This document shows, in pieces, positions 1 to 64,000 of a stretch of 64,000 nt of DNA. Position 1 is the first letter of the stretch, and each line of letters begins with the position of its first letter. The translations under genes were made by a program, and so were the position numbers. Location of the stretch: positions 288,001 through 352,000 of the forward strand of contig CAWVRN010000001.1 of NCBI GenBank assembly GCA_963932905.1. The letters are read 5' to 3'. Origin of the DNA: an uncultured Bdellovibrio sp. GTDB lineage: Bacteria; Bdellovibrionota; Bdellovibrionia; Bdellovibrionales; Bdellovibrionaceae. Below the pieces are notes generated by a model. The model was given only the letters and a program-made list of their open reading frames with translations, made no database searches and was not told where the DNA came from.

Positions 1-1138
1 GGGCTTTATCAAGTGCGATTTCCTTTTTACGCTGATTCAAATAAGTATCAGAAATCAATTGAGTCATTGGAACTTTCACAAAATCAGGATCACCTAGGTA
101 CTGTGCCCGGTCTGCAAACGCCATTTGAAACGCGGAGGCCTGATAGTGAATAACTTTTGCTGTGTTCATATCCATCGGCGTCCAACTTTCTTTTTCTAAC
201 ATTTTAAGAAATTGAACGACGTGAATACCGCCAGAACTTGGTGGCGGCATAGATACAATTTTGTAATTCAGAAAATTAGATTCAACCGGTTTGCGCGCAA
301 TCGTTTTATATTTTTTTAGATCCGCCGCCGTTAGAATTCCCCCATTTTTCTTTAAGAATTGAACCATTTTTTTTGCGGTTTCACCTTGGTAGAACTCTTT
401 TTCTCCATTTTTAGCAATGGCTCGTAAAGTATTCGCAAGATCTTTTTGTACCAGGACATCGCCCACTTTATAAGACGTGCCATCTTCTTTAATAAATATT
501 TTTTTCGAATCTGGAAACTTGGCTAGTACGTCATGTCTTTCTTTCAGTGCTTTTTCTAGATCGGGATAAACGAAGAATCCTTCGTCGGCCATTTTGATTG
601 CGGGTGCTACCACGTCGGCCCATTTCATTTTTCCGTATTTTTTGTGAATTTCCCACAGACCCTTAACTAGACCGGGAACTCCAACCGAAAGGGCGCCGTC
701 TTTAGATAGATCGCTCAAATAATTACCTTGTTTATCTAAGTAAATATCGCGAAATGACTTCATTGGTGCACGCTCGCGGAAATCAATCACTACGTTCTCT
801 TTAGATCCGGCTTGATGGAATACCAAAAACCCACCGCCGCCAATACCGGTAGAATGAGGACGCTCGACTGAAATACAGAAAGAGGCTGCGACAAAAGCAT
901 CAATCAAATTGCCACCTCTATCAAGCACATCGGTAGCTGCTTTTGTCGTTAGAATACCTTGAGTAGCTAAAGCATATTTCTTGCCCGTCATCACAAAATC
1001 TTGTCGATGAGGTTTAGCAAAATCAGAAATGATTACTGAACTTTGCGGAGTTTGGGTTTTCTGAGTGCTCGAGCAGCTAACTAAAACAAAAGCGCAGGCG
1101 GCGAAATAGGACGATATTTTTAAAAATGAGTGTCTCAT
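1..1138 (-). CDS. ggt: Gamma-glutamyltransferase, lipoprotein (3' part runs off the window start)
   Basis: Hand translation from ATG at 1138: MRHSFLKISSYFAACAFVLVSC...GGNLIDAFVAASFCISVERPHSTGIGGGGF...IDFRERAP, the GGT N-terminal signature. Lipobox LVSC. Missing from the ORF track because it is truncated. Confidence 0.95.
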   Translation of the reverse strand, partial: MRHSFLKISSYFAACAFVLVSCSSTQKTQTPQSSVIISDFAKPHRQDFVMTGKKYALATQGILTTKAATDVLDRGGNLIDAFVAASFCISVERPHSTGIGGGGFLVFHQAGSKENVVIDFRERAPMKSFRDIYLDKQGNYLSDLSKDGALSVGVPGLVKGLWEIHKKYGKMKWADVVAPAIKMADEGFFVYPDLEKALKERHDVLAKFPDSKKIFIKEDGTSYKVGDVLVQKDLANTLRAIAKNGEKEFYQGETAKKMVQFLKKNGGILTAADLKKYKTIARKPVESNFLNYKIVSMPPPSSGGIHVVQFLKMLEKESWTPMDMNTAKVIHYQASAFQMAFADRAQYLGDPDFVKVPMTQLISDTYLNQRKKEIALDKA

Positions 1139-1147
1139 AGTATCCCT

Positions 1148-1876
1148 TTATTTAACGAGTTGAATGTCTTTGTAAAAATTTTTAGTTAAAGAAAATGTAG
1201 TCTCTCTTTTTTCTGTAAAAGAGTGATCGATCGCAAGCTCTACGTACTTTGTATTGCTACCAAGCAGCGGCAAAACCGCGCGGGTCCTGTCTTCGGGAGT
1301 CAGCAAGTCGTTCTTAGCTTGCAACACTAGTCCCGGGCGCTGCCAGTGAAGTGGTGCCAATGCTTTTGGGTAATCGTAGCGATTTTGAATCAATTTGAAT
1401 TCATCGCACACTTCGGTATGTGTGCGATGAAAGAACATATGTGGATATTCTTTCATTAAATTCTCTGCTAGTTCTTCGATTCCTTTACCCAACGGAATTT
1501 GAGTGAAAGGAGAGTACAAAACTATGGAAGCTAGGTCGTTCGCAAAGTGCGGAAGTAAATTTAACGAAACAAATCCGCCCCAACTGTGCCCAAGAAAATG
1601 AAGTCGTTTTAAATTAAATTCTTTCTTTATATGCTCGACATAGTTTTTCGCGGTGATCAGCGATTTTTCGAAATAGAATTTACCCAGTGATTCGCCGACG
1701 CCTTCGTAGTGATGAACAAAAATATTGGCCTTGGTATTTTCGAACAAAAAATGAGCTAAATCTTTGTTGCGATTTTTTTGAGATGGAAAACCATGAAATA
1801 TAAAGATTCCATCGCTAGAATGTTGATCGTAAGTATAGTTGAAACAGGGGCCAAATTCAGGCAAGCAGCGAAACAT
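1148..1876 (-). CDS. Alpha/beta hydrolase
   Basis: FHGFP oxyanion motif, GHSWGG nucleophile elbow, late D and H. Start moved from 1924 to ATG 1876 to avoid overlap with the divergent gene. Confidence 0.85.
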   Translation of the reverse strand: MFRCLPEFGPCFNYTYDQHSSDGIFIFHGFPSQKNRNKDLAHFLFENTKANIFVHHYEGVGESLGKFYFEKSLITAKNYVEHIKKEFNLKRLHFLGHSWGGFVSLNLLPHFANDLASIVLYSPFTQIPLGKGIEELAENLMKEYPHMFFHRTHTEVCDEFKLIQNRYDYPKALAPLHWQRPGLVLQAKNDLLTPEDRTRAVLPLLGSNTKYVELAIDHSFTEKRETTFSLTKNFYKDIQLVK

Positions 1877-1922
1877 CGTTAAAATATTTACCAATTCGTT
1901 TCGCTTTGGTATCCTATTTTTC

Positions 1923-2366
1923 ATGAAAGCACAGAAGTCTAAATGGCTTTATTTGAAAATCGGTCTTTATGCGATCCTTCTCTATTCGGTCATCTCGATA
2001 ATGCAATACGTTAAGTCCCCGACATTTTCCAGCAATGTGGATATGGTTATGGGGTCACCGTCGCAAGCACGAGTGCTTACCTGGTGCTCAAATTCTGTGC
2101 AAGTAGTGTTTGTTGTCCCAGGTGAGCAAACGATTCGGGATCCAAAAGTGATCGCTGAGCTCTGCCATCTAGCGTATTCTAGTTACAATTCTGATGAAGT
2201 GGCCAACCTACAGTGGTCCCCTTTCATGAAAGCCATGAACGAGAAGGGCGAAGAGATTGTTTTAGAAGCCTCACCCACCCATAATTTTGTAAAACAAGGC
2301 AGCTTGATCTATAAAATGGACGGTCTAACTAACAAGTTAACCGCACTAGGTATCAAGGTCGACTAA
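1923..2366 (+). CDS. Hypothetical membrane-anchored protein
   Basis: ORF track 1839..2366; likely start MKAQKSK at 1923, followed by one hydrophobic helix. Confidence 0.7.
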   Translation: MKAQKSKWLYLKIGLYAILLYSVISIMQYVKSPTFSSNVDMVMGSPSQARVLTWCSNSVQVVFVVPGEQTIRDPKVIAELCHLAYSSYNSDEVANLQWSPFMKAMNEKGEEIVLEASPTHNFVKQGSLIYKMDGLTNKLTALGIKVD

Positions 2367-2391
2367 GGGATAAATCCCAAGGAATCGATTC

Positions 2392-2420
2392 TTGACTTCA
2401 AAAATCAAATCTACTAATTT
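2392..2420 (+). promoter_or_regulatory. Sigma70-type promoter of tRNA-Asn
   Basis: TTGACT-17 nt-TAATTT ending 15 nt before the tRNA. Confidence 0.7.
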
Positions 2421-2435
2421 CAGATTTCCGGTTGT

Positions 2436-2511
2436 TCAGGAGTAGCTCAGTCGGTAGAGCAAGCGGCTGTTAACCGCTTGGTCGGGGGTTCGAGTCCCTC
2501 CTCCTGAGCCA
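2436..2511 (+). tRNA. tRNA-Asn (GTT)
   Basis: 76 nt TCAGGAG...CTCCTGA-G-CCA; D arm AGCTCAGTCGGTAGAGC, anticodon arm AGCGG-CTGTTAA-CCGCT, T loop GGTTCGAGTCC. Confidence 0.98.
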
Positions 2512-2529
2512 TTTTTTACCGGCACGATG

Positions 2530-2552
2530 AAACCACCTCACGGTGGTTTTTT
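2530..2552 (+). terminator. Intrinsic terminator after the tRNA
   Basis: AAACCACC-TCAC-GGTGGTTT followed by a T run. Confidence 0.85.
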
Positions 2553-2569
2553 AGTTTTTTACCCACTCT

Positions 2570-3994
2570 CTATTTTGTAACAACAATGTCTTTTTCAAAC
2601 AAGGCATCGGTCGCAGCACCAATGGCTTTTACATTCGCCTTAATGCCGTTACCTTGCATGTCCGCTTCGACCAGCATGAAGTTATGTTCTTTCGAAGCAG
2701 CGATTCGTCTTGGATTTTCCCAACTTTTTCCGCCAAATATGTAGCTGTGGTAGGGGCTGGCTGTTAATTCAAATGTTGGATAACCTAAGAAGCTTTTTTC
2801 TACCGTCGAGATTTCTGAAAAGTGAACATCGCCGGAAACAAAGACCGTGGTGGATTTGCTTCCTTTAACGTCTTTTAAGAACCGTTCGAACTGAACCGGA
2901 TGATCACCGATAAAAGTTTCATTTACGATTTTCTTCTTACCACCCTCGCCGACTTCCACCAGACTTTGAAAAAATTGATCGCCCATCACTAACCACGCTG
3001 GTAGCGAGTTTGAATTTAATTGATCGATGATCCATTCGTGTTGTTTCTTTCCCAAATGGCCATTGGGATCTTTCTGACTTCCAGGTGGCTGACGATAGTA
3101 TCGTGCATCCATCATGATAAATTTTTGTCCAAACAAAGTATATGCCGACGAAACGCCGCCAACCCCTTGTTTGAAAACGCCGTTAATATCAGGAGCGTGG
3201 AAAAGGGCTTTGAAAATTCGTTTAGAAGAATCTTTACCCGAAAAATTAATGTCAGAATTATTCGTTCCCATATCATGATCATCCCAGTTAGCAATGATTG
3301 GGATTAATTTTTGACTGCGGAAGATTTCTAAAGTTTGGAAACTATCTATATAACGCTGCCAAATTTCCCACTCTTGCATTTTGTGAGTCGGCGATTCACG
3401 TTTTACAAATTCAAATGAATCAACGTAAACGACATCTCCGTTCATGATGATAAAGTCAGGATTGCTTTGGACAACCTTGTTCCAAATTGTTTTACGGATC
3501 GTAGCAAAACGATTGTCATCGGCCTGACAAGATCCCACTACAAATTTAAAGTGACGTTGATTTAGATCCAGCGAACGAAACTTCCTATAATCCATGGCTT
3601 GATCGAGGGGGTCTGCTACCTTTTCGACAACATACAGACCGTAATCCGTGTTTGGAACTAAATCGGTAAAATGAAACTTATCAATTTTCCAAAAAGTATA
3701 GTTTGCTTGTTCAATCACCTGGTAAGGTTGAACCCGCTTAAGTTCTTTGTTATTCGCATCGGTCAAAACATAAGTATACGTTTTATATCTTGGCGAGATA
3801 CTGGCGAAATAGGCTTCCGACGCGCTAGTCGGCCCTTGAATCATAGCGAATCGACCGAGTGGCATATACTCGCTAAACGTGTTCGCATTTGGTAGTCGCA
3901 TCGCTTCGGGATTAGCCGCCACATACTTGGCTAGCTGTTGTTGGGCGCAAGAGATAGATAGTAAACTGAGACCGATTAAAAATAGTGTTTTCAT
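2570..3994 (-). CDS. phoD: Alkaline phosphatase D family lipoprotein
   Basis: GSC, NGDVVYVD, WDDHD, DARYYR and SGDVH motifs; lipobox SISC after likely start MKTLFLIG (3994). Confidence 0.88.
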   Translation of the reverse strand: MKTLFLIGLSLLSISCAQQQLAKYVAANPEAMRLPNANTFSEYMPLGRFAMIQGPTSASEAYFASISPRYKTYTYVLTDANNKELKRVQPYQVIEQANYTFWKIDKFHFTDLVPNTDYGLYVVEKVADPLDQAMDYRKFRSLDLNQRHFKFVVGSCQADDNRFATIRKTIWNKVVQSNPDFIIMNGDVVYVDSFEFVKRESPTHKMQEWEIWQRYIDSFQTLEIFRSQKLIPIIANWDDHDMGTNNSDINFSGKDSSKRIFKALFHAPDINGVFKQGVGGVSSAYTLFGQKFIMMDARYYRQPPGSQKDPNGHLGKKQHEWIIDQLNSNSLPAWLVMGDQFFQSLVEVGEGGKKKIVNETFIGDHPVQFERFLKDVKGSKSTTVFVSGDVHFSEISTVEKSFLGYPTFELTASPYHSYIFGGKSWENPRRIAASKEHNFMLVEADMQGNGIKANVKAIGAATDALFEKDIVVTK

Positions 3995-4094
3995 GGCGCC
4001 TATCACATCCAAGATTTTCGTTTCGGGCAAGCGCAATAGTTATTGCCGAGCCGTGTTTGTTTAGATAGAAATTTTTGATACCAAGGACAGAACT

Positions 4095-5129
4095 GTGGCA
4101 GTACCCAATATCTCGGCCGGTGAATTACAAACTCTAGCGGAAAAATTCTTAGACAAAGTCTTTGTTAAGGCTAGTTCGCAAAAATTTTCTATTGAGTCGC
4201 ATTGGGATATAGATCATTTGTGTTTTCGTTCGGAAAGCATTGATGAATATGAAGCCTACCGCGACGTGTTTTCCGCCTTGGGCGAGCTACTGACCGAGAT
4301 GAACGTGAACGGGCGCCCCATTGCGACGTTCGAGCTACACACACCGATCCAATACAAACAATGGCTAATTAAATTGATTGAATTGCCAGCGCCCAAAAAA
4401 GGTAAATCAGTCACCACGGGTTTTGAGCATTTTGAAATCGTCGTTGATCGTTCTCTAGAACAGCTTGCAAAACAATACGCAAAACTAGAATGGGACAAGT
4501 CAGGATTAGAAAAAACATTTAATCCTGAACTTGAATTACCGTTAGGCGACGCCGCAATAAAACTTCATAATCTCTCTTTGAAATCAGTTATCAATTTCGA
4601 ACACCGTCCAAAAATGGCCATCTTAGTTTCTGAACTGAATCTACTTGAAATGTTTAAAGATCACGAACCTTTTATCGCGGGAACCGTTCCTTTAGCCGTT
4701 GATCTGCCAACAGCTGATTTGGATTTGCTGGTTACCTTCAGTGATGTCGCAAAATTCAAAGAAATGTGTCATCAGGGTTTTGCTCTGCTTCCTGAATTTG
4801 AAATTTCGATGGGTGAAATCAATGGAACTCCCTACTGCCTTTGCCGATTTGACTATCGAGGAATTCCCGTAGAAATTTTCTGCTCCGCCCAATCCACATT
4901 CAGGCAAAATGGATATTTACATTTCAACAGCGAAGAGAAGATCTTAAAATATGCCCGATCGACATGGACAAAAGAAATTTTGGAATTAAAACAGACTGGA
5001 TTAAAAACAGAGCCAGCCTTTGCGCGCCTACTACAAAGTCGTGACGTAGACGCTTACCAATTCATTTTAGATTTACAGAAAAAATCAATTCAAGATTTAC
5101 GACGCATTCTTAGATCTAGTCTGAACTAG
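4095..5129 (+). CDS. YecM-like VOC domain fused to a DUF4269-like domain
   Basis: N-terminus DHLCFR, NGRPIATFEL, IELPAPK, GFEHFEIV (YecM-like); C-terminus GTVPLAVDLPTADLDLL, EIF, GLKTEPAFARLL (DUF4269-like). Confidence 0.75.
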   Translation: MAVPNISAGELQTLAEKFLDKVFVKASSQKFSIESHWDIDHLCFRSESIDEYEAYRDVFSALGELLTEMNVNGRPIATFELHTPIQYKQWLIKLIELPAPKKGKSVTTGFEHFEIVVDRSLEQLAKQYAKLEWDKSGLEKTFNPELELPLGDAAIKLHNLSLKSVINFEHRPKMAILVSELNLLEMFKDHEPFIAGTVPLAVDLPTADLDLLVTFSDVAKFKEMCHQGFALLPEFEISMGEINGTPYCLCRFDYRGIPVEIFCSAQSTFRQNGYLHFNSEEKILKYARSTWTKEILELKQTGLKTEPAFARLLQSRDVDAYQFILDLQKKSIQDLRRILRSSLN

Positions 5130-5131
5130 AT

Positions 5132-6256
5132 CTAAGCTGTCGCCAACTGCGTGTACAATTGCCATTCTTTAAGGGCAAAGTTAAATTCCGCTTTTGCTTT
5201 CTGGATGTTTAATTTCATTTCAGCCACTTGAAGCTGTAATTCATTCCATTTTTCTTGCGAAGAATTCTGCCAATCACGTTTGACCATCGCGTACTCTTCT
5301 TTGAATTTCTTAATCTTATTTTGCGTTTCTAAGATCTTCAATTTCAGGGCTTCTACTTTTTCAGTCGACACACCTTTAGCTTCTAACCATTTTGCTTCTG
5401 CGTTCAGTCTGGCTTTCAAAATTTCTTGCGCCGGAATTGTTTTCAATTTTTTCGCCATACCGAAAAGGTTCATCAATTGGATAGTCCATTTAGTTGGATC
5501 CCAATGATACCATTTGATGCCATTACGGTAGTCTAATTGAAATTGGTGATGGAAATTATGGTAACCTTCACCGTGGGTCAAAATAGCCACGATAAAGCTA
5601 TCACGTGCCGAAATTTCTTTAGAATACGTTTGTTCCCCCAAAGTGTGGCAGAGAGAATTTACAAAGAACGTGCTTTGTTGAGTTAGGAAAATACGTAGTG
5701 ATCCAAAAATAATCAGGCCACCAAGTGGCGCACCAAAACACAAACCAATTAAAATCGGCAGAACAAAACCCGTTCCAATGCTCCATAATAAATAATGTTT
5801 GTTTTGATGTTGAAGCAATTTATCTTTTTCTAAATCAGGAGCTTTGATTTCTAAATCCACTGAATCTTTGTAAAACAACCAGCCGATGTGCGCGTACCAA
5901 AATCCCTTTTTAATAGAATAGGGGTCTTTTTCAGTGTCGATATGACTGTGGTGGCGACGATGATCTGAAGCCCATTTTAACGCTGGTCCCTGAAATGCTG
6001 ACGAACCGAAAAACAGCAACCAGAATTTCATGAACGTATTTGTTTCATAGCTTCTGTGCGCAAACAGGCGATGGTATCCTGCTGTGATGCTTAGATTCGT
6101 GATCGCTGCGAATACTAAAAACACGGCCCACATAGCCACGGTTGTATCGAAGAAATAAATATAAATAAAAAATAACGTCAAACCAACTATAGGATTCAAC
6201 GTCAGGAACAAGGCCACCGGCCAATCGATTTGCTTTTTGATTTTCATATGTACCAA
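5132..6256 (-). CDS. Acyl-CoA (delta-9) desaturase with C-terminal coiled coil
   Basis: His boxes GYHRLFAH, HRRHH, GEGYHNFHH and TM helices. Confidence 0.93.
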   Translation of the reverse strand: MVHMKIKKQIDWPVALFLTLNPIVGLTLFFIYIYFFDTTVAMWAVFLVFAAITNLSITAGYHRLFAHRSYETNTFMKFWLLFFGSSAFQGPALKWASDHRRHHSHIDTEKDPYSIKKGFWYAHIGWLFYKDSVDLEIKAPDLEKDKLLQHQNKHYLLWSIGTGFVLPILIGLCFGAPLGGLIIFGSLRIFLTQQSTFFVNSLCHTLGEQTYSKEISARDSFIVAILTHGEGYHNFHHQFQLDYRNGIKWYHWDPTKWTIQLMNLFGMAKKLKTIPAQEILKARLNAEAKWLEAKGVSTEKVEALKLKILETQNKIKKFKEEYAMVKRDWQNSSQEKWNELQLQVAEMKLNIQKAKAEFNFALKEWQLYTQLATA

Positions 6257-6274
6257 CAGTGTGCCATTAAAAGG

Positions 6275-7123
6275 TTAGCCCATCAATAACTTAAGCCATT
6301 CGAGCTTATTTTTCGGTACTTGTTCTAGAGGCATGAACAACCCTGTTTTCAGTCCGCTTTCGGTGGCCTTTGTGCCCTGCCACAAGTCCGTTCTAAGCTG
6401 AACCAATTCTTTTAGAAGTTTAAAGGCTTTTAAATTATTGTTTTTCATGACTTTGATAACTTCTGTGACTGTCACATGTGGGATGGAATCATCCCAACAA
6501 TCGTAATCGGTAACCCAACAGCACGGCAGATAGGCTAGTCCAGCCTCTCGAGCTAAAGCAAATTCTGGGAAATGGGTCATACCAATTATATCGGCACCTG
6601 CACTGATGTAGGATTTTGATTCCGCTTGAGTTGAAAAATAAGGGCCTTCAATACAAATGTATGTGCCTTTATAATGAGTCTGAAAATCAAACTTAGAGGC
6701 TACGGTTTTTAGCTTTTGTTCCATTACATCGCAGATGGGTTTTGCTAGCGAAACATGGCCAACTATGCCTTCGCCAAGGAAGGTGTGTTTACGAAACCCT
6801 TTAGTTCTATCAATATATTGGCTGGTGATGACCATATCTCCAGGTTTAAATTCTTTTTTTAAACTGCCCACAGCCGAGAAAGAAACGATCGCTTTAGCGC
6901 CGTGTTTTTTTAAGGCATAGATGTTGGCGCGATAGTTTACTTCACTCGGTAAATGTTCGTGATGTTTACCGTGTCTTGAAACAAAAAGGCATTCGTGTCC
7001 TGCAATGCGAACTTTTTTAAATCCGGAGGCACAATCACCAAATGGTGTGCTGCGATCAAGTTCCGCGACAAATTCAAACTCCTCAAAATTTTCAAAACCA
7101 GAACCACCAATAATTGCTAACAT
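6275..7123 (-). CDS. mtnP: S-methyl-5'-thioadenosine phosphorylase
   Basis: IIGGSG, RHG, NYRANI, EGPYFSTQAES, IGMT, TDYDCW. Confidence 0.93.
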   Translation of the reverse strand: MLAIIGGSGFENFEEFEFVAELDRSTPFGDCASGFKKVRIAGHECLFVSRHGKHHEHLPSEVNYRANIYALKKHGAKAIVSFSAVGSLKKEFKPGDMVITSQYIDRTKGFRKHTFLGEGIVGHVSLAKPICDVMEQKLKTVASKFDFQTHYKGTYICIEGPYFSTQAESKSYISAGADIIGMTHFPEFALAREAGLAYLPCCWVTDYDCWDDSIPHVTVTEVIKVMKNNNLKAFKLLKELVQLRTDLWQGTKATESGLKTGLFMPLEQVPKNKLEWLKLLMG

Positions 7124-8118
7124 AAATCTCCCAAATTCTTGTGAGTGATAATTTTATGATCTAAAACCCAGGCCGTAACAAACTCGTTCGGAGTGACATC
7201 AAATGAAGGGTTGTATACTTTTGTGCCGTCCGGAGCCCAAGTCAATGACTCGCTAGAAGAATGAAACCCCGTTACTTCGTTAGAAATTCTTTCTTCGATC
7301 GGAATATTGTTTCCACTTGGACATTGTGGATCCACCGTAGTGCGTGGGCCAACTACGTAAAACGGAATTTTGTGTAGGTGGCAAAGGGCCGCTACGGAAT
7401 AGGTTCCAATTTTGTTTGCAAAGTCACCGTTTACGGCGATGCGGTCGCAGCCAACGAAAGCTTTGGAAATTTTTCCTTGCCTCATCAAAAATGCAGCCAT
7501 TGAGTCTGTAATTAACGTGAATGGAATTCTTTCCTTAGACAATTCCCAGGTAGTTAAACGTGCGCCTTGCAGAAGCGGACGGGTTTCATCTACATAAACG
7601 TGAATTTTCTTTCCCTGTTGATGGGCTTTCTTAATGGCTCCCAACGCTGTTCCTGAGCCAACGGTGGCTAAAGATCCCGTGTTACAGTGAGTAAGAATGT
7701 TATCGCCATCTCTGATCAATTCGGCACCTAACGTCGACATACCATCGCATAAAGTCTGATCTTCGTCGAAAATACGCAGAGCTTCAGCGACTAAATCATT
7801 TACTGATGAAAAGTGCTTTAGAACCTGATCAATATTGTTCATTAGGTTAACCGCCGTCGGACGAGCGGCTTTTAACGTTTGGGCATCTTTTTCTAGAGAT
7901 TTTAAATCTTGTCCTAGCAGCGCACGATGTGCCAAGTAAAGACTAGCACTTACTCCAATAAGAGGCGCACCACGCACACGCAGCGATTTAATGGCTTCTA
8001 CCATCTGATCTAGGCTTTCAATTTTTATCCAAATTTCCTTTTTAGGTAGAAGAGTTTGGTCTAGCAACGAAAATTCAGTAGTAGACCATTTTAACGATAG
8101 TGTAGCTAGTGATCTCAT
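7117..8118 (-). CDS. mtnA: Methylthioribose-1-phosphate isomerase
   Basis: LDQTLLP, VRGAPLIG, ARPTAVNL, LTHCNTGSLAT, DETRPLLQGARLT, NKIGTY. Confidence 0.96.
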   Translation of the reverse strand: MRSLATLSLKWSTTEFSLLDQTLLPKKEIWIKIESLDQMVEAIKSLRVRGAPLIGVSASLYLAHRALLGQDLKSLEKDAQTLKAARPTAVNLMNNIDQVLKHFSSVNDLVAEALRIFDEDQTLCDGMSTLGAELIRDGDNILTHCNTGSLATVGSGTALGAIKKAHQQGKKIHVYVDETRPLLQGARLTTWELSKERIPFTLITDSMAAFLMRQGKISKAFVGCDRIAVNGDFANKIGTYSVAALCHLHKIPFYVVGPRTTVDPQCPSGNNIPIEERISNEVTGFHSSSESLTWAPDGTKVYNPSFDVTPNEFVTAWVLDHKIITHKNLGDLC

Positions 8119-8771
8119 AGATTGTAATTACCTATTTGTGTGCGCAGATCAAAAAGTTCTTTGATTTCATCTGCCGGAAGTTCCTCAAGATTTATTTTCA
8201 AATTTTTTAATTCGATAGCGAGTTTCAGAATATAAGCAATATGTTCGACCCGTTCGATACCTCGGTAGGCTTCATCCAGTGTTTCGCCCCAGGCAACAGC
8301 GCCATGTTTTTGCATAATAAGCACTTTGTGATCAGGAAGGAACGGCTGCAAACTTGTACCCATATCATCACTACCAGGACGCGCATAGGGGACTATCGGA
8401 ATTTTACCGGTCGCTAAAATAACCTCAGGAAGGCTTTTATAGGGAAGTTCTTTCATGTCACCAAATGCCAGAGACCAGGCGATCGCGTGGGGGGGATGGG
8501 CGTGAACGACTGCGTTTGCCGCAGGACAGTTTCGGTATATAGCCAAATGAAGCTTCCGCTCACTAGAGGGGGCGCCCGAAACCACTTTGCCGTCCAGGGA
8601 AATGCAAGCAAGTTCGCGATTATCAATAAATGCTTTGGTTTGCCCCGTCGGTGTGATCCAAATTGTTTGATCGTTTTCTTTAACGCTGACGTTTCCGTCT
8701 GCTGCCGCAAGAAGATTGCGATCGTGTAGACGCTGACAAACTTCGATGATTTTTTGCTTAATATTTCCCAT
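8115..8771 (-). CDS. Class II aldolase/adducin family (Ald2/FucA-like)
   Basis: DGNVS, ITPTG, PSSE..LH, VVHAHP, KHG. Confidence 0.9.
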   Translation of the reverse strand: MGNIKQKIIEVCQRLHDRNLLAAADGNVSVKENDQTIWITPTGQTKAFIDNRELACISLDGKVVSGAPSSERKLHLAIYRNCPAANAVVHAHPPHAIAWSLAFGDMKELPYKSLPEVILATGKIPIVPYARPGSDDMGTSLQPFLPDHKVLIMQKHGAVAWGETLDEAYRGIERVEHIAYILKLAIELKNLKINLEELPADEIKELFDLRTQIGNYNL

Positions 8772-8797
8772 GGAGACCCTTTAGTAGTCGATCCCCA

Positions 8798-9598
8798 TTA
8801 AAAGTCAATTTTTTTGGCCTTTTTCTCTGTGGATTTAGTATTTTCTAATCCCTTTAAAATATGCCCAAAGGATTCCAGGTGATGTAGTTTCGGTTTCCAA
8901 AATAAATTGACACGATTTTGATTAGCTTCGGTGATTTCGCGTTCTCTGAGTGGCTCCGGTATCTCTTGAAGCAATTGGGAAAGACGCTTCTGATTATTGA
9001 GTTCGTAAGGGTACTTGGTTTCGATGGTCTTAAATATCTTTTTAGGATCAATTTTGTCAGCCTTCATCTCTAAAAAGAGGGCGATTGATTTTTCTGAGTC
9101 AGTGATACGTTCTTTGAGATGACGAATTTCGTGATTTACTAACTCGAGCTGCCTATGAAGATATTTTTTTTCATCCATTAAAAATTCAACATCTAAAGAA
9201 TTGGATTTTGTGAAATGTTTTGAGTCCTGATTAAGTAAATCAATTATCCGTGTTTTATAATTTACGATGAACTGATAAACAAAAAAGAATTCTGAATATG
9301 AATTATTCAGCGGCAGAGCCACCAAATCGTTCAAGGTCTGGATGAGTCCGGCTCGGGTCAGCTTATAGCGGGGCGGATTTTTACGCCCCATCTTTTTTGC
9401 TAATCCGAGCCGGACCATATTCTGTAGGCTTCGCATTACTTGTGTATTGTGAAGGGGGAAGGGCTCGCTATCAATTTTCACAAACACCCAATTCGAAAAT
9501 AGATCCATATAGAACCGTACTTCTCGCTGCCGGAAACCATCTAGCATTGAGCTAGAGTGAGCGGCAATTACAGAAGCATAAAAGTACTTTGAGTTCAT
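8798..9598 (-). CDS. Putative winged-helix (PadR-like) regulator with helical C-terminus
   Basis: TQVMRSLQNMVRLGLAKK...PRYKLTRAG resembles a wHTH recognition helix plus wing. Confidence 0.55.
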   Translation of the reverse strand: MNSKYFYASVIAAHSSSMLDGFRQREVRFYMDLFSNWVFVKIDSEPFPLHNTQVMRSLQNMVRLGLAKKMGRKNPPRYKLTRAGLIQTLNDLVALPLNNSYSEFFFVYQFIVNYKTRIIDLLNQDSKHFTKSNSLDVEFLMDEKKYLHRQLELVNHEIRHLKERITDSEKSIALFLEMKADKIDPKKIFKTIETKYPYELNNQKRLSQLLQEIPEPLREREITEANQNRVNLFWKPKLHHLESFGHILKGLENTKSTEKKAKKIDF

Positions 9599-9604
9599 AG
9601 TTTA

Positions 9605-9715
9605 ATTACAATGTAACTAAAATTATAAATCAATAAAAATATATAAATATATATAAAAATAGTTATACACATTTCCACATGTTACATTGTAACAAATATA
9701 TCCACATTTCCACAT
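9605..9715. promoter_or_regulatory. Candidate operator region of a divergent promoter
   Basis: Palindromes ATTACAATGTAAC (9605-9617) and GTTACATTGTAAC (9681-9693); direct repeat CACATTTCCACAT at 9668-9680 and 9703-9715. Confidence 0.6.
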
Positions 9716-9748
9716 AGGGATAAAGTATTCTTTCTGCATGGAGGATCT

Positions 9749-11050
9749 GTGGATTCTGAAAAAATAAATGATCGCGGTGGTATTAAATCGATACTCCGAT
9801 ATGTCGGCTTATTTTCAGTGGTACTATCTGGAATTACGTTTATGGTGCAAGGTTGGAGCGAACTTACGGATTTAAACAAATACCTCTCTTTCTTTGGATT
9901 TGTCGCGATAATGGCGGGTTTGTCATTTCTGTTCGTCCGAAGGTTTGGCGATAAACTAACGGCAAAAATATTCGCAGTGCTTTCGGCATTAGGGATAACA
10001 ACATTGTTTTCACAAATTGCGTCGATTGTTTATTCGTCTGTTAAACCTGGGGTCGCGGCAGTTCCAGAGGCATTTCGGTTCGCTGTTCCCGCTTCTGAGT
10101 TTATGGTGATCGGTGTTGTAACAGGACTCGCTTTGATACCGATGGCACTCGTCGGATTTCATTCCCTGATTAAGTCCCGGTTTGTTGAATCAGCGTTATT
10201 GTATTTAGCTTTGAATGCGCTTTTGATCTTGCCATTTAGAGATTCAGTTTGGAATTCAGGTTTGCTTTTATCGCAGTTCCTGATTTTATTTTGGGGATAC
10301 AAAAGGTTCAAAATTCAGTTATCAATTGAGGATCGCTGGAATCGATTCGGAATGTTTGGATTGTTAAGTGCTCCGATCATCACTCTCATGATACGATCGC
10401 TCTATTATCCCGTAAACGAATACTATTTCGCTACTTTATTTGGTGTTTTAGGTGTGGCATTGGTGTTTGTGCCAGTCGAACCAACGACCCGAGATGAAAA
10501 AGAAATGGCATCTTTGTTTACTGGAATCGGCTATTTTTCTTTATTAGCGGCCTGGATATTCTTCACTGAACACACCTACTTTCTGTATGTTCGACGTCCG
10601 GAAATAGAGGCGTTCTTTAGTTTGTTACATCCGTATGTAGTGTTTGGTGGAATGTCTCTTATTTCGTATTTTGTTTATAAGGCCAAAGGAAAATCGTACT
10701 TATTTTATAAGGACGCCATTGTATTCTGGATTAATATTTCTATATGCAATTCTGTATGGAATACCAACAAATTTGAAACACACGCCGTGGGAATTTTAAT
10801 AGCCATTGGGCTAGTAGTCTATTCGTACAGTAGCCACTTTAAATGGCTACTTCTATTGAGCCTATTAACCGTAATGTTGTGCTTGACATACTATTTTGAT
10901 TTTATAACCGAACTATATCGGCGTTCACCATGGTTATTTTACGCCATTTCTGGAATCGGTCTAATATTAATTTCGGCCTTCTATGATAGGATCGTTAAGT
11001 TTATGGAACCTCTTCGACGTCGACGTGATTCGTTTCTAAATCGTGAATAA
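9749..11050 (+). CDS. Polytopic membrane protein (DUF2157-like)
   Basis: About 13 hydrophobic segments; GGAGG RBS before GTG. Confidence 0.75.
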   Translation: MDSEKINDRGGIKSILRYVGLFSVVLSGITFMVQGWSELTDLNKYLSFFGFVAIMAGLSFLFVRRFGDKLTAKIFAVLSALGITTLFSQIASIVYSSVKPGVAAVPEAFRFAVPASEFMVIGVVTGLALIPMALVGFHSLIKSRFVESALLYLALNALLILPFRDSVWNSGLLLSQFLILFWGYKRFKIQLSIEDRWNRFGMFGLLSAPIITLMIRSLYYPVNEYYFATLFGVLGVALVFVPVEPTTRDEKEMASLFTGIGYFSLLAAWIFFTEHTYFLYVRRPEIEAFFSLLHPYVVFGGMSLISYFVYKAKGKSYLFYKDAIVFWINISICNSVWNTNKFETHAVGILIAIGLVVYSYSSHFKWLLLLSLLTVMLCLTYYFDFITELYRRSPWLFYAISGIGLILISAFYDRIVKFMEPLRRRRDSFLNRE

Positions 11051-11828
11051 CTTTTTCGTCGGGAGCGTTAAAAGTCTTTTTAGCCGCCTCGGCGGCGCCC
11101 GTTCCCAATTCAGGACGCTTAAGCTTAAACGTCTTGCTAATTCGAGCTTCTCGAGGAGATTTCAAATCGACTCCCGATGATACGCGTAAGAAATCCTCGG
11201 TAAGCTCGATGCGTTCAACACCAAATCCAGTTACGTCGCCAAGCATGTTAGCAACGAAACGCTGAAGCATGCTTATAGTTTCAAAATAAATATCTACGAA
11301 AGGGATATAGCGAAATATTTTAATAAAAAACATTTTGATTTCCCCAATACCAAGCAATGTCGCTGGAACCGGTTTTACTTTTAACTGAGGATCGTATATC
11401 CAGCTACTAATCAAAGTTCCAAATTTAGGTGGATCTAAGTGATAACCACGCAAGAAATAAATAGTTAGATGTGATTCTTCTTTCTTGTCACTGTAGTGAG
11501 CGCAGATGTATAGAACGATACGATCTTTCGTAACGTCAAAACCTAAAATAGGAAGTGGAATGACAGAGAAAAAGTCATCATTTTGAGGTCTGAAAAAACC
11601 TTCGAATGTTCCGTAAAACTTTTTTTGCCCGTCTTTTATTTCATATTCGAATTCAGATTGCAGAGGAATACTTTTCGGCAACGAGGTTTTCATTGCCGCA
11701 ATTTTTTGCGTTACTTTAGTCCCGAAATCATTCAGGTCACTAGGTTGCAAACTGCACCCCGTTTCAAATGAAAAACTATACTGACACAAAAATAAAATTG
11801 CGAAAATAGTTAGGTAGAAGAATTTCAT
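11001..11828 (-). CDS. Secreted hypothetical protein
   Basis: 275 aa, Sec-type N-terminus, overlaps the upstream gene's stop by 4 nt. Confidence 0.75.
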   Translation of the reverse strand: MKFFYLTIFAILFLCQYSFSFETGCSLQPSDLNDFGTKVTQKIAAMKTSLPKSIPLQSEFEYEIKDGQKKFYGTFEGFFRPQNDDFFSVIPLPILGFDVTKDRIVLYICAHYSDKKEESHLTIYFLRGYHLDPPKFGTLISSWIYDPQLKVKPVPATLLGIGEIKMFFIKIFRYIPFVDIYFETISMLQRFVANMLGDVTGFGVERIELTEDFLRVSSGVDLKSPREARISKTFKLKRPELGTGAAEAAKKTFNAPDEKVIHDLETNHVDVEEVP

Positions 11829-12625
11829 GGGATAGGTTGTCCTTCCGAGTCTTTACCTTTATACTCTAGAGAGCCTTTAAAACAAGATTCGCGTTGAGAA
11901 ATTAGATTGTAATTTGTTAACATGGAAACTTGAATAGATTCCTGCTGACCGTTTTGAACGATCGCCGTGATTTTGTAGGCGCGCTGTTTGTTCAAGTAGA
12001 ACGGAGTCGTTGCGTGAACTGTAATTTTTTCGGCATCAAATCCGTCTATATTATTTAAAATAAAATACTCGGAAATCTTGTGGCCCTTAGGGATCGTGAT
12101 AGAAATATCGCCAATGAAATTTCCTAAATCACGATCGTTCGAGCTGGCTACAGAGCATTTTGATTTTCCAGCTTCAGAAGTCACTCGATTAGCTTTTCTA
12201 GTTAAGTTACCAAAGAAGTTTTCAAATGATAAAAATATAAACTCACCACCCAATTTGAATAAACCAAGATGGGTATTACGCCATTCCAATAATAAAGGAG
12301 GTAAATACTGACCTTGATCATTTAAAACCCAAAGCCAAATGCGGCTGGCTTGCTTGTGTTCAAATGTATATTTGACTGATTCGTAAACACATGCGCCAAC
12401 GCCAGGAAAATTAACCGGGGCGCCGTTTTCTAGGCGACAGGAGTGGACTTTGATACCTAGCTCTTTCAACATCTTGTCGATGTCCACAATAAATGAACTA
12501 ATAAAACGATAGGTTTTACTTGCCTCATTATAAGAAGTCGGCGGGGCATCGCCTGCCGTCGTCGGTGCCGCCAGTAATAGCGGCGATAAAAAAAGAGTGG
12601 CTAATAGCCAGCTCAAAAACTTCAT
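11825..12625 (-). CDS. Secreted hypothetical protein
   Basis: 266 aa, signal peptide MKFLSWLLATLFLSPLLLA, four Cys. Confidence 0.75.
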   Translation of the reverse strand: MKFLSWLLATLFLSPLLLAAPTTAGDAPPTSYNEASKTYRFISSFIVDIDKMLKELGIKVHSCRLENGAPVNFPGVGACVYESVKYTFEHKQASRIWLWVLNDQGQYLPPLLLEWRNTHLGLFKLGGEFIFLSFENFFGNLTRKANRVTSEAGKSKCSVASSNDRDLGNFIGDISITIPKGHKISEYFILNNIDGFDAEKITVHATTPFYLNKQRAYKITAIVQNGQQESIQVSMLTNYNLISQRESCFKGSLEYKGKDSEGQPIP

Positions 12626-12634
12626 TTAATGCAC

Positions 12635-13423
12635 CTATTGTTTTTTAGATCTTAATTTAAAGTTACCTACGAACTTATTAACTGCTTTTGAATTGTAAGT
12701 GCCAGAAAATTCGCAAATGGCGGGCTTCAAGACAGTTTTATCTGGAGTATCCATGTCAAAGCCGCTTTTCCAAGCTGTACAGCTGCCTTTGTATGCAAAT
12801 TTCCCATCAGCCAACTTTTGATCGAAATCAACAGTGATATCTTTGATACGCATATCGAACGAACCAAAGTTAATGCTGTTCACTGAAATATCTAACAACT
12901 TTTTATCATCTAAAGTGTTACAAACATCGTTATTAAACGAATAGTTTTGGCAAAAGCGTACTGTTAATTTCATTTTTCCCGCCGCACCAGTTTTGATTTT
13001 AGAAACTACGAACATTTCTTTAGTAGAGAATCTAACATCAGGAATAACCTTTCTGACTTGAGGATTGGTTTTTTCTTCATCTACAAAGCTATATTGAATC
13101 TGATCTTTAAACTTGATTAACGCAGAAATGTCTAAATACTTAAATTCGATGTCTGTTTTACTTTCTTCGCCTTTTTGAGTTGTTTTGAAGTCGACATCGA
13201 TATCAAAATCAAACCTGGCTAGTACGATTTGATTTAAAATCGTAATTAGAGCTGACTTAGAAGCCGCATCTTGAGCATCCTCTTTTGCTTTGTTTGACGT
13301 TTTTGACTTAGCCGACTTTTTCACCACCGGAGTTCCATCGGTAGCCAAAGTTAGAACAGGTGTTGAAGCAATTAAACCGGCGATCAAAAGTTTAGAGAAT
13401 GCATTTTTCATAAAGCCTCGCAA
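12635..13423 (-). CDS. Secreted hypothetical beta-rich protein
   Basis: 262 aa, signal peptide (start may be MKNAF), K/S-rich linker, paired Cys. Confidence 0.75.
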   Translation of the reverse strand: MRGFMKNAFSKLLIAGLIASTPVLTLATDGTPVVKKSAKSKTSNKAKEDAQDAASKSALITILNQIVLARFDFDIDVDFKTTQKGEESKTDIEFKYLDISALIKFKDQIQYSFVDEEKTNPQVRKVIPDVRFSTKEMFVVSKIKTGAAGKMKLTVRFCQNYSFNNDVCNTLDDKKLLDISVNSINFGSFDMRIKDITVDFDQKLADGKFAYKGSCTAWKSGFDMDTPDKTVLKPAICEFSGTYNSKAVNKFVGNFKLRSKKQ

Positions 13424-13516
13424 AAATATTTTGAACCGGAGTATATCTTAATTAGTTAAGTTTGTGTGATAATTCTTTTAATAAAACATTTATTTTCCAG
13501 TCATTAAACACGCCGC

Positions 13517-13558
13517 TGTCAACATTGTTGACACAAAAATTGTCACATTGAAAAGACA
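13517..13558. promoter_or_regulatory. Paired TGTC-Nn-GACA palindromes in a divergent promoter
   Basis: TGTCAACA-T-TGTTGACA (13517-13533, perfect 8-bp arms) and TGTC-N10-GACA (13541-13558). Confidence 0.5.
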
Positions 13559-13604
13559 TATTACAGTTTGCGATCGAAACACATCTGTGTAATGATTTTC
13601 TCAG

Positions 13605-14057
13605 ATGCGTTCACCACTACTTATCGCTTTTTTATTTCTTATGGCTCTGTCTATGGCAGTCGTTCTGGCTGTTCCCAATTTCAAGAAGAAGTTCAAAGAA
13701 TATTTTGTAACAGAACATCGCACGATTTTGGGTAAAGTTGTAGGGAATCTTCACCCCGGTTCTGAAACTTTTGTTATTCTAAAAATAAAACAGAAAGAAA
13801 ATATTTTTGTCGAGGTTTATAAAGAGGACCCTAAAACTGAAACTTTACAATTTATGCAGAAGTTAGATCTGGGGCAGAAAAAAGAAGGTCATTTTACCTT
13901 TAAAAATGAAGCCACTAACCTGGTTTTTACCAATATCGATGACGACGAGAATCTAGAAATATTGGTCCCAGTTTTTGATTCCGAAATGACCGCTCGGTTA
14001 TATACGATAAAATACAATGAATCGATAATGCAGTTCGAAGTCCTTAATTCGAATTAG
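13605..14057 (+). CDS. Hypothetical exported protein
   Basis: 150 aa, N-terminal hydrophobic helix, NIDDDENLEILV FG-GAP-like Ca-binding loop. Confidence 0.75.
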   Translation: MRSPLLIAFLFLMALSMAVVLAVPNFKKKFKEYFVTEHRTILGKVVGNLHPGSETFVILKIKQKENIFVEVYKEDPKTETLQFMQKLDLGQKKEGHFTFKNEATNLVFTNIDDDENLEILVPVFDSEMTARLYTIKYNESIMQFEVLNSN

Positions 14058-14179
14058 TTACTTGCGGCTTGTAAGCCCCACCTTTGTCTAAGTGCAAGGT
14101 CACCCGACTTAGATAAAGAAGATCAAAAAAAGGCATTTCAAAATTCAAATTCGGCAGTGTGAGATTTATCATATAGAAT

Positions 14180-14842
14180 ATGATAGAATTCTCTCATCTT
14201 TATAAGTCTTATGACAAAAAGATACATGCTTTGAAGGACATAAATTTAAAAATTGAATCCGGCGAGTTTGTATTTTTAACCGGTCCATCTGGAGCAGGAA
14301 AATCGACTTTTTTCAAAATGATCACGGGTTACGATCACCCTACATCTGGAAAAATCACCGTCGGAAATTTTGATTTAAATGCAATTAAAGAAAGTGACCT
14401 ATCAACCTATCGTAGAAAACTAGGCATTGTATTTCAAGATTTCAAATTGCTTCCTGATCGCACAGTATACGAAAACGTATGCTTGCCGTTACGTATCCAA
14501 AAGCATCATGAAAGCTTTATTAAAAAACGTGCGCTTGAAGTGCTAGATTTGGTCGGTCTATCAGAGAAAACCGAACAGTTTCCAGAGTATTTATCTGGTG
14601 GAGAACAGCAGCGCACTGCTATTGCCCGAGCCATCATTCATCAGCCGGGTGTTTTAATCGCCGATGAACCGACGGGAAATTTGGACCCTGAAATGAGTAG
14701 CAAAATTATCGATGTTTTTGAAAAAGTGTGCGCACAAGGAACTACCGTTGTTATCGCGACTCACGATCATGAACTAGTTAAACGCAAAAACAAAAAAGTA
14801 ATCGAACTAATGAATGGTTCGGTTCATAAAATGAGCTTATGA
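14180..14842 (+). CDS. ftsE: Cell division ATP-binding protein FtsE
   Basis: GPSGAGKS, GIVFQDFKLL, LSGGEQQR, ADEPTGNLD. Confidence 0.95.
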   Translation: MIEFSHLYKSYDKKIHALKDINLKIESGEFVFLTGPSGAGKSTFFKMITGYDHPTSGKITVGNFDLNAIKESDLSTYRRKLGIVFQDFKLLPDRTVYENVCLPLRIQKHHESFIKKRALEVLDLVGLSEKTEQFPEYLSGGEQQRTAIARAIIHQPGVLIADEPTGNLDPEMSSKIIDVFEKVCAQGTTVVIATHDHELVKRKNKKVIELMNGSVHKMSL

Positions 14843-15723
14843 AAGAATATCAACAAAAATCAATTCAGCGTGTAACTGCCATTTCCATTATCGGAGCGAC
14901 ATTTTCCGTAATTTTGGGATTCTATTTGATGTCTAAAAATATCAGCCATATTCTTTCGATCTGGGGGGAAAGTAATAAACTGATAGTTTATCTAGAAAGC
15001 GATTCAGAAAATTATATCAAAAGGTCGACGCAGTCTCGGTTAGAAAAAAATGTTTTGGTCGACAAGGTCGTGTTTTTTTCTAAAGAACAAGCGATTGCTG
15101 ACTTTAATGCTCAGATTTCGGGATATATGTCGGGACTGCAAAATGACGGCGCTTTATTACAGGTTATCCCGCCCTATTTTGAAGTGTATTTGAAAACGGA
15201 AGGAACCCTGGATGAGTTAAATGCGAAAGCAAAAGCCTTGGCACTTGAAATCCGCGACTGGAATGGTATTGAAGACGTCTCTAGTGGGTCGTTGTGGACC
15301 GAAAAGTATTCCCGTTTAAGTCAGTCCGTTAATGCGTTCTTTGTTTTTTTGGGTTTAATTCTATTTGCACTATCTTTCTTTGTTGTATCCAGTTCGATAA
15401 AGTCACATCTATTCCAACGAGCGAAAGAGATCGAGATTTTGGAAATGATTGGAGCTACGAAATTCTATATCCAACGTCCGATATTTATCGAGAGTCTGGG
15501 AATTGTGTCTTTAGCTTTTGCCATCGGTTTGGGTGTGAATTCTGCGCTGTTCTTCTATTTTAATTCATTTTTTGAAAATCAGTTAAAGTTACTCAACTTG
15601 AATCAAGTGTTTCAGTTTTTTAATTTTTTAGAGTTGCTCATTGCTTTTGGTGTTTCTATAGGAATGGGTCTCTTGGTAACTCGATTGACTTTTAGCAGAC
15701 TTTATCGGTTCCGCCACGCATGA
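14839..15723 (+). CDS. ftsX: Cell division permease FtsX
   Basis: Four TM helices, EIEILEMIGAT...IQRPIFIE, coupled to ftsE. Confidence 0.9.
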   Translation: MKEYQQKSIQRVTAISIIGATFSVILGFYLMSKNISHILSIWGESNKLIVYLESDSENYIKRSTQSRLEKNVLVDKVVFFSKEQAIADFNAQISGYMSGLQNDGALLQVIPPYFEVYLKTEGTLDELNAKAKALALEIRDWNGIEDVSSGSLWTEKYSRLSQSVNAFFVFLGLILFALSFFVVSSSIKSHLFQRAKEIEILEMIGATKFYIQRPIFIESLGIVSLAFAIGLGVNSALFFYFNSFFENQLKLLNLNQVFQFFNFLELLIAFGVSIGMGLLVTRLTFSRLYRFRHA

Positions 15724-16820
15724 GATGGATTTTGATTATTTTCATTTTTAGCGGATCAGTATTTTGTGCTACAGAGGTCGATGTGCAAAAACAAGTGGCC
15801 TTAAAGCAGAATAAGCTTATGAATATTGAGCTTAAACAAGATGCGCTTTTGCAGGACCTAATCAATATTAACAAAAAAATTAAATCACAGACAACAAAGT
15901 TGTCGACGGTTCAAAAAGAAGTCGAAATTATTAATGCTGAAATTAATAGGCAGAAACTGGAAATTAAAATAATGTCTAAACAGCTTTTAGAATCCAAGAA
16001 ACGCCTGACTACAAAAATTAAAGCTATTTCAAAAATTAAATCTGGCAACCTTTTACAAGTGGCGCTTGTTCATTCAAATTTAGTTGATATCGAAAAAAGT
16101 GTTAAAATGATGGGAATCATCGCTAGCTATGACGTGCAGTTTATCAATGACTATTATGAAAAGAAACTTGAACTCGGCCGTAGCATTAAAACATTGGATT
16201 CACGCAATGAAGTTCTTAGGAAAAAAGAAGCGCACCTTGCCGAACAAAAGCTGATTTTGGAAAAAGACTCAGAACTGCGGGTGGCTTGGCTAGAACAAGT
16301 TAAGAAAACGAAAATGTTCACTGAGTCTGAAATTGTTAAAATGAAGAAAAACAAAAACAACTCTGGATTTGACGACCTAGGGGTGTTTGACATTTTCTCT
16401 AAAGATACGATTGTGAAAAACAAAGGCCGTTTAAAACCTCCTATGGATGGCGAAGTTTCGCAAACCTATGGCGCCAACGTCGTTGATTCTATCATTGTAA
16501 ATAATTCTGGCGTGTTTCTGGCGTCTACGAATGTTCAGGCTATCAAGGCATTATTTAATGCAGAAGTTGTTTTTTCAGGAACGATGGATGGCCTTGGTAA
16601 CGTTGTGATTCTTGACCACGGTGACAATTACTATTCTGTATACGGAAATTTAAATAGTATTTCAGTGAAGACAAAACAAATAGTCCGGACGGGACAGGTT
16701 ATCGCACAAAGCGATTTTAGCCCCCTATTTGGCAGCAATGGATTGTATTTTGAAATGAGACATTACTCGCAGTCGCTCAACCCCCGAGATTGGATAAGGA
16801 GTTTCCATGAAAGCAACTAG
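15720..16820 (+). CDS. envC: Murein hydrolase activator EnvC-like (coiled coil plus degenerate M23 domain)
   Basis: Long coiled coil; LytM fold ILDHG..YYSVYGNL...LYFEMR lacking Zn ligands; follows ftsEX. Confidence 0.85.
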   Translation: MRWILIIFIFSGSVFCATEVDVQKQVALKQNKLMNIELKQDALLQDLININKKIKSQTTKLSTVQKEVEIINAEINRQKLEIKIMSKQLLESKKRLTTKIKAISKIKSGNLLQVALVHSNLVDIEKSVKMMGIIASYDVQFINDYYEKKLELGRSIKTLDSRNEVLRKKEAHLAEQKLILEKDSELRVAWLEQVKKTKMFTESEIVKMKKNKNNSGFDDLGVFDIFSKDTIVKNKGRLKPPMDGEVSQTYGANVVDSIIVNNSGVFLASTNVQAIKALFNAEVVFSGTMDGLGNVVILDHGDNYYSVYGNLNSISVKTKQIVRTGQVIAQSDFSPLFGSNGLYFEMRHYSQSLNPRDWIRSFHESN

Positions 16821-18165
16821 AACCACTATCTTTAAATGCGTACTAGGCGTACTGGCGGTATCATCCGTCTTTCTAGTTTCATCTGCACAGGAGCGATACT
16901 CGGAGCTTCAAAACTTCAGCAAGGTTTTGAATCTGATTCAGCAATACTATGTAGAAGAGGTTGATACTAAAAAATTAATTCAAGGTGCGATTAAGGGTAT
17001 GTTGAAGGAACTAGATCCACACACGAGTTTTATGGCAGCCGATGTGTTCAAAGAATTCGAGACAGAAACAAGTGGTGAGTTTGGCGGACTTGGGATCGAG
17101 ATGTCGATTCAAAATGGCGTCTTGACAATTATTTCTCCTATCGAGGATACACCTGCTTGGATTGCTGGTGTTAAGCCGGGTGATAAGGTTATTGCGATCG
17201 ACAAAAAATCCACTAAAGGTTTAAGTCTTGTAGAAGCATCCCAATATATTCGCGGAAAAAATGGAACGAAGGTCGTTTTAAAAATCGTTCGTGAATCAAG
17301 TCCAAGCCCAATTGACATTACAATCACGCGCGGCCAAGTAAAAATCAAATCTGTCAAATACACGGACATGGAAGATGGCTACGCTTATGTTCGCGTCACT
17401 AGCTTCATAGAAAATACAGCAAAAGATTTAGAAAAAGCTCTAGATAAGCACGTCGAAAAACATAAAAAAATAGAAGGTCTAATTATCGATTTGCGTCGAA
17501 ACCCGGGCGGCTTGCTTGATCAAGCGATCAAAATGAGTGACCTGTTTTTGGCCGACGGCGTGATTGTAAGTACAATCGGTAGAAATAAAAAAGAAAAAGA
17601 AGTATCTATGGCGTCTAAAAAGGCGAAATTTAAAGAGTGTCCACTGATCGTTTTAGTAAACGAATACTCTGCCAGTGCGAGTGAGATTGTTTCCGGTGCC
17701 TTACAAGACAACAAGCGCGCTTTGATCGCTGGTGAGCGCACATTTGGTAAAGGCTCTGTTCAATCTATCGTTAAACTTCCCGATGGCAGCGGCTTGAAGT
17801 TAACTGTGGCTCGTTACTACACACCACGCGGTATTTCGATACAAGCAGAAGGCATTAAGCCAGATATTGAGATTGAAGATATCGAAGCCGAAGCATTTGC
17901 TAAAGCGATTATTAAGCAAAAAGGTTCACGCGAAAAAGATATTCAAGGTCACTTGAAAGGCGATCGTGAAGATCAAGAAGACGCGGCAGAAGGTGATAAA
18001 AAACAAAATATCAGCAGCAATGCGACCTCTTGGTGGAACGACGTATCGGCAACCAAAGATGAAAATTTGTCACCTAAAATGAAAATGCTAAAAAACGATT
18101 TCCAAGTGTATCAAGCCTTTAATTACTTGAAGACATGGAAGAGCTTAAAGGTTATGACTAAATGA
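16807..18165 (+). CDS. ctpA: Carboxyl-terminal processing protease, S41A family
   Basis: LDPH, PDZ GGLGI, DLRRNPGGLL, SASASEIV, TFGKGSVQ. Confidence 0.95.
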   Translation: MKATRTTIFKCVLGVLAVSSVFLVSSAQERYSELQNFSKVLNLIQQYYVEEVDTKKLIQGAIKGMLKELDPHTSFMAADVFKEFETETSGEFGGLGIEMSIQNGVLTIISPIEDTPAWIAGVKPGDKVIAIDKKSTKGLSLVEASQYIRGKNGTKVVLKIVRESSPSPIDITITRGQVKIKSVKYTDMEDGYAYVRVTSFIENTAKDLEKALDKHVEKHKKIEGLIIDLRRNPGGLLDQAIKMSDLFLADGVIVSTIGRNKKEKEVSMASKKAKFKECPLIVLVNEYSASASEIVSGALQDNKRALIAGERTFGKGSVQSIVKLPDGSGLKLTVARYYTPRGISIQAEGIKPDIEIEDIEAEAFAKAIIKQKGSREKDIQGHLKGDREDQEDAAEGDKKQNISSNATSWWNDVSATKDENLSPKMKMLKNDFQVYQAFNYLKTWKSLKVMTK

Positions 18166-18800
18166 TGAATCTAATCACCCTACTGATCATGCTTAGTTTT
18201 ACAGCTGTAAATGCCGAACCCAAGTCGGAATCTAAAAAAGATCAGAAGAAGGTAAAGGAAACAAACGTCGTGAAAAACATAGTCGAATCTAGCAAAGCAA
18301 AAAAAGATGGCGAAGTGTGCGAACTACCTAAATCAGACGCCGAGTTAAGAAAGTTATTATCTCCGGAGCAATATCGGATTATGAAAGAAAACGGTACCGA
18401 GCGACCGTTTGACAATAAGTACTGGAATAACAAACATCCAGGTATCTATGTCGATCTAATTTCTAATGAAGCTTTGTTCAGTTCTAAGGATAAATTTGAC
18501 TCTGGTTCCGGTTGGCCCAGTTTTACCAAACCAATTAAAGATGAACGTGTGATAGAAAAGAAAGATTCGTCACACGGCATGACTCGAACTGAAGTTAGAT
18601 CTAAAACAGCGGATGCGCATCTAGGCCACGTTTTTGATGACGGACCTGCGGAAACTGGTGGGTTACGCTTTTGTATTAATTCAGCGGCGCTGAAGTTTGT
18701 TCCATTGGAAAAAATGGAAGAAATGGGTTACGAAAAATTCCTTCCATTATTCGATAAAAAAGATTGGGAAAAAGCGAATAAAGAGCCTTACAAAAATTAG
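18162..18800 (+). CDS. msrB: Peptide-methionine (R)-S-oxide reductase with signal peptide
   Basis: GTERPF, KFDSGSGWPSF, HLGHVFDDGP, RFCINSAAL. Confidence 0.95.
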   Translation: MMNLITLLIMLSFTAVNAEPKSESKKDQKKVKETNVVKNIVESSKAKKDGEVCELPKSDAELRKLLSPEQYRIMKENGTERPFDNKYWNNKHPGIYVDLISNEALFSSKDKFDSGSGWPSFTKPIKDERVIEKKDSSHGMTRTEVRSKTADAHLGHVFDDGPAETGGLRFCINSAALKFVPLEKMEEMGYEKFLPLFDKKDWEKANKEPYKN

Positions 18801-18805
18801 TTCCT

Positions 18806-19282
18806 TTGAGAATTCCTAAACGACTATTTCAGATATATACACTGGCCCAAGGCGATACGCTTTGGGATATAGGTTGTGATCATTCATTGTTAGCGCTAAT
18901 TAATTTGCGTGAAAAAAAATTCTCTAAAGTTTATTGTGTCGATAAATCAAAAGCCTCGCTAGAAAAAATATCTCAAACGATGCGAATCCTTGATCCTTCT
19001 AGGATTGGTTTAGTTCTATCCGATGGCTGCTTGCTAAACTGGGAGGAAGTAAAGGGCACCGTTGTTATTGCAGGCGTGGGTGGCAATACCGTCTTAAAAG
19101 TTCTTGCATCGTGCCCGGACAACATTCGCGATCGCCTGACCTGGGTTCTGAATCCATTCACTAGTGTGGATAAGTTTACCAAGGAAATTGGTCGATTTTT
19201 ACCAGAAACGCGCATGGAATGCTTTGAGGCCAAAGAAAAAGGTCGCGTTCGTCGTATATTTCGGTATTCCGCAGTTGAATAA
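18806..19282 (+). CDS. trmK: tRNA (adenine22-N1)-methyltransferase-like, short
   Basis: DIGCDH, SDG, VIAGVGG and LNP motifs; only 158 aa. Confidence 0.7.
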   Translation: MRIPKRLFQIYTLAQGDTLWDIGCDHSLLALINLREKKFSKVYCVDKSKASLEKISQTMRILDPSRIGLVLSDGCLLNWEEVKGTVVIAGVGGNTVLKVLASCPDNIRDRLTWVLNPFTSVDKFTKEIGRFLPETRMECFEAKEKGRVRRIFRYSAVE

Positions 19283-19330
19283 ATTACAGTGTGGTTGTGA
19301 GTTTCATTTATTTTAGTTAGTCTTTAATTC

Positions 19331-20338
19331 ATGAAAAATATTTTATCTATTCAATTGGCGATTTTTTATTTTCTATTAACAGGATCGGTTTTTGCGGTTT
19401 CGGAAAACGACTTGGGAAAGATCTATTTCTCTGAAGTGGTTCCTTTGTTAAATGAGAAATCTAAGAGCGATTTTTTTATTGGAAAAGAGAACAAAAAGAT
19501 TCACTATTTTCATTACGAAAGCGCGAACGCTAAAGGCGTATTGGTGATTTCTCCCGGGCAAGCGGAACCGGCTCTTAAATATGCAGAGTTAGTTTATGAT
19601 TTAAAAGACGCTGGTTATGATATTTTCGTAATTGATCACCGCGGACAAGGTGCTTCTGAACGACTACTAGAAGATCCTGTAAAATCCCATGTGGAAAAGT
19701 TCCAGTATTATGTGGATGACTTAGCTACTTTTGTGAAAACCATCGTGCATCCGGAAAACTACCCAAATTCAATCTTACTAGGTCATTCCATGGGCGGCGC
19801 TATTGCGTCTGGTTTGTCTGCTCTTCATGGAAAACTATTTAAGCATATTGTTCTGTCAGCACCGATGATTCAGATCGAAACCAACCCATATCCTGAGGTT
19901 CTAGCGTTGGGTTTAGCTCATGTTCTAAGCGCCGCAGGAAAGTCTATTAGTTATGCTCCAAAGCAAAAACCTTATAATCCGGATGAAAAATTTTCCGACC
20001 AGAACACAACGCATAGTTGGCTTCGTTTTCGTTTGGAACAAGAACTATGGAAGATTTACCCACAGCTGCCGCTTGGGGGCACCACCGTTAATTGGGTGAA
20101 AACAAGCCTTGATTGGACTCTAAAGATCAGAAAAGTGAAGAACGTCTTCCGCGTGCCAACGACGTTATTCCAAGCTACTAACGATAAATGGGTGAAATCG
20201 CGTGGTCAGAATCAAATATGTGCAGCTAGCCCGTCTGTTTGTAAAATCACAGTCGTTCAAGGTTCACGTCATGAAATTCTATTCGAAAGTGATGAGTACC
20301 GCAATTTGATACTAACCCATCTAAAATCTCTGCTTTAA
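19331..20338 (+). CDS. Secreted lysophospholipase (PldB-like alpha/beta hydrolase)
   Basis: DHRGQGAS, GHSMGG, RHEILFE; signal peptide. Confidence 0.9.
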   Translation: MKNILSIQLAIFYFLLTGSVFAVSENDLGKIYFSEVVPLLNEKSKSDFFIGKENKKIHYFHYESANAKGVLVISPGQAEPALKYAELVYDLKDAGYDIFVIDHRGQGASERLLEDPVKSHVEKFQYYVDDLATFVKTIVHPENYPNSILLGHSMGGAIASGLSALHGKLFKHIVLSAPMIQIETNPYPEVLALGLAHVLSAAGKSISYAPKQKPYNPDEKFSDQNTTHSWLRFRLEQELWKIYPQLPLGGTTVNWVKTSLDWTLKIRKVKNVFRVPTTLFQATNDKWVKSRGQNQICAASPSVCKITVVQGSRHEILFESDEYRNLILTHLKSLL

Positions 20339-20456
20339 AAAGCGAACAAACTTTAGACGATTTGAAAATAGCGACGTAAATGGTCGCTTTGTCTAAATGT
20401 CTACAGTGGAATATCAAAATAGCTTAACGTAGAACTTTGTTTTCGAGAGGCTATTT

Positions 20457-20870
20457 ATGAAAAATAAAATTCGTATTTTAAAAAGAATCATGTTCCTACT
20501 ATTTATTGCGCTGGGATTAAACGCATTCACGAGCCCATCACAACACGATTCAATCATGTACGATATCACAGAAGGCAAAATTCAGGCGACTGAAGCCGAC
20601 GGCTTGTTGACACGGCAAATGAATCAAGCTCAACAAGACTACACTGAAATGAATATTCGCTTTGACGCTTTAGCATTACAATCAGAGTCTACAGGTGATT
20701 CACCTCGCTTATCTGGTTTGTCGCAAGTTTTATACGTATATGATCAAGAAGTAAAAGCCGTTAAGCTTTACCAATTAGATCAAAAACAACAGAAGGCGTT
20801 CTTTACTCATTTAGCTTCTTTGAAGAAAGAATTCTACACAGCGCTAGCAGCGGTATCTGAACAAAAGTAG
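20457..20870 (+). CDS. Exported hypothetical protein
   Basis: 137 aa, GAGAGG RBS, signal peptide. Confidence 0.7.
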   Translation: MKNKIRILKRIMFLLFIALGLNAFTSPSQHDSIMYDITEGKIQATEADGLLTRQMNQAQQDYTEMNIRFDALALQSESTGDSPRLSGLSQVLYVYDQEVKAVKLYQLDQKQQKAFFTHLASLKKEFYTALAAVSEQK

Positions 20871-20960
20871 TTGCATGCACTTGTACTACATTCGTAGTAA
20901 CACTTCCGTCTAAGTCTTGGGAATTTTCGTCGAGGCTTGAAAGTACATCGATCGCTCATC

Positions 20961-21043
20961 TTCAGGAAAGCTAGACTAGACGCGGATCTTAAGTCTAGCT
21001 CTTGTGATTTTAGTCTAGTGACTTCCTAGATCTTCATCCTGAA
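20961..21043. other. Nested and alternative inverted repeats upstream of flagellin
   Basis: TTCAGGA/TCCTGAA outer pair; AGCTAGACT (20969-20977) pairs with 20992-21000; CTAGACTA can alternatively pair with TAGTCTAG (21011-21018). Confidence 0.45.
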
Positions 21044-21191
21044 AAACTCCGTTAAAAAATAATCAAAGACTCAAGAATAGGAAAAAATTGCTCCTAATTT
21101 TTTAAAACTGTACTGAGGTCTCGTTTAGGCCAGGCAAAAATTACCCGTATAGGTAGGTACAACACAACATACCTTAACGGAGGGTAACTAA

Positions 21192-22025
21192 ATGGGAATG
21201 AGAGTATCGACAAACATCGCGTCTGTAAATGCACAGAGACAATTATCAGGTAGCCAAAAATCGATTCAAAAATCGATGCAACAGCTTGCCTCAGGAAGCC
21301 GAATCAATATCGCAGCTGATGATGCTGCTGGATTGGCGATTTCTGAAAATTTAAAAGCGTCAGCAAGATCAGCTGCACAAGCAAAACGTAACGCTAGTGA
21401 TGGTATCTCGATGATCCAAACTGCAGAGGGTGGATTAAACGAAATTTCAAACATCGTAGTTCGTTTACGTGAACTAGGCATCCAAGCCGCTTCAGATACA
21501 GTAGGTGATACTGAGCGTGGATTCCTAAATAAAGAGGTCGTACAGTTAAAAAGTGAGATGCAACGTATCTCTAACGTAACTACTTGGGGAAAAACAAAAC
21601 TTCTAGATGGATCAACTCCAACTTTTGATTTCCAAGTCGGCCTATATAATGACAAAGAAAATAGCGTAATCTCGTTTGATTCTTCTGAAAATGAAGCAAC
21701 ACTATCGGCACTAGGTTTAGATGGCGTTGATTTTTCAACTAAAGAAGGCGCACAAGATGCACTAGATAGTTTAGACAGCGCTTTAAGTGGCGTAAATGGA
21801 ATGCGCGCTAATTTAGGTGCGATCCAAAATAGATTGTACTCAACAGTAGATAACTTAGGTGTACAAGAAGAGAATATTTTGTCTGCAAATAGCCGTATCC
21901 GCGATACAGACGTAGCGCAAGCCTCATCTGAAATGGTAAGAAATAACATCTTACTTCAAGCTGGTACTTCGACTTTGGCTCAGGCAAATTCAAATAATCA
22001 AATGGCTTTAAAACTTATCGGTTAA
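21192..22025 (+). CDS. fliC: Flagellin (short, 277 aa)
   Basis: LASGSRINIAADDAAGLAI, QTAEGGL, RLRELGIQAA, RANLGAIQNRL, SRIRDTD. Confidence 0.98.
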   Translation: MGMRVSTNIASVNAQRQLSGSQKSIQKSMQQLASGSRINIAADDAAGLAISENLKASARSAAQAKRNASDGISMIQTAEGGLNEISNIVVRLRELGIQAASDTVGDTERGFLNKEVVQLKSEMQRISNVTTWGKTKLLDGSTPTFDFQVGLYNDKENSVISFDSSENEATLSALGLDGVDFSTKEGAQDALDSLDSALSGVNGMRANLGAIQNRLYSTVDNLGVQEENILSANSRIRDTDVAQASSEMVRNNILLQAGTSTLAQANSNNQMALKLIG

Positions 22026-22061
22026 CCCATAGCTGGTAAGGTTACTGTTACGAACTCCGTT

Positions 22062-22092
22062 GCTAGCGCCGGGTGGTCTGGCGCTAGTTTTT
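22062..22092 (+). terminator. Intrinsic terminator of fliC
   Basis: GCTAGCGCCGG...CTGGCGCTAGT followed by TTTT. Confidence 0.85.
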
Positions 22093-22098
22093 ATACGG

Positions 22099-22134
22099 AA
22101 AAAGAAGAGAGTCTGGAATAAAATTCCAAACTCT
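22099..22134 (-). terminator. Intrinsic terminator of tig
   Basis: AGAGTcTGGAAT-AAA-ATTCCAaACTCT hairpin with a pyrimidine/U tract on the minus strand. Confidence 0.6.
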
Positions 22135-22147
22135 AAGGGTCATGATA

Positions 22148-23464
22148 TTAATTTTCTTCGTTCTTTAGGTCTTTTGCGGAAACTTCTTTGATTTTTACAG
22201 TTTCCATTAGCTTCTTGATAACGTTCTCTTCAGTGATTTGATACGTTAAGCGGCTCAGAGTATCTTGTTTAGAGTAGAATTCGCGAATGCGAGCTTCTTC
22301 GATACCTGTTTGAGCAGCGTATTCCGCAAATTTGCGGTCTAAATCATCGGCTTTGCAGATTAGGTCATATTTCTTACCGATAGCATCGATTAAGAAACTA
22401 GACTGAATCATCTCGCCAGCTGTTTTTTCAAAATCTTTGTCCCATTTAGCAATGTACTCAGTCATTGTAGCTTCGTCCATTTGCTGTTGACCCATACGTT
22501 TTTTGAAATCTTCAATTAACATATTTTTTTGATCTTTAAGTAAAGAAGCGGGAACGTCTACAGGATTTTCTTTAACTAGTGCTTTTAACAAACGATTTTT
22601 GAAAGCGTCATCAATACGTTTGATTTCTGAACCTTCAAGATCGTTACGAACCACTTTGCGGAACTCTTCAACGGAAGCAACACCAGAACCAGTTGATTTT
22701 ATGAATTCATCATTAATTTCTGGAAGTACTTTTGTACGTAATGCATTTAATTTTACTTTGAAAGTAACGGACTTCCCTTCAAGTTCTTTAGCATGATATG
22801 GAGTTGGGAATTTTAAGTTAAGCGTTTTTTCTTCGCCTACTTTCATTCCCACAACACCTTCTTCAAAACCTTCGATGAATTGTTTTGAACCAAGTTCTAA
22901 TTGTTGATCAGTGCCAGAACCATTTTCAAGCGGAGCACCGTCTACTTCACCGCTGAAATCAATAACAGAAAAATCGCCTAATTTAGCAGCGCGAGGTTCT
23001 GTCACGTTTTCAAATGTAGCGCGTGAGTTTTGGATGTTTTTGATAACTTCATCGATTTTGTCTTCAGAAAAATCTAGTTTTTCTTTTTCAACAGTTAAGT
23101 TTTCATATTTTTTCAAAGTTACATCTGGGCGAATATCAAAAATAGCCGAAAAGTTGAATTCTTTGTCTTCAGCTAAATCATCAAATTCGAACTCAGGGTA
23201 TGAAACTGGTTCTAATTTGTGCTCTGACAGAGCCATAGAATAGTGCTTTTGAATAAGATCTTGAATTACGTCTTGTTTAACTCTGTTTTGATAAAGGCTT
23301 TTGATTGTGTTCATTGGCGCTTTACCCTTTCTGAAGCCTTTGATAGTTACTTCAGATTGAATATCGCGATAAACCTTGTCGAAACTAGTTTGGATGTCGG
23401 TGACAGGCACAGCCACGTTAAGCTTGCGTTGTAAAGACGTCACTTTTTCCACGTTTGATTTCAT
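22148..23464 (-). CDS. tig: Trigger factor
   Basis: GFRKGKAP ribosome-binding motif, FKBP domain FIEGFEE..GMKVGE..FP..YH. Confidence 0.97.
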   Translation of the reverse strand: MKSNVEKVTSLQRKLNVAVPVTDIQTSFDKVYRDIQSEVTIKGFRKGKAPMNTIKSLYQNRVKQDVIQDLIQKHYSMALSEHKLEPVSYPEFEFDDLAEDKEFNFSAIFDIRPDVTLKKYENLTVEKEKLDFSEDKIDEVIKNIQNSRATFENVTEPRAAKLGDFSVIDFSGEVDGAPLENGSGTDQQLELGSKQFIEGFEEGVVGMKVGEEKTLNLKFPTPYHAKELEGKSVTFKVKLNALRTKVLPEINDEFIKSTGSGVASVEEFRKVVRNDLEGSEIKRIDDAFKNRLLKALVKENPVDVPASLLKDQKNMLIEDFKKRMGQQQMDEATMTEYIAKWDKDFEKTAGEMIQSSFLIDAIGKKYDLICKADDLDRKFAEYAAQTGIEEARIREFYSKQDTLSRLTYQITEENVIKKLMETVKIKEVSAKDLKNEEN

Positions 23465-23570
23465 GAAAAACTCCTGTATTTTGTATGTACGTGTTGAAAC
23501 GGTCGGATACTAGGTGACAGGTTGAAGAAAATCAAGCACTTATGCTAGTTCTTTTGAGGCAGGATAATTA

Positions 23571-24422
23571 ATGCAAAAAATAGTTTTTGTTACTGGAAAA
23601 GGGGGCGTGGGGAAGTCGATCTATGCGGCGGCCTTGGCTCAGAAATATTCCATGCAGGGCAAACGCACGCTTTTAGTGGAATTAGGCGATGAAAGCTTTT
23701 TTAAAACCTTCTTCGGACTGCCTCAAGTTCAATATACACCAACTAAAACTAAAAATGGGTTTGAGGTGGCGCTCTGGTCCGGCGGCGAAGCGCTTAAAGA
23801 GTACGCTCTGCATTTATTAAAATCGGAAGCTGTCTATCGCCTTTTCTTTGAAAACAAGGTCAGCCGAGCCCTGATTCACATAGCGCCGGGATTGCCGGAA
23901 CTGGCGATTTTAGGAAAAATTACATCGGGTCCCCGTCACCATGGTCCATCGTCTCCGCATGATGTGATTATTGTCGATGCATTTGCAACCGGGCATTTCC
24001 TAGCATTGATGAGAGCCCCTAAAGGTATGGCTCAGGCAATTAGTTTTGGTCCGATGGGTGAACAGAGCCGCAGTATTATGAAAACGGTCGTAGATTCTTC
24101 AATTTGTGACTATCACATCGTAACGCTAGCTGAAGAGCTTCCCATCAAAGAAACGATCGAGCTTTATGATCAACTGAAAACTGAATTTAATATTTCAGCC
24201 GATATTATTTTAAATAAAAAATTAAATACGTCTTTGCAATCGAATGAATTGAATTCGGATGATAACGAATTTGTTAAATACGTGAAAGAAACGCTTACTC
24301 GTGAAGAAGACGCACGCAAACGCCTACAGGAAAAAAACCTTAGTCCGTTTGAAGTGCCGTTCATTTATGACAAAACTTCCTATGAATTGATTGAACAAAT
24401 TGCGACGGGGATAAAACTATGA
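23571..24422 (+). CDS. ArsA/Get3-family ATPase, subunit 1
   Basis: TGKGGVGKS, APGLPELAILGKI, VDAFATGH, EELPIKET. Confidence 0.9.
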   Translation: MQKIVFVTGKGGVGKSIYAAALAQKYSMQGKRTLLVELGDESFFKTFFGLPQVQYTPTKTKNGFEVALWSGGEALKEYALHLLKSEAVYRLFFENKVSRALIHIAPGLPELAILGKITSGPRHHGPSSPHDVIIVDAFATGHFLALMRAPKGMAQAISFGPMGEQSRSIMKTVVDSSICDYHIVTLAEELPIKETIELYDQLKTEFNISADIILNKKLNTSLQSNELNSDDNEFVKYVKETLTREEDARKRLQEKNLSPFEVPFIYDKTSYELIEQIATGIKL

Positions 24423-25489
24423 AATCAACACAAGTCGTAGTTTGTATTGGTTGTGGCGGTGTCGGAAAAACTACGGTATCTGCGTCTTTGGGGTATATGC
24501 TAGCAGATCAAGGTTACAAAACTTTGGTGTTAACAATTGACCCAGCAAAACGTTTGGCTACGACTTTAGGTATCGAAGGCACCAAAGAAATTACGGAAGT
24601 ACCTGGAGTTCAGTTAAAAGGAAAACTATTTGCGTCCGTGATTGATCACCAAACAGTGTTTAATGAATTCATCAAACGTGCCTCTGGTGCGGGCGCGGAC
24701 GTAACACCTATTTTTAGAAATAAACTATATCAACAAATGTCGACGACACTAAGCGGATCTCAAGAGTTCACAGCTTTAGAAAAACTTTACAGTGCCTATG
24801 AGAGCGGTGAATACGATTGGATTGTGCTGGATACTCCGCCATCGAAACACGCAATTGATTTCTTAAACGCTCCTCAGAAATTATCAGCATTGTTTAATGA
24901 TAGCGTAGCTAAATGGCTTCGCAACAGTGATGGCAAAGGTGGTTTGCTAAGCCAAATTATTTCGTCGGGTACGCGCCAGGTGATCCAGATTCTAGAAAGA
25001 TTAACTGGTTCTGAGTTTGTAAAAGAATTGCGTCTGTTTTTTTTCTATATTCATGCTTGGCAGGATAAATTAGAAAATAGAATTGTGCAGGTGCATAACT
25101 TATTAATCAGCGACAAAACACGCTTTTTTTTAATTTCAAGTTTGGACGAAGTGAAAATGACCGAGGCTTTGAATTTGGGGCAAGAAGTTCGCAAGCAAGG
25201 GTATCAACTGACCAAAATAATTATCAATAAATCACGGTTCGAGAAAACGTTTGATTTCAAGGTAGGTCCAGGCAGCACCCAATCGGCAGCGTCGTTAAAA
25301 GAGCTAGAGTTATTTAAAGTCTCTTTTGAGAAATACATCGCTCAGCGGGAAGAATTGTTACATAAATTTGAAAACTCGGTAGCGAACAGAATAGAATTGG
25401 TCTCGCTCAAAGAGTACCTCGACCCTATTTCAGATACTGATAATCTGAAATTGATTGCTTTTGACCTGAGTCAAAAAATAAAATTGTAG
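24419..25489 (+). CDS. ArsA/Get3-family ATPase, subunit 2
   Basis: GCGGVGKTT, TIDPAKRLA, GSQEF, LDTPPSKHAIDFL. Confidence 0.9.
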   Translation: MKSTQVVVCIGCGGVGKTTVSASLGYMLADQGYKTLVLTIDPAKRLATTLGIEGTKEITEVPGVQLKGKLFASVIDHQTVFNEFIKRASGAGADVTPIFRNKLYQQMSTTLSGSQEFTALEKLYSAYESGEYDWIVLDTPPSKHAIDFLNAPQKLSALFNDSVAKWLRNSDGKGGLLSQIISSGTRQVIQILERLTGSEFVKELRLFFFYIHAWQDKLENRIVQVHNLLISDKTRFFLISSLDEVKMTEALNLGQEVRKQGYQLTKIIINKSRFEKTFDFKVGPGSTQSAASLKELELFKVSFEKYIAQREELLHKFENSVANRIELVSLKEYLDPISDTDNLKLIAFDLSQKIKL

Positions 25490-25501
25490 GGGGAAGGCGA
25501 A

Positions 25502-26581
25502 ATGAGTTTTAAATGCAAAGTTACTAGTGCTATCTGTCTGGCTCTCTGTTTTGTTGTTTTAAGTTGCGTATCGAAAGAAGTGGTAAAAGAAGATCCCATT
25601 TTACCCGACACGTCTCAAGTAGACGCTCAAGAGTTGGATAAAATTTTTCTTATGGAAGATAATTCGGCTTTTGAATCGAAGAAAGAAGCGTATTTAAAAA
25701 CGCATCCAAATTCTATTTACGTACAATATGTGCAGTTACTTTCTAGTAAGATGTATCTGAAAAAAAATATGTTGAATGAAGCGCTAGTGACCAATGCGGA
25801 TGTGCAAAACAAAACGTTTAATGCCAATAAAGAAATATATTACTTAGCATTGTTTGAAAGTGCCGATATTTATGAAGCCCAAGAGAAATACGATAAATCG
25901 CTAGCGGCCTTGGTTGAAGCTGAAAAGAACAAAACATATTTGCCTGCGAAGAAACGACTTTTTGAATTGCCGTTAAAATTGTCAGTGGCGTACTCTCGTC
26001 TGAATCTAACGGAACTTACATTTAAATATATCAAAGAAACCCAAAACGGTCTGAATGAATATTTAAAAATGGAAGCACTAGATAACGCGGCTTTGGCTAA
26101 GTTGTATTTAGAAATTGGTGGTGGACTGACGCAGTGGCAATCCAATGACTTTTCGTTAGAGCTAAGAAAATTTTTAATGACGTATAAATTCTTAGTGTAT
26201 TCGATGAATCGAAACGATGCGGCGTTCTCTGAGAAAGCACAGAAAAAACTGAAATCACAAATTCAGTGGATCTGGAATTTGAGCCAAACACAGCGTTCTT
26301 CTCCAGATTTAGATAGATTAGAAGAGGAAAAAAGTCAGTTTCTAAAAATGACTGAGTTTTCTAAGTTGCTAAATTCAGTCAAAATGTTTGAACCATTAGA
26401 GGGACAAAAGAAGTCGCCTCTACAGGAAGAGTTTTTTTCGTATGTAGAACAAGTTCAAGATGTTGTGTTAGAGAAAATATTTGCTCAGTACAAGTACACA
26501 CCTCCAACGCAAGAATCCTTCAGACACCAAATATTTCGAGATAATCTAACAATTGAAAATTTGGAAAACCAATACAAGTAA
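25502..26581 (+). CDS. Helical (TPR-like) lipoprotein
   Basis: Lipobox VLSC; alpha-helical repeat-like sequence. Confidence 0.7.
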   Translation: MSFKCKVTSAICLALCFVVLSCVSKEVVKEDPILPDTSQVDAQELDKIFLMEDNSAFESKKEAYLKTHPNSIYVQYVQLLSSKMYLKKNMLNEALVTNADVQNKTFNANKEIYYLALFESADIYEAQEKYDKSLAALVEAEKNKTYLPAKKRLFELPLKLSVAYSRLNLTELTFKYIKETQNGLNEYLKMEALDNAALAKLYLEIGGGLTQWQSNDFSLELRKFLMTYKFLVYSMNRNDAAFSEKAQKKLKSQIQWIWNLSQTQRSSPDLDRLEEEKSQFLKMTEFSKLLNSVKMFEPLEGQKKSPLQEEFFSYVEQVQDVVLEKIFAQYKYTPPTQESFRHQIFRDNLTIENLENQYK

Positions 26582-26591
26582 GGAAATGCTC

Positions 26592-27812
26592 ATGGCCTAT
26601 ACACGCACGGAACTACACCAGCAAATTTTATCTAAAAAGAACGCGGTTTGCGATTGGTTTCAATCTAAATCTAAAAATGCTTTTATCCCTATTTATTCTA
26701 GCTATGACGTGCGTGATGCGGGTTACAAGGTGGCCAACGTTGATGCTAATATTTATCCCGCGGGATTTAATAACATTTGTCCAACCGATAAAGAAACCAG
26801 CATAGATTTAATGCGGAAATATTTAGAATCAAAATATGGTAAGGATTTAAAACGTATCTTGCTGGTTACCGAAGAGCACACTCAAAACCCTTATTACTGG
26901 GATAACGTAGTTACGATCAAAGATCTTATGGAAAGTGCCGGGAAACAAGTTCGCGTGGGTTTTGGAACTAAACTACCCGAGCCAATCACGGTAAAAAGCG
27001 CCAACGGGCACAATGTTTTGGTCGAATCAGCATGGGGAGATTCGTCCTTAATTAAGGAATTCAATCCGGAAATTATTGTTAGTAATAATGACTTCTCGGA
27101 AGCCCATGCGGAATGGGCTTCAACGGTTAAATTGCCTATCAACCCGCCTCGTGAATTGGGTTGGTATCAACGCAAGAAAAGCGACTACTTTAAATATTAC
27201 AATGAACTAGTCAGTGAATTCGCGACTGTTGCTGGAGTCGATCCGTTTGTTTTCCAAGTGAAAACAGAATATTTCCCTCATTTTGACATTAATTCGGAAG
27301 ATTCTAGAAAAGAGTTGTCTGCAGCCGTTGATAAATTTTTAAAAGAACTAGAGGCTGACTATCAAAAACGCGGAATCACACAAAAACCGTTCGCATTCGT
27401 TAAGAACAATGCGGGAACATACGGTTTGGCGGTTATTCGTGTCCAATCGGCCACCGAAATTTTAGAATGGACTTACAAAGCTCGTAAGAAAATGAAGGCG
27501 GCTAAGGGCGGCCGTGATGTCGAAGAGGTTATTATCCAAGAAGGTATCCCATCTATCGTGGAAACTGACGGTGTCGTTGCCGAACCCGTTATCTACATGA
27601 TTGGTGGCGAACTTGCGGGTGGTTTCTTACGCACTCACAGCGAGAAAGACTCAACAGAAAGTTTGAATAGCCCTGGCGCAATCTATAAAAAATTATGCGT
27701 TAGCGATTTAGAAATTCGACCTGAGGGATGCCCGATGGAAAACGTGTACGGTTGGACCTCAAAAATTGGGTCTTTAGCTATTTCCATGGAAGCTGCGAAA
27801 GTATCTAGATAA
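26592..27812 (+). CDS. gshA: Glutamate--cysteine ligase, ATP-grasp (Acidithiobacillus-type GshA)
   Basis: YSSYDVRDAGYKVANVDANIYPAGFNN, EEHTQNPYY, KNNAGTYGL, QEGI, AEPVIY, GGFLRTH..ESLNSPG; start at MAYTR after AAGGA. Confidence 0.88.
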   Translation: MAYTRTELHQQILSKKNAVCDWFQSKSKNAFIPIYSSYDVRDAGYKVANVDANIYPAGFNNICPTDKETSIDLMRKYLESKYGKDLKRILLVTEEHTQNPYYWDNVVTIKDLMESAGKQVRVGFGTKLPEPITVKSANGHNVLVESAWGDSSLIKEFNPEIIVSNNDFSEAHAEWASTVKLPINPPRELGWYQRKKSDYFKYYNELVSEFATVAGVDPFVFQVKTEYFPHFDINSEDSRKELSAAVDKFLKELEADYQKRGITQKPFAFVKNNAGTYGLAVIRVQSATEILEWTYKARKKMKAAKGGRDVEEVIIQEGIPSIVETDGVVAEPVIYMIGGELAGGFLRTHSEKDSTESLNSPGAIYKKLCVSDLEIRPEGCPMENVYGWTSKIGSLAISMEAAKVSR

Positions 27813-27817
27813 GTATT

Positions 27818-27846
27818 TTGTTTAAGGTTTGGCGCCCAGCTATAAT
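27818..27846 (+). promoter_or_regulatory. Sigma70-type promoter
   Basis: TTGTTT-17 nt-TATAAT. Confidence 0.6.
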
Positions 27847-28199
27847 AAGCTTAGGGGGAAAGCTTCAATGGCCGCTTCTTTAACAAGGCCAAAATAGCAG
27901 AAAATCAACAAAAAGAAACCGACGTTTGCAAAATTTTAAAATCAAAAAGCATAAAAAAAATAACTATTTTTGTCACAAACAATAAAAAATCAGTCGAGAA
28001 TCGTTATATGCGGCAACCATCGTAAAGAAGTTCTACACTCAAGAATCTGAACTGACTAAATTTCTACACTGGAAAATTTTAAGGTATTTCTCTATATTAC
28101 CGTCTGTAAATACCGTTGATTGAGGTCTTTGTGAAATCAATCTCGACACCTTGCAAAGGTATAAACTAATTGAAAAAAATCGGTTCAAAAGGGCTGTGT

Positions 28200-29303
28200 A
28201 TGACTAGTTTTGCTTCAATACCTAAGACCGTAGTAACTTTTTTGGTGCTATTTTTTAGCTTACTTGTATTGGCAGATACAACGAACGATTTTTCTGTCAA
28301 CGAAGACCCATTTAGGTTTGATTTAAGTCTTTTAGCTTATAAATCTCAAAATATTTCTACACTTCATATGAATAATAGAATACTCAAAGGTCCGCTGAAA
28401 GGTGAGGAATTAGACTCGTCCGAAAAACGCCCAACCGTCATTGTACATCAAGATGGTGATCGCTGGATTATCGCTAACTTTCATCACATAGATAAGTTTT
28501 ATTTCGCTTCAATTCCTGTAAATGAAGTTGAAAATACTTTTTTTAATATCGTAAAATTTATGCCGGGTGCCGCTCACGCGATGCTTCGTTTTAAAATGAA
28601 AAAAGGTAAATATGTTACTTTGCTGGCAGAGGGTCCTTCGGAAGACGAATTTAAAAAAGGAATTACCGTTAAACCCTTAGAGCGACCGATTCTTCTAAGT
28701 GATATTTTTCTTTCCGTTGAATCTACGTGGACTAAAGGTCGCGACGGCTACGAGTTGCACCGTATATTTAAAGGACATTACGTAAATACATTTAGGATGG
28801 TTTCTTTGGCGACGCGTGCTATGACTTATTATCGCGACGACACGGTTCCTACCGAACAAGTTAAAACAAATTTCAGTTTTGAAGAATCCAGTGAGGCTCT
28901 TAAAAGGAGCATCGAACTATCAGATAAATACGGTCAGTTCAGACCCTACAATTTGTTCAAGAGAAATTGCGCGACTGAGGTCTTTGAAGTGATTGATTTT
29001 GTTACAAATAAATTTCGCTCAGGTGCCAAGGCAACCGGCATTAAAGAACGTTATCACCGCATGCTAAATCGCTTTGTCGGATTTGTTCGCTTTTACCCGT
29101 TGCTTTCCAAGTATGTACTTGTTTGGGCGGGATTGACCGAGGGTAAGGGCCGGGTGACTAATTTAGAATTGGAGGCCGAGAACGGTCCGATTTACAAGCT
29201 CGAAAAAGAACGACAAGATTTCAATCGCGCGGAAGAAATTCGAATGAAGCGCGCGCTTTGTTTGAAGGTTTATGAGCCGGCCACGGTGACCGCCTCCCAA
29301 TAA
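28200..29303 (+). CDS. Secreted DUF4105/Lnb-N-like permuted papain-fold protein
   Basis: AHAMLRF (His), LSVE, YNLFKRNCATEV (Cys); signal peptide; C-terminal CLKVY. Confidence 0.75.
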   Translation: MTSFASIPKTVVTFLVLFFSLLVLADTTNDFSVNEDPFRFDLSLLAYKSQNISTLHMNNRILKGPLKGEELDSSEKRPTVIVHQDGDRWIIANFHHIDKFYFASIPVNEVENTFFNIVKFMPGAAHAMLRFKMKKGKYVTLLAEGPSEDEFKKGITVKPLERPILLSDIFLSVESTWTKGRDGYELHRIFKGHYVNTFRMVSLATRAMTYYRDDTVPTEQVKTNFSFEESSEALKRSIELSDKYGQFRPYNLFKRNCATEVFEVIDFVTNKFRSGAKATGIKERYHRMLNRFVGFVRFYPLLSKYVLVWAGLTEGKGRVTNLELEAENGPIYKLEKERQDFNRAEEIRMKRALCLKVYEPATVTASQ

Positions 29304-29522
29304 ACAGCACGGGGCGTTGTTGCTTGTGTAATGTGTTTTGCTGCTATTGCTGTCGTCCTTTGGTTTTCCTTTCGTCATTTTCTCTCAAAGAGCTTCCTCC
29401 GGTATTGAAATAACTTTAGTAGAGTTAGATCTTTAAAATGTTGACAAGCGCTGCCTCCCACTCGGATCATTTTTTATATGATCTGATCAAGGTAAACTAA
29501 AACGGAATTTAGTTGGAGGGGT

Positions 29523-30518
29523 ATGACTAAGAAGTACGGTTTTTTGCTGTTCGTATGCTTATTGGTTGCAACGACAGACGCATTTTCTGCCACTTGGAAA
29601 CGCATTTACATTCCGGGGGCTAAATGTGGAAACGGATCTGCGTTCAGTGTATTCGTAAGGCCAAACAGTCCAGATAAGTTGCTTATTGAATTCATGGGTG
29701 GGGGGGCATGCTGGGATCAAGCTAGTTGTCTTTATCGAACTTGGATCTATCCTGTTCCCCAGTTAAACTCGTACGGCGCAATGACCGATCAAACGAATCC
29801 GTTAAATCCGTTTAAGGACAGCTCGACTATCTACATTCCTTATTGTACCGGGGATGTTTACGCGGGAGACTACACCGCGCAGTATTCGATTTCTAAGATC
29901 AACCACTGGGGTCATAAAAACGTAAGACTGGCGTTAGATCACCTTGTGAGATCTAAAATCGTCGATTTTAAAGCTTTTAATGACGTCGCGGTTTTGGGCT
30001 CGTCTGCGGGCGCTATAGGCTCGCTATTGCACGTAAAGTACATTGATGGGCTACTCAAGCCAGAGGCCCGCCGCACGCTTATAGCGGATTCTCCGGGCCT
30101 TCATTTTGGCGCTACGTTCTGGGATCGTTTTGGTACAGAAGCTAGAACTAGCTTTCAAAAGGCATTCGACGAATTAGGGCTCCGCATAGATTTTAATGAC
30201 GGTTTTATTGCACGCAAAATAGCGCCTATTCTTGACAGCTTAACGAACTGGAAAATCGGCTTTTTATATGGTGAGCGTGACGCCATCATGTCTGAGTACT
30301 TTGGACAGATTTCTAAAACCGACTACCAAAATCTATTACTTGGCGCCGAGGGAATTGTTGAAACCAGCAAGCGTTATTCTAATGTTAACGTTTGGCTATC
30401 TGACTCAGACAATCACATTTTCCTATTATTCCAAGACAAATATAATTCTAAATCCGTTGATGGTGTACCGGCTATCGGCTTTGTAAAAAACATTCACGAA
30501 TCAAACCTCGGAAATTAA
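29523..30518 (+). CDS. Secreted pectin acetylesterase-family hydrolase
   Basis: C.NGS, FMGGGACWD, YIPYCTGDV, GSSAGAIG. Confidence 0.88.
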   Translation: MTKKYGFLLFVCLLVATTDAFSATWKRIYIPGAKCGNGSAFSVFVRPNSPDKLLIEFMGGGACWDQASCLYRTWIYPVPQLNSYGAMTDQTNPLNPFKDSSTIYIPYCTGDVYAGDYTAQYSISKINHWGHKNVRLALDHLVRSKIVDFKAFNDVAVLGSSAGAIGSLLHVKYIDGLLKPEARRTLIADSPGLHFGATFWDRFGTEARTSFQKAFDELGLRIDFNDGFIARKIAPILDSLTNWKIGFLYGERDAIMSEYFGQISKTDYQNLLLGAEGIVETSKRYSNVNVWLSDSDNHIFLLFQDKYNSKSVDGVPAIGFVKNIHESNLGN

Positions 30519-30523
30519 AATTT

Positions 30524-31462
30524 ATGAAAAAAATGGCGACCATCCTCCTCTGTTTGTTAGTACTATTCATGGTAGCTCGTGTTGTTTTGAAAACTCCAAT
30601 CGGCAAACAAAAAGTCGTCGACTTCACTCCCTCGAAAAAAGAATGCGGTTCAGTGCCGGAATTTGCGGGACTGCGATATTGTGTTCATCTTCCATTATCT
30701 GGCGCTCCAAACGGTGATATCGCCTACGTACTACATGGAAAAGACCAAAATGAGTTGATGTGGAACTATGAATACTTATACGGAGCTCTGGTCCAAAAAT
30801 ACTGGGAACAAAATAGAATAGTACCCCCTACAGTTGTTTCGATTTCTTTTGGTCCCGTATGGTTGCTAAGCCCCAAGGGTACTTTACCTGACAGCGGTCT
30901 AATGGATTTATTTGTAGATAGAGTTATTCCTATGATCGAAAGCAAAATTGGTAAACCCCAGAACCGTCTTGTGTTTGGCGCTTCGATGGGTGGCATGAAC
31001 TCGCTGAGTTTGGGTTTGTTACACGGAAACCTTTTTAAACGCGTTGGAGCTGTGTGTCCGGTGATGTACATGGAGACTCCGTATTCGAACCTATCTGAAA
31101 TGAAAACTTTTCTTCAAAGTACAGGTGCTGAACCCTACAACATAATGATAGCTATCGCCCTCAGTCGTCGCTATTTTTCTAACAAAGACGAATGGGATCA
31201 ATTCGCGCCATTAAGCTTAATAAATCGCGAGAATATTCAATACAATACAAAGTTTTATTTGAGCGGTGCTCTTTATGACGAATGGGGAGTCTTCCGCGCT
31301 GAAGAAACGTTTGTTGAAAAAGCCCAAGCTAAAGGCGTTTCCGTCGAATGGCACCCGCAATTTGGCCCGCACTGTGTTGTGGACGTGGGCACTTTAGCTG
31401 AGTTTTTAGTTGCCGATCATCGGATCGTCCGCGAGTTAAAAAAAATCACCGCTCAAAAATAA
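30524..31462 (+). CDS. Exported esterase (alpha/beta hydrolase)
   Basis: YVLHG, GASMGG, D...GPHC. Confidence 0.85.
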   Translation: MKKMATILLCLLVLFMVARVVLKTPIGKQKVVDFTPSKKECGSVPEFAGLRYCVHLPLSGAPNGDIAYVLHGKDQNELMWNYEYLYGALVQKYWEQNRIVPPTVVSISFGPVWLLSPKGTLPDSGLMDLFVDRVIPMIESKIGKPQNRLVFGASMGGMNSLSLGLLHGNLFKRVGAVCPVMYMETPYSNLSEMKTFLQSTGAEPYNIMIAIALSRRYFSNKDEWDQFAPLSLINRENIQYNTKFYLSGALYDEWGVFRAEETFVEKAQAKGVSVEWHPQFGPHCVVDVGTLAEFLVADHRIVRELKKITAQK

Positions 31463-31671
31463 AAGTTATTGTTGGTGGGTATCAAACCCAACGTTGTTTT
31501 TGAACTTGGGCATCTAAACTTGTGTTCTTTAGTAACCGAGGAACTAGGACGCCTTTATGTGCGCTAGTTCCTTGATATCGTTTCGCCGGCACTGGAATTT
31601 TTTATGAACAGATCAATTTTACTGTCAAATTGACGCTCAGAAAAACAGTCTGATGGCGGTATCTAAAAAAC

Positions 31672-33741
31672 CTATTTTTGATAAAACCATAAACACTTGT
31701 TGGGCAAGTTTCTCTTGGTTAAGTTTTCATAGTATAATTCACCCATCCCTTGAGGAGAGAACGCAATTTGCGCATCTGGCTTAGCTAGGAGCTTAATTCT
31801 TTTCGGAAAAACGGCATTCATTGCTACTCTCATAGCTGCCCGCACGGGTTTCTTGATCGTCAAAGGGACATTAGTTGTCACACTTCCACTTAACGACCCA
31901 TCTACGAATGCATATCTTACAGCAGAGGCTTTGTACGGTGAACTTTCTAAGCTTTTTACGGCTTCTTCATAAACGTCAATTGGAAATGCGATCCCCTTTA
32001 GGCCCTCTTCAGTAGTTTGCTGAGGTAAAATTCCAGCTGATTCAAGAACTCGACGCGCCAATGTTGCGCAATTACATGTTTTAACATCGTAGCCAATCTT
32101 TTTAGCTTGGAATTCTTTCTCGATCGCATCGAACTCTGTTTGCATTTTTTGTAGTACGTTTTCCGGAACGCCGTTGTATCGGATACCGATTGATTCGCGA
32201 CCATAGGCCTGGCCGTTAACACCCATAAAACCATAGTTTTCAAAGATTTCGGGCCGCGCCTGAGTCGAATACAAGTATTCCGCTAATGAGCTTTGTTCAT
32301 GTAACCGACCTTCGCCAATTTTTGATCGGTAATTAACTGTGTACACTTTATCTTTAATACGGATAGCGATGTGACCAAATGGATTTGAATCTCCACCTAA
32401 GTCTAAATATCGACCGTTTTTAGATAGTGGATAACCCAATATAATTTCAAAATTGGACGGATAGTCATTATTTAATTGATTTAGTGTTTCAAATTGCCTT
32501 TTCACTTCGCGACCACCGAACGTACCAAGAGGCGCTATTTCCACTCCATCTTTTGGTCCCGTCAAATCAGATGTTAAAGCCGCTTCTGATATGCGATCTA
32601 GGCCTGCTGCACTGGCAAAATCTTGTTGTCTCCGAGTCATCTGTTCGATCCCGACTTTGTCGGCGCTTAATTTAGCAACTAGGGCACCGACCTGCGAGGC
32701 ATCTGTTGTATTCAGTGACATTCCATTTTTAGAAAAGAATTCTGAGTGCGCGCGCTCGTGGCCCTTATACTCATCGACGATAATCATTGGTTTGTTGAGT
32801 AACGCACCTTCAGCCGGAGAAAGGCCGCCACCTTTAGTAATGAAAACATCGGCCATTTTGATACCCGCAATTACTTTTTCACGAGGTACGAAACCATACA
32901 GATTTATTTTTACTCGGCTAGGAGCTGTTTTAGCAAAATCTTCGACCGCTTTATAAGCCTCTGGTGGGCGGCCGGTGAAAACATTAAATTCCAGTTCGCC
33001 GGGATTATCGCGAATGATAGATTGCAATATTTTAACGTTATCTTTAAGCCCTTCTTTTCCTCCCATCATCGTTACAAGCAACGCGCCGGGTTTTCTAGGT
33101 GGCAAATCGGCCGCCACTATTTTTGAAACTGGTAGTGGCACTAAAGCCAGTTGAACTTTTTCCGGTGGAACACCATATTCAGTCCAGTAATTAATTTGGG
33201 AAGCATGAGGAACAAATGTCATGTCCACGCGGTGTGAAATCCGCGGGAAGAAATGCTCAAGATAGTCTGTAAATACCCAGATTATCTTAGTTTTCATATT
33301 GGCTTTTTCACGTGCATTAGACAAAGCGATGGCGCTACCGTAATGGGTCGCGATTATGGAATCTGGGTTGACTTGTTTAAGCCATTCAATAATCCCATCC
33401 ACATTGTAATTGTTAGCGCCCGCAAATTTAGAAAAATTCACAACAGACTGACCGTTGTGAATGAATCTGTCAAAGGCCCACTCGAGGACATTAGGGGCGT
33501 TTTTTACAACCCACCAGTAAGTTTTACGATCGACAGCTTCTGTTTTAGGATTCATGAAGTCTCGAATATTTTTGCGAATGACTTTTACGGTTGGATCTTT
33601 GGCCTCTAAATCTTCTTTGATGGCCTGAGCCGCGATTTCGTGACCCGAACCCATCGATGATTCAAAAATCACTACAGTCTTTGCAATTGAATTTAGACCG
33701 ACAAAAATAAACGCTATGGATAATACGCTCTTGATAGACAT
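31672..33741 (-). CDS. Signal peptide + UgtP/MGDG-synthase-like glycosyltransferase + C-terminal permuted papain-like domain
   Basis: SSMGSGHEIAAQAI, IIATHY, VFTDY, MGGKEG, YGFV, ADVFITKGGGLS.AE, GHE; then NPFGHIAIRI and YDVKTCNCAT; ends CLWFYQK. Confidence 0.8.
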   Translation of the reverse strand: MSIKSVLSIAFIFVGLNSIAKTVVIFESSMGSGHEIAAQAIKEDLEAKDPTVKVIRKNIRDFMNPKTEAVDRKTYWWVVKNAPNVLEWAFDRFIHNGQSVVNFSKFAGANNYNVDGIIEWLKQVNPDSIIATHYGSAIALSNAREKANMKTKIIWVFTDYLEHFFPRISHRVDMTFVPHASQINYWTEYGVPPEKVQLALVPLPVSKIVAADLPPRKPGALLVTMMGGKEGLKDNVKILQSIIRDNPGELEFNVFTGRPPEAYKAVEDFAKTAPSRVKINLYGFVPREKVIAGIKMADVFITKGGGLSPAEGALLNKPMIIVDEYKGHERAHSEFFSKNGMSLNTTDASQVGALVAKLSADKVGIEQMTRRQQDFASAAGLDRISEAALTSDLTGPKDGVEIAPLGTFGGREVKRQFETLNQLNNDYPSNFEIILGYPLSKNGRYLDLGGDSNPFGHIAIRIKDKVYTVNYRSKIGEGRLHEQSSLAEYLYSTQARPEIFENYGFMGVNGQAYGRESIGIRYNGVPENVLQKMQTEFDAIEKEFQAKKIGYDVKTCNCATLARRVLESAGILPQQTTEEGLKGIAFPIDVYEEAVKSLESSPYKASAVRYAFVDGSLSGSVTTNVPLTIKKPVRAAMRVAMNAVFPKRIKLLAKPDAQIAFSPQGMGELYYENLTKRNLPNKCLWFYQK

Positions 33742-34122
33742 TTGATTTTCATATTCGCTGAATTTTAGGTGGGATTAATTTCCCAAATAACCTACCAACG
33801 ATCCTGTTGTACACACAATATAGAATTTTCAAAAAAATTCCACTGTAGAGAAATAGACAATCGAAGGTTTTACCTGTCAAAAATATTCACAGCCTTTGAT
33901 GGGTTAATTTGTTTACACGTGTTTTTTTTGAACCTGTGACAAAAAAAGTCTTTTTTCTTAGTTTTGGGAAGAAAAATTCTGAAAAAAAATCTGGGCATTT
34001 TAAACAATTTTTTCGAAATTTCGACCGGTAAAGAAGAAATGTTTTGCATCCTGGGTACCATCGAGAAATCGATTTTACGTCATATGTTGTAAAATCGGTT
34101 AGAATCTACTATGTGTTTACTT

Positions 34123-35076
34123 ATGAAAAAAACAATTCTCATTTTAATCTTGATACTATTTCCGCTAATCGGACTCGTTCTGAGTCTGACTATCTATTCT
34201 CCCGCATACGACGTTACTCATTTTATGAGTCGAAAGTTGTCTCTAGAGGTGAATCTGCAAAAACCTGAAATAAATTTGGCAACCATTAGGCCTGGGACTG
34301 AGCAGATGATTCGCTGGAAGGACACCAAAAAGCAAGATGAACGTGAGTACGCTTTTGTATACATACACGGATTTACCGGCCATAGAGGTGAAATTTCACC
34401 TCTTATTGAAGATATCCAAGACCAGTTTGATGCAAATTTGTTTTTCGCTCGTCTCGCTGGCCACGGCATTGAGGGAAAAACAATTCGCGCAGCCACCATT
34501 ACCGATTGGTTTACTAATATCGATCAGACTTATGCTTTTGCCAAACGATTAGGGAAAAAAAGAGTTTACGTAGGCGCATCCACCGGCGCAGGTATGGCCA
34601 TGCTATTGACAGAGAAGTACGATCCTCAAAGCTGCTTAGTTCTGTTGTCGCCAAACTTCGGTTTAAGTAGCGAACTTACAATGCTTGGTACGGGGCCACT
34701 CGGCTATGTGATAACAAGTTTGTTTGTGGGCAATAGCGCCTCGGACTATGTGACGCTCTACCCAAGCGAAGAGGAAAGCCTGGTATCCACACGAATAGAT
34801 GGAAATAGCCTAAATCAGTTTTTAGAACTGACAAAAATTTTCAAGCAGTATAATTACGAAAATTATGAAAATCCCGTTCTAATGCTTTATTCAAAAGAAG
34901 ATACTGTTATTGATCCTGGTGCTGTCGAGCGTGTGTTTAGAAGCTTAAAAAAGAACCCCAACAATCAGATATACAATGTTGGCACCGGTCATCTTTTATT
35001 TGAAAAAGATGACACGACCGCACTGCAAGATACAAAACAAAAGATTATTAGCTTTATTCAAAAGAACTGTCAGTAG
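34123..35076 (+). CDS. Membrane-anchored alpha/beta hydrolase
   Basis: YIHGF, RLAGHG, GASTGA, DTVID, GH. Confidence 0.85.
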   Translation: MKKTILILILILFPLIGLVLSLTIYSPAYDVTHFMSRKLSLEVNLQKPEINLATIRPGTEQMIRWKDTKKQDEREYAFVYIHGFTGHRGEISPLIEDIQDQFDANLFFARLAGHGIEGKTIRAATITDWFTNIDQTYAFAKRLGKKRVYVGASTGAGMAMLLTEKYDPQSCLVLLSPNFGLSSELTMLGTGPLGYVITSLFVGNSASDYVTLYPSEEESLVSTRIDGNSLNQFLELTKIFKQYNYENYENPVLMLYSKEDTVIDPGAVERVFRSLKKNPNNQIYNVGTGHLLFEKDDTTALQDTKQKIISFIQKNCQ

Positions 35077-35085
35077 GACGGCAAA

Positions 35086-36552
35086 CTATTGTGCTTTAGA
35101 TAAAGTATAAAATCTCAAGCACATGTTAATAGGTGTACGCTTTCTAAACTGTTTCACATAAGATGGATTCTCTTTACGTACTTTATCAATCAATTTATAG
35201 ATTTCTTTTGGCGACATCGGCACACCGTATTTTTCGTAGTGTTCTTTGTATGCAGGCGCTATCGCTTTCCTCATTTTAGTCACGTAGAGCATAGACGCGG
35301 CTAAGAGCGCTAAATTTTTGGGTTTGATTTCTGTATTTAAATGCATTCCTAGCATGCTCATAATCCTATTAATATATGGTCTCCCTGCAAGACCCACAAC
35401 AAAACGGGCAAATTGATCATGTAACGGACCAGGGACAAATTCCAAGTTTTCCGTTCGTAACCAGAAAAACATTTTATCCACAATCAAGTCGTTTAAACGG
35501 GCTGCTGGGGTTAACTTCGGATTGCGATATTCGTAAATCAGGTGGAATGTCGAATCTAAATCGATATCCGTCGGTGCAAAAGTGTACTTGCTTGCCTTCG
35601 GAATACTCAGGCCTTCGAGGTACCCTCCATTTTTATGCAACAGGCGGCTGGGAAACTCAGGAATTACTTCTTTCTGCTGAATAGAATTGTATGCCCAAGA
35701 AACAAACTTAGAACAATAGTATTTGCAATTTTCTTTGAGACCCATGGATAGGTCGTACTGCAGTGGCTTCCCAATACGAATACCCTCTTCAAATTTCTCG
35801 TTCCCGAAGTTTCCTGCCATTCTTCCCAGTTCAGAATTTTTTGGACGATATACAGCCACGCGAACCATATTTTCAAAAAATGCCGGCGTAAGTTCTGTCT
35901 TCTTAAATCCGGTATTCAAAGTCGACTCTACGACATATTTCTTATTGGTGACGGGGTCAGCGTAAACCAATGCCATATGTGAATATGTCAATGGCGCGTC
36001 CCCAATCCGTGAAATCATAGCGCCTAGAAACAACAGGGTTCTAACTATTATGATATCTCCTGTTTTTAACGATTCGATGGAACCATCAAAGTCATGGCCT
36101 TTGGTAGAAAACGCGGTGAGGTTTGTAAACGGCAAGAGCATTTTGTCTTTTGGTTTTGTAGGTAAGGTATTATAAATTTGTTCATACAAGTAGTCTTCTA
36201 GGTATCGAATGCTCGATATCACTGTCTTTACGTCCTCAGCAATATCGTCCCGGCCAGCATAGTCGATGGGCAAACCATTTAGCGACGATTGCAGCATTAA
36301 TTTAATTGTGTGGAGTTTGGTGACGGTTTCTAGTGCTTTTGTTTTTTCCAGCTCCAAATCTAGGTCGAGCGGATTGACGTTAAAAAGTTCGGATTTAATA
36401 GAAGTTAACGAAGCCATCAAGTGAGAATAATCACCCGTCGAATTTTTTATGCGAGTCTCTACTGAATTCAGTGTCGACATCAAATCTATAGACGCCGCAT
36501 TCAGGGCGCTTAAGTTAACTAGCAATAGCAAAGACAGCAAAAGTTTCTTCAT
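35086..36552 (-). CDS. Secreted YiiX/YebB-like permuted papain (N1pC/P60) enzyme
   Basis: LKTGDIIIVR, ISRIGD, YSHMALVY, YDLSM, YYCSKFV; signal peptide from MKKLLL (36552); C-terminal CLRFY. Confidence 0.85.
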   Translation of the reverse strand: MKKLLLSLLLLVNLSALNAASIDLMSTLNSVETRIKNSTGDYSHLMASLTSIKSELFNVNPLDLDLELEKTKALETVTKLHTIKLMLQSSLNGLPIDYAGRDDIAEDVKTVISSIRYLEDYLYEQIYNTLPTKPKDKMLLPFTNLTAFSTKGHDFDGSIESLKTGDIIIVRTLLFLGAMISRIGDAPLTYSHMALVYADPVTNKKYVVESTLNTGFKKTELTPAFFENMVRVAVYRPKNSELGRMAGNFGNEKFEEGIRIGKPLQYDLSMGLKENCKYYCSKFVSWAYNSIQQKEVIPEFPSRLLHKNGGYLEGLSIPKASKYTFAPTDIDLDSTFHLIYEYRNPKLTPAARLNDLIVDKMFFWLRTENLEFVPGPLHDQFARFVVGLAGRPYINRIMSMLGMHLNTEIKPKNLALLAASMLYVTKMRKAIAPAYKEHYEKYGVPMSPKEIYKLIDKVRKENPSYVKQFRKRTPINMCLRFYTLSKAQ

Positions 36553-36761
36553 AGGTCTCATGTAATATACATCCAAAGCGGAAATCGAATACTATCAACA
36601 TTTTATACTGAAAATACTCGCTGTTAGCCGACTATACAGTACTGAATTTTTTGCAAAATTAGCCGTTTAAATAGCCCAATTTTGAATTGGCAAAACCATT
36701 GACTTGTCAGCTCGAACTCTTCTAATTTAGCTTCTTCGCGAAACGATTAGGGAGAAAGTTT

Positions 36762-37976
36762 ATGACAAGCATTTGGATACTCATCTTGGGACTTTTTTTA
36801 GTGCTCAATGGACACACCGAGGCCTTTTGGTGGGGTATTTCAACGGCTCCCTACCAGACAGAAGACCCTGCGGTAAAAGGCGGTGACCCTAATTTTTTTA
36901 AAACAGACTGGGATTTATTCTACGACGCTGGAAAATTAAAAGAAGCCAAAGGCGATGGTGTTTTCAGCTACACGGAATACAAGCGCGATATTCAGAAACT
37001 AAAAGAACTAGGGATGACCCATTACCGCTTTGGAATAGAGTGGGCTCGGATCGAGCCCACAATGGGCAAATACAATTTAGAGGCATTGGCCCATTATAAA
37101 AAAATAATTCTTGAGCTAAAGAAAAACGGGATTACACCTATTATTTGTTTATGGCACTGGTCCTTTCCTTCGTGGGGTTTTGATGTCAAGGACGGTTCTA
37201 CATTTGGCTGGCTAAATGATAATGTAAAAAAACGATGGCCGGATTTCGTAACCTTGGTCGTAAAAGAATTCAAAGACGAGATCTTTTATTACGCTCCACA
37301 AAATGAGCCCAATGCACAAAGCCTCGCGGGTTTCTTTTTAGGCACCTTTCCGCCTGGTGAAAAATACTCGCTGAGGTTATTTCGTAATCATGTCGATAGA
37401 GCTGCCGATGCATTTATCGTAGCAGCCAAAATTATTAGGACAATTTCACCAAATGCCAAAATTATGTCTGTCCAAAATATGATTAATTGGGAAAAAGCAT
37501 GGTGGGATTTCGCTAGCTATTTTTACGATATCGGCCAGGAATTTAATTATCATCACTTAGATCGAATTAAAGATTATATCGATATTCTAGGCTTCAACTA
37601 TTACTATCGGGTGAAAGCAAGTCCAATCCCGAACCCCAGAATTATCGATCCTGAAGGCTTGGGCACAATCATGCTAGCCCTTACTGAAAAATACAAAAAA
37701 CCGTTATTGCTTACTGAGAACGGATGGGCTGATGACAAAGGCGATGTGAAGAAGGACTATTTCTTAAAGCATGTAGCTGTCGCAAAAAAAATGAGGGACC
37801 AGGTGGGGCTCATGGGCTACTTTTACTGGAGTTTGATTGACAATTACGAATGGGCATCTGGTTACAAAGAAAAATTTGGAATGTATAAGATGAACCCAAA
37901 GGACCGTTCGTTAGTACCATACGACATGGTGGATGTGGTTAAAAAAACAATTGCCGACGACGCAACGAAAAAATGA
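36762..37976 (+). CDS. Secreted glycoside hydrolase family 1
   Basis: WGISTAPYQTE, YRFGIEWARIEP, NEP acid/base, TENG nucleophile, WSLIDNYEW..GY..KFG. Confidence 0.93.
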   Translation: MTSIWILILGLFLVLNGHTEAFWWGISTAPYQTEDPAVKGGDPNFFKTDWDLFYDAGKLKEAKGDGVFSYTEYKRDIQKLKELGMTHYRFGIEWARIEPTMGKYNLEALAHYKKIILELKKNGITPIICLWHWSFPSWGFDVKDGSTFGWLNDNVKKRWPDFVTLVVKEFKDEIFYYAPQNEPNAQSLAGFFLGTFPPGEKYSLRLFRNHVDRAADAFIVAAKIIRTISPNAKIMSVQNMINWEKAWWDFASYFYDIGQEFNYHHLDRIKDYIDILGFNYYYRVKASPIPNPRIIDPEGLGTIMLALTEKYKKPLLLTENGWADDKGDVKKDYFLKHVAVAKKMRDQVGLMGYFYWSLIDNYEWASGYKEKFGMYKMNPKDRSLVPYDMVDVVKKTIADDATKK

Positions 37977-38298
37977 AGCTTACCGCGTAACCCGCGCGCA
38001 GTTTTATTGGCACCGGTGTTCCGAAGTTGATTTTCGTATAGATTCAGTCTTCGATAAAAGGTCTTCCTCCATATTTAGGTAAATAAGTTTGGCTCAATTA
38101 AATTCCAAGCTATGACAACAGCGCAATGGCGATTGTGATTAAGAAGGGAAACCTAAACAAGATCGAAATATTTTTGGATGTACTAAGGACGACAATCCTC
38201 GCAAGGACTTATTTTTCCTTATTTTTTCGAATATTTAGTTGCCCATCAGAAGGCCGTTTGCTAATCCTCGGGTGGCTTAAAAGTCCTGAGGGGGAATA

Positions 38299-39834
38299 AT
38301 GTCTGAATGGGTAAATAAGAAATTTAAAGGTAAAGAGTATTTCGGTCATCCGGCTGGTCTCTTTGTATTGTTCATGGCCGAGATGTGGGAGCGTATGTCC
38401 TACTACGGGATGCGCGCACTACTAACATTATACATGATCAAGTATTTGATGGTGGATCCTGAAAGAGCCGCTCGTGTACTTGGCTTTGATACCTTAAAAT
38501 ACATTTTAGAAACTGGATTTGGTCCGATGGCGGCTCAGCAGTTTGCGTCTCAGATTTATGGATTGTACACAGGCTTCGTATATTTATCTCCTTATTTTGG
38601 TGGTATCTTGGCTGACCGTGTTTGGGGTCGTCGTAAGAGTGTGTATGTGGGCGGTGCTTTAATGGCGATCGGTCACTTCTTGATGGCGTTCGAGAATTTA
38701 TTTGTCCCAGCTCTATTTTTCCTAATCCTGGGTAACGGTGCTTTCAAACCGAATATTTCAACTCAAGTGGGTTCATTGTACGCTGAAGGTGATAGCCGTC
38801 GTGATGGGGCCTTCACTATCTTCTACATGGGTATCAACTTAGGCGCCTTCTTCTCGCCTTTCCTGTGCAAAAACTTTGCGGTCGCTTTGTGTGGCTGGCT
38901 GGGCGTTACTGACCCAGGCACGCCATGGCACGTGGGTTTTGGTTTAGCAGGAATCGGTATGTTGATCGGCTTGTTGATGTACCACTTAGGTCGCACGTTA
39001 TTGCCACCTGAAAACTTAACTAACTTGGCACCAGTTGAAAAACGCTCTGGCATCCTTTGGAAAACAGTGGGTGCATTGTTAGCTTCAATGGGTGGATTCA
39101 TTTTAATCCTTATGATTCCAATGACATTCAAATTGATTTTGATAGCAGGTATTGTCGCGGCTGTTGTTTGGGGTATCAAGCAAGTATCAAATGAAATGGA
39201 TCGTAAAAAAGTGGCGGCGCTTGTAATTCTTTGTATGGGTACTGTGTTCTTTTGGGCGATCTTTGAACAACAAGGCAATACTCTGCAAATCTGGGCAGAT
39301 GAAAAAGCGGATTGGGCTCGTTTAGGTTTGCAAGCAGAGAACTACCAAGCTTTGAATCCAATGTTCATCTTCATCTTTGCTCCGTTGTTAGACATGTGGT
39401 GGAATTTCCGTTCACGTCGTGGCAGCAAAAGCAGCTCAGTTAGAAAAATGGCTGTGGGCTGTTTCTTAATTGGATTTGCGTTTTTAACGATCCCATTAGC
39501 CTCTAATTTCATCACTATCGATAAATCATTAACAAACTTAATGTGGCTGTCGTTAGCAACGTTGATTGTAACGATGGGTGAATTGTACTTATCGCCTATC
39601 GGTCTAAGCTTTGTAACAAAAGTAGCTCCGGCGCGTTTCATGTCTATGATGATGGGTATGTGGTTAGCCTCTTCATTCCTTGGCAATTACTTGGCTGGAT
39701 TATTGGGAACATTCTACAGCTCGATGTCGCAAAATTCGTTCTTCATGATGTTCGCAGTTTTAGGTTGCGGAATCGGTGCGTTCTTTTTAATTGCCGACTC
39801 TAAACTTAAAGAAGTCATTGGCAAAGACGTTTAA
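38299..39834 (+). CDS. Proton-dependent oligopeptide (POT/PTR) transporter
   Basis: GHPAGL, EMWERMSYYGMR, FKPNIS, FYMGINLGA, GELYLSPIGLS. Confidence 0.96.
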   Translation: MSEWVNKKFKGKEYFGHPAGLFVLFMAEMWERMSYYGMRALLTLYMIKYLMVDPERAARVLGFDTLKYILETGFGPMAAQQFASQIYGLYTGFVYLSPYFGGILADRVWGRRKSVYVGGALMAIGHFLMAFENLFVPALFFLILGNGAFKPNISTQVGSLYAEGDSRRDGAFTIFYMGINLGAFFSPFLCKNFAVALCGWLGVTDPGTPWHVGFGLAGIGMLIGLLMYHLGRTLLPPENLTNLAPVEKRSGILWKTVGALLASMGGFILILMIPMTFKLILIAGIVAAVVWGIKQVSNEMDRKKVAALVILCMGTVFFWAIFEQQGNTLQIWADEKADWARLGLQAENYQALNPMFIFIFAPLLDMWWNFRSRRGSKSSSVRKMAVGCFLIGFAFLTIPLASNFITIDKSLTNLMWLSLATLIVTMGELYLSPIGLSFVTKVAPARFMSMMMGMWLASSFLGNYLAGLLGTFYSSMSQNSFFMMFAVLGCGIGAFFLIADSKLKEVIGKDV

Positions 39835-39916
39835 ACTGAAACGTTTAGTAAAAGACGTCTAATTTTCTAAAAGTTATTTGAAACGAATTGTGCATTCTAC
39901 TAGTGTAGAATGCACA

Positions 39917-40462
39917 ATGAATAAAAAAGTTCTATTTATCTTAGCCCATCCCTATTTAAATCGTTCGATCGCTAATAAAATCATCTGCGATCAAATTAAA
40001 GATCTTACACATGTTACTTTCCATGATCTTTACGAAACATATCCGTACTTCAATATCGACATAAAAAAAGAGCAAGAAATGCTACGTAATCACGATTTGA
40101 TCGTGTTTCAACACCCGTTCTATTGGAACAATATGCCGCCACTATTAAAACTTTGGCAGGATGAAGTTCTTGAGGCTGGTTTCGCATACGGTGAAAAAGG
40201 CGATGCGCTTAAAGGGAAAGACTTTGTGTTATCGATCACCACCGGCGGATCAGCTGATACGTACACATCAGAGGGGCAAAACAAATTTCCGGTGACTGAG
40301 TTTATGCGGTCCTATGAGCAAATGTGTTTCTTGTGCGGGATGAAGTGGAATACGCCGCTGGTGTTGCATTCATCACGCCAAAATTCTCGCGACGAAATAT
40401 ATGTTCATGCAGAAAACTTGAAAGAAGTGATGGAAAAATTTTTGGATAGAGGTCAAGTGTGA
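39917..40462 (+). CDS. kefF: Kef-associated NAD(P)H oxidoreductase (KefF/KefG family)
   Basis: AHP, DLYETYP, QHPFYW..PPLLKLWQDEV, TTGG; overlaps the kef gene start. Confidence 0.85.
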   Translation: MNKKVLFILAHPYLNRSIANKIICDQIKDLTHVTFHDLYETYPYFNIDIKKEQEMLRNHDLIVFQHPFYWNNMPPLLKLWQDEVLEAGFAYGEKGDALKGKDFVLSITTGGSADTYTSEGQNKFPVTEFMRSYEQMCFLCGMKWNTPLVLHSSRQNSRDEIYVHAENLKEVMEKFLDRGQV

Positions 40463-42267
40463 GTCATTCAAACGATTTCTTTAACTTAATTGTATTTTTA
40501 GTTTCGGCAGTAATTTGCGTACCGTTGTCTAAGAAAATCGGACTTGGTCCAATCTTAGGCTACCTGATTGCTGGCGTAGTTATTGGTCCTCACGGGATTA
40601 AATTGATTTCTAATGTGCAAGAGACCATGCATTTATCAGAATTTGGGGTCGTGCTTTTCATGTTTATCATTGGCCTGGAATTAAACCCAAAAAAACTATG
40701 GTCGTTACGTATCCCCATTTTTGGAATGGGAACAGCACAGGTTATAGTAAATATATTGGTTTTCACCGGTGTGTCTTATGCGTTAGGTTTGTCTTTGCCA
40801 GCTTCGATACTTGTAGGGATGGCTTTTTCGTTGTCGTCGACAGCGATGGGGTTGCAACTTTTGAACGAAAGAAACGCGATGGGCACCGTCACCGGCACTG
40901 CGAATTTTTCAATTTTGTTATTTCAAGATATCGCTGTGATCGCGATGTTGAGTGTGCTGCCTCTCTTAGCAAATGGCAAAGCAGCCGAATCATCGGATAT
41001 TAAGTTGCTGAATATTTTAAAGACAGTTGTGATTATCGTAGCGGTACTAATTGCGGGTCGTTTGCTTTTACGTCCATTATTAAGATTTATTGCGGGCATT
41101 CACCTGCGAGAAATTTTCACAGCATTTTCTTTGCTGCTCGTAATGTCGATGGCATTTTTGATGCAAACCTTGGATATTTCGATGGCACTCGGTGCTTTTT
41201 TAGCCGGAGTCCTATTGGCTGATAGCGAATATCGTCACGCACTGGAGACGGATATTGAGCCATTCAAAGGATTACTACTGGGTTTGTTTTTCATTTCAGT
41301 CGGAATGTCGGTAAACTTAAGTATTATTATTGAACAGCCTTTGCTAATTTTTGGATGTGTATTAGGCGCGTTTGCTATTAAAACAGTCGTTCATTTTATA
41401 ATTGGATATTTATTTAAACTACCTAAATCACAATTAACATTTTTTTCGCTTGTTATTGCACAGGTGGGCGAATTCGCGTTCGTACTTTTGGGGGCTGCAG
41501 CGACATTAAATATTTTCAATGCCCAGACCAATGAAATTTTAATCACCGTGGTGGCACTTACTTTGTTGGCGACACCAGTATTAGTTTTTCTATATGATAA
41601 ATTGATTGCCCCTGTGATTGAAAAGCGTGAAGAAATCGAACCAGACGTCATCGAAGAACAAGAAAATCCCGTGATCATTGCGGGGTTTGGGCGATTTGGA
41701 CAAATCATTGGACGTCTATTGTATGCGAATAAAATCACCGCAACCGTACTAGACCACGAACCGGATCAAATTGAATTACTTCGTCGATTTGGATTCAAAA
41801 TTTATTATGGAGATGCGACTCGTATAGATTTGCTAGAATCTGCGGGAATACGTAAAGCAAAAATTTTAGTAGTGGCCATTGATAGCGCTGAAGAAAATTT
41901 AAAACTTGTAAAACTGGCTAAAGAAAACTTTCCACATTTAAAAATATATGCACGCGCTCGTAACGTGCAGCATGTGTATGATTTAATTGATCAAGATATC
42001 GAATGTATAGAACGTGAAACTTTTGAAGCGTCATTAAAAATGGGAATCGAAGTAATGCGCGGTCTTGGTTGGTCTGGCTATGAAAGCGTAAAGCGTGGTC
42101 AGATGTTCAGACGTCATAACCTAGAGGTCATAAAGGACATGCATTCTAAACGTAAAAATGAAAAGGAATTTTTGGCCAAGGCCCGTCAAGCTCGTGAAGA
42201 TTTGGAAAAAATGTTTGAAGAAGAAAATCAGCTCCGCACGCAGCCAGGATCTGGCTGGGATAGCTAA
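40459..42267 (+). CDS. kefC: Glutathione-regulated potassium efflux protein (KefC/KefB)
   Basis: CPA2 motifs, YRHALETDIEPFKGLLLGLFF, KTN domain GFGRFGQ, YGDATR. Confidence 0.92.
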   Translation: MSHSNDFFNLIVFLVSAVICVPLSKKIGLGPILGYLIAGVVIGPHGIKLISNVQETMHLSEFGVVLFMFIIGLELNPKKLWSLRIPIFGMGTAQVIVNILVFTGVSYALGLSLPASILVGMAFSLSSTAMGLQLLNERNAMGTVTGTANFSILLFQDIAVIAMLSVLPLLANGKAAESSDIKLLNILKTVVIIVAVLIAGRLLLRPLLRFIAGIHLREIFTAFSLLLVMSMAFLMQTLDISMALGAFLAGVLLADSEYRHALETDIEPFKGLLLGLFFISVGMSVNLSIIIEQPLLIFGCVLGAFAIKTVVHFIIGYLFKLPKSQLTFFSLVIAQVGEFAFVLLGAAATLNIFNAQTNEILITVVALTLLATPVLVFLYDKLIAPVIEKREEIEPDVIEEQENPVIIAGFGRFGQIIGRLLYANKITATVLDHEPDQIELLRRFGFKIYYGDATRIDLLESAGIRKAKILVVAIDSAEENLKLVKLAKENFPHLKIYARARNVQHVYDLIDQDIECIERETFEASLKMGIEVMRGLGWSGYESVKRGQMFRRHNLEVIKDMHSKRKNEKEFLAKARQAREDLEKMFEEENQLRTQPGSGWDS

Positions 42268-42962
42268 TACGGAAAGTCGACGTCTTCGGCGAGGCCTTTG
42301 GTGTAAATGGCTTTGAGGATTTCGCATCGGTGCGGAGTTGAATTCGAATCACACGCGGATGCCTGCGCGCGCAGGTAAGCATAGTTCACACGTTGAGCTG
42401 TGTTTGGTCGAATAATGCTTGAGGCCCATAGCAATCCTAAGTTTCCGTGTTGCAGTTTTCTTTCGCCACCGTGACAAGTGACGCAAGTAGAAGACGATGA
42501 TGTCTGTGCCATTTGTGAAATGATTTGATCGGCCGTAACTGTGCCTTCGACAGGAAATGCAAGTTCGCCTTTGTAGCTTTCACTGCTTCCCACAAGTTCA
42601 CCGAATTCTAATAGTGATCTACCCGTGCCGGCCGTGGCGACACTCAGTACTAATTTATTTCGTATAATAAAAATTCGCGGATTCGCATTGTCGACCGCAG
42701 GCTGCGCACTACCAGTGCTGTTCACGGCCATGACCCCTAACGGGGCTTTTAGTGAATTTAAAAAGCAACCTAGTGACAAAGGTCTAGGAAGAGAATTTAT
42801 AAGCGTTACAGTTTCTTCAATTGTTTTCGGCGAACCTAGAGTCTCAGTGACGTCTGTGCAATTCGCACTTGCAGTGCTCTCGTTTTTACTACCGCTGCAA
42901 CGAATAACGAAAAAACTAGTTATCAATAGGACGAGCAGATAATGAACTAAGGACTTTCGCAT
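42264..42962 (-). CDS. Putative monoheme c-type cytochrome lipoprotein
   Basis: Lipobox-like VIRC, CVTCH motif. Confidence 0.65.
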   Translation of the reverse strand: MRKSLVHYLLVLLITSFFVIRCSGSKNESTASANCTDVTETLGSPKTIEETVTLINSLPRPLSLGCFLNSLKAPLGVMAVNSTGSAQPAVDNANPRIFIIRNKLVLSVATAGTGRSLLEFGELVGSSESYKGELAFPVEGTVTADQIISQMAQTSSSSTCVTCHGGERKLQHGNLGLLWASSIIRPNTAQRVNYAYLRAQASACDSNSTPHRCEILKAIYTKGLAEDVDFPY

Positions 42963-43137
42963 ACTTTATTATAGCTTTTTTACACTAGGAATCGATAAAA
43001 TATAGCAATCCCAGCCAAAGGATTTGAATGAAACGAATTATAACAATGATGATTGTTCTATTTCAATACGCTTTAGTATGGTTAGAAGAGTGTCTGAAAT
43101 TTTTTTGCATAATCAAAAAGGAAGGAAATCGAGTACC

Positions 43138-43947
43138 ATGAAAAAAATAAGTTATGTTTTTTTTATTAGTATCTTACTAAGTAATTTTGCCATCGCCGCT
43201 GAATGTTTAACGGACCATCAAATTTGTAGAAAAAGATCTTCAATGATTTATCAACTTGATAAAGTCTTAAGCGAAATTAAGGAAGCGTGTGGACGTGAGC
43301 CAAGCCTTTACATTGATTGGAAATCATTCGAGCCCATTCTTGCTGGCAAAGACACTTATTCCGTTGATTCGTGCACGGCTCCCATCGTGTTTTTTACTGA
43401 ATTATGTAGAGCGAATTTAGAACAAGGGAAAAAACTGCTTAATACTGTAGAAGGATTTGAATGTTCAGCAGCTGGTGTAGACAAGCAAGCAATTGACTTT
43501 AAAAATGGTAATTTGAATTTTGCGATGGACCCAACAAATGATTGGCGCAGTGATCGTAAAGGCCCATCAGTTAGCGATTTCGTAAAAAAAGAAATGAAGG
43601 CGCTATTTAAGGTAAGTGTTTCTAACAAGAAAGAACAAGACGACATTAAACGAACTGACGAAGGAGACAAGCGAAAACAAGCCGAGCAGGCTCGTGATCT
43701 TGAGCGCAAGAAAAAGCAAGACGAAATAAAAGCCACGGTTGAAGCAAATAATGCCAAAATAAAAAAGAAATCTGAAATTTATCAAGCCGAAACCAAGCGC
43801 TTGACCGAATGGCTACAAAAAGAAATTAAGGCTATTCAAGCCAGCGATTTGAAACCAGAAGAGAAAGGTAAAAAGATGACCGAAGCGTCAGAAAAATACC
43901 AAACCGATTTACAAAAGGCAGTTAAAGCTTATAGCGAGGGACAATGA
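43138..43947 (+). CDS. Secreted Cys-rich protein with C-terminal coiled coil
   Basis: Start MKKISY after AAGGAAGG; six Cys; K/E/Q-rich tail. Confidence 0.75.
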   Translation: MKKISYVFFISILLSNFAIAAECLTDHQICRKRSSMIYQLDKVLSEIKEACGREPSLYIDWKSFEPILAGKDTYSVDSCTAPIVFFTELCRANLEQGKKLLNTVEGFECSAAGVDKQAIDFKNGNLNFAMDPTNDWRSDRKGPSVSDFVKKEMKALFKVSVSNKKEQDDIKRTDEGDKRKQAEQARDLERKKKQDEIKATVEANNAKIKKKSEIYQAETKRLTEWLQKEIKAIQASDLKPEEKGKKMTEASEKYQTDLQKAVKAYSEGQ

Positions 43948-45125
43948 GAAATTTAACTATACTAATTCTTTCTATTTCGTATCTTGCACACGCAGAATTT
44001 AAAGGCTACGAAGCTTGTTTTTTGGATGATGCGGAAAAAAAACGATGCGAAGTTAAAATGGTGGCCGGAAAAAAAGAAGGCAAAGAAACATGCCGTGCAT
44101 TGGACAATTCCAAAGTGGTATTGCTAGAAGCCCAGTATGCAAATGGTAAGTTAAACGGACCACTAGTATGTCGTGATTTTATGAATCAGGTGTACCTACA
44201 GACAGCCTATGTAGACGACCAATTAAATGGTGAACACAAATCATATTCGAAATCGCGTAGTTGGAAAAACATTAAAGAGGCATGGGCCATATCATTCTAT
44301 GAAAATGGCAAGCAAGTCGGTATGGAATTCTTTGCCGATACAAAAGGAAAAGTCCTGGATATTCTGCCAAATTGTTGGGAAAAAGGTCAGATGAGTTCGT
44401 CGAATCTTGGTTACTGTTTGGGTCTGAAATATGGTGATTATGATTCGGATATTAGAAAATTCTTGCAGGCCGAAGTTAATAAACGTTTCAAAGAAATGAA
44501 TCGAGATATAGAAGACAAATTTAAAAATGGAAAAGTTAAATTCAAAGTAAAAATGGTTAATGGTCAATATGACGGCGAGGCTGTCTGGAACTACGAAAGC
44601 GGTTCGCCTAATACAAAAACACTTTACGCGAAAGGCGTTCCCGTAAAAAGCGAAGAATTTTTTGAAAGTGGTGCTGTACAGGTAACGAAATTTTTTAAAG
44701 ACGGCAAGCTCGAGAAAAAAGAGACATTTTATGAAAATGGCAAGTTGGCCGAAATCGTGAAAGCTACCTATGACAACGGTATTCGCAAAGAACGCATTGA
44801 ACGTTTCAATGATAAAGGTTTTCGTGAAACTGAATATGGCTATACCTATGAATTTAGCGGTTATTGGGGACAAATAGATGGGCCATATCGTACATACGAC
44901 AACAAAGGAAATCTTGATTACGAGGCTTACTTTAAAAACGGGCAACTAGATGGAAAAGTCACTATCAATTCCACTGATCGCAAAGAAGAAGAAACTTGGG
45001 TCAAAGGCAGACGAAAAGAGACAATAGTTTACGATGTGAAAACGGGTAAACCCATCGAGAAAATCGAGTATATGAATGACGGCTCTGAAAAGGGGCGTAC
45101 AAAGCTAAATGGCGTAAAAATTTAG
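43944..45125 (+). CDS. Secreted MORN-variant repeat (YwqK-like) protein
   Basis: Repeats such as YANGKLNG, FYENGK, YESG, FKNGQLDG. Confidence 0.85.
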   Translation: MRNLTILILSISYLAHAEFKGYEACFLDDAEKKRCEVKMVAGKKEGKETCRALDNSKVVLLEAQYANGKLNGPLVCRDFMNQVYLQTAYVDDQLNGEHKSYSKSRSWKNIKEAWAISFYENGKQVGMEFFADTKGKVLDILPNCWEKGQMSSSNLGYCLGLKYGDYDSDIRKFLQAEVNKRFKEMNRDIEDKFKNGKVKFKVKMVNGQYDGEAVWNYESGSPNTKTLYAKGVPVKSEEFFESGAVQVTKFFKDGKLEKKETFYENGKLAEIVKATYDNGIRKERIERFNDKGFRETEYGYTYEFSGYWGQIDGPYRTYDNKGNLDYEAYFKNGQLDGKVTINSTDRKEEETWVKGRRKETIVYDVKTGKPIEKIEYMNDGSEKGRTKLNGVKI

Positions 45126-45275
45126 CCTACTAAGCTAGACTTGTTGGCGACTTAGTGGCGTATATCCGATGCAGAATTGGGCCCGGTGTTTAGAAAGGCG
45201 ACAGACTTTGTCGCCTTAATCGTAGTTCAGATATGCATGGAATCTGCATAGTAAACTCTTCGTGAGGTTTTACCT

Positions 45276-46271
45276 ATGAAAACAGCCATGGCCGTTGTGT
45301 TTACGACATTCCTATCGATTGCTTGTTTTTCAGCTGAGGCAGACCATTATACCCGGTCAGAGAAAGAGTTAAAAGATTCTGCCGAAATCATCAATGCTAA
45401 AGCCAACGCCTATCTTCAACAGGGCCTGGATAAAATTAACGCTGTAAGCCCATGTGTAGATTCAGAAAAGAGCGAGCAAGCGTTATACAAGGAACTGACC
45501 AATTATTTTGCTAATCACAACCACGGAAAGTTAATTCAAGATATTTTAGAGCGAGATGAAGTCGATAAACGCAGAGTCCTGATTAAGGATTCAATCTATA
45601 GTGCTTGGAATGTAACAGATGGATATCTATTGGGGCGTAAAAAAGCTGGTCAAAGCAAACTAGGATTGATGCCTCTTCTAAGAATCGGTGATCAGTATAT
45701 CGGTGCCGATAAACTTGAACACATGTTCGGTATGGGACTGATCTATCATTCAGGCATTACGTTTAAAGGAAAAACTTTAAAGGATGTTCTAAAGAACGGA
45801 ATTTTACGTGAAAAAACAGCGCTTGGTGGAAACATGGTTGCGACTGGTGTCTTTTCTTATGGCGATCTATCGGCAAATTTCAATGGCATGCGGTTTTGGA
45901 ATCATCTACTTCAAAAACGTGATGATGTTTTAGGTGTTGCCTACAACGTAGGGCCGTATGTTCGTTGTGAAGCTGGCAAATGGAAAACGACTGAGTTTAA
46001 AATTGATTTCAGAAACTATGTTGATGCGTCAATGGATGAATCGATAAACTGTCGTAAGCTAGCTACAAAGGATGGCGTCGAAAAATCTGTTGCGGCAATG
46101 AAAGCTCGTGGATTTAGCGAATGTCCTCGCGATGCTAAATTGCTAGAACAAATGCAAGCAAAGTATAATGTTCTTATGGCCAACGATCCAACGGGATTAA
46201 CGATATCCCATTGGATTATAAATATGAAAGGCCTTGGACAAGTTAATTATTTTGGTGAATTTAAGCAATAG
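45276..46271 (+). CDS. Secreted hypothetical protein
   Basis: GAGG RBS, signal peptide, GADKLEHMFGMG...SYGDLSANFNG motifs. Confidence 0.8.
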   Translation: MKTAMAVVFTTFLSIACFSAEADHYTRSEKELKDSAEIINAKANAYLQQGLDKINAVSPCVDSEKSEQALYKELTNYFANHNHGKLIQDILERDEVDKRRVLIKDSIYSAWNVTDGYLLGRKKAGQSKLGLMPLLRIGDQYIGADKLEHMFGMGLIYHSGITFKGKTLKDVLKNGILREKTALGGNMVATGVFSYGDLSANFNGMRFWNHLLQKRDDVLGVAYNVGPYVRCEAGKWKTTEFKIDFRNYVDASMDESINCRKLATKDGVEKSVAAMKARGFSECPRDAKLLEQMQAKYNVLMANDPTGLTISHWIINMKGLGQVNYFGEFKQ

Positions 46272-46291
46272 AGTATGCTAGAACGCCGAAT

Positions 46292-46735
46292 ATGAAAACA
46301 CGACAAGCGTCTGGCGCTGACATAAAATCAGTAGCCGTTTTATTTAATAAGTATCGCGAGTTTTACAAACAAGGATCTAACCTTGAAGGGGCCGAGCAGT
46401 TTCTTTCTGAGCGCTTAGCGAAAAACGAATCTGTGTTGTTTGTGATAGAAGACGGCGAGGCTGGTATTGTTGGATTTACTCAGCTCTACCCGTCTTTTTC
46501 ATCTGTATCGTTAAGACGTCTTTGGATTCTGAACGATTTATTTGTTTCAAATGAATATCGCGGTAAGGGCGCCGCAAAAGCTTTGTTAGATCAAGCAGTA
46601 GAGTTTGCAAAAAGTACGAATGCTCGCGGTTTAACCCTAAAGACCGCGCACGATAATCATGAAGCCCAACGTTTGTATGAGAACCATGGCTGGAAAAAAG
46701 ATGGTCAGTATCTTTCTTACAATCTTATTTTCTAA
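46292..46735 (+). CDS. GNAT acetyltransferase
   Basis: FTQLYPSFSS, LNDLFV...RGKGAA, N..AQRLYE..GW. Confidence 0.92.
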   Translation: MKTRQASGADIKSVAVLFNKYREFYKQGSNLEGAEQFLSERLAKNESVLFVIEDGEAGIVGFTQLYPSFSSVSLRRLWILNDLFVSNEYRGKGAAKALLDQAVEFAKSTNARGLTLKTAHDNHEAQRLYENHGWKKDGQYLSYNLIF

Positions 46736-47337
46736 CTATGCAGATTTGAGGGCGCTTTTCCGTGACCATGAATGGTTTCATCGGCAAAGTATTTATACCT
46801 TACGATTTTGAAGTAAAGATCGGTACGATTATTAAATTCTTTGGTGTAAATCGTTTCCAGTTTTATTCGCTGATCGTTCAAGTGATCAAACAGCCGAGTG
46901 CCTTTTCCCGCAATGATATTAACAAGACGAATTTTTAAAGAATCGACGACGCCTGCCTCCAGGGCTATTTGTGCAAGTTTAACCCCGCCGACTATAACGA
47001 CGTTTTTCTTTTTGGCAGCGGATCTGGCCATTTTTATCGCTTGAAAAATTCCCGTGGTAACAAAATTAAATTTCAATTTGTTATTTTGTCCCTTAGTTAC
47101 AAAATGTGTTGGGTTTTCTGTCACGACAAACACCGGCACCTGATACGCGTAGTTCGTAAAGTCATGATTGACGTCATCGTAGTAATCTTGATCCATGATG
47201 ATCGCGCCAGTACTGTTTATCATATCGACCAATGCTTGTGTGCCTTTAAGTTCCTCCACTGGGTACAATGAATCCCCATCGCGATCGATGGAAAATCCAT
47301 CTAGTGACATAGCCATATCAAGTGTAACTTCAGACAT
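46732..47337 (-). CDS. Dihydrofolate reductase/RibD C-terminal family protein
   Basis: MSLDGF, PVFVVT, VGG..LA, GKGTRLF. Confidence 0.85.
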   Translation of the reverse strand: MSEVTLDMAMSLDGFSIDRDGDSLYPVEELKGTQALVDMINSTGAIIMDQDYYDDVNHDFTNYAYQVPVFVVTENPTHFVTKGQNNKLKFNFVTTGIFQAIKMARSAAKKKNVVIVGGVKLAQIALEAGVVDSLKIRLVNIIAGKGTRLFDHLNDQRIKLETIYTKEFNNRTDLYFKIVRYKYFADETIHGHGKAPSNLHS

Positions 47338-47490
47338 ACTTTCTCCTTCCTTAAAGAGTTCCTACCTGATCTTAAAATAGAAATGTGGTGAAAGTAGTTT
47401 TTAGCGGTGTGGTTGTTAACTAACAGCCATCAGATATTTGTATAATTACAGACACGAATTTTTGAATCGTGTCCAACGCGGCAGTCGAAA

Positions 47491-48168
47491 TTAAAATTTA
47501 AAATTGGGAATGTCGGACGAATAGGTTTGGTGAGACAGCAGGTTTAACACTTCGTCATCAGTGAGTTGCTCAAAATTTCTGTAGAATTCTCCGACACTTT
47601 GAAAAAATATAGGTGTTTTCATACAAATGACATGATCTATTTCAGAACGCAGTCGTTGAGCTGTGTTGCCGGAACAAATTGGGATAGCCAGAATAATCTT
47701 GGCCGCGCCTTTTGATTTGGCGTAAAGTCCTGCCGCGCGCGCAGTGGCCCCAGTGGCCAAACCGTCGTCTACCAAGATGACTGTCTTATTTTTTAGTTCT
47801 GGAACTGGACGACCTTTTCTATAAACATTGGCTCGACGCTGAACTTCTTCTTTTTCGTGATCTTGAAGGGAGGTAATTTGTTCAAGAGTTATTTTAGAAA
47901 GTCCTACAGCTTCAGGATCCATCCATAAAATTTCGTTTTCAGTCACCGCTCCAATTCCATATTCAGGATGAAATGGATGACCAATTTTCCTAACTATTAG
48001 TACATCAAACGGAATTTCTAGTTTTTTTGAAATTTCACGGGCAACCGGAACACCACCACGAGGCAGAGCCAAGACAATAGCATTAGTTAAATCAGCTTTG
48101 GGAAGCAGACTTATTTGAGCAGCTAGTAAAAGGCCAGCTTCCTGGCGATTTTTAAAAATCTGTTTCAT
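47491..48168 (-). CDS. Phosphoribosyltransferase family protein
   Basis: FKNRQEAG, LALPRGGVPVA, VILVDDGLATGAT. Confidence 0.92.
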   Translation of the reverse strand: MKQIFKNRQEAGLLLAAQISLLPKADLTNAIVLALPRGGVPVAREISKKLEIPFDVLIVRKIGHPFHPEYGIGAVTENEILWMDPEAVGLSKITLEQITSLQDHEKEEVQRRANVYRKGRPVPELKNKTVILVDDGLATGATARAAGLYAKSKGAAKIILAIPICSGNTAQRLRSEIDHVICMKTPIFFQSVGEFYRNFEQLTDDEVLNLLSHQTYSSDIPNFKF

Positions 48169-48188
48169 AATACTAGATTATATAGTGA

Positions 48189-48203
48189 GCACATCGTGTG
48201 CCA
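48189..48203 (-). promoter_or_regulatory. Sigma54-type promoter
   Basis: Minus strand TGGCACACGATGTGC with canonical GG-N10-GC spacing, 20 nt before the start codon. Confidence 0.65.
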
Positions 48204-48416
48204 GCTTCGAATATATTTATTGGAGATCAATAAATAAGGAAGGGAAAATTGGTTCCATTGGTGTTGAGAATTTCCCCAATCCCAACATTACGAGTAGATT
48301 ATTTACTTGGCCACGATGGTAGTTTTGTTTCGCGATCGGGTCTATCAAGGGGAAAATGCGATCATGCCGGACATAATTTTAGAAAAACAAACTAACAATC
48401 ATCCTAATTTTTTTTG

Positions 48417-48854
48417 TTATAAACGAAGCTTCATAAATGCGGCCGACGCTGGACAAATTTCACGAAATTCAGACGTTGCTTTGATGCTATTGGGCGCCGA
48501 TTCTCTAGCTAATTTTTTAAATCCTGCTTTCTCAAAAAATCTTTCTGCTGTTTCTGTTAAAATAAAAACCTGCCGAACCCCGTTTTTTTTAGCTAAGTCC
48601 AAGGCAGCTAAATACATTAGCTTTCCCAAACCATTTGCGCGTTGATTTTCTTTCACAGCAAAAGAGCGCAGTAGCGCATCTGAATTATATATTTCTAGCC
48701 CTACCGCTGCACAAAATTCTTGTTCAATTTCTCCCACCAGAAAATGATCTATATGTTCAGTTAGGCCTTCTGTGGTCAGTTTACAACTAGATAAAAGAGC
48801 TTTTAAATTTGCCAAATCAGAAATTTTCGCAGAACGAATACTTAGGTTTCTCAC
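48417..48854 (-). CDS. GNAT acetyltransferase, ArsN2-like
   Basis: VGLEIY..ALLRSFAV, LTETAERFF, EF.EICPASAAFM. Confidence 0.85.
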   Translation of the reverse strand: MRNLSIRSAKISDLANLKALLSSCKLTTEGLTEHIDHFLVGEIEQEFCAAVGLEIYNSDALLRSFAVKENQRANGLGKLMYLAALDLAKKNGVRQVFILTETAERFFEKAGFKKLARESAPNSIKATSEFREICPASAAFMKLRL

Positions 48855-48981
48855 ACGGCCCTTCCAAAATTATAACCCAAGATAATCTCTAGTAGATTTA
48901 GTAGTATATATCAATCATCATTTAGTAGAGGCATTACCTAAACAAAGATGTCTATTTAAGTGAATTTGATCGCTCAGTCTG

Positions 48982-49182
48982 ATGAAAAAACGGATCGTCG
49001 ATATTCATTTGGTTGTTGTTTAATATGGTAGTAGTTGGCAAATTGAAGCAGATATTCAAATATCTTAAAAAATTTGTGACTTAAAATCCGAAACAACAAT
49101 GAGCATAATGTTAGAAAGAATCGGTGAAACAGCAAAAAATATTTCTGTAGTATTCAAAGCCAATAAAATTCGCTTTAATTAA
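48982..49182 (+). pseudogene. Probable HepT/DUF86 ribonuclease pseudogene fragment
   Basis: One frame reads MKKRIVDIHLVVV*YGSSWQIEADIQIS*KICDLKSETTMSIMLERIGETAKNISVVFK; LExIGExAKxISxxFK sits at the position typical of DUF86. Confidence 0.5.
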
Positions 49183-49600
49183 CATGTGCTACATTCAGAA
49201 AGTATCACAAAACCATCGTCGTCGATTAACAAACTTCAAAATTTTCGAGCTTCTTTAACGAGGACGAATTTAAAAGCCGCTCAGAAAATTTGGTCGAAAT
49301 AAATTCAAAAATATTTGTTGAATCACCGTCGGAGAAGGGGGCTTTCTATTCACAGGCTATTCCTATGTCTGTATTTAAATGTAGTAGGGAAGCTGTGGTC
49401 TTGAATTGGAGACTAGGTTATTGAACGTTTCGAGATTTTCAATAAAATAGGTCGAGGTAATTGTTCGAAAAATAGAGGATATGCATTGAAATCAACCAGC
49501 CCCCAGTTTTGAATTGACCTGGCCGCCTTAAAACTATGGGATCTTGTATACGCTTATAATTAAGGCTTAAAATTGTAAAAATTCACTTTAAAGGAATCAT

Positions 49601-50485
49601 ATGATTACGATTCTCGGTATATCAAGAGGAATTAAAGGACAGCTAACTCTAATGGCCAACTTGTCTTTAAGTTCTGGTGATCCTGATGAAATTGAATCGT
49701 TCATAGTCGATTACAACCCGGCTACTAAAAAGTTTAAGAAGATAAAATCATTTCCAGGTTGGTTAACTGGAATGGTGACAGCTCCCACGAGTGAGCTTGT
49801 AATGGTTTCAGCGGATGGCGAATTAGTTTGTTTTCGATCTGGGAAGATTCAAGTCAAAAGTTTAAAACGAAACGCATTTATGAATGGACTCGCTTTATTG
49901 CCTGGTGGAGGCTATTTAGCTTTGGGCGACGATGGATCTGCTTATTTAGGAAAGTCAATTTCTGCCAAGTCGAAAAAATACAGTTTTGGGTCATCATTGT
50001 ACGGAGCCCATTCTTTTTCTGGTAATAAAATAGTTATTGTGGGTGATAATGGTACGGCCGTATATGGATCTGAAAAAAGTTGGTTTCGAATTGATTTGAA
50101 TACAGATAGCTGCCTTTTTTCAGCGATCATGATCGATGAGCATAAGTTTTATATTGGCGGTGTCGAGACGCTTTTTTTAGTTAATATTCAAGATCTTTCG
50201 AAGCAGCCTCGAATTAGAAAAGTTAAACTACCCGATAAACTGACATGCTATGCGATCGAGTATTTTAAAGGAAAACTATTTGTAGGCGCAGGTGAAAATG
50301 GTTTGTGGGCGTGGGATAATATCAAATGGAACCAGGTGTCGAAAGCTCACGTGCACGCTCTGTATAAAGTCGATGATTGGCTTGCAGCCATGGCTAACAA
50401 TACTTTCCTTTATCTTAATAAAGGTAAGTGGATTAAAAGTCAGCTAGATCTGAAAGTGCTTCGAAGAGGCAAAACTCAACAGTAG
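49601..50485 (+). CDS. Hypothetical beta-propeller-like protein
   Basis: AAGGA RBS; blade-like repeats ALGDDG, IVGDNG, IGG, VGAGENG. Confidence 0.75.
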   Translation: MITILGISRGIKGQLTLMANLSLSSGDPDEIESFIVDYNPATKKFKKIKSFPGWLTGMVTAPTSELVMVSADGELVCFRSGKIQVKSLKRNAFMNGLALLPGGGYLALGDDGSAYLGKSISAKSKKYSFGSSLYGAHSFSGNKIVIVGDNGTAVYGSEKSWFRIDLNTDSCLFSAIMIDEHKFYIGGVETLFLVNIQDLSKQPRIRKVKLPDKLTCYAIEYFKGKLFVGAGENGLWAWDNIKWNQVSKAHVHALYKVDDWLAAMANNTFLYLNKGKWIKSQLDLKVLRRGKTQQ

Positions 50486-50538
50486 ATAGGTGTAGTTATT
50501 ATTGACACTCCAATAAAAAAGTATTTGAATTAATCGAT

Positions 50539-50566
50539 GCCATCCAAGTTAGGTGGCTTTTTTTTT
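50539..50566 (+). terminator. Intrinsic terminator
   Basis: GCCATC-CAAGTTA-GGTGGC followed by T9. Confidence 0.7.
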
Positions 50567-50909
50567 GGGTCCCCGGTAAATAATTTTTTGCAGGCTTACC
50601 TGGTCCCCTGCAAATTAAATGTATTTAAGGGGATGGAAATTTTGCTGTTCCAAAAAGAGTGATCAAAGTAGCAGATTCAAGCCCCAGTTTATGAAATTGG
50701 CCAAATTTCGTGTCCAAATTGCTGGTCTCGGAATTGGTCAAGAAGGCTAGCGGCGGCTTTAAAAAGCTCTTTACCATGGACAAAAATACATGCGCGAATA
50801 GGATTGGATTTTGTTCAGAATTTATTCGTCGAGCTATGGTCAGACATTTTTGGCTTCAATAATGTGATACAAACTTTGAAATTATTTAAACAGAAAAAGA
50901 GGTTTTAAA

Positions 50910-51623
50910 ATGAAACGATTGATTGTCATATTTTGTCTAGTGTTCGCAGGTTTAACAGCTCATGGCGAGCAGGTAACTTTTGATGTATCAGGATATGCTC
51001 GCGATATAAACTATGCTGCAAGCAGCAGATCAATGGGTAAAAACTGGGTAAAAAAACAGGCAGAAGAAAATCTGAAAAGCAAAGCGAACAGTATTTGTGC
51101 GAGTCTTAAAAGCAAAACTGAAGATATTTATGATATTGATTTAAGTAGAGTGCAAAATGGCCACACTTATGAATACACAGCGAGCGGCAAAGTAAACTGT
51201 AATTTGAGTGCCGTTGGTTCGTGTTCCTTAAAAATTACTGATTCTAATAGTTTAGCAAATTACTCAGTTGGAGTTCAAATCTGTGAAAGCGCTAACTCAG
51301 AAAAGTTACTGGCTTGTTCGAAAGGATTTGTAAATCGACCTGCTCAGCCAATGACGAGAGACGAAGCACTAATTAAATTATTTATAAATTCATCTAATAC
51401 GGTAGGCGCCGAAGCAATCAAAGCGTGCGAAGTTGCAGTCTTAAGACGTGCGGATGTTATCTTTAAAGTACTTTTGCAAACAACTCTTGATGATTCTTAT
51501 GAGCTTTTGAGATTAGCAACAACATCAGTGGACAACCTTGGACTATCTGAAGCGAAAAAAATGATCGCTGATGTTTTAAGAAAAAATGGAGTCGCTGAAA
51601 AATATTTAATTGAATTGTTGTAA
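50910..51623 (+). CDS. Secreted hypothetical protein
   Basis: AGAGG RBS, signal peptide, several Cys. Confidence 0.8.
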   Translation: MKRLIVIFCLVFAGLTAHGEQVTFDVSGYARDINYAASSRSMGKNWVKKQAEENLKSKANSICASLKSKTEDIYDIDLSRVQNGHTYEYTASGKVNCNLSAVGSCSLKITDSNSLANYSVGVQICESANSEKLLACSKGFVNRPAQPMTRDEALIKLFINSSNTVGAEAIKACEVAVLRRADVIFKVLLQTTLDDSYELLRLATTSVDNLGLSEAKKMIADVLRKNGVAEKYLIELL

Positions 51624-52092
51624 AAATTTATTTGCTCTTGAAAGTCGCTGATATTTGGTAGCTTTTTCAAGTGAACCAAATTTGCGAATCTCATAAAGTT
51701 GGAAACGCTAACCTCTTTTGCAGATGAGAGTTTATATAGAGACAATCGTAGAACTCTGATGCAAGATAAAATCTACTCGGTGTCGGAAGTCAATTGTTGT
51801 TCAAAACCCACCGTTGTTGGTGAGTTATATTCTGAAATTTTAAAAAAGATTTACATAGTAGCAATACTGACAAATTTCTATTCAAATTGCCCGACCCTGC
51901 TTAAAACCGGAGAGACCACATTGTGTGATTAATTCTGTCACTTTGTATAAAGTTGAGACATGAGTTTTCCATACGTTCAGATTAAACCACACTCTATAAT
52001 GAGTCCTAAATTGCATTTCCATAACTTGTAGATTCACTCAGTTTGAAAATTGGGAAATTAATCCCCAAACTTTGAGCATTATCGGGAACCCT

Positions 52093-52581
52093 ATGAAAAA
52101 AAATATTATAATAGTATTTCTTCTTCCAATGGTATTGTTGGCAGACCCACAAGTGCAAGAACAAGCAACGATGATAGCGTCTTGCCGGGGAAAAACATTA
52201 AATATCTATTGCTATGACACTCCTGATTGTGGGGACGCCATTTTACTAAAACAACTTGCAATCACTCCTTTTAAAGAGGGTGGCATGCAGGTCCTGCCTC
52301 TTAATAGAGTTCTAGATTCTTTTGAAAGACGTTATAAAGCCCGTTATCAAGGAGCGTCACCGAAAAGTTTTGAAATTCCTAGAGCCACACCTCCAACAGT
52401 GGTCTATTACAATAAAGCGGACCTTGCTTGTGCAAACGCCATCGCCAAGGCGGCTTCCATGGTGTCAGAGGAATATCAAATACCATCTACAGGCCGAGTT
52501 TCTTTACCTGTAGTTCAAGCAAGCAAAAATTTAACACCTATGGCTGGGCATATCGAGCTCTGGTGGTCGAATGCAAAATAA
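52093..52581 (+). CDS. Secreted hypothetical protein
   Basis: Start MKKNIII; ends HIELWW. Confidence 0.65.
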   Translation: MKKNIIIVFLLPMVLLADPQVQEQATMIASCRGKTLNIYCYDTPDCGDAILLKQLAITPFKEGGMQVLPLNRVLDSFERRYKARYQGASPKSFEIPRATPPTVVYYNKADLACANAIAKAASMVSEEYQIPSTGRVSLPVVQASKNLTPMAGHIELWWSNAK

Positions 52582-52838
52582 CCTCAAAAGCTTCACTGGC
52601 AATACTCGCATCAATTTGAACTTTGAATAATTCTTCGGTCCTCGGGATTCTAACTTTAGATCGTCCTGCAGAAAATACGGCGGTATTTTTTTAACGCTTA
52701 GTTTTCGTTTTGAAATCGCATAAACTCTATAATGGAAAAACCAGAATAGTTATCTTCTCGAGGGGAACCATTAAGAAGAGAACCCTGTGCATTCGTTTAA
52801 CGATGTGTCAACTAAACCGGGGCGATGGGATCACAATA

Positions 52839-54572
52839 CTACCTTCTCCATATACTCGCCGGCAATGCGATTCGGGTCGCATCGCCACGACCGTCAGTAA
52901 ATCCCCAATTTGCGGTTGCAAATATATTGGCCCCGGAAAAATCCAAAGCTCCTGATCCTTCACTTCGATAATCGAAGTATTGGTTATAAGATGATCCCAA
53001 CCTAATAACTTTCGAACCTAAAGTTGTCGCATCTTGAATTGCCACTAAAAGATTCTGATTCTTCGCCCAGGTATTTGAAAATGATTCAACATTATAGGTA
53101 TTCATAAACAAAAATCCTTTTTTAGAGCGATCATATATTTTTCCGAAATGCATTCCAATCGACCATGATCCGCCATCTAACTCTGGATAACTTATGGCTT
53201 TAACGCCACAGGTGTAAGCATTTGCATAGCTATTTGGTATTAATGTACACTTTGCTGCGGCTGAACTTGAAATATCAACAGCTTCAATCCAGTCATTTCG
53301 ATTATTTTGAGAAACAAACATTTCTTCTCCATTTAATCCCCATGCCCATCCCGAATGAGACGCATCAGAACCTATTCGAACTGGATCTGAAAAATCTTTC
53401 AAGAACGCCTTTGGTCCATCTACCAACGTATTTACATTCGCAGTTTCTCCATATTGGGGATCCGTTGGCACATACTCAAAATGAATAACAACTCTCAAAC
53501 CAGAGGGCGACATTTCCACCATATTAGGCCGACGAATATGATTTACTGGAGCTGTTGGTGAATTAATAACTACGCAGGGGGCCTTTGTGTACCCAGAACA
53601 TGAAGGCTGCATTGTTGATAAAACTCTATTTTGAATACGATCATAAACAAAAAAGGCGTAAGGTAACCAAGTTCCACCTGTCCCGGAGTCCATCACTTGC
53701 CAAGCCCAATAACGTGAGTCATTCGAAGAGTCCCCTTCCACGTCATTCATGATCAACGCGTTAGGATACGAATTAGCCGGGAATTCAGAAGAGAAATCAT
53801 GAATTAATGCTGGTGGCGACAAAGTCAATTTCTGAGGATCTAGATCCATATAATAAAAACTCATGTTAACATTTTCATTTTTAAGCGCGTATGAGTTACC
53901 TATAGAATGGCCAACAAAATAGAATCGGTACGGATGATCGCAAGTGTAATTCCAACGAATTTCATTCACCTCACCCACACTTCGACCAGTTGATGGATCA
54001 GATGTTTTGTTAAATTTTATCGGAGCAATCATCTTGTTATCTGATACTCTATATATCCAAGCACTAGTGCTATTATCACCATGCACTAAAACAAACTCGC
54101 CTGTTATATTAGATGGAGTATACCTTGAATAAACAATAGCTGACAAAGAGCTCTTTTTATTTCCATAGTCGCCAATTAATTCACTTTTATCTGCAAATCG
54201 AGTGATCTTAAAGCCAGTTATAGGATCTGTGACAATTAAGCCTTTTGCGGGATATACGCCTTTATTCGGAATTGGAATGATTGACTTGTCATTAACTAAA
54301 GTCATTGGATCAGTTGAACCATATGGACTATTAATTGGTGTTAATGGCGAACACCCCACTTCAGATGTGTTGCTACCATTTGGTGGTGAAGTGACAGGAT
54401 TAACAGCAGGTAATTCAGAGATAGGATCTCGTTGTAAAATTGAACTACTCTCACTTACAAAGTGACCAGAACAATTTTGAAAACTAACTAATAAAACAAA
54501 AAATAGAGCAAAAGTAATAATTTTAAAAAAACTTAAATAACTACCTAATGGTTTCAAATTTCCACCCCTCAA
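52839..54572 (-). CDS. FQNC-type lipoprotein with probable beta-propeller
   Basis: LVSFQNCS signal end, P/S/N linker, TDPITGFKITRF, YSRY, SNDSRYWAW, HSGW. Confidence 0.8.
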   Translation of the reverse strand: MRGGNLKPLGSYLSFFKIITFALFFVLLVSFQNCSGHFVSESSSILQRDPISELPAVNPVTSPPNGSNTSEVGCSPLTPINSPYGSTDPMTLVNDKSIIPIPNKGVYPAKGLIVTDPITGFKITRFADKSELIGDYGNKKSSLSAIVYSRYTPSNITGEFVLVHGDNSTSAWIYRVSDNKMIAPIKFNKTSDPSTGRSVGEVNEIRWNYTCDHPYRFYFVGHSIGNSYALKNENVNMSFYYMDLDPQKLTLSPPALIHDFSSEFPANSYPNALIMNDVEGDSSNDSRYWAWQVMDSGTGGTWLPYAFFVYDRIQNRVLSTMQPSCSGYTKAPCVVINSPTAPVNHIRRPNMVEMSPSGLRVVIHFEYVPTDPQYGETANVNTLVDGPKAFLKDFSDPVRIGSDASHSGWAWGLNGEEMFVSQNNRNDWIEAVDISSSAAAKCTLIPNSYANAYTCGVKAISYPELDGGSWSIGMHFGKIYDRSKKGFLFMNTYNVESFSNTWAKNQNLLVAIQDATTLGSKVIRLGSSYNQYFDYRSEGSGALDFSGANIFATANWGFTDGRGDATRIALPASIWRR

Positions 54573-54789
54573 GACCTATACTATACTACAAGGGTAGGAT
54601 TTAGAAATAGGAAAGAAGTTCCCTAGTCAAAATGATACCCGCAAATTTTAAATACACCTATTTCAGATTGGTTCCTATTTAGAGGTCATAAATACTAGCC
54701 ATGTCCTTTTTGGACACACAAAAAATAGTTTACTTATACTTCTATTTCCTATTAGCTTGTAACAACGGCAAACATTTCCTGGATATTGA

Positions 54790-55584
54790 ATGATGTTAGA
54801 AAATAATTTTCGTAATTATCTTTTTCTTGAACTAAATAAAAGAAAGCAGAATAACTATAGATACTCTTTACGACAGTTTGCAAAATATTTGGGATTAGAG
54901 CCATCATTTCTATCTAAACTTTTGCGTGGAGACCGCAAGTGCACCTTAAATCAAATTGATAAACTTGGCAAAAAACTAGGACTTACCGTGCAAGAAATTG
55001 ATTTTTACAAAGTAAACTCAATTAAAAAAACAGAATATTTAGAAAGGAAAAACAAACGTAAACCTGCCAAGTTCTATAGAATTCCTTTCGACTCAGTGCC
55101 GTTAATTGCAGGCTGGCATTTTTTCGCGATCTTAGAATTATATAGCATGCCCGACGTGGAAATGACTAAAAATCAAATTAGTAGATTTTTTAATATTTCA
55201 GAATTAGAGGCGGAAAACGCTATTCTACATTTAGTCAAACTTGGTCTGCTTGAGGCTAACAATAAAAATAAATTTTATCTAAAAAATGCAAATACCACAA
55301 TTGACCAGCGTCCTTTTACCACAAAAGAACTCAGACAAATCCAAAAACAGTTTTTGCTCAAAAGTATAGACTCACTAGAACAGGATCCCATTGATATTCG
55401 CGATCACTCGGGAATTACACTTGCAATTTCTTCGTCAAAAATTTCTGAAGCTAAAAAACTTATTAAAAACTTTAGGAGACGTTTTATGTCTTTAATGCAA
55501 AATGTTGACCCCAAAGATAGAATATATCAGCTTTCCGTCTCCTTTTATCCTATCTCAAACTTTTTAAGTAGAGGCTCTAAATAG
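54790..55584 (+). CDS. TIGR02147 family protein (Cro/C1 HTH + DUF4423)
   Basis: NYRYSLRQFAKYLGL..S.LS.LLRG.R, WHFFAILEL, RDHSGIT, KKLIKNFRR, YQLSVSFYP. Confidence 0.9.
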   Translation: MMLENNFRNYLFLELNKRKQNNYRYSLRQFAKYLGLEPSFLSKLLRGDRKCTLNQIDKLGKKLGLTVQEIDFYKVNSIKKTEYLERKNKRKPAKFYRIPFDSVPLIAGWHFFAILELYSMPDVEMTKNQISRFFNISELEAENAILHLVKLGLLEANNKNKFYLKNANTTIDQRPFTTKELRQIQKQFLLKSIDSLEQDPIDIRDHSGITLAISSSKISEAKKLIKNFRRRFMSLMQNVDPKDRIYQLSVSFYPISNFLSRGSK

Positions 55585-56424
55585 ATGAAAACATTTTTTC
55601 TTTTTACCATTTTGATTGCTATTTCATTAAAAGCCGGACAAGAAACATGGGGTGGCGACTTTTCTTCGCTTAAGTTCGTAAAAGCTGGAAGAATTTTTGC
55701 CGTCGAAATTCAAAGTACTGCCGATTGTGGGTTGAAAAATATAATTTCGGCGAACAGGTTGCTTGCGACCATTGATAGCACCGAGGTAGAATCTAGTGAT
55801 TCAGAAATAAGTGATTCAAAAGGCCATATCTATTTCCACAAACTAAAATGGGAAGCCGTGACTCAAGAAATGAAGAACGAAGTGGTTCTTCAAAAGTACT
55901 TAGCTCAAGCCGATATCAAAATCTCAGAAAATAAAGCTATTGAATTGGCGAAAACTTGCCGCAAGTCACCCTATTGGTTAAGAAACTCTATTTTATCTCG
56001 TATTAATCGAGTAATTTCAGATGTTGAGCTAAAGGACGACATTCAACATATTTCGCAATTGCTTTTAACTGATTTGAAAAATAAGAAAGTAAAAAATCTT
56101 CCTCCAAAGTTCTCTATTAAGTCCCTCGAAGACGCTATAAACACTATCAAATTACCGAAAAAAAATAATCAGAATTTAATATTGGATTCGAAACCTGTTT
56201 CCTTTCGTTTCCAACATGGAATGCTTAAGGATGGAAAGAACACGAAAGGCCCATTTTATAGAGAAATTACCATCAATAAATCCGTTTGGGCTCATCAAAG
56301 TATAGGACAAAAAAAAGAGTTCCTGTTTCATGAGTATCTTGGACTTTTAAATTTCCGTGATTCCAATTATCAATATTCATCCGTTTTATTTTTTGATTTA
56401 GATGAGGATGACTATAAAAAATAG
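55585..56424 (+). CDS. Secreted protein with GGD N-motif and C-terminal HE motif
   Basis: Signal peptide then GQETWGGD; FHEYLGLL..RDSNYQYS; starts directly after the regulator's stop. Confidence 0.75.
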   Translation: MKTFFLFTILIAISLKAGQETWGGDFSSLKFVKAGRIFAVEIQSTADCGLKNIISANRLLATIDSTEVESSDSEISDSKGHIYFHKLKWEAVTQEMKNEVVLQKYLAQADIKISENKAIELAKTCRKSPYWLRNSILSRINRVISDVELKDDIQHISQLLLTDLKNKKVKNLPPKFSIKSLEDAINTIKLPKKNNQNLILDSKPVSFRFQHGMLKDGKNTKGPFYREITINKSVWAHQSIGQKKEFLFHEYLGLLNFRDSNYQYSSVLFFDLDEDDYKK

Positions 56425-57076
56425 ATCATTATTTTTAAGTATATTTCTATTAGTTTTAATTCAATTTTTGTTTTTATATTTATTCCATGAAAAAAAGATG
56501 GAAAATTGGATTAAAGTAGTTACAAATAATTCGGACCTGCCAATTGATCTCAAATCAGAAGTATTTAGAGCGCTCTTTATTTTGATTAAAGAAGATAGCA
56601 ATCTAAACGTCTCCAAAGAACTTTGCACCAATAGAAAAATGATTCAAAATTTGTTTCAGCTACAACGGATTCCTAAATCTTTATCCGCAATTCCTTATGT
56701 TGAGACAAAATATAGAAACTTAAGTGGAAAAGAAAATGCCGGAATTTGGAATTTTGATATCTATACTTCTCAGATGTATGGGTTGGCTGTGGACAATAGA
56801 ATAGATGAACGGTTGGATTTGAAAAAATCTTCCGAGGTTGCTGTTAAATATCTAAATACGCTTTATGAACTTTTCAAAAATTGGAATTTAGTTATCTTGG
56901 CTTACCGATATGGCGAGGGTCAAATACTTCAACTAGTGCGTAATTACCCGAATCTAGATGCGTGGGAAATCGAATCAAAAATCGGAATGGAAGATAGTTA
57001 TCTTGGACGGGTGCTTGCAGCGATCATTTTCCTTGAAAATATAGAATGTGAACGAGTTAAGGCGAGACCCCACTAG
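56402..57076 (+). CDS. Lytic transglycosylase, MltD-like catalytic domain without LysM
   Basis: IPYVET, NAGIWNF, YGL, IDERLD, KYL..LY..F.NW.L...AY..GEG. Confidence 0.85.
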   Translation: MRMTIKNRSLFLSIFLLVLIQFLFLYLFHEKKMENWIKVVTNNSDLPIDLKSEVFRALFILIKEDSNLNVSKELCTNRKMIQNLFQLQRIPKSLSAIPYVETKYRNLSGKENAGIWNFDIYTSQMYGLAVDNRIDERLDLKKSSEVAVKYLNTLYELFKNWNLVILAYRYGEGQILQLVRNYPNLDAWEIESKIGMEDSYLGRVLAAIIFLENIECERVKARPH

Positions 57077-58835
57077 CTCCGATATCCCATGGGCTACTTC
57101 TTGTGATTCCTTGGATATCTGAAATAAAAGCAAAATTAGCATCTGCTGATAGATCGACACCGCGACCCTTAGCTGAAACATCCGTCAATCTCAATCGGTA
57201 GTCGTCAGAAGACGCATTCATAAAATGAACACTAGCACTAACAACGTCGTTTGTACTCGAAGAAGAAAAATAAGTGAAGACTGTATTAGCAAGATTATAA
57301 TCTCCTACGAATGAATCATAGTAGGAATAGGCGTTAGCAGTCGCCCCTTGAACGATATTATTTTTGGCAATAGCAGGTCCGTAAAAAATCACTCCTTCAT
57401 TGGCAGTCAAAATCGTATTGTTATAAAACACTGTCGTAGAATTTAAAACAAGAGTAGTACCGGGATTCGATGCATTATTAACCCCATAGAAGATGCTATT
57501 AGAAATAAAATTTCTAAAATTTATGTTTCCCCCACTATTGACATATATGGCATTGATTGCACCGCCTATAAAAGTAGAAACAGTCCGAGTAACTATGCAT
57601 GAATCGAAATAGAATGTTCCTGCTGCTGTACTAGCCGCAACCCGAACCACTTCAACTCCGGAATCGATTCCTTGAGAAATCTTAATACCTTCAACACGTA
57701 CATCTTCAGAATTAACATTTAGAGTCGGGTAATACGACGAAGTTGTATTACTCAGTTCATAACCTCCGCTTGCCCAAAAACCTTGATGCCGCTGACTTTG
57801 TCCAGCCTCAAATAAATTATTCGGAGCAAAAATTTTAATATAATGAGAATTGTTAGTAACCCAATTGGCTAGATCTACGTTAGTGTTATCAGTAGCGTCA
57901 GCGTAGCCAGCAAAATTGTAAATTAGGTTGCCTGCCACTAAATCCGTCCCCGTAGTTCGAGTGTCAAAGTTAGCAAGCGAAGCACAACTTAAATTACATG
58001 ACGCACCGGAAAGGATACCCGTATTCTCGGTTCCACTTTGAGCATCACTTAATGATGTATAGGCGCGATAAACCTTCCACGTCAGGCTAGGAGCAGTAGT
58101 TCCGATGGCGGATCCTCCATTGGAAGTTTGTAGATAGAACCTATTGCTATCTAATCGTACTGAAATAAACCCTATAGCGTCGTAAAGCCCGTCGTTATCT
58201 GAATCGTATTGAACAACATCACCAACACCGATGTTACTAGGCAAATTTTCTTGAAATGAAGCAATGGAGTTTTGAATAGAAATACTAGTTATTCCTCCAC
58301 TAGCCAACGCTGATATGTTCGATGGCCCAATAGATCTAAATACTGAGATAGGTCCATTATCATTATCCAATATTTTAATAGCGTGCGACGCTATACCTAG
58401 GACTTCATTCGTACTAGAGTTAAGTGTTAAGATAAGTTCTTCCCAAGGTTCTATATCGGAATCATCTACAATTTGAATTGATATCTGTGCTGCTAAATGT
58501 CCGGCAGGTATCACGATCGGGCTCGATAGGCTTGCTATTACATCCCCTGGAGTTCCGGCAGATCCCTTTGTAGAAAGATCAACACTTACATCGACGTCAC
58601 TAATTTGGGAAAGACTGACCTGCACAATGGTGGTGCCACTTGCTTCGTTTACGACCTGTGCAATGTTTGAAAAACTAACCGTAGGCTTTGAAGGAGTTGG
58701 AGTATTCGAACCTGGAGGAAGTTCCCTAGATGTTACATGGGTGGGATTAAGTCGCTCAATACGCGCATCTAAGAAACACCCGGACAATAGACTCAATAAC
58801 ACTATTTGAAGAATTATATACCCGTATCGAATCAT
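57057..58835 (-). CDS. Surface lipoprotein: Calx-beta domain + beta-helix + DIGA-type C-terminus
   Basis: LSGC lipobox; VNEASG...IVDDSDIEPWEELILTL...ILDND; NNTI/KNNI repeats; DIQGITRSSPWDIGA. Confidence 0.8.
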   Translation of the reverse strand: MIRYGYIILQIVLLSLLSGCFLDARIERLNPTHVTSRELPPGSNTPTPSKPTVSFSNIAQVVNEASGTTIVQVSLSQISDVDVSVDLSTKGSAGTPGDVIASLSSPIVIPAGHLAAQISIQIVDDSDIEPWEELILTLNSSTNEVLGIASHAIKILDNDNGPISVFRSIGPSNISALASGGITSISIQNSIASFQENLPSNIGVGDVVQYDSDNDGLYDAIGFISVRLDSNRFYLQTSNGGSAIGTTAPSLTWKVYRAYTSLSDAQSGTENTGILSGASCNLSCASLANFDTRTTGTDLVAGNLIYNFAGYADATDNTNVDLANWVTNNSHYIKIFAPNNLFEAGQSQRHQGFWASGGYELSNTTSSYYPTLNVNSEDVRVEGIKISQGIDSGVEVVRVAASTAAGTFYFDSCIVTRTVSTFIGGAINAIYVNSGGNINFRNFISNSIFYGVNNASNPGTTLVLNSTTVFYNNTILTANEGVIFYGPAIAKNNIVQGATANAYSYYDSFVGDYNLANTVFTYFSSSSTNDVVSASVHFMNASSDDYRLRLTDVSAKGRGVDLSADANFAFISDIQGITRSSPWDIGASGVSP

Positions 58836-59201
58836 CAATTTAATTTCGGAAGTTTTGTCAAAAAATAAATAGTTTCCCAATTTTTTATGTGTCCAAAACT
58901 ATTTTTGCAAAAAGTACACAGGCCTTTAGATTGCTCAATCAAAATTTTATAGATAAGTGCAACGAATAGGGCTCGATTCACTGCTGAAAGTAGAGAGATT
59001 CGATAGAGCCAAACCACATGTAGGGTTTAGAACCAAGAACTCCAAGATGACTTTAATTGCTTTTCGAGGAAATATTTTAGTGGATTCTATTTTACTTTCC
59101 ATAAATGACTTTCTCTAGCGCACTTGCTAGATGTTTAAATTAATACAAAATTACTTTTGATTTATTTTTTTTGATCTTTTGAAATCTACAGTGGTCAACA
59201 T

Positions 59202-59522
59202 TTGAGTAAATGTATGAGCCGAAATAGAACCCTTTTGATAAGCTTTTATCGTTTTGTCCTGAAGATCCAAGGCGGCATCTGTAAAGGTTACGCTAAAGAC
59301 TATCGCGACAGTACGTTAAGGGGAGTTTTGAATAGATCAGAAATTTTGTTTCCTTTAGCAGATGACCCGACATTTTTTTCAGATCCCAACGGAACTATTG
59401 AATGGCTAAATACACTACCAGACCCAGATAAATTGGAAGGATTTAGGTGGGGACTGAAACATCAGTTTTTTACTTCGAAAAAAAAATCAGCAAGACAATC
59501 GGCCTATTATTTCAGAAAATGA
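59202..59522 (+). pseudogene. Probable remnant of a Y1 (IS200/RAYT-like) transposase C-terminal region
   Basis: GIC...KDY..STLRG.L...PL..D..FF.DP..TIEWLN..P...RWGLK resembles, from memory, tails of Bdellovibrio Y1 transposases; no HUH or catalytic Tyr present; GGGACCTGGCACC follows at 59541-59553. Confidence 0.45.
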
Positions 59523-59606
59523 CTTGTTGTAGCAAGAAATGGGACCTGGCACCCTGGCCAAAATTTTATTTTGTTTAGATTGGAACTCAATTTAGTATTT
59601 ATAAAT

Positions 59607-60281
59607 ATGATAATCGAATCGGATAAGAAAAAAGGCAATTTAATCGCGGTTGTTTTGTTGGTCATTGGTTTAATTTTTTTATTTCTGACCGCTAAAGTGG
59701 AAGAACCAGATAGAAATCAACGAGCTGCATTTTTCCTGGGCTTACTGTTGTCGTCGATCAGCGGCTTAGCGTTGATCAATCAAGACGAACGTAAAACAGA
59801 AATCCAATCTGATACGAAGCGAGTAATTTTTAAACGCAAAAGTTTTTTTACTGGCGAAGAAATTAGAGTTGTACCTTTTGATCAGATTCAAAAGGTGGGC
59901 GTAACCGGTGTTGGTCGCCGAGGCCCCGTAGATTCGCGATCCTATTTTATATATATCACCGTAAGGAACGGAAACACGATTCGGACCGGCTATTCCTCTT
60001 TTGATGAATACGGCACAAAAGAGTTAGCCGCCGAAATGGCGAATCTAATTGGATGTGAACATAGTCCAACTCCCATTGCTCCAATGGATAGTGAGCTTAT
60101 TGAAAACGCGATTTTCGCTGCGATTATCGCGGCGGTTACTTGGGCATTTTTCTATCGTTATAAGGTAGGTCCTTGGTGTGCGGCCATGTGGTTTGGAACG
60201 GGACCAGCGTTGTTCATGTTAACCGTTTTTTGGGCCGCCTACTACTTGCTACTACTTTTGCGCCGAAAGTATAAATATTAA
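59607..60281 (+). CDS. Hypothetical membrane protein (4 TM)
   Basis: Two TM pairs flanking a soluble PH-like segment; likely start MIIES. Confidence 0.75.
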   Translation: MIIESDKKKGNLIAVVLLVIGLIFLFLTAKVEEPDRNQRAAFFLGLLLSSISGLALINQDERKTEIQSDTKRVIFKRKSFFTGEEIRVVPFDQIQKVGVTGVGRRGPVDSRSYFIYITVRNGNTIRTGYSSFDEYGTKELAAEMANLIGCEHSPTPIAPMDSELIENAIFAAIIAAVTWAFFYRYKVGPWCAAMWFGTGPALFMLTVFWAAYYLLLLLRRKYKY

Positions 60282-60342
60282 TCGGAAACCGTCTTCATCC
60301 AAATCATAGTTTGCAGTGTATTTATTTTACGTCCCAGATCGC

Positions 60343-60625
60343 GAGGATAGGCAGTTCAAAGGCCGAATCGTTAAAGTCTAACATCTATGTTGGCCTTCAT
60401 TGTTGTTAAAGTTGTGTGATTGGAATGGGTCGTTGGCAAGGAATTTCACTAATTTTTGAAATTTGTGACGTACTTTTGATTTACCACGGTTGTTTTTGTT
60501 GGTCCACGGGCTGGATAAAGTGGCGGCGGTTTAGTGGCAAGGTCCATATGCTTAAGGATTTTTCGAATCACTTTGGGAGCTTCGATGGCGGCAATGATTT
60601 TCATGTTTCCAGAACATGATTGCCA
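60343..60625 (-). mobile_element. IS91/ISCR-family remnant: transposase C-terminus plus oriIS end
   Basis: Minus strand 60616-60449 reads CSGNMKIIAAIEAPKVIRKILKHMDLATKPPPLYPARGP; downstream GCCTTTGAACTGCCTATCCTC (60363-60343) resembles ISCR oriIS. Confidence 0.8.
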
Positions 60626-60676
60626 TTGTTGTTCTACCTGTACCTATGGACAAAAAAATGGACTCATGGACAAGGG

Positions 60677-60946
60677 TCACGTTACAGAATGTTTGGATTT
60701 TAGAGTTTGGTAGCACAAGTCGCATATAATCTGAAGTTCATGGAATTTTTCAAACTCCACAGTGAGGCCTTTCTCTTTAAGGTACATCACTTCACATTGC
60801 TCGCACCATGCCTGAAGATCATTTGGATCATCATTGTTTTCTATGAAACCAACAATCTTGTCTTGCGCCTGTACAAGATGGGAACAAACCGCGCAGCCTA
60901 ATCTTTTGCCATGTGTTCCACAAACAATAATCAATTTAGAATTCAT
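60677..60946 (-). CDS. Small Cys/His-rich (putative Zn-binding) protein
   Basis: GAGGGG RBS before MNSK; CGTHG, VCSHL, AWCEQCE, ICDLCY. Confidence 0.75.
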   Translation of the reverse strand: MNSKLIIVCGTHGKRLGCAVCSHLVQAQDKIVGFIENNDDPNDLQAWCEQCEVMYLKEKGLTVEFEKFHELQIICDLCYQTLKSKHSVT

Positions 60947-61172
60947 TACTATTGCCCCTCTCAATAGAAGTATCCCATGTTTTAGACTTAGTTCAACACT
61001 CCAATCTCCGAGAACCGGAGGCATTTTTATGACGCGTTTTGCGACCGACGTGGCTTGTTCTTTAAACTCTTTTTGAGTTAATATTATTGAACTGCAACAC
61101 GAGAACATTGGGTTATGATGCAGCACCCATTTATCAATAGGAAAAATAAATGTTAAATATTTGGAAGTTTTA

Positions 61173-61532
61173 ATGAAAATTTTAATTTGTTCTTTATTCT
61201 TAGCTCAAATTTCTTTTGCCCAGATGTCCATCGAAACTGTGAGTGAAGTTGGTGTAACTATTGAGGCAAGTCCAAATTCAACTTTTGTAATTAAAAAGGT
61301 ACAACCGGCTTCTCCAGCCTTCAATGCGGGTTTGAAGGAGAATGACCTGATTACTTCCGTGAAGAGAGATTCAAATTCGGAACCTATTCAGATTGCAGAA
61401 AAATCTTTAGAAGAAGTCGTAAATTTACTTAAGGGTCCAAAAGGATCTTTATTGGCACTTGAACTTCTGAGACATCCAGCTAAGGATTTGAAAAAAGTAA
61501 CTCTTGTTCGAAGTGATACTTTGAAGAAGTAA
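61173..61532 (+). CDS. Secreted single-PDZ protein
   Basis: Signal peptide, VGV, SPAFNAGLKENDLITSV, VNLLKGPKGS. Confidence 0.85.
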   Translation: MKILICSLFLAQISFAQMSIETVSEVGVTIEASPNSTFVIKKVQPASPAFNAGLKENDLITSVKRDSNSEPIQIAEKSLEEVVNLLKGPKGSLLALELLRHPAKDLKKVTLVRSDTLKK

Positions 61533-61699
61533 TAAAATACGCCTTAGAACCACTAGTTTGAATTTCAATTCCTCGAATAAAATGCTCTGCAAATCAGAGT
61601 TTTTTTAATGGTGATTTTAAAAATCTTTCTTGATATTTATGCTCGAACCCATGACCAAAACTCCTCGCATTTCTGACCCTTGTTCAGAAAACCCCAAGC

Positions 61700-61935
61700 C
61701 CTACCAGACGCCTACCAAAATCCTACCAAATTATGAAATATCCAGAAATTTCTAGAAATACTGAACCAAAAACACTGATTGGCTAACGCTTTATTTTGAT
61801 TTGAGATTTTTTATTTTTGAAAAAATGATTGTGATAAATGGCGGAGAGGGAAAATACTATTTCCCAAGTTTTTAACTCGTTGAAAGTCTTCATCATTTCT
61901 TACCCGCATAACTAATCTGTAGTAAGTTGTAGCAA
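61700..61935. repeat. att site 1: CCTACCA x3 - GAAAT x3 - 16-bp tRNA-Ser-end core - IHF-like site - TGTAGYAA x2
   Basis: CCTACCA at 61700/61711/61722; GAAAT at 61735/61745/61755; TAAATGGCGGAGAGGG at 61835-61850; TAACTCGTTGAAA at 61873-61885; TGTAGYAA at 61918/61928. Confidence 0.85.
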
Positions 61936-62116
61936 GAAACTGTTTATTGGTGTGATGGCAAAGTCTGCGCGCCTGTTTCATAGCTATTGCTGAATGTTGT
62001 AAGCGCACTGATAACGACATACTCAGTCGGGTTGTCGTCCCTGGAGTTTGGACAACGCAAGTTGTTGAATACATCGAAAAATTTGAAACTGCGATCTGGT
62101 CAATAAAGCTACGGCG

Positions 62117-62165
62117 TCCCCAGCAAGTCCCACGGTAAATCCCTAGAATGTCCCCTGTGTTTCCC
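62117..62165. repeat. Five helically phased TCCC repeats
   Basis: TCCC at 62117, 62128, 62140, 62151, 62162. Confidence 0.55.
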
Positions 62166-62385
62166 CGCGATTTCTGAGGCTCGGGCGGCACCCTTCCTGA
62201 CCGCTAGGTCACAACTCTGTTTTTCGCCTCATTTAAGGGGACCACCTATTTTCTAAAGGTCACTGTAGGGCTGCGCTCATTGCAAGGGGCGGCGTCTTCA
62301 ACGCTGTATTAAAAGGTTTATGGTTTTCTGAAGGGCTGGATGAAAAATAGCATTTGGTTTTGTCCAGTTTTGGCAGCAGGTTGTT

Positions 62386-62401
62386 TGGCAAAGTGATTGC
62401 A
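62386..62401 (+). promoter_or_regulatory. Sigma54-type promoter
   Basis: TGGCAAAGTGATTGCA, canonical -24/-12 spacing, 13 nt before the ATG. Confidence 0.7.
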
Positions 62402-62414
62402 TTATTAATTAGCG

Positions 62415-63335
62415 ATGATTGTTAAATTGAATAAGCTCTTTATTACTGCTTTTATTTCTTTGTGGTGTTTACCAATTTTTGGTAGTGAAACTCACTTTCC
62501 TCTTACAATGGTAAATGAGCTAAGCGCGGCTAAAAAACAAGGACTACAAAAGCTTCTCAATGTATCATTTGGGGCCGAATTTGATGGGTTCTCTTGCTCA
62601 GGAACATTTATAAATAATCAGGGTATGTTCTTAACCGCGGATCATTGTATTAAGTCCTGTTTTTTGGGTGAAAACGATGATCAATATACAGACTATAGAA
62701 GCTTTAATCGACGTGATCTAGGCCCGGCTCAGTGGTTAAACTTTCGCCGATTTTATCCTAACCGTGTACCAGAAAATATTACCTGTGAAACGGTTATTAA
62801 TGGTGAGACTAAAAAATCGAAACTTGTTGTCGCTAGTAATGGAAGGCTAAACCCTTATTTTCCAAAGCAACTTGAGGCACCTGATCTTATCGAAAAGTAT
62901 AAAGAATTTGTTGAATCAGGTGCAGGATGGCCTACTGGAGATTTCGCAATCTTGGAGCTCACAGATAAACCCAAAACCAATTGCCTGCAGCTGGGAAATC
63001 GCCTTCCAAGCAAAGGCGAAACAATTCAGTCTATTTCATTTCCCTTAATGAACTTGAACGAACGGATTCCATTTTATTCGTCTGGTGTTTTACTTGACGA
63101 GGAGAAGAGCGAACCTAACTCATTTGTTTCAACCGTTGATGCAGAGACAGGATCAAGTGGAGCAAGTCTAATTGGAGAAGATGGGAAAATTTTAGGTGTA
63201 GTAAGTATTGTCGTCGACATTCGCGACCCAGTGGCAAAAATAAAAAAAACTCTCAAAGTCACAAGTGTTCTTGGTATATTGAAATCGATCCGCGAAACAT
63301 TAGGATATGATATCATTTGCAAAACTGAACAATAA
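62415..63335 (+). CDS. Secreted trypsin-like serine protease
   Basis: Signal peptide; CSGTFI, LTADHCI (His), GDFAIL (Asp), TGSSGASL (Ser). Confidence 0.92.
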   Translation: MIVKLNKLFITAFISLWCLPIFGSETHFPLTMVNELSAAKKQGLQKLLNVSFGAEFDGFSCSGTFINNQGMFLTADHCIKSCFLGENDDQYTDYRSFNRRDLGPAQWLNFRRFYPNRVPENITCETVINGETKKSKLVVASNGRLNPYFPKQLEAPDLIEKYKEFVESGAGWPTGDFAILELTDKPKTNCLQLGNRLPSKGETIQSISFPLMNLNERIPFYSSGVLLDEEKSEPNSFVSTVDAETGSSGASLIGEDGKILGVVSIVVDIRDPVAKIKKTLKVTSVLGILKSIRETLGYDIICKTEQ

Positions 63336-63527
63336 CCCTTCTTCTGGGACCAAAAAGCGATCATAGTTTTACAAATCTTTGTGGACATTAAATTTTTTCG
63401 TCCCAGAATCAATTTTCCAAAAATTCTTAAAATTTTAGATGTCCATTAACGGGGACGCTTTTGAAAATCGAACAAGAATAGTTCAAGACGACCGAGTATT
63501 GCTAAAGTTACGCCATAGAAAAATCTG

Positions 63528-63778
63528 TGTAGCAAAAGTTGTAGTAATCTGTAGCAAGATTTTGAAATGAGCAGAAATACCCGGAAATATTCTGAACCCC
63601 GAGTCAAACCGGGGACGTCTTCAAACAAGTATTTTCAAACACTTGAATCATTTAAAAATTTTTGATTTTAATTTCAGGGACTTGATTTTTCGAGACACTA
63701 AATGGCGGAGAGGGCGTTTGTGGTGTAAGCGCTTGATATAATTGATCTCCATTTTTGTACCCTACCAATTCCTACCAA
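63528..63778. repeat. att site 2: TGTAGYAA x3 - GAAAT x3 - 16-bp core - IHF site - CCTACCAA x2
   Basis: TGTAGYAA at 63528/63540/63550; GAAAT at 63564/63574/63584; core at 63699-63714; TAAGCGCTTGATA at 63726-63738; CCTACCAA at 63761/63771. Confidence 0.85.
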
Positions 63779-63909
63779 CCGAAATGGACAAGTCGTTTTT
63801 CAAAATTATAATGTGACCCCCGTAATGGGTACCCAATGGCAGAAATACTTATTTTGAAATACTGTGGTTTTAATATTTATTCTAATAGTTTAGCCTCATT
63901 TGCTTGATG

Positions 63910-63989
63910 GTCGGTAAAGCCAACTTACCGACGAATAACCTACATCAAACCCCTGGATGACCCCTGGCGAATCTACGGGAAATCTGCGG
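63910..63989. repeat. Inverted repeat plus 11-bp-phased repeats at the start of the next element
   Basis: GTCGGTAA-7 nt-TTACCGAC (63910-63932); CCCCTGG at 63950/63961, TCTRCGG at 63972/63983. Confidence 0.55.
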
Positions 63990-64000
63990 TAATGAATAGG

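Follow-up and report, generated by a model that had tools for sequence, protein, structure and literature searches.

A short cysteine tag at either end of Sec-exported proteins probably marks cargo for delivery into prey in an uncultured Bdellovibrio

Three exported enzymes encoded in the window (the whole 64,000-nucleotide stretch of Bdellovibrio sp. DNA analysed here) end in a short motif with the core C-x-x-[FV]-Y, which recurs in the same genome on other Sec-exported proteins, lying outside the fold at the free end of the mature chain, be it the N- or the C-terminus. This tag probably singles out cargo for delivery into prey along a hitherto undescribed route; that this uncultured lineage is predatory is an assumption made from its family. 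We rate at slightly better than even the reading in which the motif is a portable post-Sec sorting tag, read through its free cysteine by a host-encoded carrier, for delivery into prey. The original prediction, based on the three tails, had proposed a second signal on Sec substrates, and its overall interpretation is partly supported: the tag does behave as a portable element outside the papain fold.

The three tagged tails are real, with the open reading frames and cysteine codons as predicted (Table 1), and the His-before-Cys motifs are present in all three enzymes (AHAML/RNCAT in gene 1, GHIAI/CNCAT in gene 2, and SHMAL/YCSKF in gene 3). Their proposed identity as permuted papain enzymes held firmly for gene 3, which matched Pfam Peptidase_C92 (PF05708) over the cut-off (E 1e-7), has catalytic His and Cys residues invariant in 15 sequences, and combines the His-before-Cys order with the YiiX fold of YiiX/YaeF (C92) proteins, its best Foldseek matches being YiiX 2if6 (E 5.6e-7) and 3kw0. 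Genes 1 and 2 gave only weak matches to Pfam Lnb_N (20.6 and 16.8 bits, respectively, with an E-value of 3.6e-4 for gene 1), below the curated cut-off of 22.2 bits. In gene 2, this match lies in the C-terminal half, and residues H457 and C558 are invariant across 23 homologues; one homologue (P0044) in the Lnb/DUF4105 comparison of genes 1 and 2 carries PF13387. BLAST detected no similarity between gene 1 and gene 2, and a word-based search recovered a single relative of gene 1, the full set of its homologues requiring an exhaustive search. The N-terminal half of gene 2 matched Pfam MGDG_synth (E 9.9e-10; MGDG-synthase/GT28 glycosyltransferase), a domain absent from the original account, and the protein also matched the NCBIfam diglucosyl-diacylglycerol synthase model below its cut-off. 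No NCBIfam sorting-domain model matched any of the three window proteins. The three would serve to remodel lipids and lipoproteins of the prey. The neighbouring pectinacetylesterase, two alpha/beta hydrolases and GH1 protein lack the tag, as had been noted; the alpha/beta hydrolase between genes 2 and 3 also lies between their orthologues in genome G001.

Table 1. Tagged enzymes, their tags and untagged neighbours in the window
Feature	Positions	Strand	Remarks
Gene 1, exported Lnb/DUF4105-like permuted papain protein (weak match)	28200..29303	+	ORF; 367 aa from ATG at 28200; C-terminal tag
Gene 1, His motif AHAML	28572-28586		
Gene 1, Cys motif RNCAT	28962-28976		
Gene 1, tag C-L-K-V-Y	29259..29273	+	Cys 14 residues from end (codon starts 29259)
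Gene 2, exported fusion of MGDG-synthase/GT28 glycosyltransferase and Lnb-like papain domain (weak match)	31672..33741	-	689 aa; C-terminal tag
Gene 2, tag C-L-W-F-Y	31681..31695	-	Cys 7 residues from end (codon starts 31695)
Gene 3, exported YiiX/YaeF (C92) permuted papain amidase	35086..36552	-	488 aa from ATG at 36552; C-terminal tag
Gene 3, tag C-L-R-F-Y	35107..35121	-	Cys 11 residues from end (codon starts 35121)
Untagged exported neighbours (pectinacetylesterase-like, esterase)	29523..31462	+	Internal negative control
Untagged alpha/beta hydrolase between genes 2 and 3	34111..35076	+	Also between the orthologues of genes 2 and 3 in G001

Among the 1,474 signal-peptide proteins of this genome, CxxFY has 26 C-terminal occurrences, against an expectation of 0.2, and 29 shortly behind the signal peptide, against 0.5; three further copies are internal. 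This amounts to a positional enrichment of about 100-fold. The narrower form CLx[FV]Y also exceeded chance: 13 of 3,814 proteins end in it, roughly 35 times its rate inside proteins. The curated tagged set comprises 79 proteins (46 post-signal and 33 C-terminal tags) with many folds, so the tag is neither specific to papain enzymes nor confined to the C-terminus, as had been supposed. The basic patch and the leucine at +1 were likewise ruled out as parts of the core by residue statistics over the 79 tags, since only 25 have this leucine, and the patch is weak (2.0 K/R on average in a stretch of 10 residues, against 1.4; p=0.004) and missing from the N-terminal tags; asparagine at −2 (32/79) is a better extra determinant than either. 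In C-terminal tags, the cysteine mostly lies 5–14 residues from the end and the chain mostly stops 0–9 residues past the tyrosine, and in 35 of 37 N-terminal tags it lies 3–19 residues behind the predicted signal peptidase I cut, behind polar residues. Signal peptides were called with our own heuristics, the stricter of which accepts 57 of the 79 tagged proteins as having plain signal peptides and classes two as lipoproteins. No protein is tagged at both ends (0/79), an uninformative result with about one expected by chance.

Judged from homologous sequences, the tag is optional within protein families. In the YiiX family, four paralogues in this genome and 8 of the 14 homologues from relatives lack it, and in the gene 1 family it is absent from 127 of 150 homologues, one other carrying it at the N-terminus instead. 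All 13 gene 2 homologues with a signal peptide end in a Cys tag, compared with none of the remaining 14; signal peptide and tag occur together in Bdellovibrionota-type homologues and both are missing from the named non-predator homologues, the outcome that the original prediction had looked for. Thirteen RelA-like homologues keep both leader and CxxFY, and the cysteine of the motif is their only one in 12 cases.

The tag cysteine is usually the only non-catalytic cysteine of its chain. Exactly one cysteine was found in 31 of 57 tagged mature chains versus 79 of 809 untagged ones, and four or more in 0 of 57 versus 255 of 694 comparison chains. Tagged chains have 1.4 other cysteines per 1,000 residues, whereas exported proteins without the tag have 8.8 and cytosolic proteins 9.5, a roughly six-fold depletion, and no intramolecular partner for the tag cysteine was identified in them. 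In the structural models, the tag falls in a helix in gene 2 (residues 681–688, pLDDT below 50) and in gene 3 (residues 477–487, with pLDDT below 50 for 479–488); this low confidence is weak evidence, because both models are single chains built from shallow alignments (23 and 15 sequences, respectively).

The cargo includes RelA-like, kinase, AAA+, ADP-ribosyltransferase and UDP-sugar enzymes, which need cytosolic substrates, as well as lipid enzymes, and its annotated members include no porin, binding protein or chaperone. A cytosolic co-substrate is needed by 13 of 32 annotated tagged proteins versus 6 of 41 controls (p=0.016), but the difference is not significant with unannotated proteins counted in (13/79 versus 6/71, p=0.22), and 47 of the 79 tagged proteins lack usable annotation. 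Some cargo may be inactive, given that a deformylase-like protein, one ABC1 kinase and the Walker B of a second AAA+ protein did not match our motif patterns. The cargo list backs the originally proposed delivery into prey, although no transporter or modifying enzyme was identified.

We suggest that, in the predator periplasm, a host-encoded reader would bind the short tag helix through the cysteine and the two hydrophobic residues on one helix face (i, i+3, i+4), most likely by a mixed disulfide, and would load the cargo onto an outer-membrane route at the prey contact site. Candidate routes are the T2SS, the type IVa pilus, either of two Tad systems or some unknown machine. The reducing prey cytoplasm would then undo the cargo–reader link, and ATP-, GTP-, NAD-, acyl-CoA- and UDP-sugar-dependent cargo could work there. 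More tentatively, this would constitute an effector pathway of the Bdellovibrionota's own, in which a five-residue either-end Cys tag, a lineage-specific periplasmic carrier and a reversible disulfide take dozens of folded or unfoldable enzymes into the prey cytoplasm. No recurring reader, carrier or channel was recognised among 77 genes neighbouring tagged ones, mostly housekeeping or unassigned, and no obvious carrier among 79 untagged single-Cys exported proteins. A T2SS is present: on C14 the secretin gene adjoins GspC-like and GspE-like genes, an assignment based on gene order and on how the sequences look. The tagged proteins have the Sec signal peptides (by heuristic) of T2SS substrates.

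The last two tag residues may represent a lineage dialect matched to the reader, and in other genera, B. bacteriovorus among them, the tag takes CxxΦF forms. An AAA+/FGE-like operon, with bodies 92–100% identical, has CxxFY as the tag of both partners in this genome and CxxIF as that in L080/L081, and its CxxLF form in G176 is that of three unlinked tags. In G173, which has the CxxIF operon, host matching is unsupported because no other tag was found in its 400-kb sample (0.7 expected by chance). The G045 count is at chance level (one tag versus 0.9 expected in 400 kb), so not all relatives use the tag widely; in G396, G226 and G027, samples of 196–200 kb yielded a single match per genome, convincing in G027 alone. 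The cross-genome counts of DNA patterns were noisy: N-x-C-x-x-F-Y was clearly above the reversed control in this genome (G000; 68 versus 42) and G001 (44 versus 30), but did not rise above that control in most of the other 149 genomes, a few of which showed a modest excess. The pattern [RS]-C-E-x-[VIL]-F gave 759 versus 455 matches over 81 family genomes (higher in 66, lower in 10), but of 14 matches inspected in G081, only 3 proved to be genuine terminal tags.

These data also bear on an alternative that we consider unlikely, in which the tags pair mutually, an intermolecular disulfide between two short helices holding extracytoplasmic cargo together as dimers or multi-enzyme bundles; no dedicated reader would be needed, and cargo would leave the periplasm by ordinary routes. 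The free cysteine and the depletion of others would fit as well as under the reader model, the operon partners switch dialect together, G173 has the operon with no other sampled tag, and a second tagged gene lies within five genes of 25 of the 79, where 14 would be expected (p=0.012), including 10 near-adjacent pairs. However, the other 54 are unlinked by this measure, a single shared tag gives no partner specificity, and a moved self-contained pair would need no resident dialect, yet the operon matches the resident form in G000 and G176.

Of the roles first envisaged for the cysteine (lipidation, disulfide tethering and transporter recognition), lipidation is the least favoured. It is improbable that the cysteine is lipidated or otherwise modified so as to anchor the enzymes to the predator outer membrane or to vesicles, as happens with MYXO-CTERM or surface lipoproteins, with vesicle fusion or contact reaching the prey. 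An invariant cysteine in a terminal tag is a hallmark of lipid-linked sorting signals, according to 10.1101/2023.06.07.544157, and the T2SS would suit this reading, but no transmembrane helix or Arg cluster follows the cysteine, the N-terminal tags lie past the signal peptidase I site in a polar context with no lipobox, and disulfide chemistry explains the depletion of other cysteines more easily. We would give little credence to a periplasmic holding or safety signal by which a chaperone or inhibitor keeps toxic enzymes inactive or unfolded, with the export route decided otherwise: many cargo candidates could harm the producer's membranes (PLD, GDPD, phosphatidate phosphatase and papain amidases) and no recurring immunity gene was recognised among the 77 neighbours, but untagged exported paralogues (APP1 phosphatase, PhoD, S41 and YiiX) occur in the same genome, and cargo that depends on nucleotides would in any case have no activity in the periplasm. 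That the segment is structural, packing on each fold, or a chance motif is very improbable and already largely refuted by its positional enrichment of about 100-fold, its occurrence on many unrelated folds, its absence from most family members, as in the gene 1 family, and the lack of an intramolecular cysteine partner, the shallow single-chain models being what leaves it any room.

Returning to the sorting tag read by a carrier, it yields a list of candidate effectors, 79 here and over half of them unannotated, and its cysteine provides a handle for fishing out the putative reader. The CxxΦF form on B. bacteriovorus proteins makes a direct test possible in a tractable species. If the reading is correct, the tag would predict the effector set of each predator from sequence alone and could send reporter proteins into prey.

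In bacterial lipoprotein signals (the lipobox, handled by Lgt/LspA/Lnt), a conserved cysteine lies near the N-terminus of the exported protein, at +1 of [LVI][ASTVI][GAS]C behind a hydrophobic region, whereas the tag cysteine is either C-terminal or several residues inside the mature chain, beyond a type I cleavage site. The T9SS C-terminal domain and the curli CsgA N22 peptide are second-step secretion signals of 22 to about 80 residues, at a fixed end; like the tag, they are portable, read post-Sec and pick cargo for an outer-membrane machine, but they are longer, have no essential free cysteine, belong to other phyla and show no sequence resemblance to it. The YiiX/YaeF (C92; 2if6, 3kw0) and Lnb/DUF4105 families share the His-before-Cys order with the three window enzymes, but the tag is not a family feature. 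We found no described counterpart of so short an either-end signal and, in freely accessible main texts on the tag or on Bdellovibrio secretion (outside subscription papers and supplements), no description of the tag, nor any mention of it in the available parts of PMC12419801, PMC12622784, PMC4876506 and PMC12546842. A 2025 review describes the experimental evidence on the secretion systems of Bdellovibrio-type predators as limited and further dedicated systems as possibly undiscovered (PMC12428579).

A close likeness in form is to MYXO-CTERM-type signals: they too are short and terminal, have an invariant cysteine and mark dozens of unrelated proteins exported by Sec in each genome. MYXO-CTERM itself belongs to a predatory phylum and needs a T2SS. 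The cysteine is invariant in our tag by motif definition, and its position is enriched. However, those signals have three parts (motif, transmembrane helix, Arg cluster), occur solely at the C-terminus and are cleaved by an intramembrane protease, whereas the tag has about five residues and no hydrophobic segment, and works at either end. A precedent for the chemistry only is the typhoid toxin CdtB–PltA, where a single cysteine ties the enzymatic subunit of an AB toxin to its delivery partner by a disulfide that is reduced on arrival (PMC6469816); it involves one cargo and one partner encoded together, whereas the tag is carried by about 79 unlinked cargo proteins with a presumed bacterial target.

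C-x-x-[FV]-Y is a genome-wide tag found at either end of exported chains. In the source genome, G000 (4.55 Mb, 98.6% complete), which belongs with the Bdellovibrionaceae/Pseudobdellovibrionaceae judging by how its homologues are named, a simple ORF script called 4,197 genes, and our own hydrophobicity heuristics, rather than SignalP, assigned signal peptides to 1,474 proteins. In these proteins, the 16 C-terminal residues contained CxxFY in 26 cases (the internal rate predicts 0.2) and the 30 residues past the hydrophobic region in 29 (0.5 predicted), with three internal cases; CxxVY added three C-terminal and eight post-signal cases. The top enriched motifs of the lipoproteins and of 1,863 leaderless G000 proteins included no such Cys motif. 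Of 85 loose matches, inspection by eye removed 13 as membrane proteins, lipoproteins or chance matches in Cys-rich chains; a profile scan contributed seven more, giving a curated set of 79, with 46 N-terminal and 33 C-terminal tags. A stricter heuristic called a plain signal peptide in 57, a membrane protein in three, a lipoprotein in two and nothing in 17. The consensus was (N)-x-C-x-x-[FV]-Y. The original prediction, a C-terminal C-L-x-[FV]-Y preceded by a basic patch on secreted permuted-papain enzymes, was correct as to enrichment among Sec substrates and too narrow otherwise: most tags are N-terminal, only 25 of the 79 have Leu at +1, and neither this Leu nor the basic patch belongs to the core. 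Separately, the second-last residue of G000 proteins is Cys at about twice the expectation (74 vs 36 per position), as in one window hydrolase (see table), possibly reflecting another terminal signal.

Coordinates of the features discussed
Feature	Position	Strand	Tag Cys codon	Locus
Gene 1	window 28200-29303	+	29259	
Gene 2 (GT28 + Lnb-like fusion)	window 31672-33741	-	31695	
Gene 3	window 35086-36552	-	35121	
Hydrolase, Cys second-last	window 34111-35076			
Partly kept window cluster	G001 C60:29450-37262			L004, L096
Exported ClpB-type AAA+/M41 protease fusion with 1-4 exported FGE-sulfatase-domain partners	G000 C30:10543-18670			L017; also L080-L084
Small RelA/SpoT-domain protein, signal peptide and tag (13 tagged homologues)	G000 C23:62823-63944			L027:7495-8613
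Tagged exported proteins with ADP-ribosyltransferase exoenzyme and weak PARP-like domains	G000 C32:6959-8005; C44:3671-6508			L200; L206

The three tagged window ORFs, their tails and Cys codons, their His-before-Cys motifs and the absence of the tail from the four adjoining hydrolases were all confirmed in the sequence. Profile and fold identify gene 3 as a YiiX/YaeF C92 amidase; gene 2 is a fusion with an MGDG-synthase/GT28 glycosyltransferase as its N-terminal half, and the Pfam Lnb_N matches of genes 1 and 2 were weak and under the cut-off. The tag is not part of these folds; an integral place in each fold is what had been set as refuting the prediction. AlphaFold placed it in genes 3 and 2 as a separate terminal helix with pLDDT <50 (alignments of 15 and 23 sequences, weak alone), and tagless relatives are common: G000 itself has four YiiX paralogues without it; YiiX homologues of relatives ended in CxxFY (5/14, all from the same genus, two of them only 22% identical), CxxIF (1/14) or neither (8/14); and among the homologues listed for gene 1, 150 counting gene 1 itself, a looser pattern found a C-terminal tag in 22, an N-terminal tag in one and no tag in 127. 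In the congener G001, four consecutive tagged genes (unknown protein, YiiX, GT28-Lnb, Lnb-like) surround the same untagged hydrolase; the YiiX gene of G002 and G005 has a different context.

The tag is coupled to export. All 13 gene 2 homologues with a signal peptide, among 27, end in a Cys tag (12 C-x-x-hydrophobic-[FY]; P0012 looser), and those named are Bdellovibrionaceae and Bdellovibrio. None of the remaining 14, named ones being Syntrophaceae, Desulfomonilia and Lebetimonas, is tagged, which agrees, as far as names go, with the expected absence of the tail outside the predator lineage; 11 begin with the enzyme itself, two have a non-hydrophobic extension and one a membrane-anchor-like stretch, and in two a Cys close to the end lacks the hydrophobic pair. 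This pattern places leader and tag together on a cytoplasmic enzyme in the predator lineage. The fusion itself (P0013-P0027), also found without signal peptide in these three taxa, pairs a glycolipid synthase with a papain-fold acyl enzyme; we found no description of its function. Leader and CxxFY likewise occur together, at the N-terminus, in 13 of 15 RelA/SpoT matches (the others being a fragment and a deviating sequence), and in 12 of these 13 the tag Cys is the sole Cys. The G000 product is a candidate exported alarmone-synthetase effector.

A Pfam scan of the 79 tagged proteins gave matches in 34, two of which were dismissed as low-complexity artefacts. Families whose substrates are cytoplasmic made up 13 of the 32 kept: RelA/SpoT, two ABC1 kinases, two ClpB-type AAA+/M41 fusions, UDP-glucose pyrophosphorylase-like, PPDK ATP-binding, peptide deformylase-like, two acyl/acetyltransferases, MGDG synthase, ADP-ribosyltransferase and a PARP-like protein (under cut-off). 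Lipid enzymes (three PLD, GDPD, APP1 phosphatidate phosphatase, glycerol-phosphate oxidase, papain amidases), peptidases and phosphatases were also tagged, so the tag is not specific to papain enzymes. Among 71 control proteins, untagged but with a signal peptide and taken from 480 kb, the 41 with matches were mostly normal envelope proteins, with six cytosolic types resembling mis-called housekeeping genes; the excess of cytosolic-type cargo had p=0.016 among annotated proteins and p=0.22 over all. Walker A/B and protease motifs were intact in one AAA+ fusion, as were the kinase motifs of one ABC1 protein; motif patterns were not matched in the deformylase-like protein, the second ABC1 kinase and one Walker B, so part of the cargo may be divergent or inactive.

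The tag has dialects. The G000 set of 82 terminal matches (13 expected) comprised 58 FY and 11 VY forms, and both tags of the AAA+/M41-FGE operon fit. The AAA+/M41 gene has orthologues in five named Bdellovibrionales MAGs, as does the FGE-domain partner; they are highly similar across distant genomes. The L080 AAA+ protein is 92-100% identical to that of G000 per 100 residues, last block excepted (DNA identity ~86%), and ends in CSEIF vs CELFY; the partner starts with CAQIF vs CLEFY. Since the likeness continues for several kb outside the operon in L080, L081 and G000, the region may be a mobile unit. In G176, the operon has the CxxLF form of three unlinked tags in 200 kb. However, G173, with a CxxIF operon, had no further tag in 400 kb and G045 had one (0.9 expected), which counts against matching to the host. 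G017 had two (0.2 expected), and three of 14 pattern matches in G081 proved to be genuine terminal tags, including one on an ABC1 kinase. Members named B. bacteriovorus occur in clusters of these tagged proteins, and GT28 homologues from other families of the phylum have related Cys-helix ends (e.g. CVRAL, CSRAL, CARLF, CLQIY). From these samples, which are not censuses, the exact FY form looks genus-level and the tag family phylum-wide, with widely variable density. L103-L112, GT28 homologues from other Bdellovibrionota families, end in basic amphipathic helices that are longer and led by a Cys; these may be additional dialects.

Tagged chains are poor in Cys. Exactly one in the mature chain was found in 31/57 tagged vs 79/809 untagged proteins (p=3e-15); Cys outside the tag amounted to 1.4 per 1,000 residues, vs 8.8 in 694 untagged exported and 9.5 in cytosolic proteins, and four or more occurred in 0/57 vs 255/694. 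This counts against an intramolecular disulfide, and suggests selection either to keep the tag Cys available to a partner or to leave cargo without cross-links. We consider it somewhat probable that a host-encoded periplasmic reader would bind the tag helix, probably via a mixed disulfide, and route cargo to prey, where reduction would free it. Locking of cargo proteins to each other through their tags is unlikely. Lipid anchoring through the tag Cys is rather improbable, and a holding signal very much so. Structure or chance is scarcely credible against the terminal counts and the tagless homologues. For the putative reader, the 77 genes neighbouring tagged genes included no recurring transporter or modifying enzyme, and tagged genes cluster only mildly: 25 of the 79 lie within five genes of another (14 expected). 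G000 has four secretins; judged by the order of the genes and the look of the sequences, they belong to a T2SS, a type IVa pilus and two Tad loci. We established the position, portability, signal-peptide coupling, Cys depletion, cargo types and dialects of the tag; of the predicted second sorting signal, a real, portable tag coupled to signal peptides stands, and delivery to prey we only infer.

The sorting tag is real and apparently undescribed, and we infer its function: searches of openly readable main texts on such tags and on Bdellovibrio found no description of it. The analysis adds a census across the whole genome, the finding that the two ends are equivalent, the scarcity of Cys in tagged chains, the range of cargo, and a cytoplasmic enzyme that has gained leader and tag. 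The tag differs in defining features from the lipobox and from the tripartite Cys-CTERM signals (10.1101/2023.06.07.544157). Typhoid toxin, with its disulfide-tethered subunit (PMC6469816), offers a precedent for the chemistry only.

Follow-up and report, generated by a model that had tools for sequence, protein, structure and literature searches.

How does a stretch of DNA bounded by intact att sites, but carrying no enzyme to act on them, come to move, and from what did it arise? This question is raised by a unit of 1864 bp (61835–63714) near the right end of the window, the whole stretch of 64,000 nucleotides analysed here from an uncultured Bdellovibrio sp. (genome G000). The initial annotation had read the unit as a non-autonomous single-gene cassette with lambda-type att sites, mobilised in trans. 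To our knowledge, integrative hitchhikers are thought to need at least an integrase of their own. On balance, and with modest confidence, we favour the reading that the unit is a miniature, gene-less derivative of a Bdellovibrionales ICE family, which would keep only cis sites (att arms and an oriT-like segment) and be helped in trans, while its cargo would be a separately exchanged cassette.

The unit and its tandem array

The att sites of the unit and its two neighbours are as follows.

61110..61834, strand +: left neighbour, an A-type unit; its PDZ gene (61161-61532) is bounded by CATT at 61109 on one side and by a junction motif (end 61558) on the other, and its right end carries CCTACCA three times at 61700-61729
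61835..61850: left att core, 16-bp direct repeat TAAATGGCGGAGAGGG, the reverse complement of a tRNA-Ser 3' end
61918..61934, strand +: two arm-type repeats, TGTAGTA/TGTAGCA (starts 61918, 61928)
63528..63556, strand +: three arm-type repeats, TGTAGCA/TGTAGTA/TGTAGCA (starts 63528, 63540, 63550)
63699..63714: right att core, repeating the same 16 bp
63715..64000, strand +: right neighbour, the start of another A-type unit with CCTACCA twice at 63761-63778 and a 314-aa cargo

The two 16-bp repeats are identical; over their first 12–13 bases they match, in reverse complement, the 3' ends of the three tRNA-Ser genes of the genome plus flank. The 4.55-Mb genome has clusters of TGTAGTA/TGTAGCA in just 7 places, each of them within one of these units. 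The 1864-bp spacing and the intact arms at both ends (two and three copies of TGTAGYA) agree with the initial annotation, as does the lack of a recombinase ORF: none of the genome's ten PF00589 matches falls in the unit. No integration, conjugation, relaxase or MPF genes were found there either, and a 306-aa trypsin-like protease is its single real ORF, the ORF at 61811-62191 being a shadow frame and not a relaxase frame. The ends of the unit, about 520 bp on the left and 370 bp on the right, are multi-copy and far longer than att arms. An ncRNA in these ends was not supported, as nothing stood out in the folding of the end segments (z −0.6 to +1.7; −1.8 for a right-end hairpin) and no Rfam match was obtained within 60000–64000 at E ≤ 1.

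The unit belongs to a tandem array, which crosses the edge of the window and leads into an ICE. This element, ICE1 (36 kb), lies beyond the right A-type unit, finishes at tRNA-Ser(GCT) and encodes an integrase, an HTH_17 excisionase-like protein, Replic_Relax, FtsK and a VirB4-like protein. Its arms (GTAGCCA, at both ends) differ from those of the unit, and its integrase is 34–36% identical. Elsewhere in G000 the left end was found three times (97–98% identical) and the right end four times (91–94%), together with one diverged unit. The copies occupy three loci: the window array, tRNA-Ser(TGA) and contig C16. The C16 copy abuts the integrase of another ICE, and another adjoins tRNA-Ser(TGA) itself, where an inspected 14 kb contained no ICE.

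Stacking of elements at tRNA ends is already known, as the accessible part of PMC5704250 describes, and the definition of a CIME and the tandem accretion given there fit this arrangement. Under such a reading, which we hold to be rather unlikely, the unit would be a decayed ICE remnant with a dead oriT that travels only in cis with a neighbouring ICE, and homologous recombination between its long ends would swap the interiors. The tandem with ICE1 and the position of the C16 copy agree with it, as does the lack of a close helper in the G000 assembly, where the best integrases reached 33–36% identity and the best relaxases 25–36%. Copies at three loci, one of them at a tRNA gene and without an ICE in those 14 kb, speak against it.

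If the unit is excised, a circle joint with three arms, the core and two arms is predicted. The corresponding joint, 63698 to 61835, was present in three of four runs. In run X4, whose contig was matched to the joint by equal depth, a canonical right end leads via the core into a left end, with 9 differences over 310 bp. The G000 tandem at tRNA-Ser(TGA) has the same order of right end, core and left end, but its right end differs at 76 positions over 63389–63698, so it does not explain the X4 joint. In run X2, unlike in G000, a left end with the C16-type 8-bp duplication stands behind a right end. Since X1, X2 and X4 have the allele of other copies at position 61893, the joints give no evidence for a circle of the window unit itself, and the joints of three arms to two arms had chromosome-like depth in contigs. 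Units have therefore recombined at the core in close strains, and tandems explain the joints as well as circles do. The predicted joint exists, a circle is not proven, and the recent function that had been read from the clean att sites gains from these signs of activity.

Probable descent from an ICE family and the oriT-like segment

The interior of the left end is rare, being present in 4 of 182 family genomes. A complete integrase-less unit lies at tRNA-Ser in G127/L060, with a left end 81% identical over 527 bp, and a diverged one was found in G191/L073; G001/L011 holds a left end (67% identity) and L039 a right end. Among 21 metagenome matches to the arms, L026, L030 and L034 were G000 itself and were dropped, most of the others had no core or end similarity, and L055, L056, L057, L059, L060 and L063 duplicate parts of G001, G004, G127 and G035 and were not counted a second time. 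The expectation that homologous ends would carry other cargo was borne out both in G000 and in these other Bdellovibrionales.

ICEs in G004, G001, L043, L047, L049, L062 and L063 begin with the same core and arms. In this family (ICE-B), the arm motif lies 62 bp from the core, directly behind the integrase gene, followed by Xis-like, MobC-like, FtsK and VirB4-like genes. The L043 ICE adjoins homologs of the host genes found at 44–48 kb of the window. The ICE-B integrase group (E ≤ 1e-90) is represented in 40 of the 182 family genomes; G000, G127 and G191 are not among them, and G001 is the only genome with both a left end and an ICE. No complete ICE-B with both ends was recovered. Evidently, the 1864-bp unit goes back to an ICE whose integrase gene lies behind the same arms. 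A larger, integrase-encoding element, which had been named beside a lack of cargo variation as what would tell against a mobile cassette, is thus present in relatives, whereas cargo does vary.

The conserved left end inside the arms consists of the following parts.

62000..62215: oriT-like relic of the 3' end of the ICE-B MOB_C-like relaxase gene (nhmmer E 2e-12 to 6e-7 against 4 ICEs)
62024: CAGTCGGG, followed by GTCCC/ATCCC repeats at +13, +92, +103, +115 and +126
62216..62354: conserved 3' part of the left end, closing with CATT (62351-62354), the fixed left cargo junction

The profile of the left-end interior matched the 3' end of a gene for a 302-aa protein in the ICEs. When the sequences were anchored at CAGTCGGG, gapless identity was 44–50%, compared to a mean of 25% and a maximum of 36% for shuffles. 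The repeat offsets agree closely, the ICEs having +13, +92, +103, +114, +126 and +137. At the protein level, the relaxase trace in the left end was at control level; the DNA motifs have therefore been kept, not the coding sequence. The window's A-type left end showed no protein-level relaxase trace.

The 302-aa protein appears to be a MOB_C-like relaxase. It matched NF041423 at E 1.6e-5, below the NCBIfam cut-off, and hhalign aligned it over 210 columns to a Replic_Relax match (93.7%), although Replic_Relax itself matched only 2 of its 30 homologs. Residues D162, E179, E181, K185 and Y190 are invariant; no PDB match was found. The likeness to MOB_C systems (pAD1 TraX, CloDF13 MobC) would comprise a wHTH with a PD-(D/E)xK-like relaxase, and direct repeats about 70–120 bp from a GGGTR/GTCRG-like motif (accessible text of PMC12857230 and PMC5935869). 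As these sources have it, TraX binds five direct repeats 70–120 bp from nic (PMC12857230), and the CloDF13 nic is GGGTG/GTCGGG (PMC5935869). The present system differs in that its repeats lie inside the 3' end of the relaxase gene, and that in the unit four repeats are clustered and the left half of the motif is altered.

About 20 bp behind the relaxase gene, GGGGTAGTCAGT is conserved in seven ICEs whose proteins are 51–100% identical; the diverged ICE L054 does not have it. At the same place the left end reads GACATACTCAGT, in which the left half is altered. This version is kept in four left-end lineages of 67–81% identity, and exact copies were found in 3 of 384 genomes, in mini units only, with none in the ICEs of these genomes. 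Because of this distribution, the nick site of the left end may be dead or may belong to an unsampled helper. Three matches with one mismatch outside the family had no relaxase or integrase nearby, and the oriT motif had no match in viral contigs.

The ICE motif is preserved, in full or almost so, in A-type units of G004 and G001, one of which has a perfect GGGGTAGTCAGTC, so the design of att arms, oriT and cargo site appears to have arisen with at least two arm codes. The claim of an oriT-like motif in A-type units extends to L047, L039 and L079 only. For the reading as an ordinary CIME, the left end is clearly an internal deletion of the ICE-B left arm, and the putative nic motif is half altered. 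Weighing against it are the recurrence of one deletion product in four lineages at 67–81% identity, its motif and repeat spacing kept, and the units with other arms that share the design, one of them with a perfect GGGGTAGTCAGTC. Plain decay also happens, since G123 carries a B-like integrase-less unit, and L039 an ICE-type left end, both without the oriT interior. The most likely course is that an internal deletion within the ICE family produced the backbone, which then persisted and spread as a gene-less hitchhiker.

Cargo and cargo junctions

The cargo and the right end of the unit comprise the features below.

62355..63343, strand +: predicted cargo cassette, 989 bp, starting with TGGTTTT and ending with ATAACCCTTCTT
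62386..62401, strand +: sigma54-type -24/-12 box, GG-N10-GC (GG 62387, GC 62399), 14 nt before the ATG
62415..63335, strand +: 306-aa serine protease of the trypsin-like (S1) type, its N-terminus resembling a signal peptide (by eye)
63332..63343, strand +: right cargo junction motif, consensus WAAMCMCTWSTT
63344..63527: conserved inner right end; contains GGGAC/GTCCC motifs as well as a weakly folding imperfect inverted repeat (z −1.8)

The protease ORF matched Trypsin_2 (E 3.5e-11), with Trypsin also above the cut-off, and its His, Asp and Ser motifs (TADHC, GDFA, GSSG) are intact. Domain and motifs identify the product as an S1 trypsin-like protease of predicted activity and secretion. The protease family is small (5 close proteins), and no match was found in viral contigs. 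The box at 62386-62401 has what we take to be the sigma54 -24/-12 consensus. An ortholog in G123 (80% identical) retains the box and the same 14-nt spacing to the ATG, which makes a near-leaderless start of the mRNA plausible. The intact gene and its box thus stand as first described. TAGCAT at the left junction, considered as a -10 box, received no call in the promoter scan.

The cargoes between the G000 ends are the trypsin gene, TetR with SnoaL, a GNAT gene and an adhesin-like gene; further units carry DUF4423 regulators and an ISL3 transposase. This assortment does not support the proposal that the cassettes serve to shuffle secreted enzymes.

Among near-identical left ends the match stops within about 2 bp of CATT, and right ends resume at the 12-bp motif, which the stop codon of the protease overlaps. 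All 11 left junctions tabulated have CATT, and the 13 right junctions follow WAAMCMCTWSTT with four invariant columns; the table was cut with patterns that contain the motifs and so describes the junctions and does not test them. A blind case is given by the A-type unit of L079, found solely via oriT similarity, which has CATT followed by TGGTTTTG at the aligned place; its cargo start shares the first eight bases with the trypsin cargo. The cargo ends approximate an inverted repeat of 7 bp (TGGTTTT ... AAAACCA); a 6-bp CTWSTT lies outside the right-hand copy, and there is no target duplication. The A and B backbones, otherwise unrelated, have both junction motifs in common.

Two runs from separate studies, X3 and X5, have the trypsin cargo without a mismatch, with a different, unrelated sequence attached precisely at 62351 in each; X3 also departs from the trypsin cargo after 63343 and thus differs on both sides. 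This evidence consists of three low-depth contigs (777, 803 and 410 bp; 3–4.3x), of which 30 flanking letters were read. Runs X3 and X7 contain further cargoes at the same CATT/WAAMCMCTWSTT junctions. An identical trypsin cassette within different flanks in two further runs points to a likely second, nested cassette layer. The integron-like character first ascribed to the locus accordingly shifts inward: it suits the nested 989-bp cargo and does not suit the 1864-bp unit itself. Homologous recombination between long ends, as assumed for a CIME, cannot give many new cargoes with the same base-precise ends or put the same cargo into unrelated flanks.

A backbone moved in trans without any second cassette system appears improbable to us. 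The CATT and WAAMCMCTWSTT junctions would then mark the limits of the conserved backbone, and the X3 and X5 flanks would be IS insertions or assembly chimeras. Several results agree with this: the search for a loader enzyme came up empty (the ten tyrosine recombinases all lie away from the cargo sites of the units); the junction motifs show no genome-wide enrichment outside backbones (19 compared to 16.7 expected; pairs 9 compared to 8.6); the right motif reached at least 13 bits in only 2 of 24 A-arm clusters (30 loci); the G123 trypsin ortholog lacks the right junction motif and cassette ends; and the motifs of the X3 and X5 flanks were not found in G000, one of them also having no match in viral contigs. 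However, chimeras or insertions would have to break at the identical base in two studies with different sequence, and in X3 on both sides. The motifs shared by unrelated backbones and the junction in L079 also argue for a cassette layer, as does the tRNA-Ser(TGA) unit, where the start of an A-type right end lies between the cargo and the B junction.

Candidate loaders were examined by family. IS110 was absent; the IS91 family search gave no match anywhere, controls included, and was uninformative. Two Y1/RAYT-like genes and eight other tyrosine recombinases had no cassette-type ends (by eye or scan), and the junction-motif matches in C30 and C56 were coding duplicates. Loading by the small serine resolvase of many larger family islands, with the junctions as res crossover sites, we regard as very improbable. 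Its gene does lie near the right end: in L046 and L050-L052 it sits within the B-arm right ends, and of 30 A-arm loci 10 contain it; GGGAC/GTCCC motifs occur in those ends, as they do ten times in the ends of the 1864-bp unit. The right-end interior profile nevertheless misses the upstream regions of the resolvases, no symmetric site with a shared central dinucleotide was seen, the left-end GTCCC repeats are explained by the relaxase region, and the closest small resolvase in G000 is broken.

Relation to known systems and proposed mechanism

The unit shares with a CIME the lack of integration and transfer genes, retained attL and attR, stacking with ICEs at a tRNA 3' end (here an array that ends in ICE1) and ICE ancestry. 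It differs as a multi-copy, multi-genus standard backbone with an oriT-like segment and base-precise cargo exchange, compared to one-off decay (accessible part of PMC5704250). What would be new beyond the CIME reading is the oriT-like segment, the helper family and the nested cassette.

Like iOriT elements and MGIs, the unit is an integrated element with a putative oriT and without relaxase or T4SS that would hitch on an ICE (10.64898/2026.01.13.699239 and PMC5704250, as far as their accessible parts go). An integrase lies near 92% of the att-delimited islands in the accessible part of the iOriT preprint, and all are larger than 4 kb bar one of 2 kb (10.64898/2026.01.13.699239). The unit departs from iOriTs, MGIs and IMEs in having no integrase of its own, in its size of 1.9 kb and in its descent from the putative helper family; it agrees with them in the absence of relaxase and MPF genes. 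No literature on such units in Bdellovibrionales was found within our reach, outside which lay most subscription journals and the supplements of the iOriT preprint.

Integron cassettes are compact, with one- to three-gene cargo, a stop codon near the right site and a fixed platform site. The trypsin cassette resembles them in its compactness, in the stop codon at or near the right site and in its insertion into a fixed platform. In contrast, it has no long attC-like palindrome (RYYYAAC ... GTTRRRY; judged by eye, and the hairpin at z −1.8 is not closed by GTT) and no IntI beside the platform, and the platform itself is mobile and att-bounded. In Tn916, coupling sequences of 6 bp are carried along as a spacer beside imperfect terminal repeats, as in the trypsin cassette. 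SE elements also combine imperfect terminal inverted repeats with a 6-bp spacer that is carried along, but they have 19-bp repeats and their own recombinases (IntA/IntB genes), whereas the cassette has repeats of about 7 bp and no enzyme (accessible part of PMC9345347). The unit perhaps works like an iOriT on the outside and like an integron platform on the inside.

Under the favoured reading of a mini-ICE helped in trans, a helper integrase and excisionase would act on the TGTAGYA arms and produce a circle with a joint of three arms, core and two arms. A MOB_C-type relaxase would bind the repeats spaced at 11 bp and nick 90–130 bp away, after which the T4SS of the helper would export the unit. 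Integration at a tRNA-Ser end or at the att site of an element already in place would then build arrays. In the weakest step, a putative and probably tyrosine-type recombinase would swap cassettes with the short inverted repeats TGGTTTT ... AAAACCA, flanked by CATT and the 6-bp CTWSTT, without target duplication. The non-autonomous unit with lambda-type att sites that was initially proposed is supported in this form.

A broader reading, which we advance as a possible but tentative one, is a two-tier gene shuttle in predatory Bdellovibrionales. Wholly parasitic mini-ICEs, built from nothing but att arms and a MOB_C oriT and having arisen two or more times with different arm codes, would serve as mobile platforms for an undescribed class of cassettes with inverted ends of about 7 bp and CATT/CTWSTT junctions, integron-like but without attC or IntI.

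A 0.9-kb backbone reduced to att arms plus an oriT-like segment would correspond, among ICEs, to a MITE. Such units would be invisible to island finders based on integrase or relaxase. For a class of relaxases that has received little study, the segment also offers candidates for the nic and binding sites. The nested cassette layer, if true, would represent precise gene capture outside integrons with short defined ends, and these cassette ends might then serve gene delivery in Bdellovibrio-like predators.

Mini units and the possible extent of the tandem array

A-type mini units, which have CCTACCA arms, flank the trypsin unit and recur at three other loci.

Window 61081-61834: A-type mini unit
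Window 63715-64000, reaching G000:C1 353470: A-type mini unit
L047:12487-13962: A-type mini unit
L039:4606-6060: A-type mini unit
L079: A-type mini unit

The CATT and right-motif cargo junctions are common to the A-type mini units of the window, L047, L039 and L079, and those of the three loci also contain a GGGGTAGTCAGTC-like ICE motif, each with its own repeats. At a tRNA-Ser(GGA) gene in genome G123 (C14; L077:11049-14714) lies a 3.7-kb integrase-less unit with B-like arms, which lacks the oriT interior; the trypsin ortholog of that genome is located just outside it. At window 49237-49290, a small leftover piece of right-end interior, diverged in sequence, suggests that the tandem array starts near 48-49 kb.

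Transposon-like remnants and accessory genes

A fragment at window 60340-60620 (minus strand) resembles the C-terminus of an IS91/ISCR-type transposase and has an oriIS-like end; similar pieces occur on G000 contigs C4, C7 and C32. The remnant at window 59202-59560 is similar to the 3′ part of a Y1/RAYT-like gene on C12 and carries a REP-like GGGACCTGGCACC motif, also present after the G123 trypsin gene. Insertion sequences were observed within or next to the ends of several units (L011:5830-6708, assigned to ISL3 by Pfam; L031:1-120 and L032:5248-6429, both by eye).

A small serine resolvase gene is often located just within island right ends (L046, L050, L051, L052 and 10 of 30 A-arm loci). 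In all four B-arm cases (L046, L050, L051, L052), a terminator-like hairpin, possibly an attenuator, immediately precedes the resolvase start. In L062 (oriented, 7165-7741), a two-gene module that by eye resembles a HigBA-type toxin-antitoxin pair has been inserted into an ICE-B, with the att arms on one side of it and the integrase stop on the other.

ICEs and candidate exchange enzymes in G000

G000:C1:353469-389900 (L001, L002): 36-kb ICE at tRNA-Ser(GCT)

This element has GTAGCCA arms and encodes an integrase, a Replic_Relax relaxase, FtsK, a VirB4-like product and a 2704-aa protein. Four more MobC-like relaxase genes of G000 (C11:58645, C3:243709, C1:2504, C45:16234; 25-36% identity) mark additional ICEs.

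Four tyrosine recombinase ORFs of 160-217 aa comprise only the catalytic domain and are candidate enzymes for the putative cassette exchange.

G000:C4:164708-165199: small recombinase ORF
G000:C4:168188-168670: small recombinase ORF
G000:C15:52390-53043: small recombinase ORF
G000:C14:95622-96164: small recombinase ORF

Follow-up and report, generated by a model that had tools for sequence, protein, structure and literature searches.

Swapped arm repeats at two att sites suggest a chimeric tandem array of mobile units at a tRNA-Ser gene in an uncultured Bdellovibrio

Introduction

How do two neighbouring attachment (att) sites come to share an identical core while the repeats on their arms are swapped from one site to the other? 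The attP site of phage lambda is the reference for such architecture: its arm repeats flank a short core, and it is acted on by Int, a heterobivalent tyrosine integrase, together with Xis and IHF. The locus considered here lies near the right-hand end of a 64,000-nucleotide stretch of contig CAWVRN010000001.1 (hereafter the window) from an uncultured Bdellovibrio sp. The genome (G000) is a 4.55-Mb draft of 58 contigs, 98.6% complete and probably derived from a metagenome. A first-pass annotation, made from the letters of the window alone, had read site 1 (S1) as A3-X3-core-B2 and site 2 (S2) as B3-X3-core-A2, where A is CCTACCA, B is TGTAGYAA and X is GAAAT, and had proposed that stacked units sharing one core and one excisionase-type site use different arm sequences. 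Our analysis of the genome and its relatives indicates that S1 and S2 are very probably chimeric att sites that join neighbouring members of a tandem array formed by repeated integration at one tRNA-Ser gene.

Results

Anatomy of the two sites

Direct reading and pattern searches place every repeat and spacing of the proposed layout where it had been described (Table 1), with arm repeats far from the core on both arms, as three plus two phased copies. The gap between core and A2 arm is 46 bp at S2 and ∼47 bp, counted by hand, beside the A-class integrase of a relative (locus L039). The 16-mer core occurs twice in the window against 0.03 copies expected, and two copies arose in 0 of 100 shuffles. 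CCTACCA occurs 237 times in the 4.55-Mb genome, with clusters of two or more at just three places, all of them att arms. Exact 7-mer triplets at 9–13-bp spacing are found at 15 places genome-wide, four of which are arm sets of the same element family, and all six matches to the strict GAAAT x3 pattern lie inside P arms adjoining a core.

An IHF-like site had been described after each core. With WATCAANNNNTTR as the IHF consensus, the one exact match near a core lies to the right of S2 (63726–63738, minus strand), and S1 has a site with one mismatch, found by eye (61873–61885, minus strand); the whole window contains 8 matches where 7.6 would be expected, which is chance level.

Table 1. Features of S1, S2, the adjoining units and the array junctions, in window coordinates unless contig C1 is named
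Feature	Position	Strand	Spacing	Content or remark
P arm of A-type element (right end of unit to left)	61553..61834			A3, GAAAT x3, CTGAACC
S1, A3 arm	61700, 61711, 61722 (span 61700-61728)		11 bp	CCTACCA x3; direct reading
S1, X3	61735, 61745, 61755 (span 61735-61759)		10 bp	GAAAT x3
S1, CTGAACC	61761-61767			
S1, core	61835-61850			16-nt TAAATGGCGGAGAGGG; mimics tRNA-Ser 3' end read on minus strand
S1, likely 7-bp crossover	61839-61845			TGGCGGA
R module (P' arm of B unit)	61851..62361			B2, then ∼430 bp of conserved non-coding DNA
S1, B2 arm	61918, 61928 (span 61918-61935)			TGTAGTAA at 61918, TGTAGCAA at 61928
B-unit cargo gene	62415..63335	+		306-aa trypsin-like serine peptidase; Pfam Trypsin_2, E 3.5e-11
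L module (P arm of B unit)	63315..63698			B3, GAAAT x3, CTGAACC
Hairpin after cargo gene	63342-63408			In L module
S2, B3 arm	63528, 63540, 63550 (63528-63557)		12, then 10 bp	TGTAGCAA, TGTAGTAA, TGTAGCAA
S2, X3	63564, 63574, 63584 (span 63564-63588)			GAAAT x3
S2, CTGAACC	63592-63598			
S2, core	63699-63714			Identical to the S1 16-mer, likewise on minus strand; TGGCGGA at 63703-63709
A-unit start, P' arm	63715..64000			IHF-consensus match, A2, then promoter-like site 63785-63812
S2, A2 arm	63761, 63771 (span 63761-63777)			CCTACCA x2
Junction S1				P(A)-core-P'(B)
Junction S2				P(B)-core-P'(A)
Junction S6	C1 ∼353,470			P(A)-core-P'(C)-int
Junction at tRNA	C1:389,902			P(C)-core-tRNA-Ser(GCT)

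The core and tRNA-Ser genes

A search of the whole genome for further cores recovered exact TGGCGGAGAGGG at four places, all four flanked by the same arm modules. The string TGGCGG is common to 9 of 9 junctions examined and TGGCGGA to 8 of 9, and the crossover, TGGCGGA(G), matches in reverse complement the 3' end of each of the three tRNA-Ser genes found. The identification of the core with a tRNA-Ser end stands for TGGCGGAG, which ends each of these three genes, but not for the full 12-nt CCCTCTCCGCCA, which ends no tRNA in the assembly; the local tRNA-Ser genes are identical to it over 8–9 nt. Each tRNA-Ser gene adjoins a different P arm, of B type at Ser(TGA), of C type at Ser(GCT) and of a GTAGCA type at Ser(GGA). 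Leftward in the window, the search for cores with up to two mismatches gave only a chance-level match at 30341, and neither a distal core nor an A2 arm can be recognised in the window for the unit left of S1.

A tandem array of small units and a conjugative element

The array opens on the left with an A-type P-arm remnant, which is followed by a B unit (1.9 kb), an A unit (1.8 kb) and a conjugative element (36 kb); the anchor of the array is tRNA-Ser(GCT), 38 kb past the window. The predicted stacking is borne out, with the B unit between S1 and S2 and the A unit between S2 and a further junction, S6, at which the A unit ends (C1:353,470). Over 297 bp the leftmost P arm shows 85% identity to C1:353178-353482, a segment adjoining the junction with the integrase of the conjugative element. 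Segments of A-type arm plus X recur at ∼28 further places in 23 other family genomes, also beside real tRNA-Ser genes, and those of B type at 17 places in 14 other genomes.

The B unit consists of a peptidase gene between two conserved modules. The R module, upstream of the gene, has copies at C1:283035-282509 and C16:56257-56780 that are 96–98% identical, and counterparts in two relatives at 81% (G075) and 67% (G174) identity. The L module recurs at C1:280908-280515, where it adjoins tRNA-Ser(TGA), and at C16:53637-54020 and C16:57699-58078; these copies are 91–94% identical over ∼385 bp and 92–96% over the last 315 bp. We considered three identities for the R module and rejected each: as an integrase remnant (tblastn with 10 integrases, best E 0.11), as coding sequence (no ORF is kept across the four genomes that carry it) and, for its 3' part, as a structured RNA (single-sequence z-score +1.24, an unfavourable covariation term and no stable fold). 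The sole Rfam match in 60500–64000, to Termite-leu, is at chance level (E 1), and the GC profile has no clear island edge. Searches by shared 7-mers and TGGCGG for the right end of the int_2 element on C16 gave nothing convincing.

Cis-mobilizable elements (CIMEs), accretion and the "chimerical attI" are terms defined in PMC5704250. By that definition, both units have attL- and attR-type flanks (S1-S2 for the B unit, S2-S6 for the A unit). Neither has genes for integration or transfer: the B unit holds its peptidase gene and the A unit a 314-aa ORF (L002:195-1139) with no Pfam match. The units thus comprise att halves and one cargo gene, and are therefore non-autonomous and CIME-like. A CIME would further derive from an ICE or IME by decay; the units contain no pseudogene remnants, and identical R and L borders around different cargo speak against independent decay.

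Right of S6, outside the window, lie genes for a 377-aa integrase, an HTH_17 protein, an FtsK-like ATPase and homologues of TrbI, CagX, TraC/VirB4 and TrbC, together with a Replic_Relax-family protein at threshold (25.5 versus 25.3 bits). Pfam matches on the 36-kb unit are to Phage_integrase, HTH_17, FtsK_SpoIIIE, TrbI and TraC/P-loop_TraG, with CagX and TrbC below cut-off. The unit thereby has the integrase, excisionase, relaxase/coupling and type IV secretion genes of an integrative conjugative element (ICE) between two att sites. Its P' arm carries GTAGCCA x2, and its far end GTAGCCA x3 and GTGAT x3, ∼150 bp from tRNA-Ser(GCT). In another species of the genus (G172) both ICE ends are 100% identical to those of G000, the identity starting at TGGCGGA; outside the ICE, identity falls to 80% in the chromosome on the far side of the tRNA, and the left flank is different. 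Comparison with four relatives in the genus revealed no empty site: the left flank of tRNA-Ser(GCT) is occupied in G172 and G178, is unlike that of G000 in G170 save for a 58-bp repeat, and is cut off by a contig end in G171.

Arm codes and integrase classes in relatives

We surveyed the 30 best integrase loci from 182 family genomes, inspecting the sequence 3' of each stop codon. A2 repeats follow the gene at 11 loci, B2 at 6, other repeats at 12 and none at 1. The integrase N-domains are 70% identical within the A class and 87% within the B class, but 38% between A and B, whereas the remainder of the protein is 52% identical between the two. Each class forms one clade in an N-domain tree (support 0.988 for A, 0.967 for B), and all 17 integrases beside A2 or B2 arms carry the matching N-domain class, an association that emerges from the comparison of integrase domains suggested earlier. 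These loci also uphold the proposed lambda-type architecture of P arm, X sites, core and P' arm, with matching integrases directly beside A2 or B2, and the idea of a shared core and Xis-type site with distinct arm codes. On this sequence evidence, A and B most probably represent two arm specificities within one integrase family.

The first-pass annotation had further expected that removal of the B unit would leave a complete attP-like site; A3-X3-core-A2 indeed occurs beside an integrase in relatives (L030; L114). The hybrid P(A)-core-P'(B) is found with a B-class integrase in G173 and also in G174, and in 3 of 35 A-type P arms in public genomes. The expected link between such arms and an integrase holds in the relatives, where both classes are present, but not in G000: this 98.6%-complete assembly contains no A- or B-class integrase, its best match being 34–35% identical. 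The units therefore cannot excise on their own here.

The catalytic domains match Pfam Phage_integrase (E about 1e-21 to 1e-23), and the N-domains reach 17–20 bits to Arm-DNA-bind_4, below its cut-off of 22.3. An AlphaFold model of the B-class N-terminus (pLDDT 91) has three strands and a helix, the arrangement given for arm-binding domains in PMC8138268. Fold searches with this model singled out no arm-binding domain: Foldseek gave no match at E ≤ 0.001, with the arm domain of HPI integrase (3jtz) at rank 48 (E 1.8), and VIA-align gave a best Z of 5.4, to unrelated small beta-alpha folds, and 4.6 to the GCC-box domain.

HTH_17 ORFs precede int_1 and int_2, and the small ORFs upstream of intA and intB are 38–51% identical to them. 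Phased P-arm sites accompany these candidate excisionase genes, the three GAAAT copies at 10 bp being kept in the A and B P arms of relatives. The GAAAT triplet is the likely site of the excisionase, the small HTH protein whose gene precedes that of each integrase.

A model for the array

From the observed sequence anatomy, genome context, ICE borders and arm–integrase association in relatives, we infer the protein–DNA contacts, arrival order and any present-day mobility in the following model. An incoming element would carry an attP of P arm, core and P' arm, with three arm-type sites and then three GAAAT sites in the P arm and two arm-type sites in the P' arm, and would recombine through the 7-bp TGGCGGA at the tRNA 3' end. 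Each core would then keep the older neighbour's P arm on one side and gain the newcomer's P' arm on the other. The succession along the array of an A-type, a B-type, an A-type and the C-type conjugative element would give the four junctions of Table 1. The arm motifs would act as docking sites for the integrase N-terminal domain, and the A and B units would move only with Xis and an integrase of class A or B supplied in trans. The geometry would let an integrase of either class resolve the B unit, and the units may be excised independently, as first suggested.

Alternative explanations

Rather than decayed leftovers, the small units may form a dedicated platform of single-gene expression cassettes that gather at tRNA-Ser genes, each laid out as P' arm, conserved leader, cargo, terminator and P arm, and mobilised in trans by the integrases of those conjugative elements whose arm code matches; we regard this as possible, if doubtful. 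The three B units of G000 agree at their R ends (96–98% identity) and L ends (91–96%), with conserved borders reaching to ∼20–160 bp from the cargo ORFs, and they lie at two different tRNA-Ser genes and a third locus. Six R-bearing units from four genomes hold unrelated cargo (protease, TetR+SnoaL, GNAT, DUF4423, ISL3 transposase, alpha/beta hydrolase), although the transposase could have been inserted later. Shared borders of this kind around unrelated cargo are hard to explain by independent decay of full elements, and tblastn with the 10 integrases detected no integrase remnants in the units. Among 35 A-type P arms in public genomes, 17 adjoin an intact tRNA (tRNA-Ser in 12 cases) and the other 18 are internal junctions not next to a tRNA. 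Against the proposal, Logan contigs from four groundwater runs revealed no circle, empty site or single-cassette strain polymorphism, the cognate integrase is absent from G000, and the R module is present in just 4 of 182 family genomes. We know of no mechanism that swaps cargo between fixed R and L ends. In its full form, which we offer tentatively, the proposal would have Bdellovibrio-like bacteria run a cassette system of lambda-type att halves, moved in trans by the integrases of visiting elements via at least six orthogonal arm codes (CCTACCA, TGTAGYAA, GTAGCCA, GTAGCAA, GAAGCA and GTAGTC) on one 7-bp crossover, with the arm-binding domain exchanged between integrase backbones so that new codes arise.

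It is very unlikely that the swapped arms are an assembly artefact, in which a short-read metagenome assembler joined A- and B-type elements via the core or the repeated modules. The assembly is a 58-contig draft, the L and R modules are 400–530-bp repeats of 91–98% identity, and among the Logan contig pieces listed for the four groundwater runs (32 of 74) none spans S1 or S2. Separate assemblies of G173, G174 and a third genome nevertheless contain the P(A)-core-P'(B) hybrid, S6 obeys the same logic as P(A)-core-P'(C), with ICE identity to G172 beginning at its core, and the three module copies differ by 2–9% and are therefore separable by an assembler. Three of the four runs contain a joint from 63698 to 61835 (L-core-R), which is not evidence for a circle because the same joint would come from the chromosomal junction at C1:283,020, where the L side is ∼93% alike by hand count. 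No Logan contig joins 61834 to 63715, though contigs cannot show absence, and a joint from 61855 to 63537 was disregarded because its sides are only 22 nt.

That the phased repeats are operator or iteron arrays for a regulator or replication protein, beside a coincidentally tRNA-like core, is highly improbable: iterons and operators also carry phased direct repeats, but those here lie at fixed distances from the 3' ends of tRNAs and immediately 3' of integrase genes across dozens of genomes, follow the integrase N-domain in class and mark the exact ends of a 36-kb element that is 100% identical in another species.

Discussion

Considered as a chimeric array, the locus suggests that one integrase family re-uses a single crossover, the tRNA-Ser 3' end, and alters only its N-terminal arm specificity. 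With a common crossover and different arm specificities, elements would share a landing pad, yet be served by different integrases. The survey pairs integrase N-domains with probable DNA sites at 29 of 30 loci (11 A, 6 B), and such pairs are raw material for decoding, and perhaps re-programming, arm recognition in heterobivalent integrases. Small integrase-less, single-gene units appear to accumulate at tRNA-Ser in a predatory bacterial group with little mobile DNA described; judging by titles and abstract openings, none of the papers retrieved on Bdellovibrio integrative conjugative elements and integrases at tRNAs concerns such elements. The cargo of the units (protease, acetyltransferase, hydrolase, regulators) may reflect a route for the exchange of accessory genes. 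If mobile in trans, the units would be functional counterparts of integron cassettes that arose from another recombination system.

The sites resemble lambda attP in having arm-type repeats either side of a short core and three phased sites next to the innermost P-arm repeat, at the position of the Xis sites of lambda. As in lambda, int reads toward the P' arm with a small, probable excisionase gene upstream, and the integrase has an N-terminal domain of three strands plus a helix, here an AlphaFold model. Unlike in lambda, a tRNA-Ser 3' end forms the core, both arms (3 + 2) carry all their arm sites as direct repeats with a single orientation, the putative excisionase is an HTH_17 protein and IHF sites are at chance level. 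The two sets of integrases are relatives at the family level only (Pfam Phage_integrase, with Arm-DNA-bind_4 below cut-off).

The lambda and HK022 integrases use common arm sites but recognise different cores. Those of the A and B classes are likewise related integrases whose specificity differs in one of two DNA-binding functions, but in their case the core and Xis-type site are shared and the arm sites differ.

Integrons assemble cassettes through attC, IntI and attI. Like integron cassettes, the units form arrays of small, mostly single-gene, recombinase-less units, each ending in a recombination site, with variable cargo between conserved recombination sequences. In contrast to integrons, there are no attC hairpins and no IntI/attI platform: the junctions are not imperfect palindromes, and 0 of 10 tyrosine recombinases lie at an attI-like array head. 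The sites are instead double-stranded lambda-type arms of ∼250–900 bp, the array is anchored at a tRNA gene, and the units appear to bring their own conserved upstream leader.

Close parallels are the CIME and accretion systems described in PMC5704250, namely the ICESt1/ICESt3-type tandems and the tRNA-Lys composite island of Streptococcus agalactiae. These differ from the present array, which is in Bdellovibrionota, has units of 1.8–2.5 kb with one or two genes, includes three copies that share non-coding ends around different cargo, and has no cognate integrase in the genome, the resident ICE having a third arm code and a different Xis-type repeat, GTGAT. Common to both are integrase-less units with both att sites, in tandem with a functional-looking ICE at a tRNA 3' end, and internal junctions that mix the arms of two elements. 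The array appears to be a variant of site-specific accretion with chimeric att sites, a known process.

Anatomy of the two attachment sites

Attachment sites S1 and S2 each comprise a P arm (three arm-type repeats followed by three Xis-type GAAAT repeats), a core and a P′ arm of two arm-type repeats, with the arm-type repeats CCTACCA (A) and TGTAGYAA (B) in opposite arrangement. Read directly from the sequence, the cores and the A, B and GAAAT repeats of both sites all lie where the first-pass annotation had placed them; its observation is confirmed and its interpretation of the two sites supported. Their occurrence is well beyond chance: the core 16-mer, present at both sites, is expected 0.03 times per window; CCTACCA, with 237 single copies genome-wide, clusters at only three places; and the strict GAAAT x3 pattern has six matches in the genome, every one adjoining a core. 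An IHF-like site had also been claimed after each core. One exact match to the IHF consensus does lie beside S2, but the window total (8 found, 7.6 expected) is at chance level.

The core had further been taken for a tRNA-Ser end. ARAGORN identifies three tRNA-Ser genes (TGA, GCT and GGA), all of which end in CTCCGCCA but none in CCCTCTCCGCCA; the assembly yielded no tRNA-Ser(CGA). Phased repeats also occur at tRNA-Ser(GGA), and all three tRNA-Ser genes found are therefore occupied. Among nine aligned junctions, TGGCGG is present in all nine, TGGCGGA in eight and the next G in most; the usual overlap region of tyrosine recombinases is seven bases. On contig C3, three GTAGCAA repeats with 11-bp phasing lie ∼150 bp from a partial tRNA-Met copy (3′ ∼52 nt), so a related element targets a different tRNA through a long core.

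Coordinates of att-site elements, modules and related features (plain numbers, window, itself C1:288001-352000; C, contig)
Feature	Position	Content or copies
S1 arm repeats	61700, 61711, 61722	CCTACCA x3
S1 Xis-type repeats	61735, 61745, 61755	GAAAT x3, then CTGAACC
S1 core	61835-61850	TAAATGGCGGAGAGGG
S1 right-hand arm repeats	61918, 61928	TGTAGTAA, TGTAGCAA
S2 arm repeats	63528, 63540, 63550	TGTAGYAA x3
S2 Xis-type repeats	63564, 63574, 63584	GAAAT x3, then CTGAACC
S2 core	63699-63714	TAAATGGCGGAGAGGG, identical to S1
S2 right-hand arm repeats	63761, 63771	CCTACCA x2
R module	61835-62361	Core, two B arm repeats and ∼430 bp; 96-98% identical copies at C1:283020 and C16:56257
R module, 3′ part	62125-62375
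L module	63315-63710	Contains B x3 and GAAAT x3; 91-94% copies at C1:280908-280515 and two places on C16
L module copy	C1:280515	Adjoins 3′ end of tRNA-Ser(TGA)
A-type P-arm module	61553-61849	85% copy at C1:353178-353482
S6, A-type P arm	C1:353,333-353,470
Conjugative element	C1:353,470-389,902	From S6 to tRNA-Ser(GCT)
GTAGCCA x3 and GTGAT x3, both phased	tRNA 3′ end at C1:389902	∼150 bp from 3′ end of tRNA-Ser(GCT)
GTAGCA-type phased repeat pair	C13:3,740-4,033	∼200 bp from 3′ end of tRNA-Ser(GGA)
GTAGCAA x3	C3:32,908-33,110
Second array (L001)	C1:280,433-284,500
C16 locus (L003)	C16:53,600-59,700
Short non-coding repeats	60343-60497, 60521-60611	76-80% copies on C4 (two places) and C32
3.3-kb block	54806-58079	66%-identical paralogous block at C17:85922-89214

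Repeated modules and cassette-like units

A genome search for further cores, proposed at first pass, recovered two additional ones with the exact 12-mer TGGCGGAGAGGG (C1:283020, minus strand, and C16:56257). Comparing the region with the whole genome by BLAST delimited three modules, R, L and an A-type P arm. The B unit is therefore core-R-cargo-L-core. Three complete copies are present, with differing cargo: the window copy has a trypsin-like peptidase, the one beside tRNA-Ser(TGA) TetR and a SnoaL-like protein, and the one on C16 a GNAT acetyltransferase. In these copies the R and L borders lie mostly tens of bases, and up to about 160 bp, from the cargo ORFs, and six R-bearing units in four genomes carry unrelated cargo. 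Simple decay would not fit this combination of varied cargo and fixed borders.

Four of 182 family genomes conserve the non-coding 3′ 230-250 bp of R, a stretch that precedes the cargo gene; among them is G157, in which the arm part is not alignable. This stretch holds no conserved ORF, Rfam match, or stable or covarying RNA fold; a role as promoter or leader is possible. The first part of L, past the cargo gene, contains a hairpin. This layout has the look of a leader-cargo-terminator cassette set between att halves, which prompts a bolder, less probable reading of the units as a cassette platform.

The second array, inverted at tRNA-Ser(TGA) 66 kb from S1/S2, holds the TetR/SnoaL-like B unit and a diverged B-like unit; the latter carries a 255-aa adhesin-like ORF and lacks a recognisable distal core. 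The C16 locus runs from a B-type P arm through AAATGGCGG, a 2.2-kb two-gene segment, a core, the GNAT B unit and a core to a 406-aa integrase, HTH_17 and relaxase; no arm code was detected for this integrase. By eye, the 2.2-kb segment has end sequences like those of a 0.9-kb one-gene segment in the relative G075, and the two suggest a further unit type. In the element with the 406-aa integrase, the P′ side (C16:58,069) begins with a 13-bp inverted repeat that takes in the core (ATGGCGGATTCGT ... ACGAATCCGCCAT); three other genomes keep this repeat adjoining A-type P arms (L088, L116, L037).

Elsewhere in the window lie the short non-coding repeats; by eye, a similar stretch is found near a B P′ arm in the relative G174 (L033). 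The 3.3-kb block encodes a DUF4423/HTH protein, an unknown ORF, an SLT transglycosylase and the start of a Calx-beta protein; DUF4423 proteins are also cargo in the C16 locus and a G075 unit.

A tandem array ending in a conjugative element

Towards the tRNA, the array runs from an A-type P-arm end through S1, the B unit (1.87 kb), S2, the A unit (1.77 kb; one 314-aa ORF with no Pfam match), the junction S6 and the conjugative element to tRNA-Ser(GCT). The S1/S2 adjacency is read from a draft assembly (4.55 Mb, 58 contigs), and searches found no defining core or arm set at the array's far (left) border. Right of S6 lie, in order, two GTAGCCA repeats, a tyrosine integrase gene (377 aa) oriented towards the core and an HTH_17 excisionase-like ORF, with Replic_Relax (at threshold), FtsK-like, TrbI, CagX, TraC/VirB4 and TrbC genes beyond. 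This 36-kb conjugative element uses a separate arm code, GTAGCCA, together with a separate phased set, GTGAT x3 (L002, L069, L070). Its ends (1500 bp right, 1232 bp left) are 100% identical in G172, another species of the genus, whereas chromosomal DNA past the tRNA is 80% identical, a difference that points to a discrete element transferred very recently. The identity begins at TGGCGGA, and the left neighbour differs.

Successive integrations at the tRNA-proximal core would give the arm arrangement seen at every junction, with the P arm of the older neighbour to the left and the P′ arm of the newer element to the right. The apparent swap between S1 and S2 would then be the signature of arrival in the order A, B, A.

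Arm codes and integrase classes in relatives

Across the 182 family genomes searched, the short arm-plus-GAAAT segment is conserved and its flanks are divergent; 14 other genomes share the B version (17 places) and 23 the A version (about 28 places). The relatives' P arms are found next to genuine tRNA-Ser genes, at 100-130 bp from the 3′ end. In G102 an A/A site is followed by a 371-aa integrase, and in G173 the same A/B hybrid as S1 by a 375-aa integrase. An excisionase-like ORF lies upstream of each; the integrases are 49% and the ORFs 50% identical.

An A-class integrase query matched 95 of the 182 genomes at E ≤ 1e-40. Integrases associated with such arms, on which the first-pass reading depended, are present in relatives: directly 3′ of the stop codon, the 30 best loci (near-duplicates L039-41, L056/57 and L060/63 included) carry CCTACCA x2 (A, 11), TGTAGCAA x2 (B, 6), GTAGCAA-like repeats (7), GAAGCA x2 (4), GTAGTC x2 (1) or nothing obvious (1). 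Comparison of the putative arm-binding domains, also proposed at first pass, showed that arm class is tracked by the first ∼56 integrase residues (identity 70% within A, 87% within B, 38% between A and B) and less by the remainder (61%, 73% and 52%). In the N-domain tree A and B each form one clade (support 0.988 and 0.967). The tree of the remaining 312 columns requires two changes for A and at least two for B, with one B-class protein grouping with a GAAGCA-class protein (96/87 support), which suggests some N-domain exchange between integrase backbones. In an AlphaFold model (pLDDT 91) the B-class N terminus forms three strands and a helix, as arm-binding domains do according to PMC8138268. 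Pfam Arm-DNA-bind_4 scores just under its cut-off for the N-domain, and fold searches were non-specific.

Neither an A- nor a B-class integrase was found in the genome under study, where the best match is the integrase of the conjugative element (34-35% identity); homologues of at least 42% identity are present in six of the nine other members of the genus. The A and B units contain no integrase remnants.

A model for excision

For a B-class integrase with Xis, S1 would serve as attL, through the B P′ arm, and S2 as attR, through the B P arm and GAAAT sites. Excision would release a circle carrying a B/B site and leave an A/A site behind. By symmetry, an A-class integrase could use S1 as attR and S2 as attL to give the same two products, so a B-code integrase would not be the only means of excising the B unit. 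The resident conjugative element probably leaves the small units alone, since its own arm and Xis-type repeats differ. No excision product was seen among public contigs, which cannot show absence.

Distribution and relation to known systems

Almost all public records with these motifs carry the label Bdellovibrionales, Bdellovibrionaceae or Pseudobdellovibrionaceae, and the source organism is accordingly taken as Bdellovibrio-like. In one-genome-per-species collections the exact pattern of three A repeats plus GAAAT occurs at 35 places, almost all in Bdellovibrionales-type genomes. To its right lie an intact tRNA in 17 (12 Ser and one each of Pro, Arg, Asp, Met and Val), an A/B hybrid in three, an A/A site in one and other partners in 14.

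Having att sites and no recombination or transfer genes, the A and B units fit the definition of a cis-mobilizable element (CIME) in PMC5704250. The structure is tandem accretion with chimeric att sites, a known kind; the same source also describes accretion, with a "chimerical attI" where elements lie in tandem. Within a limited literature check, what appears new is the lineage in which such accretion occurs, the unusually clear pairing of arm code with integrase N-domain on a common core, and the cassette-like look of the units.
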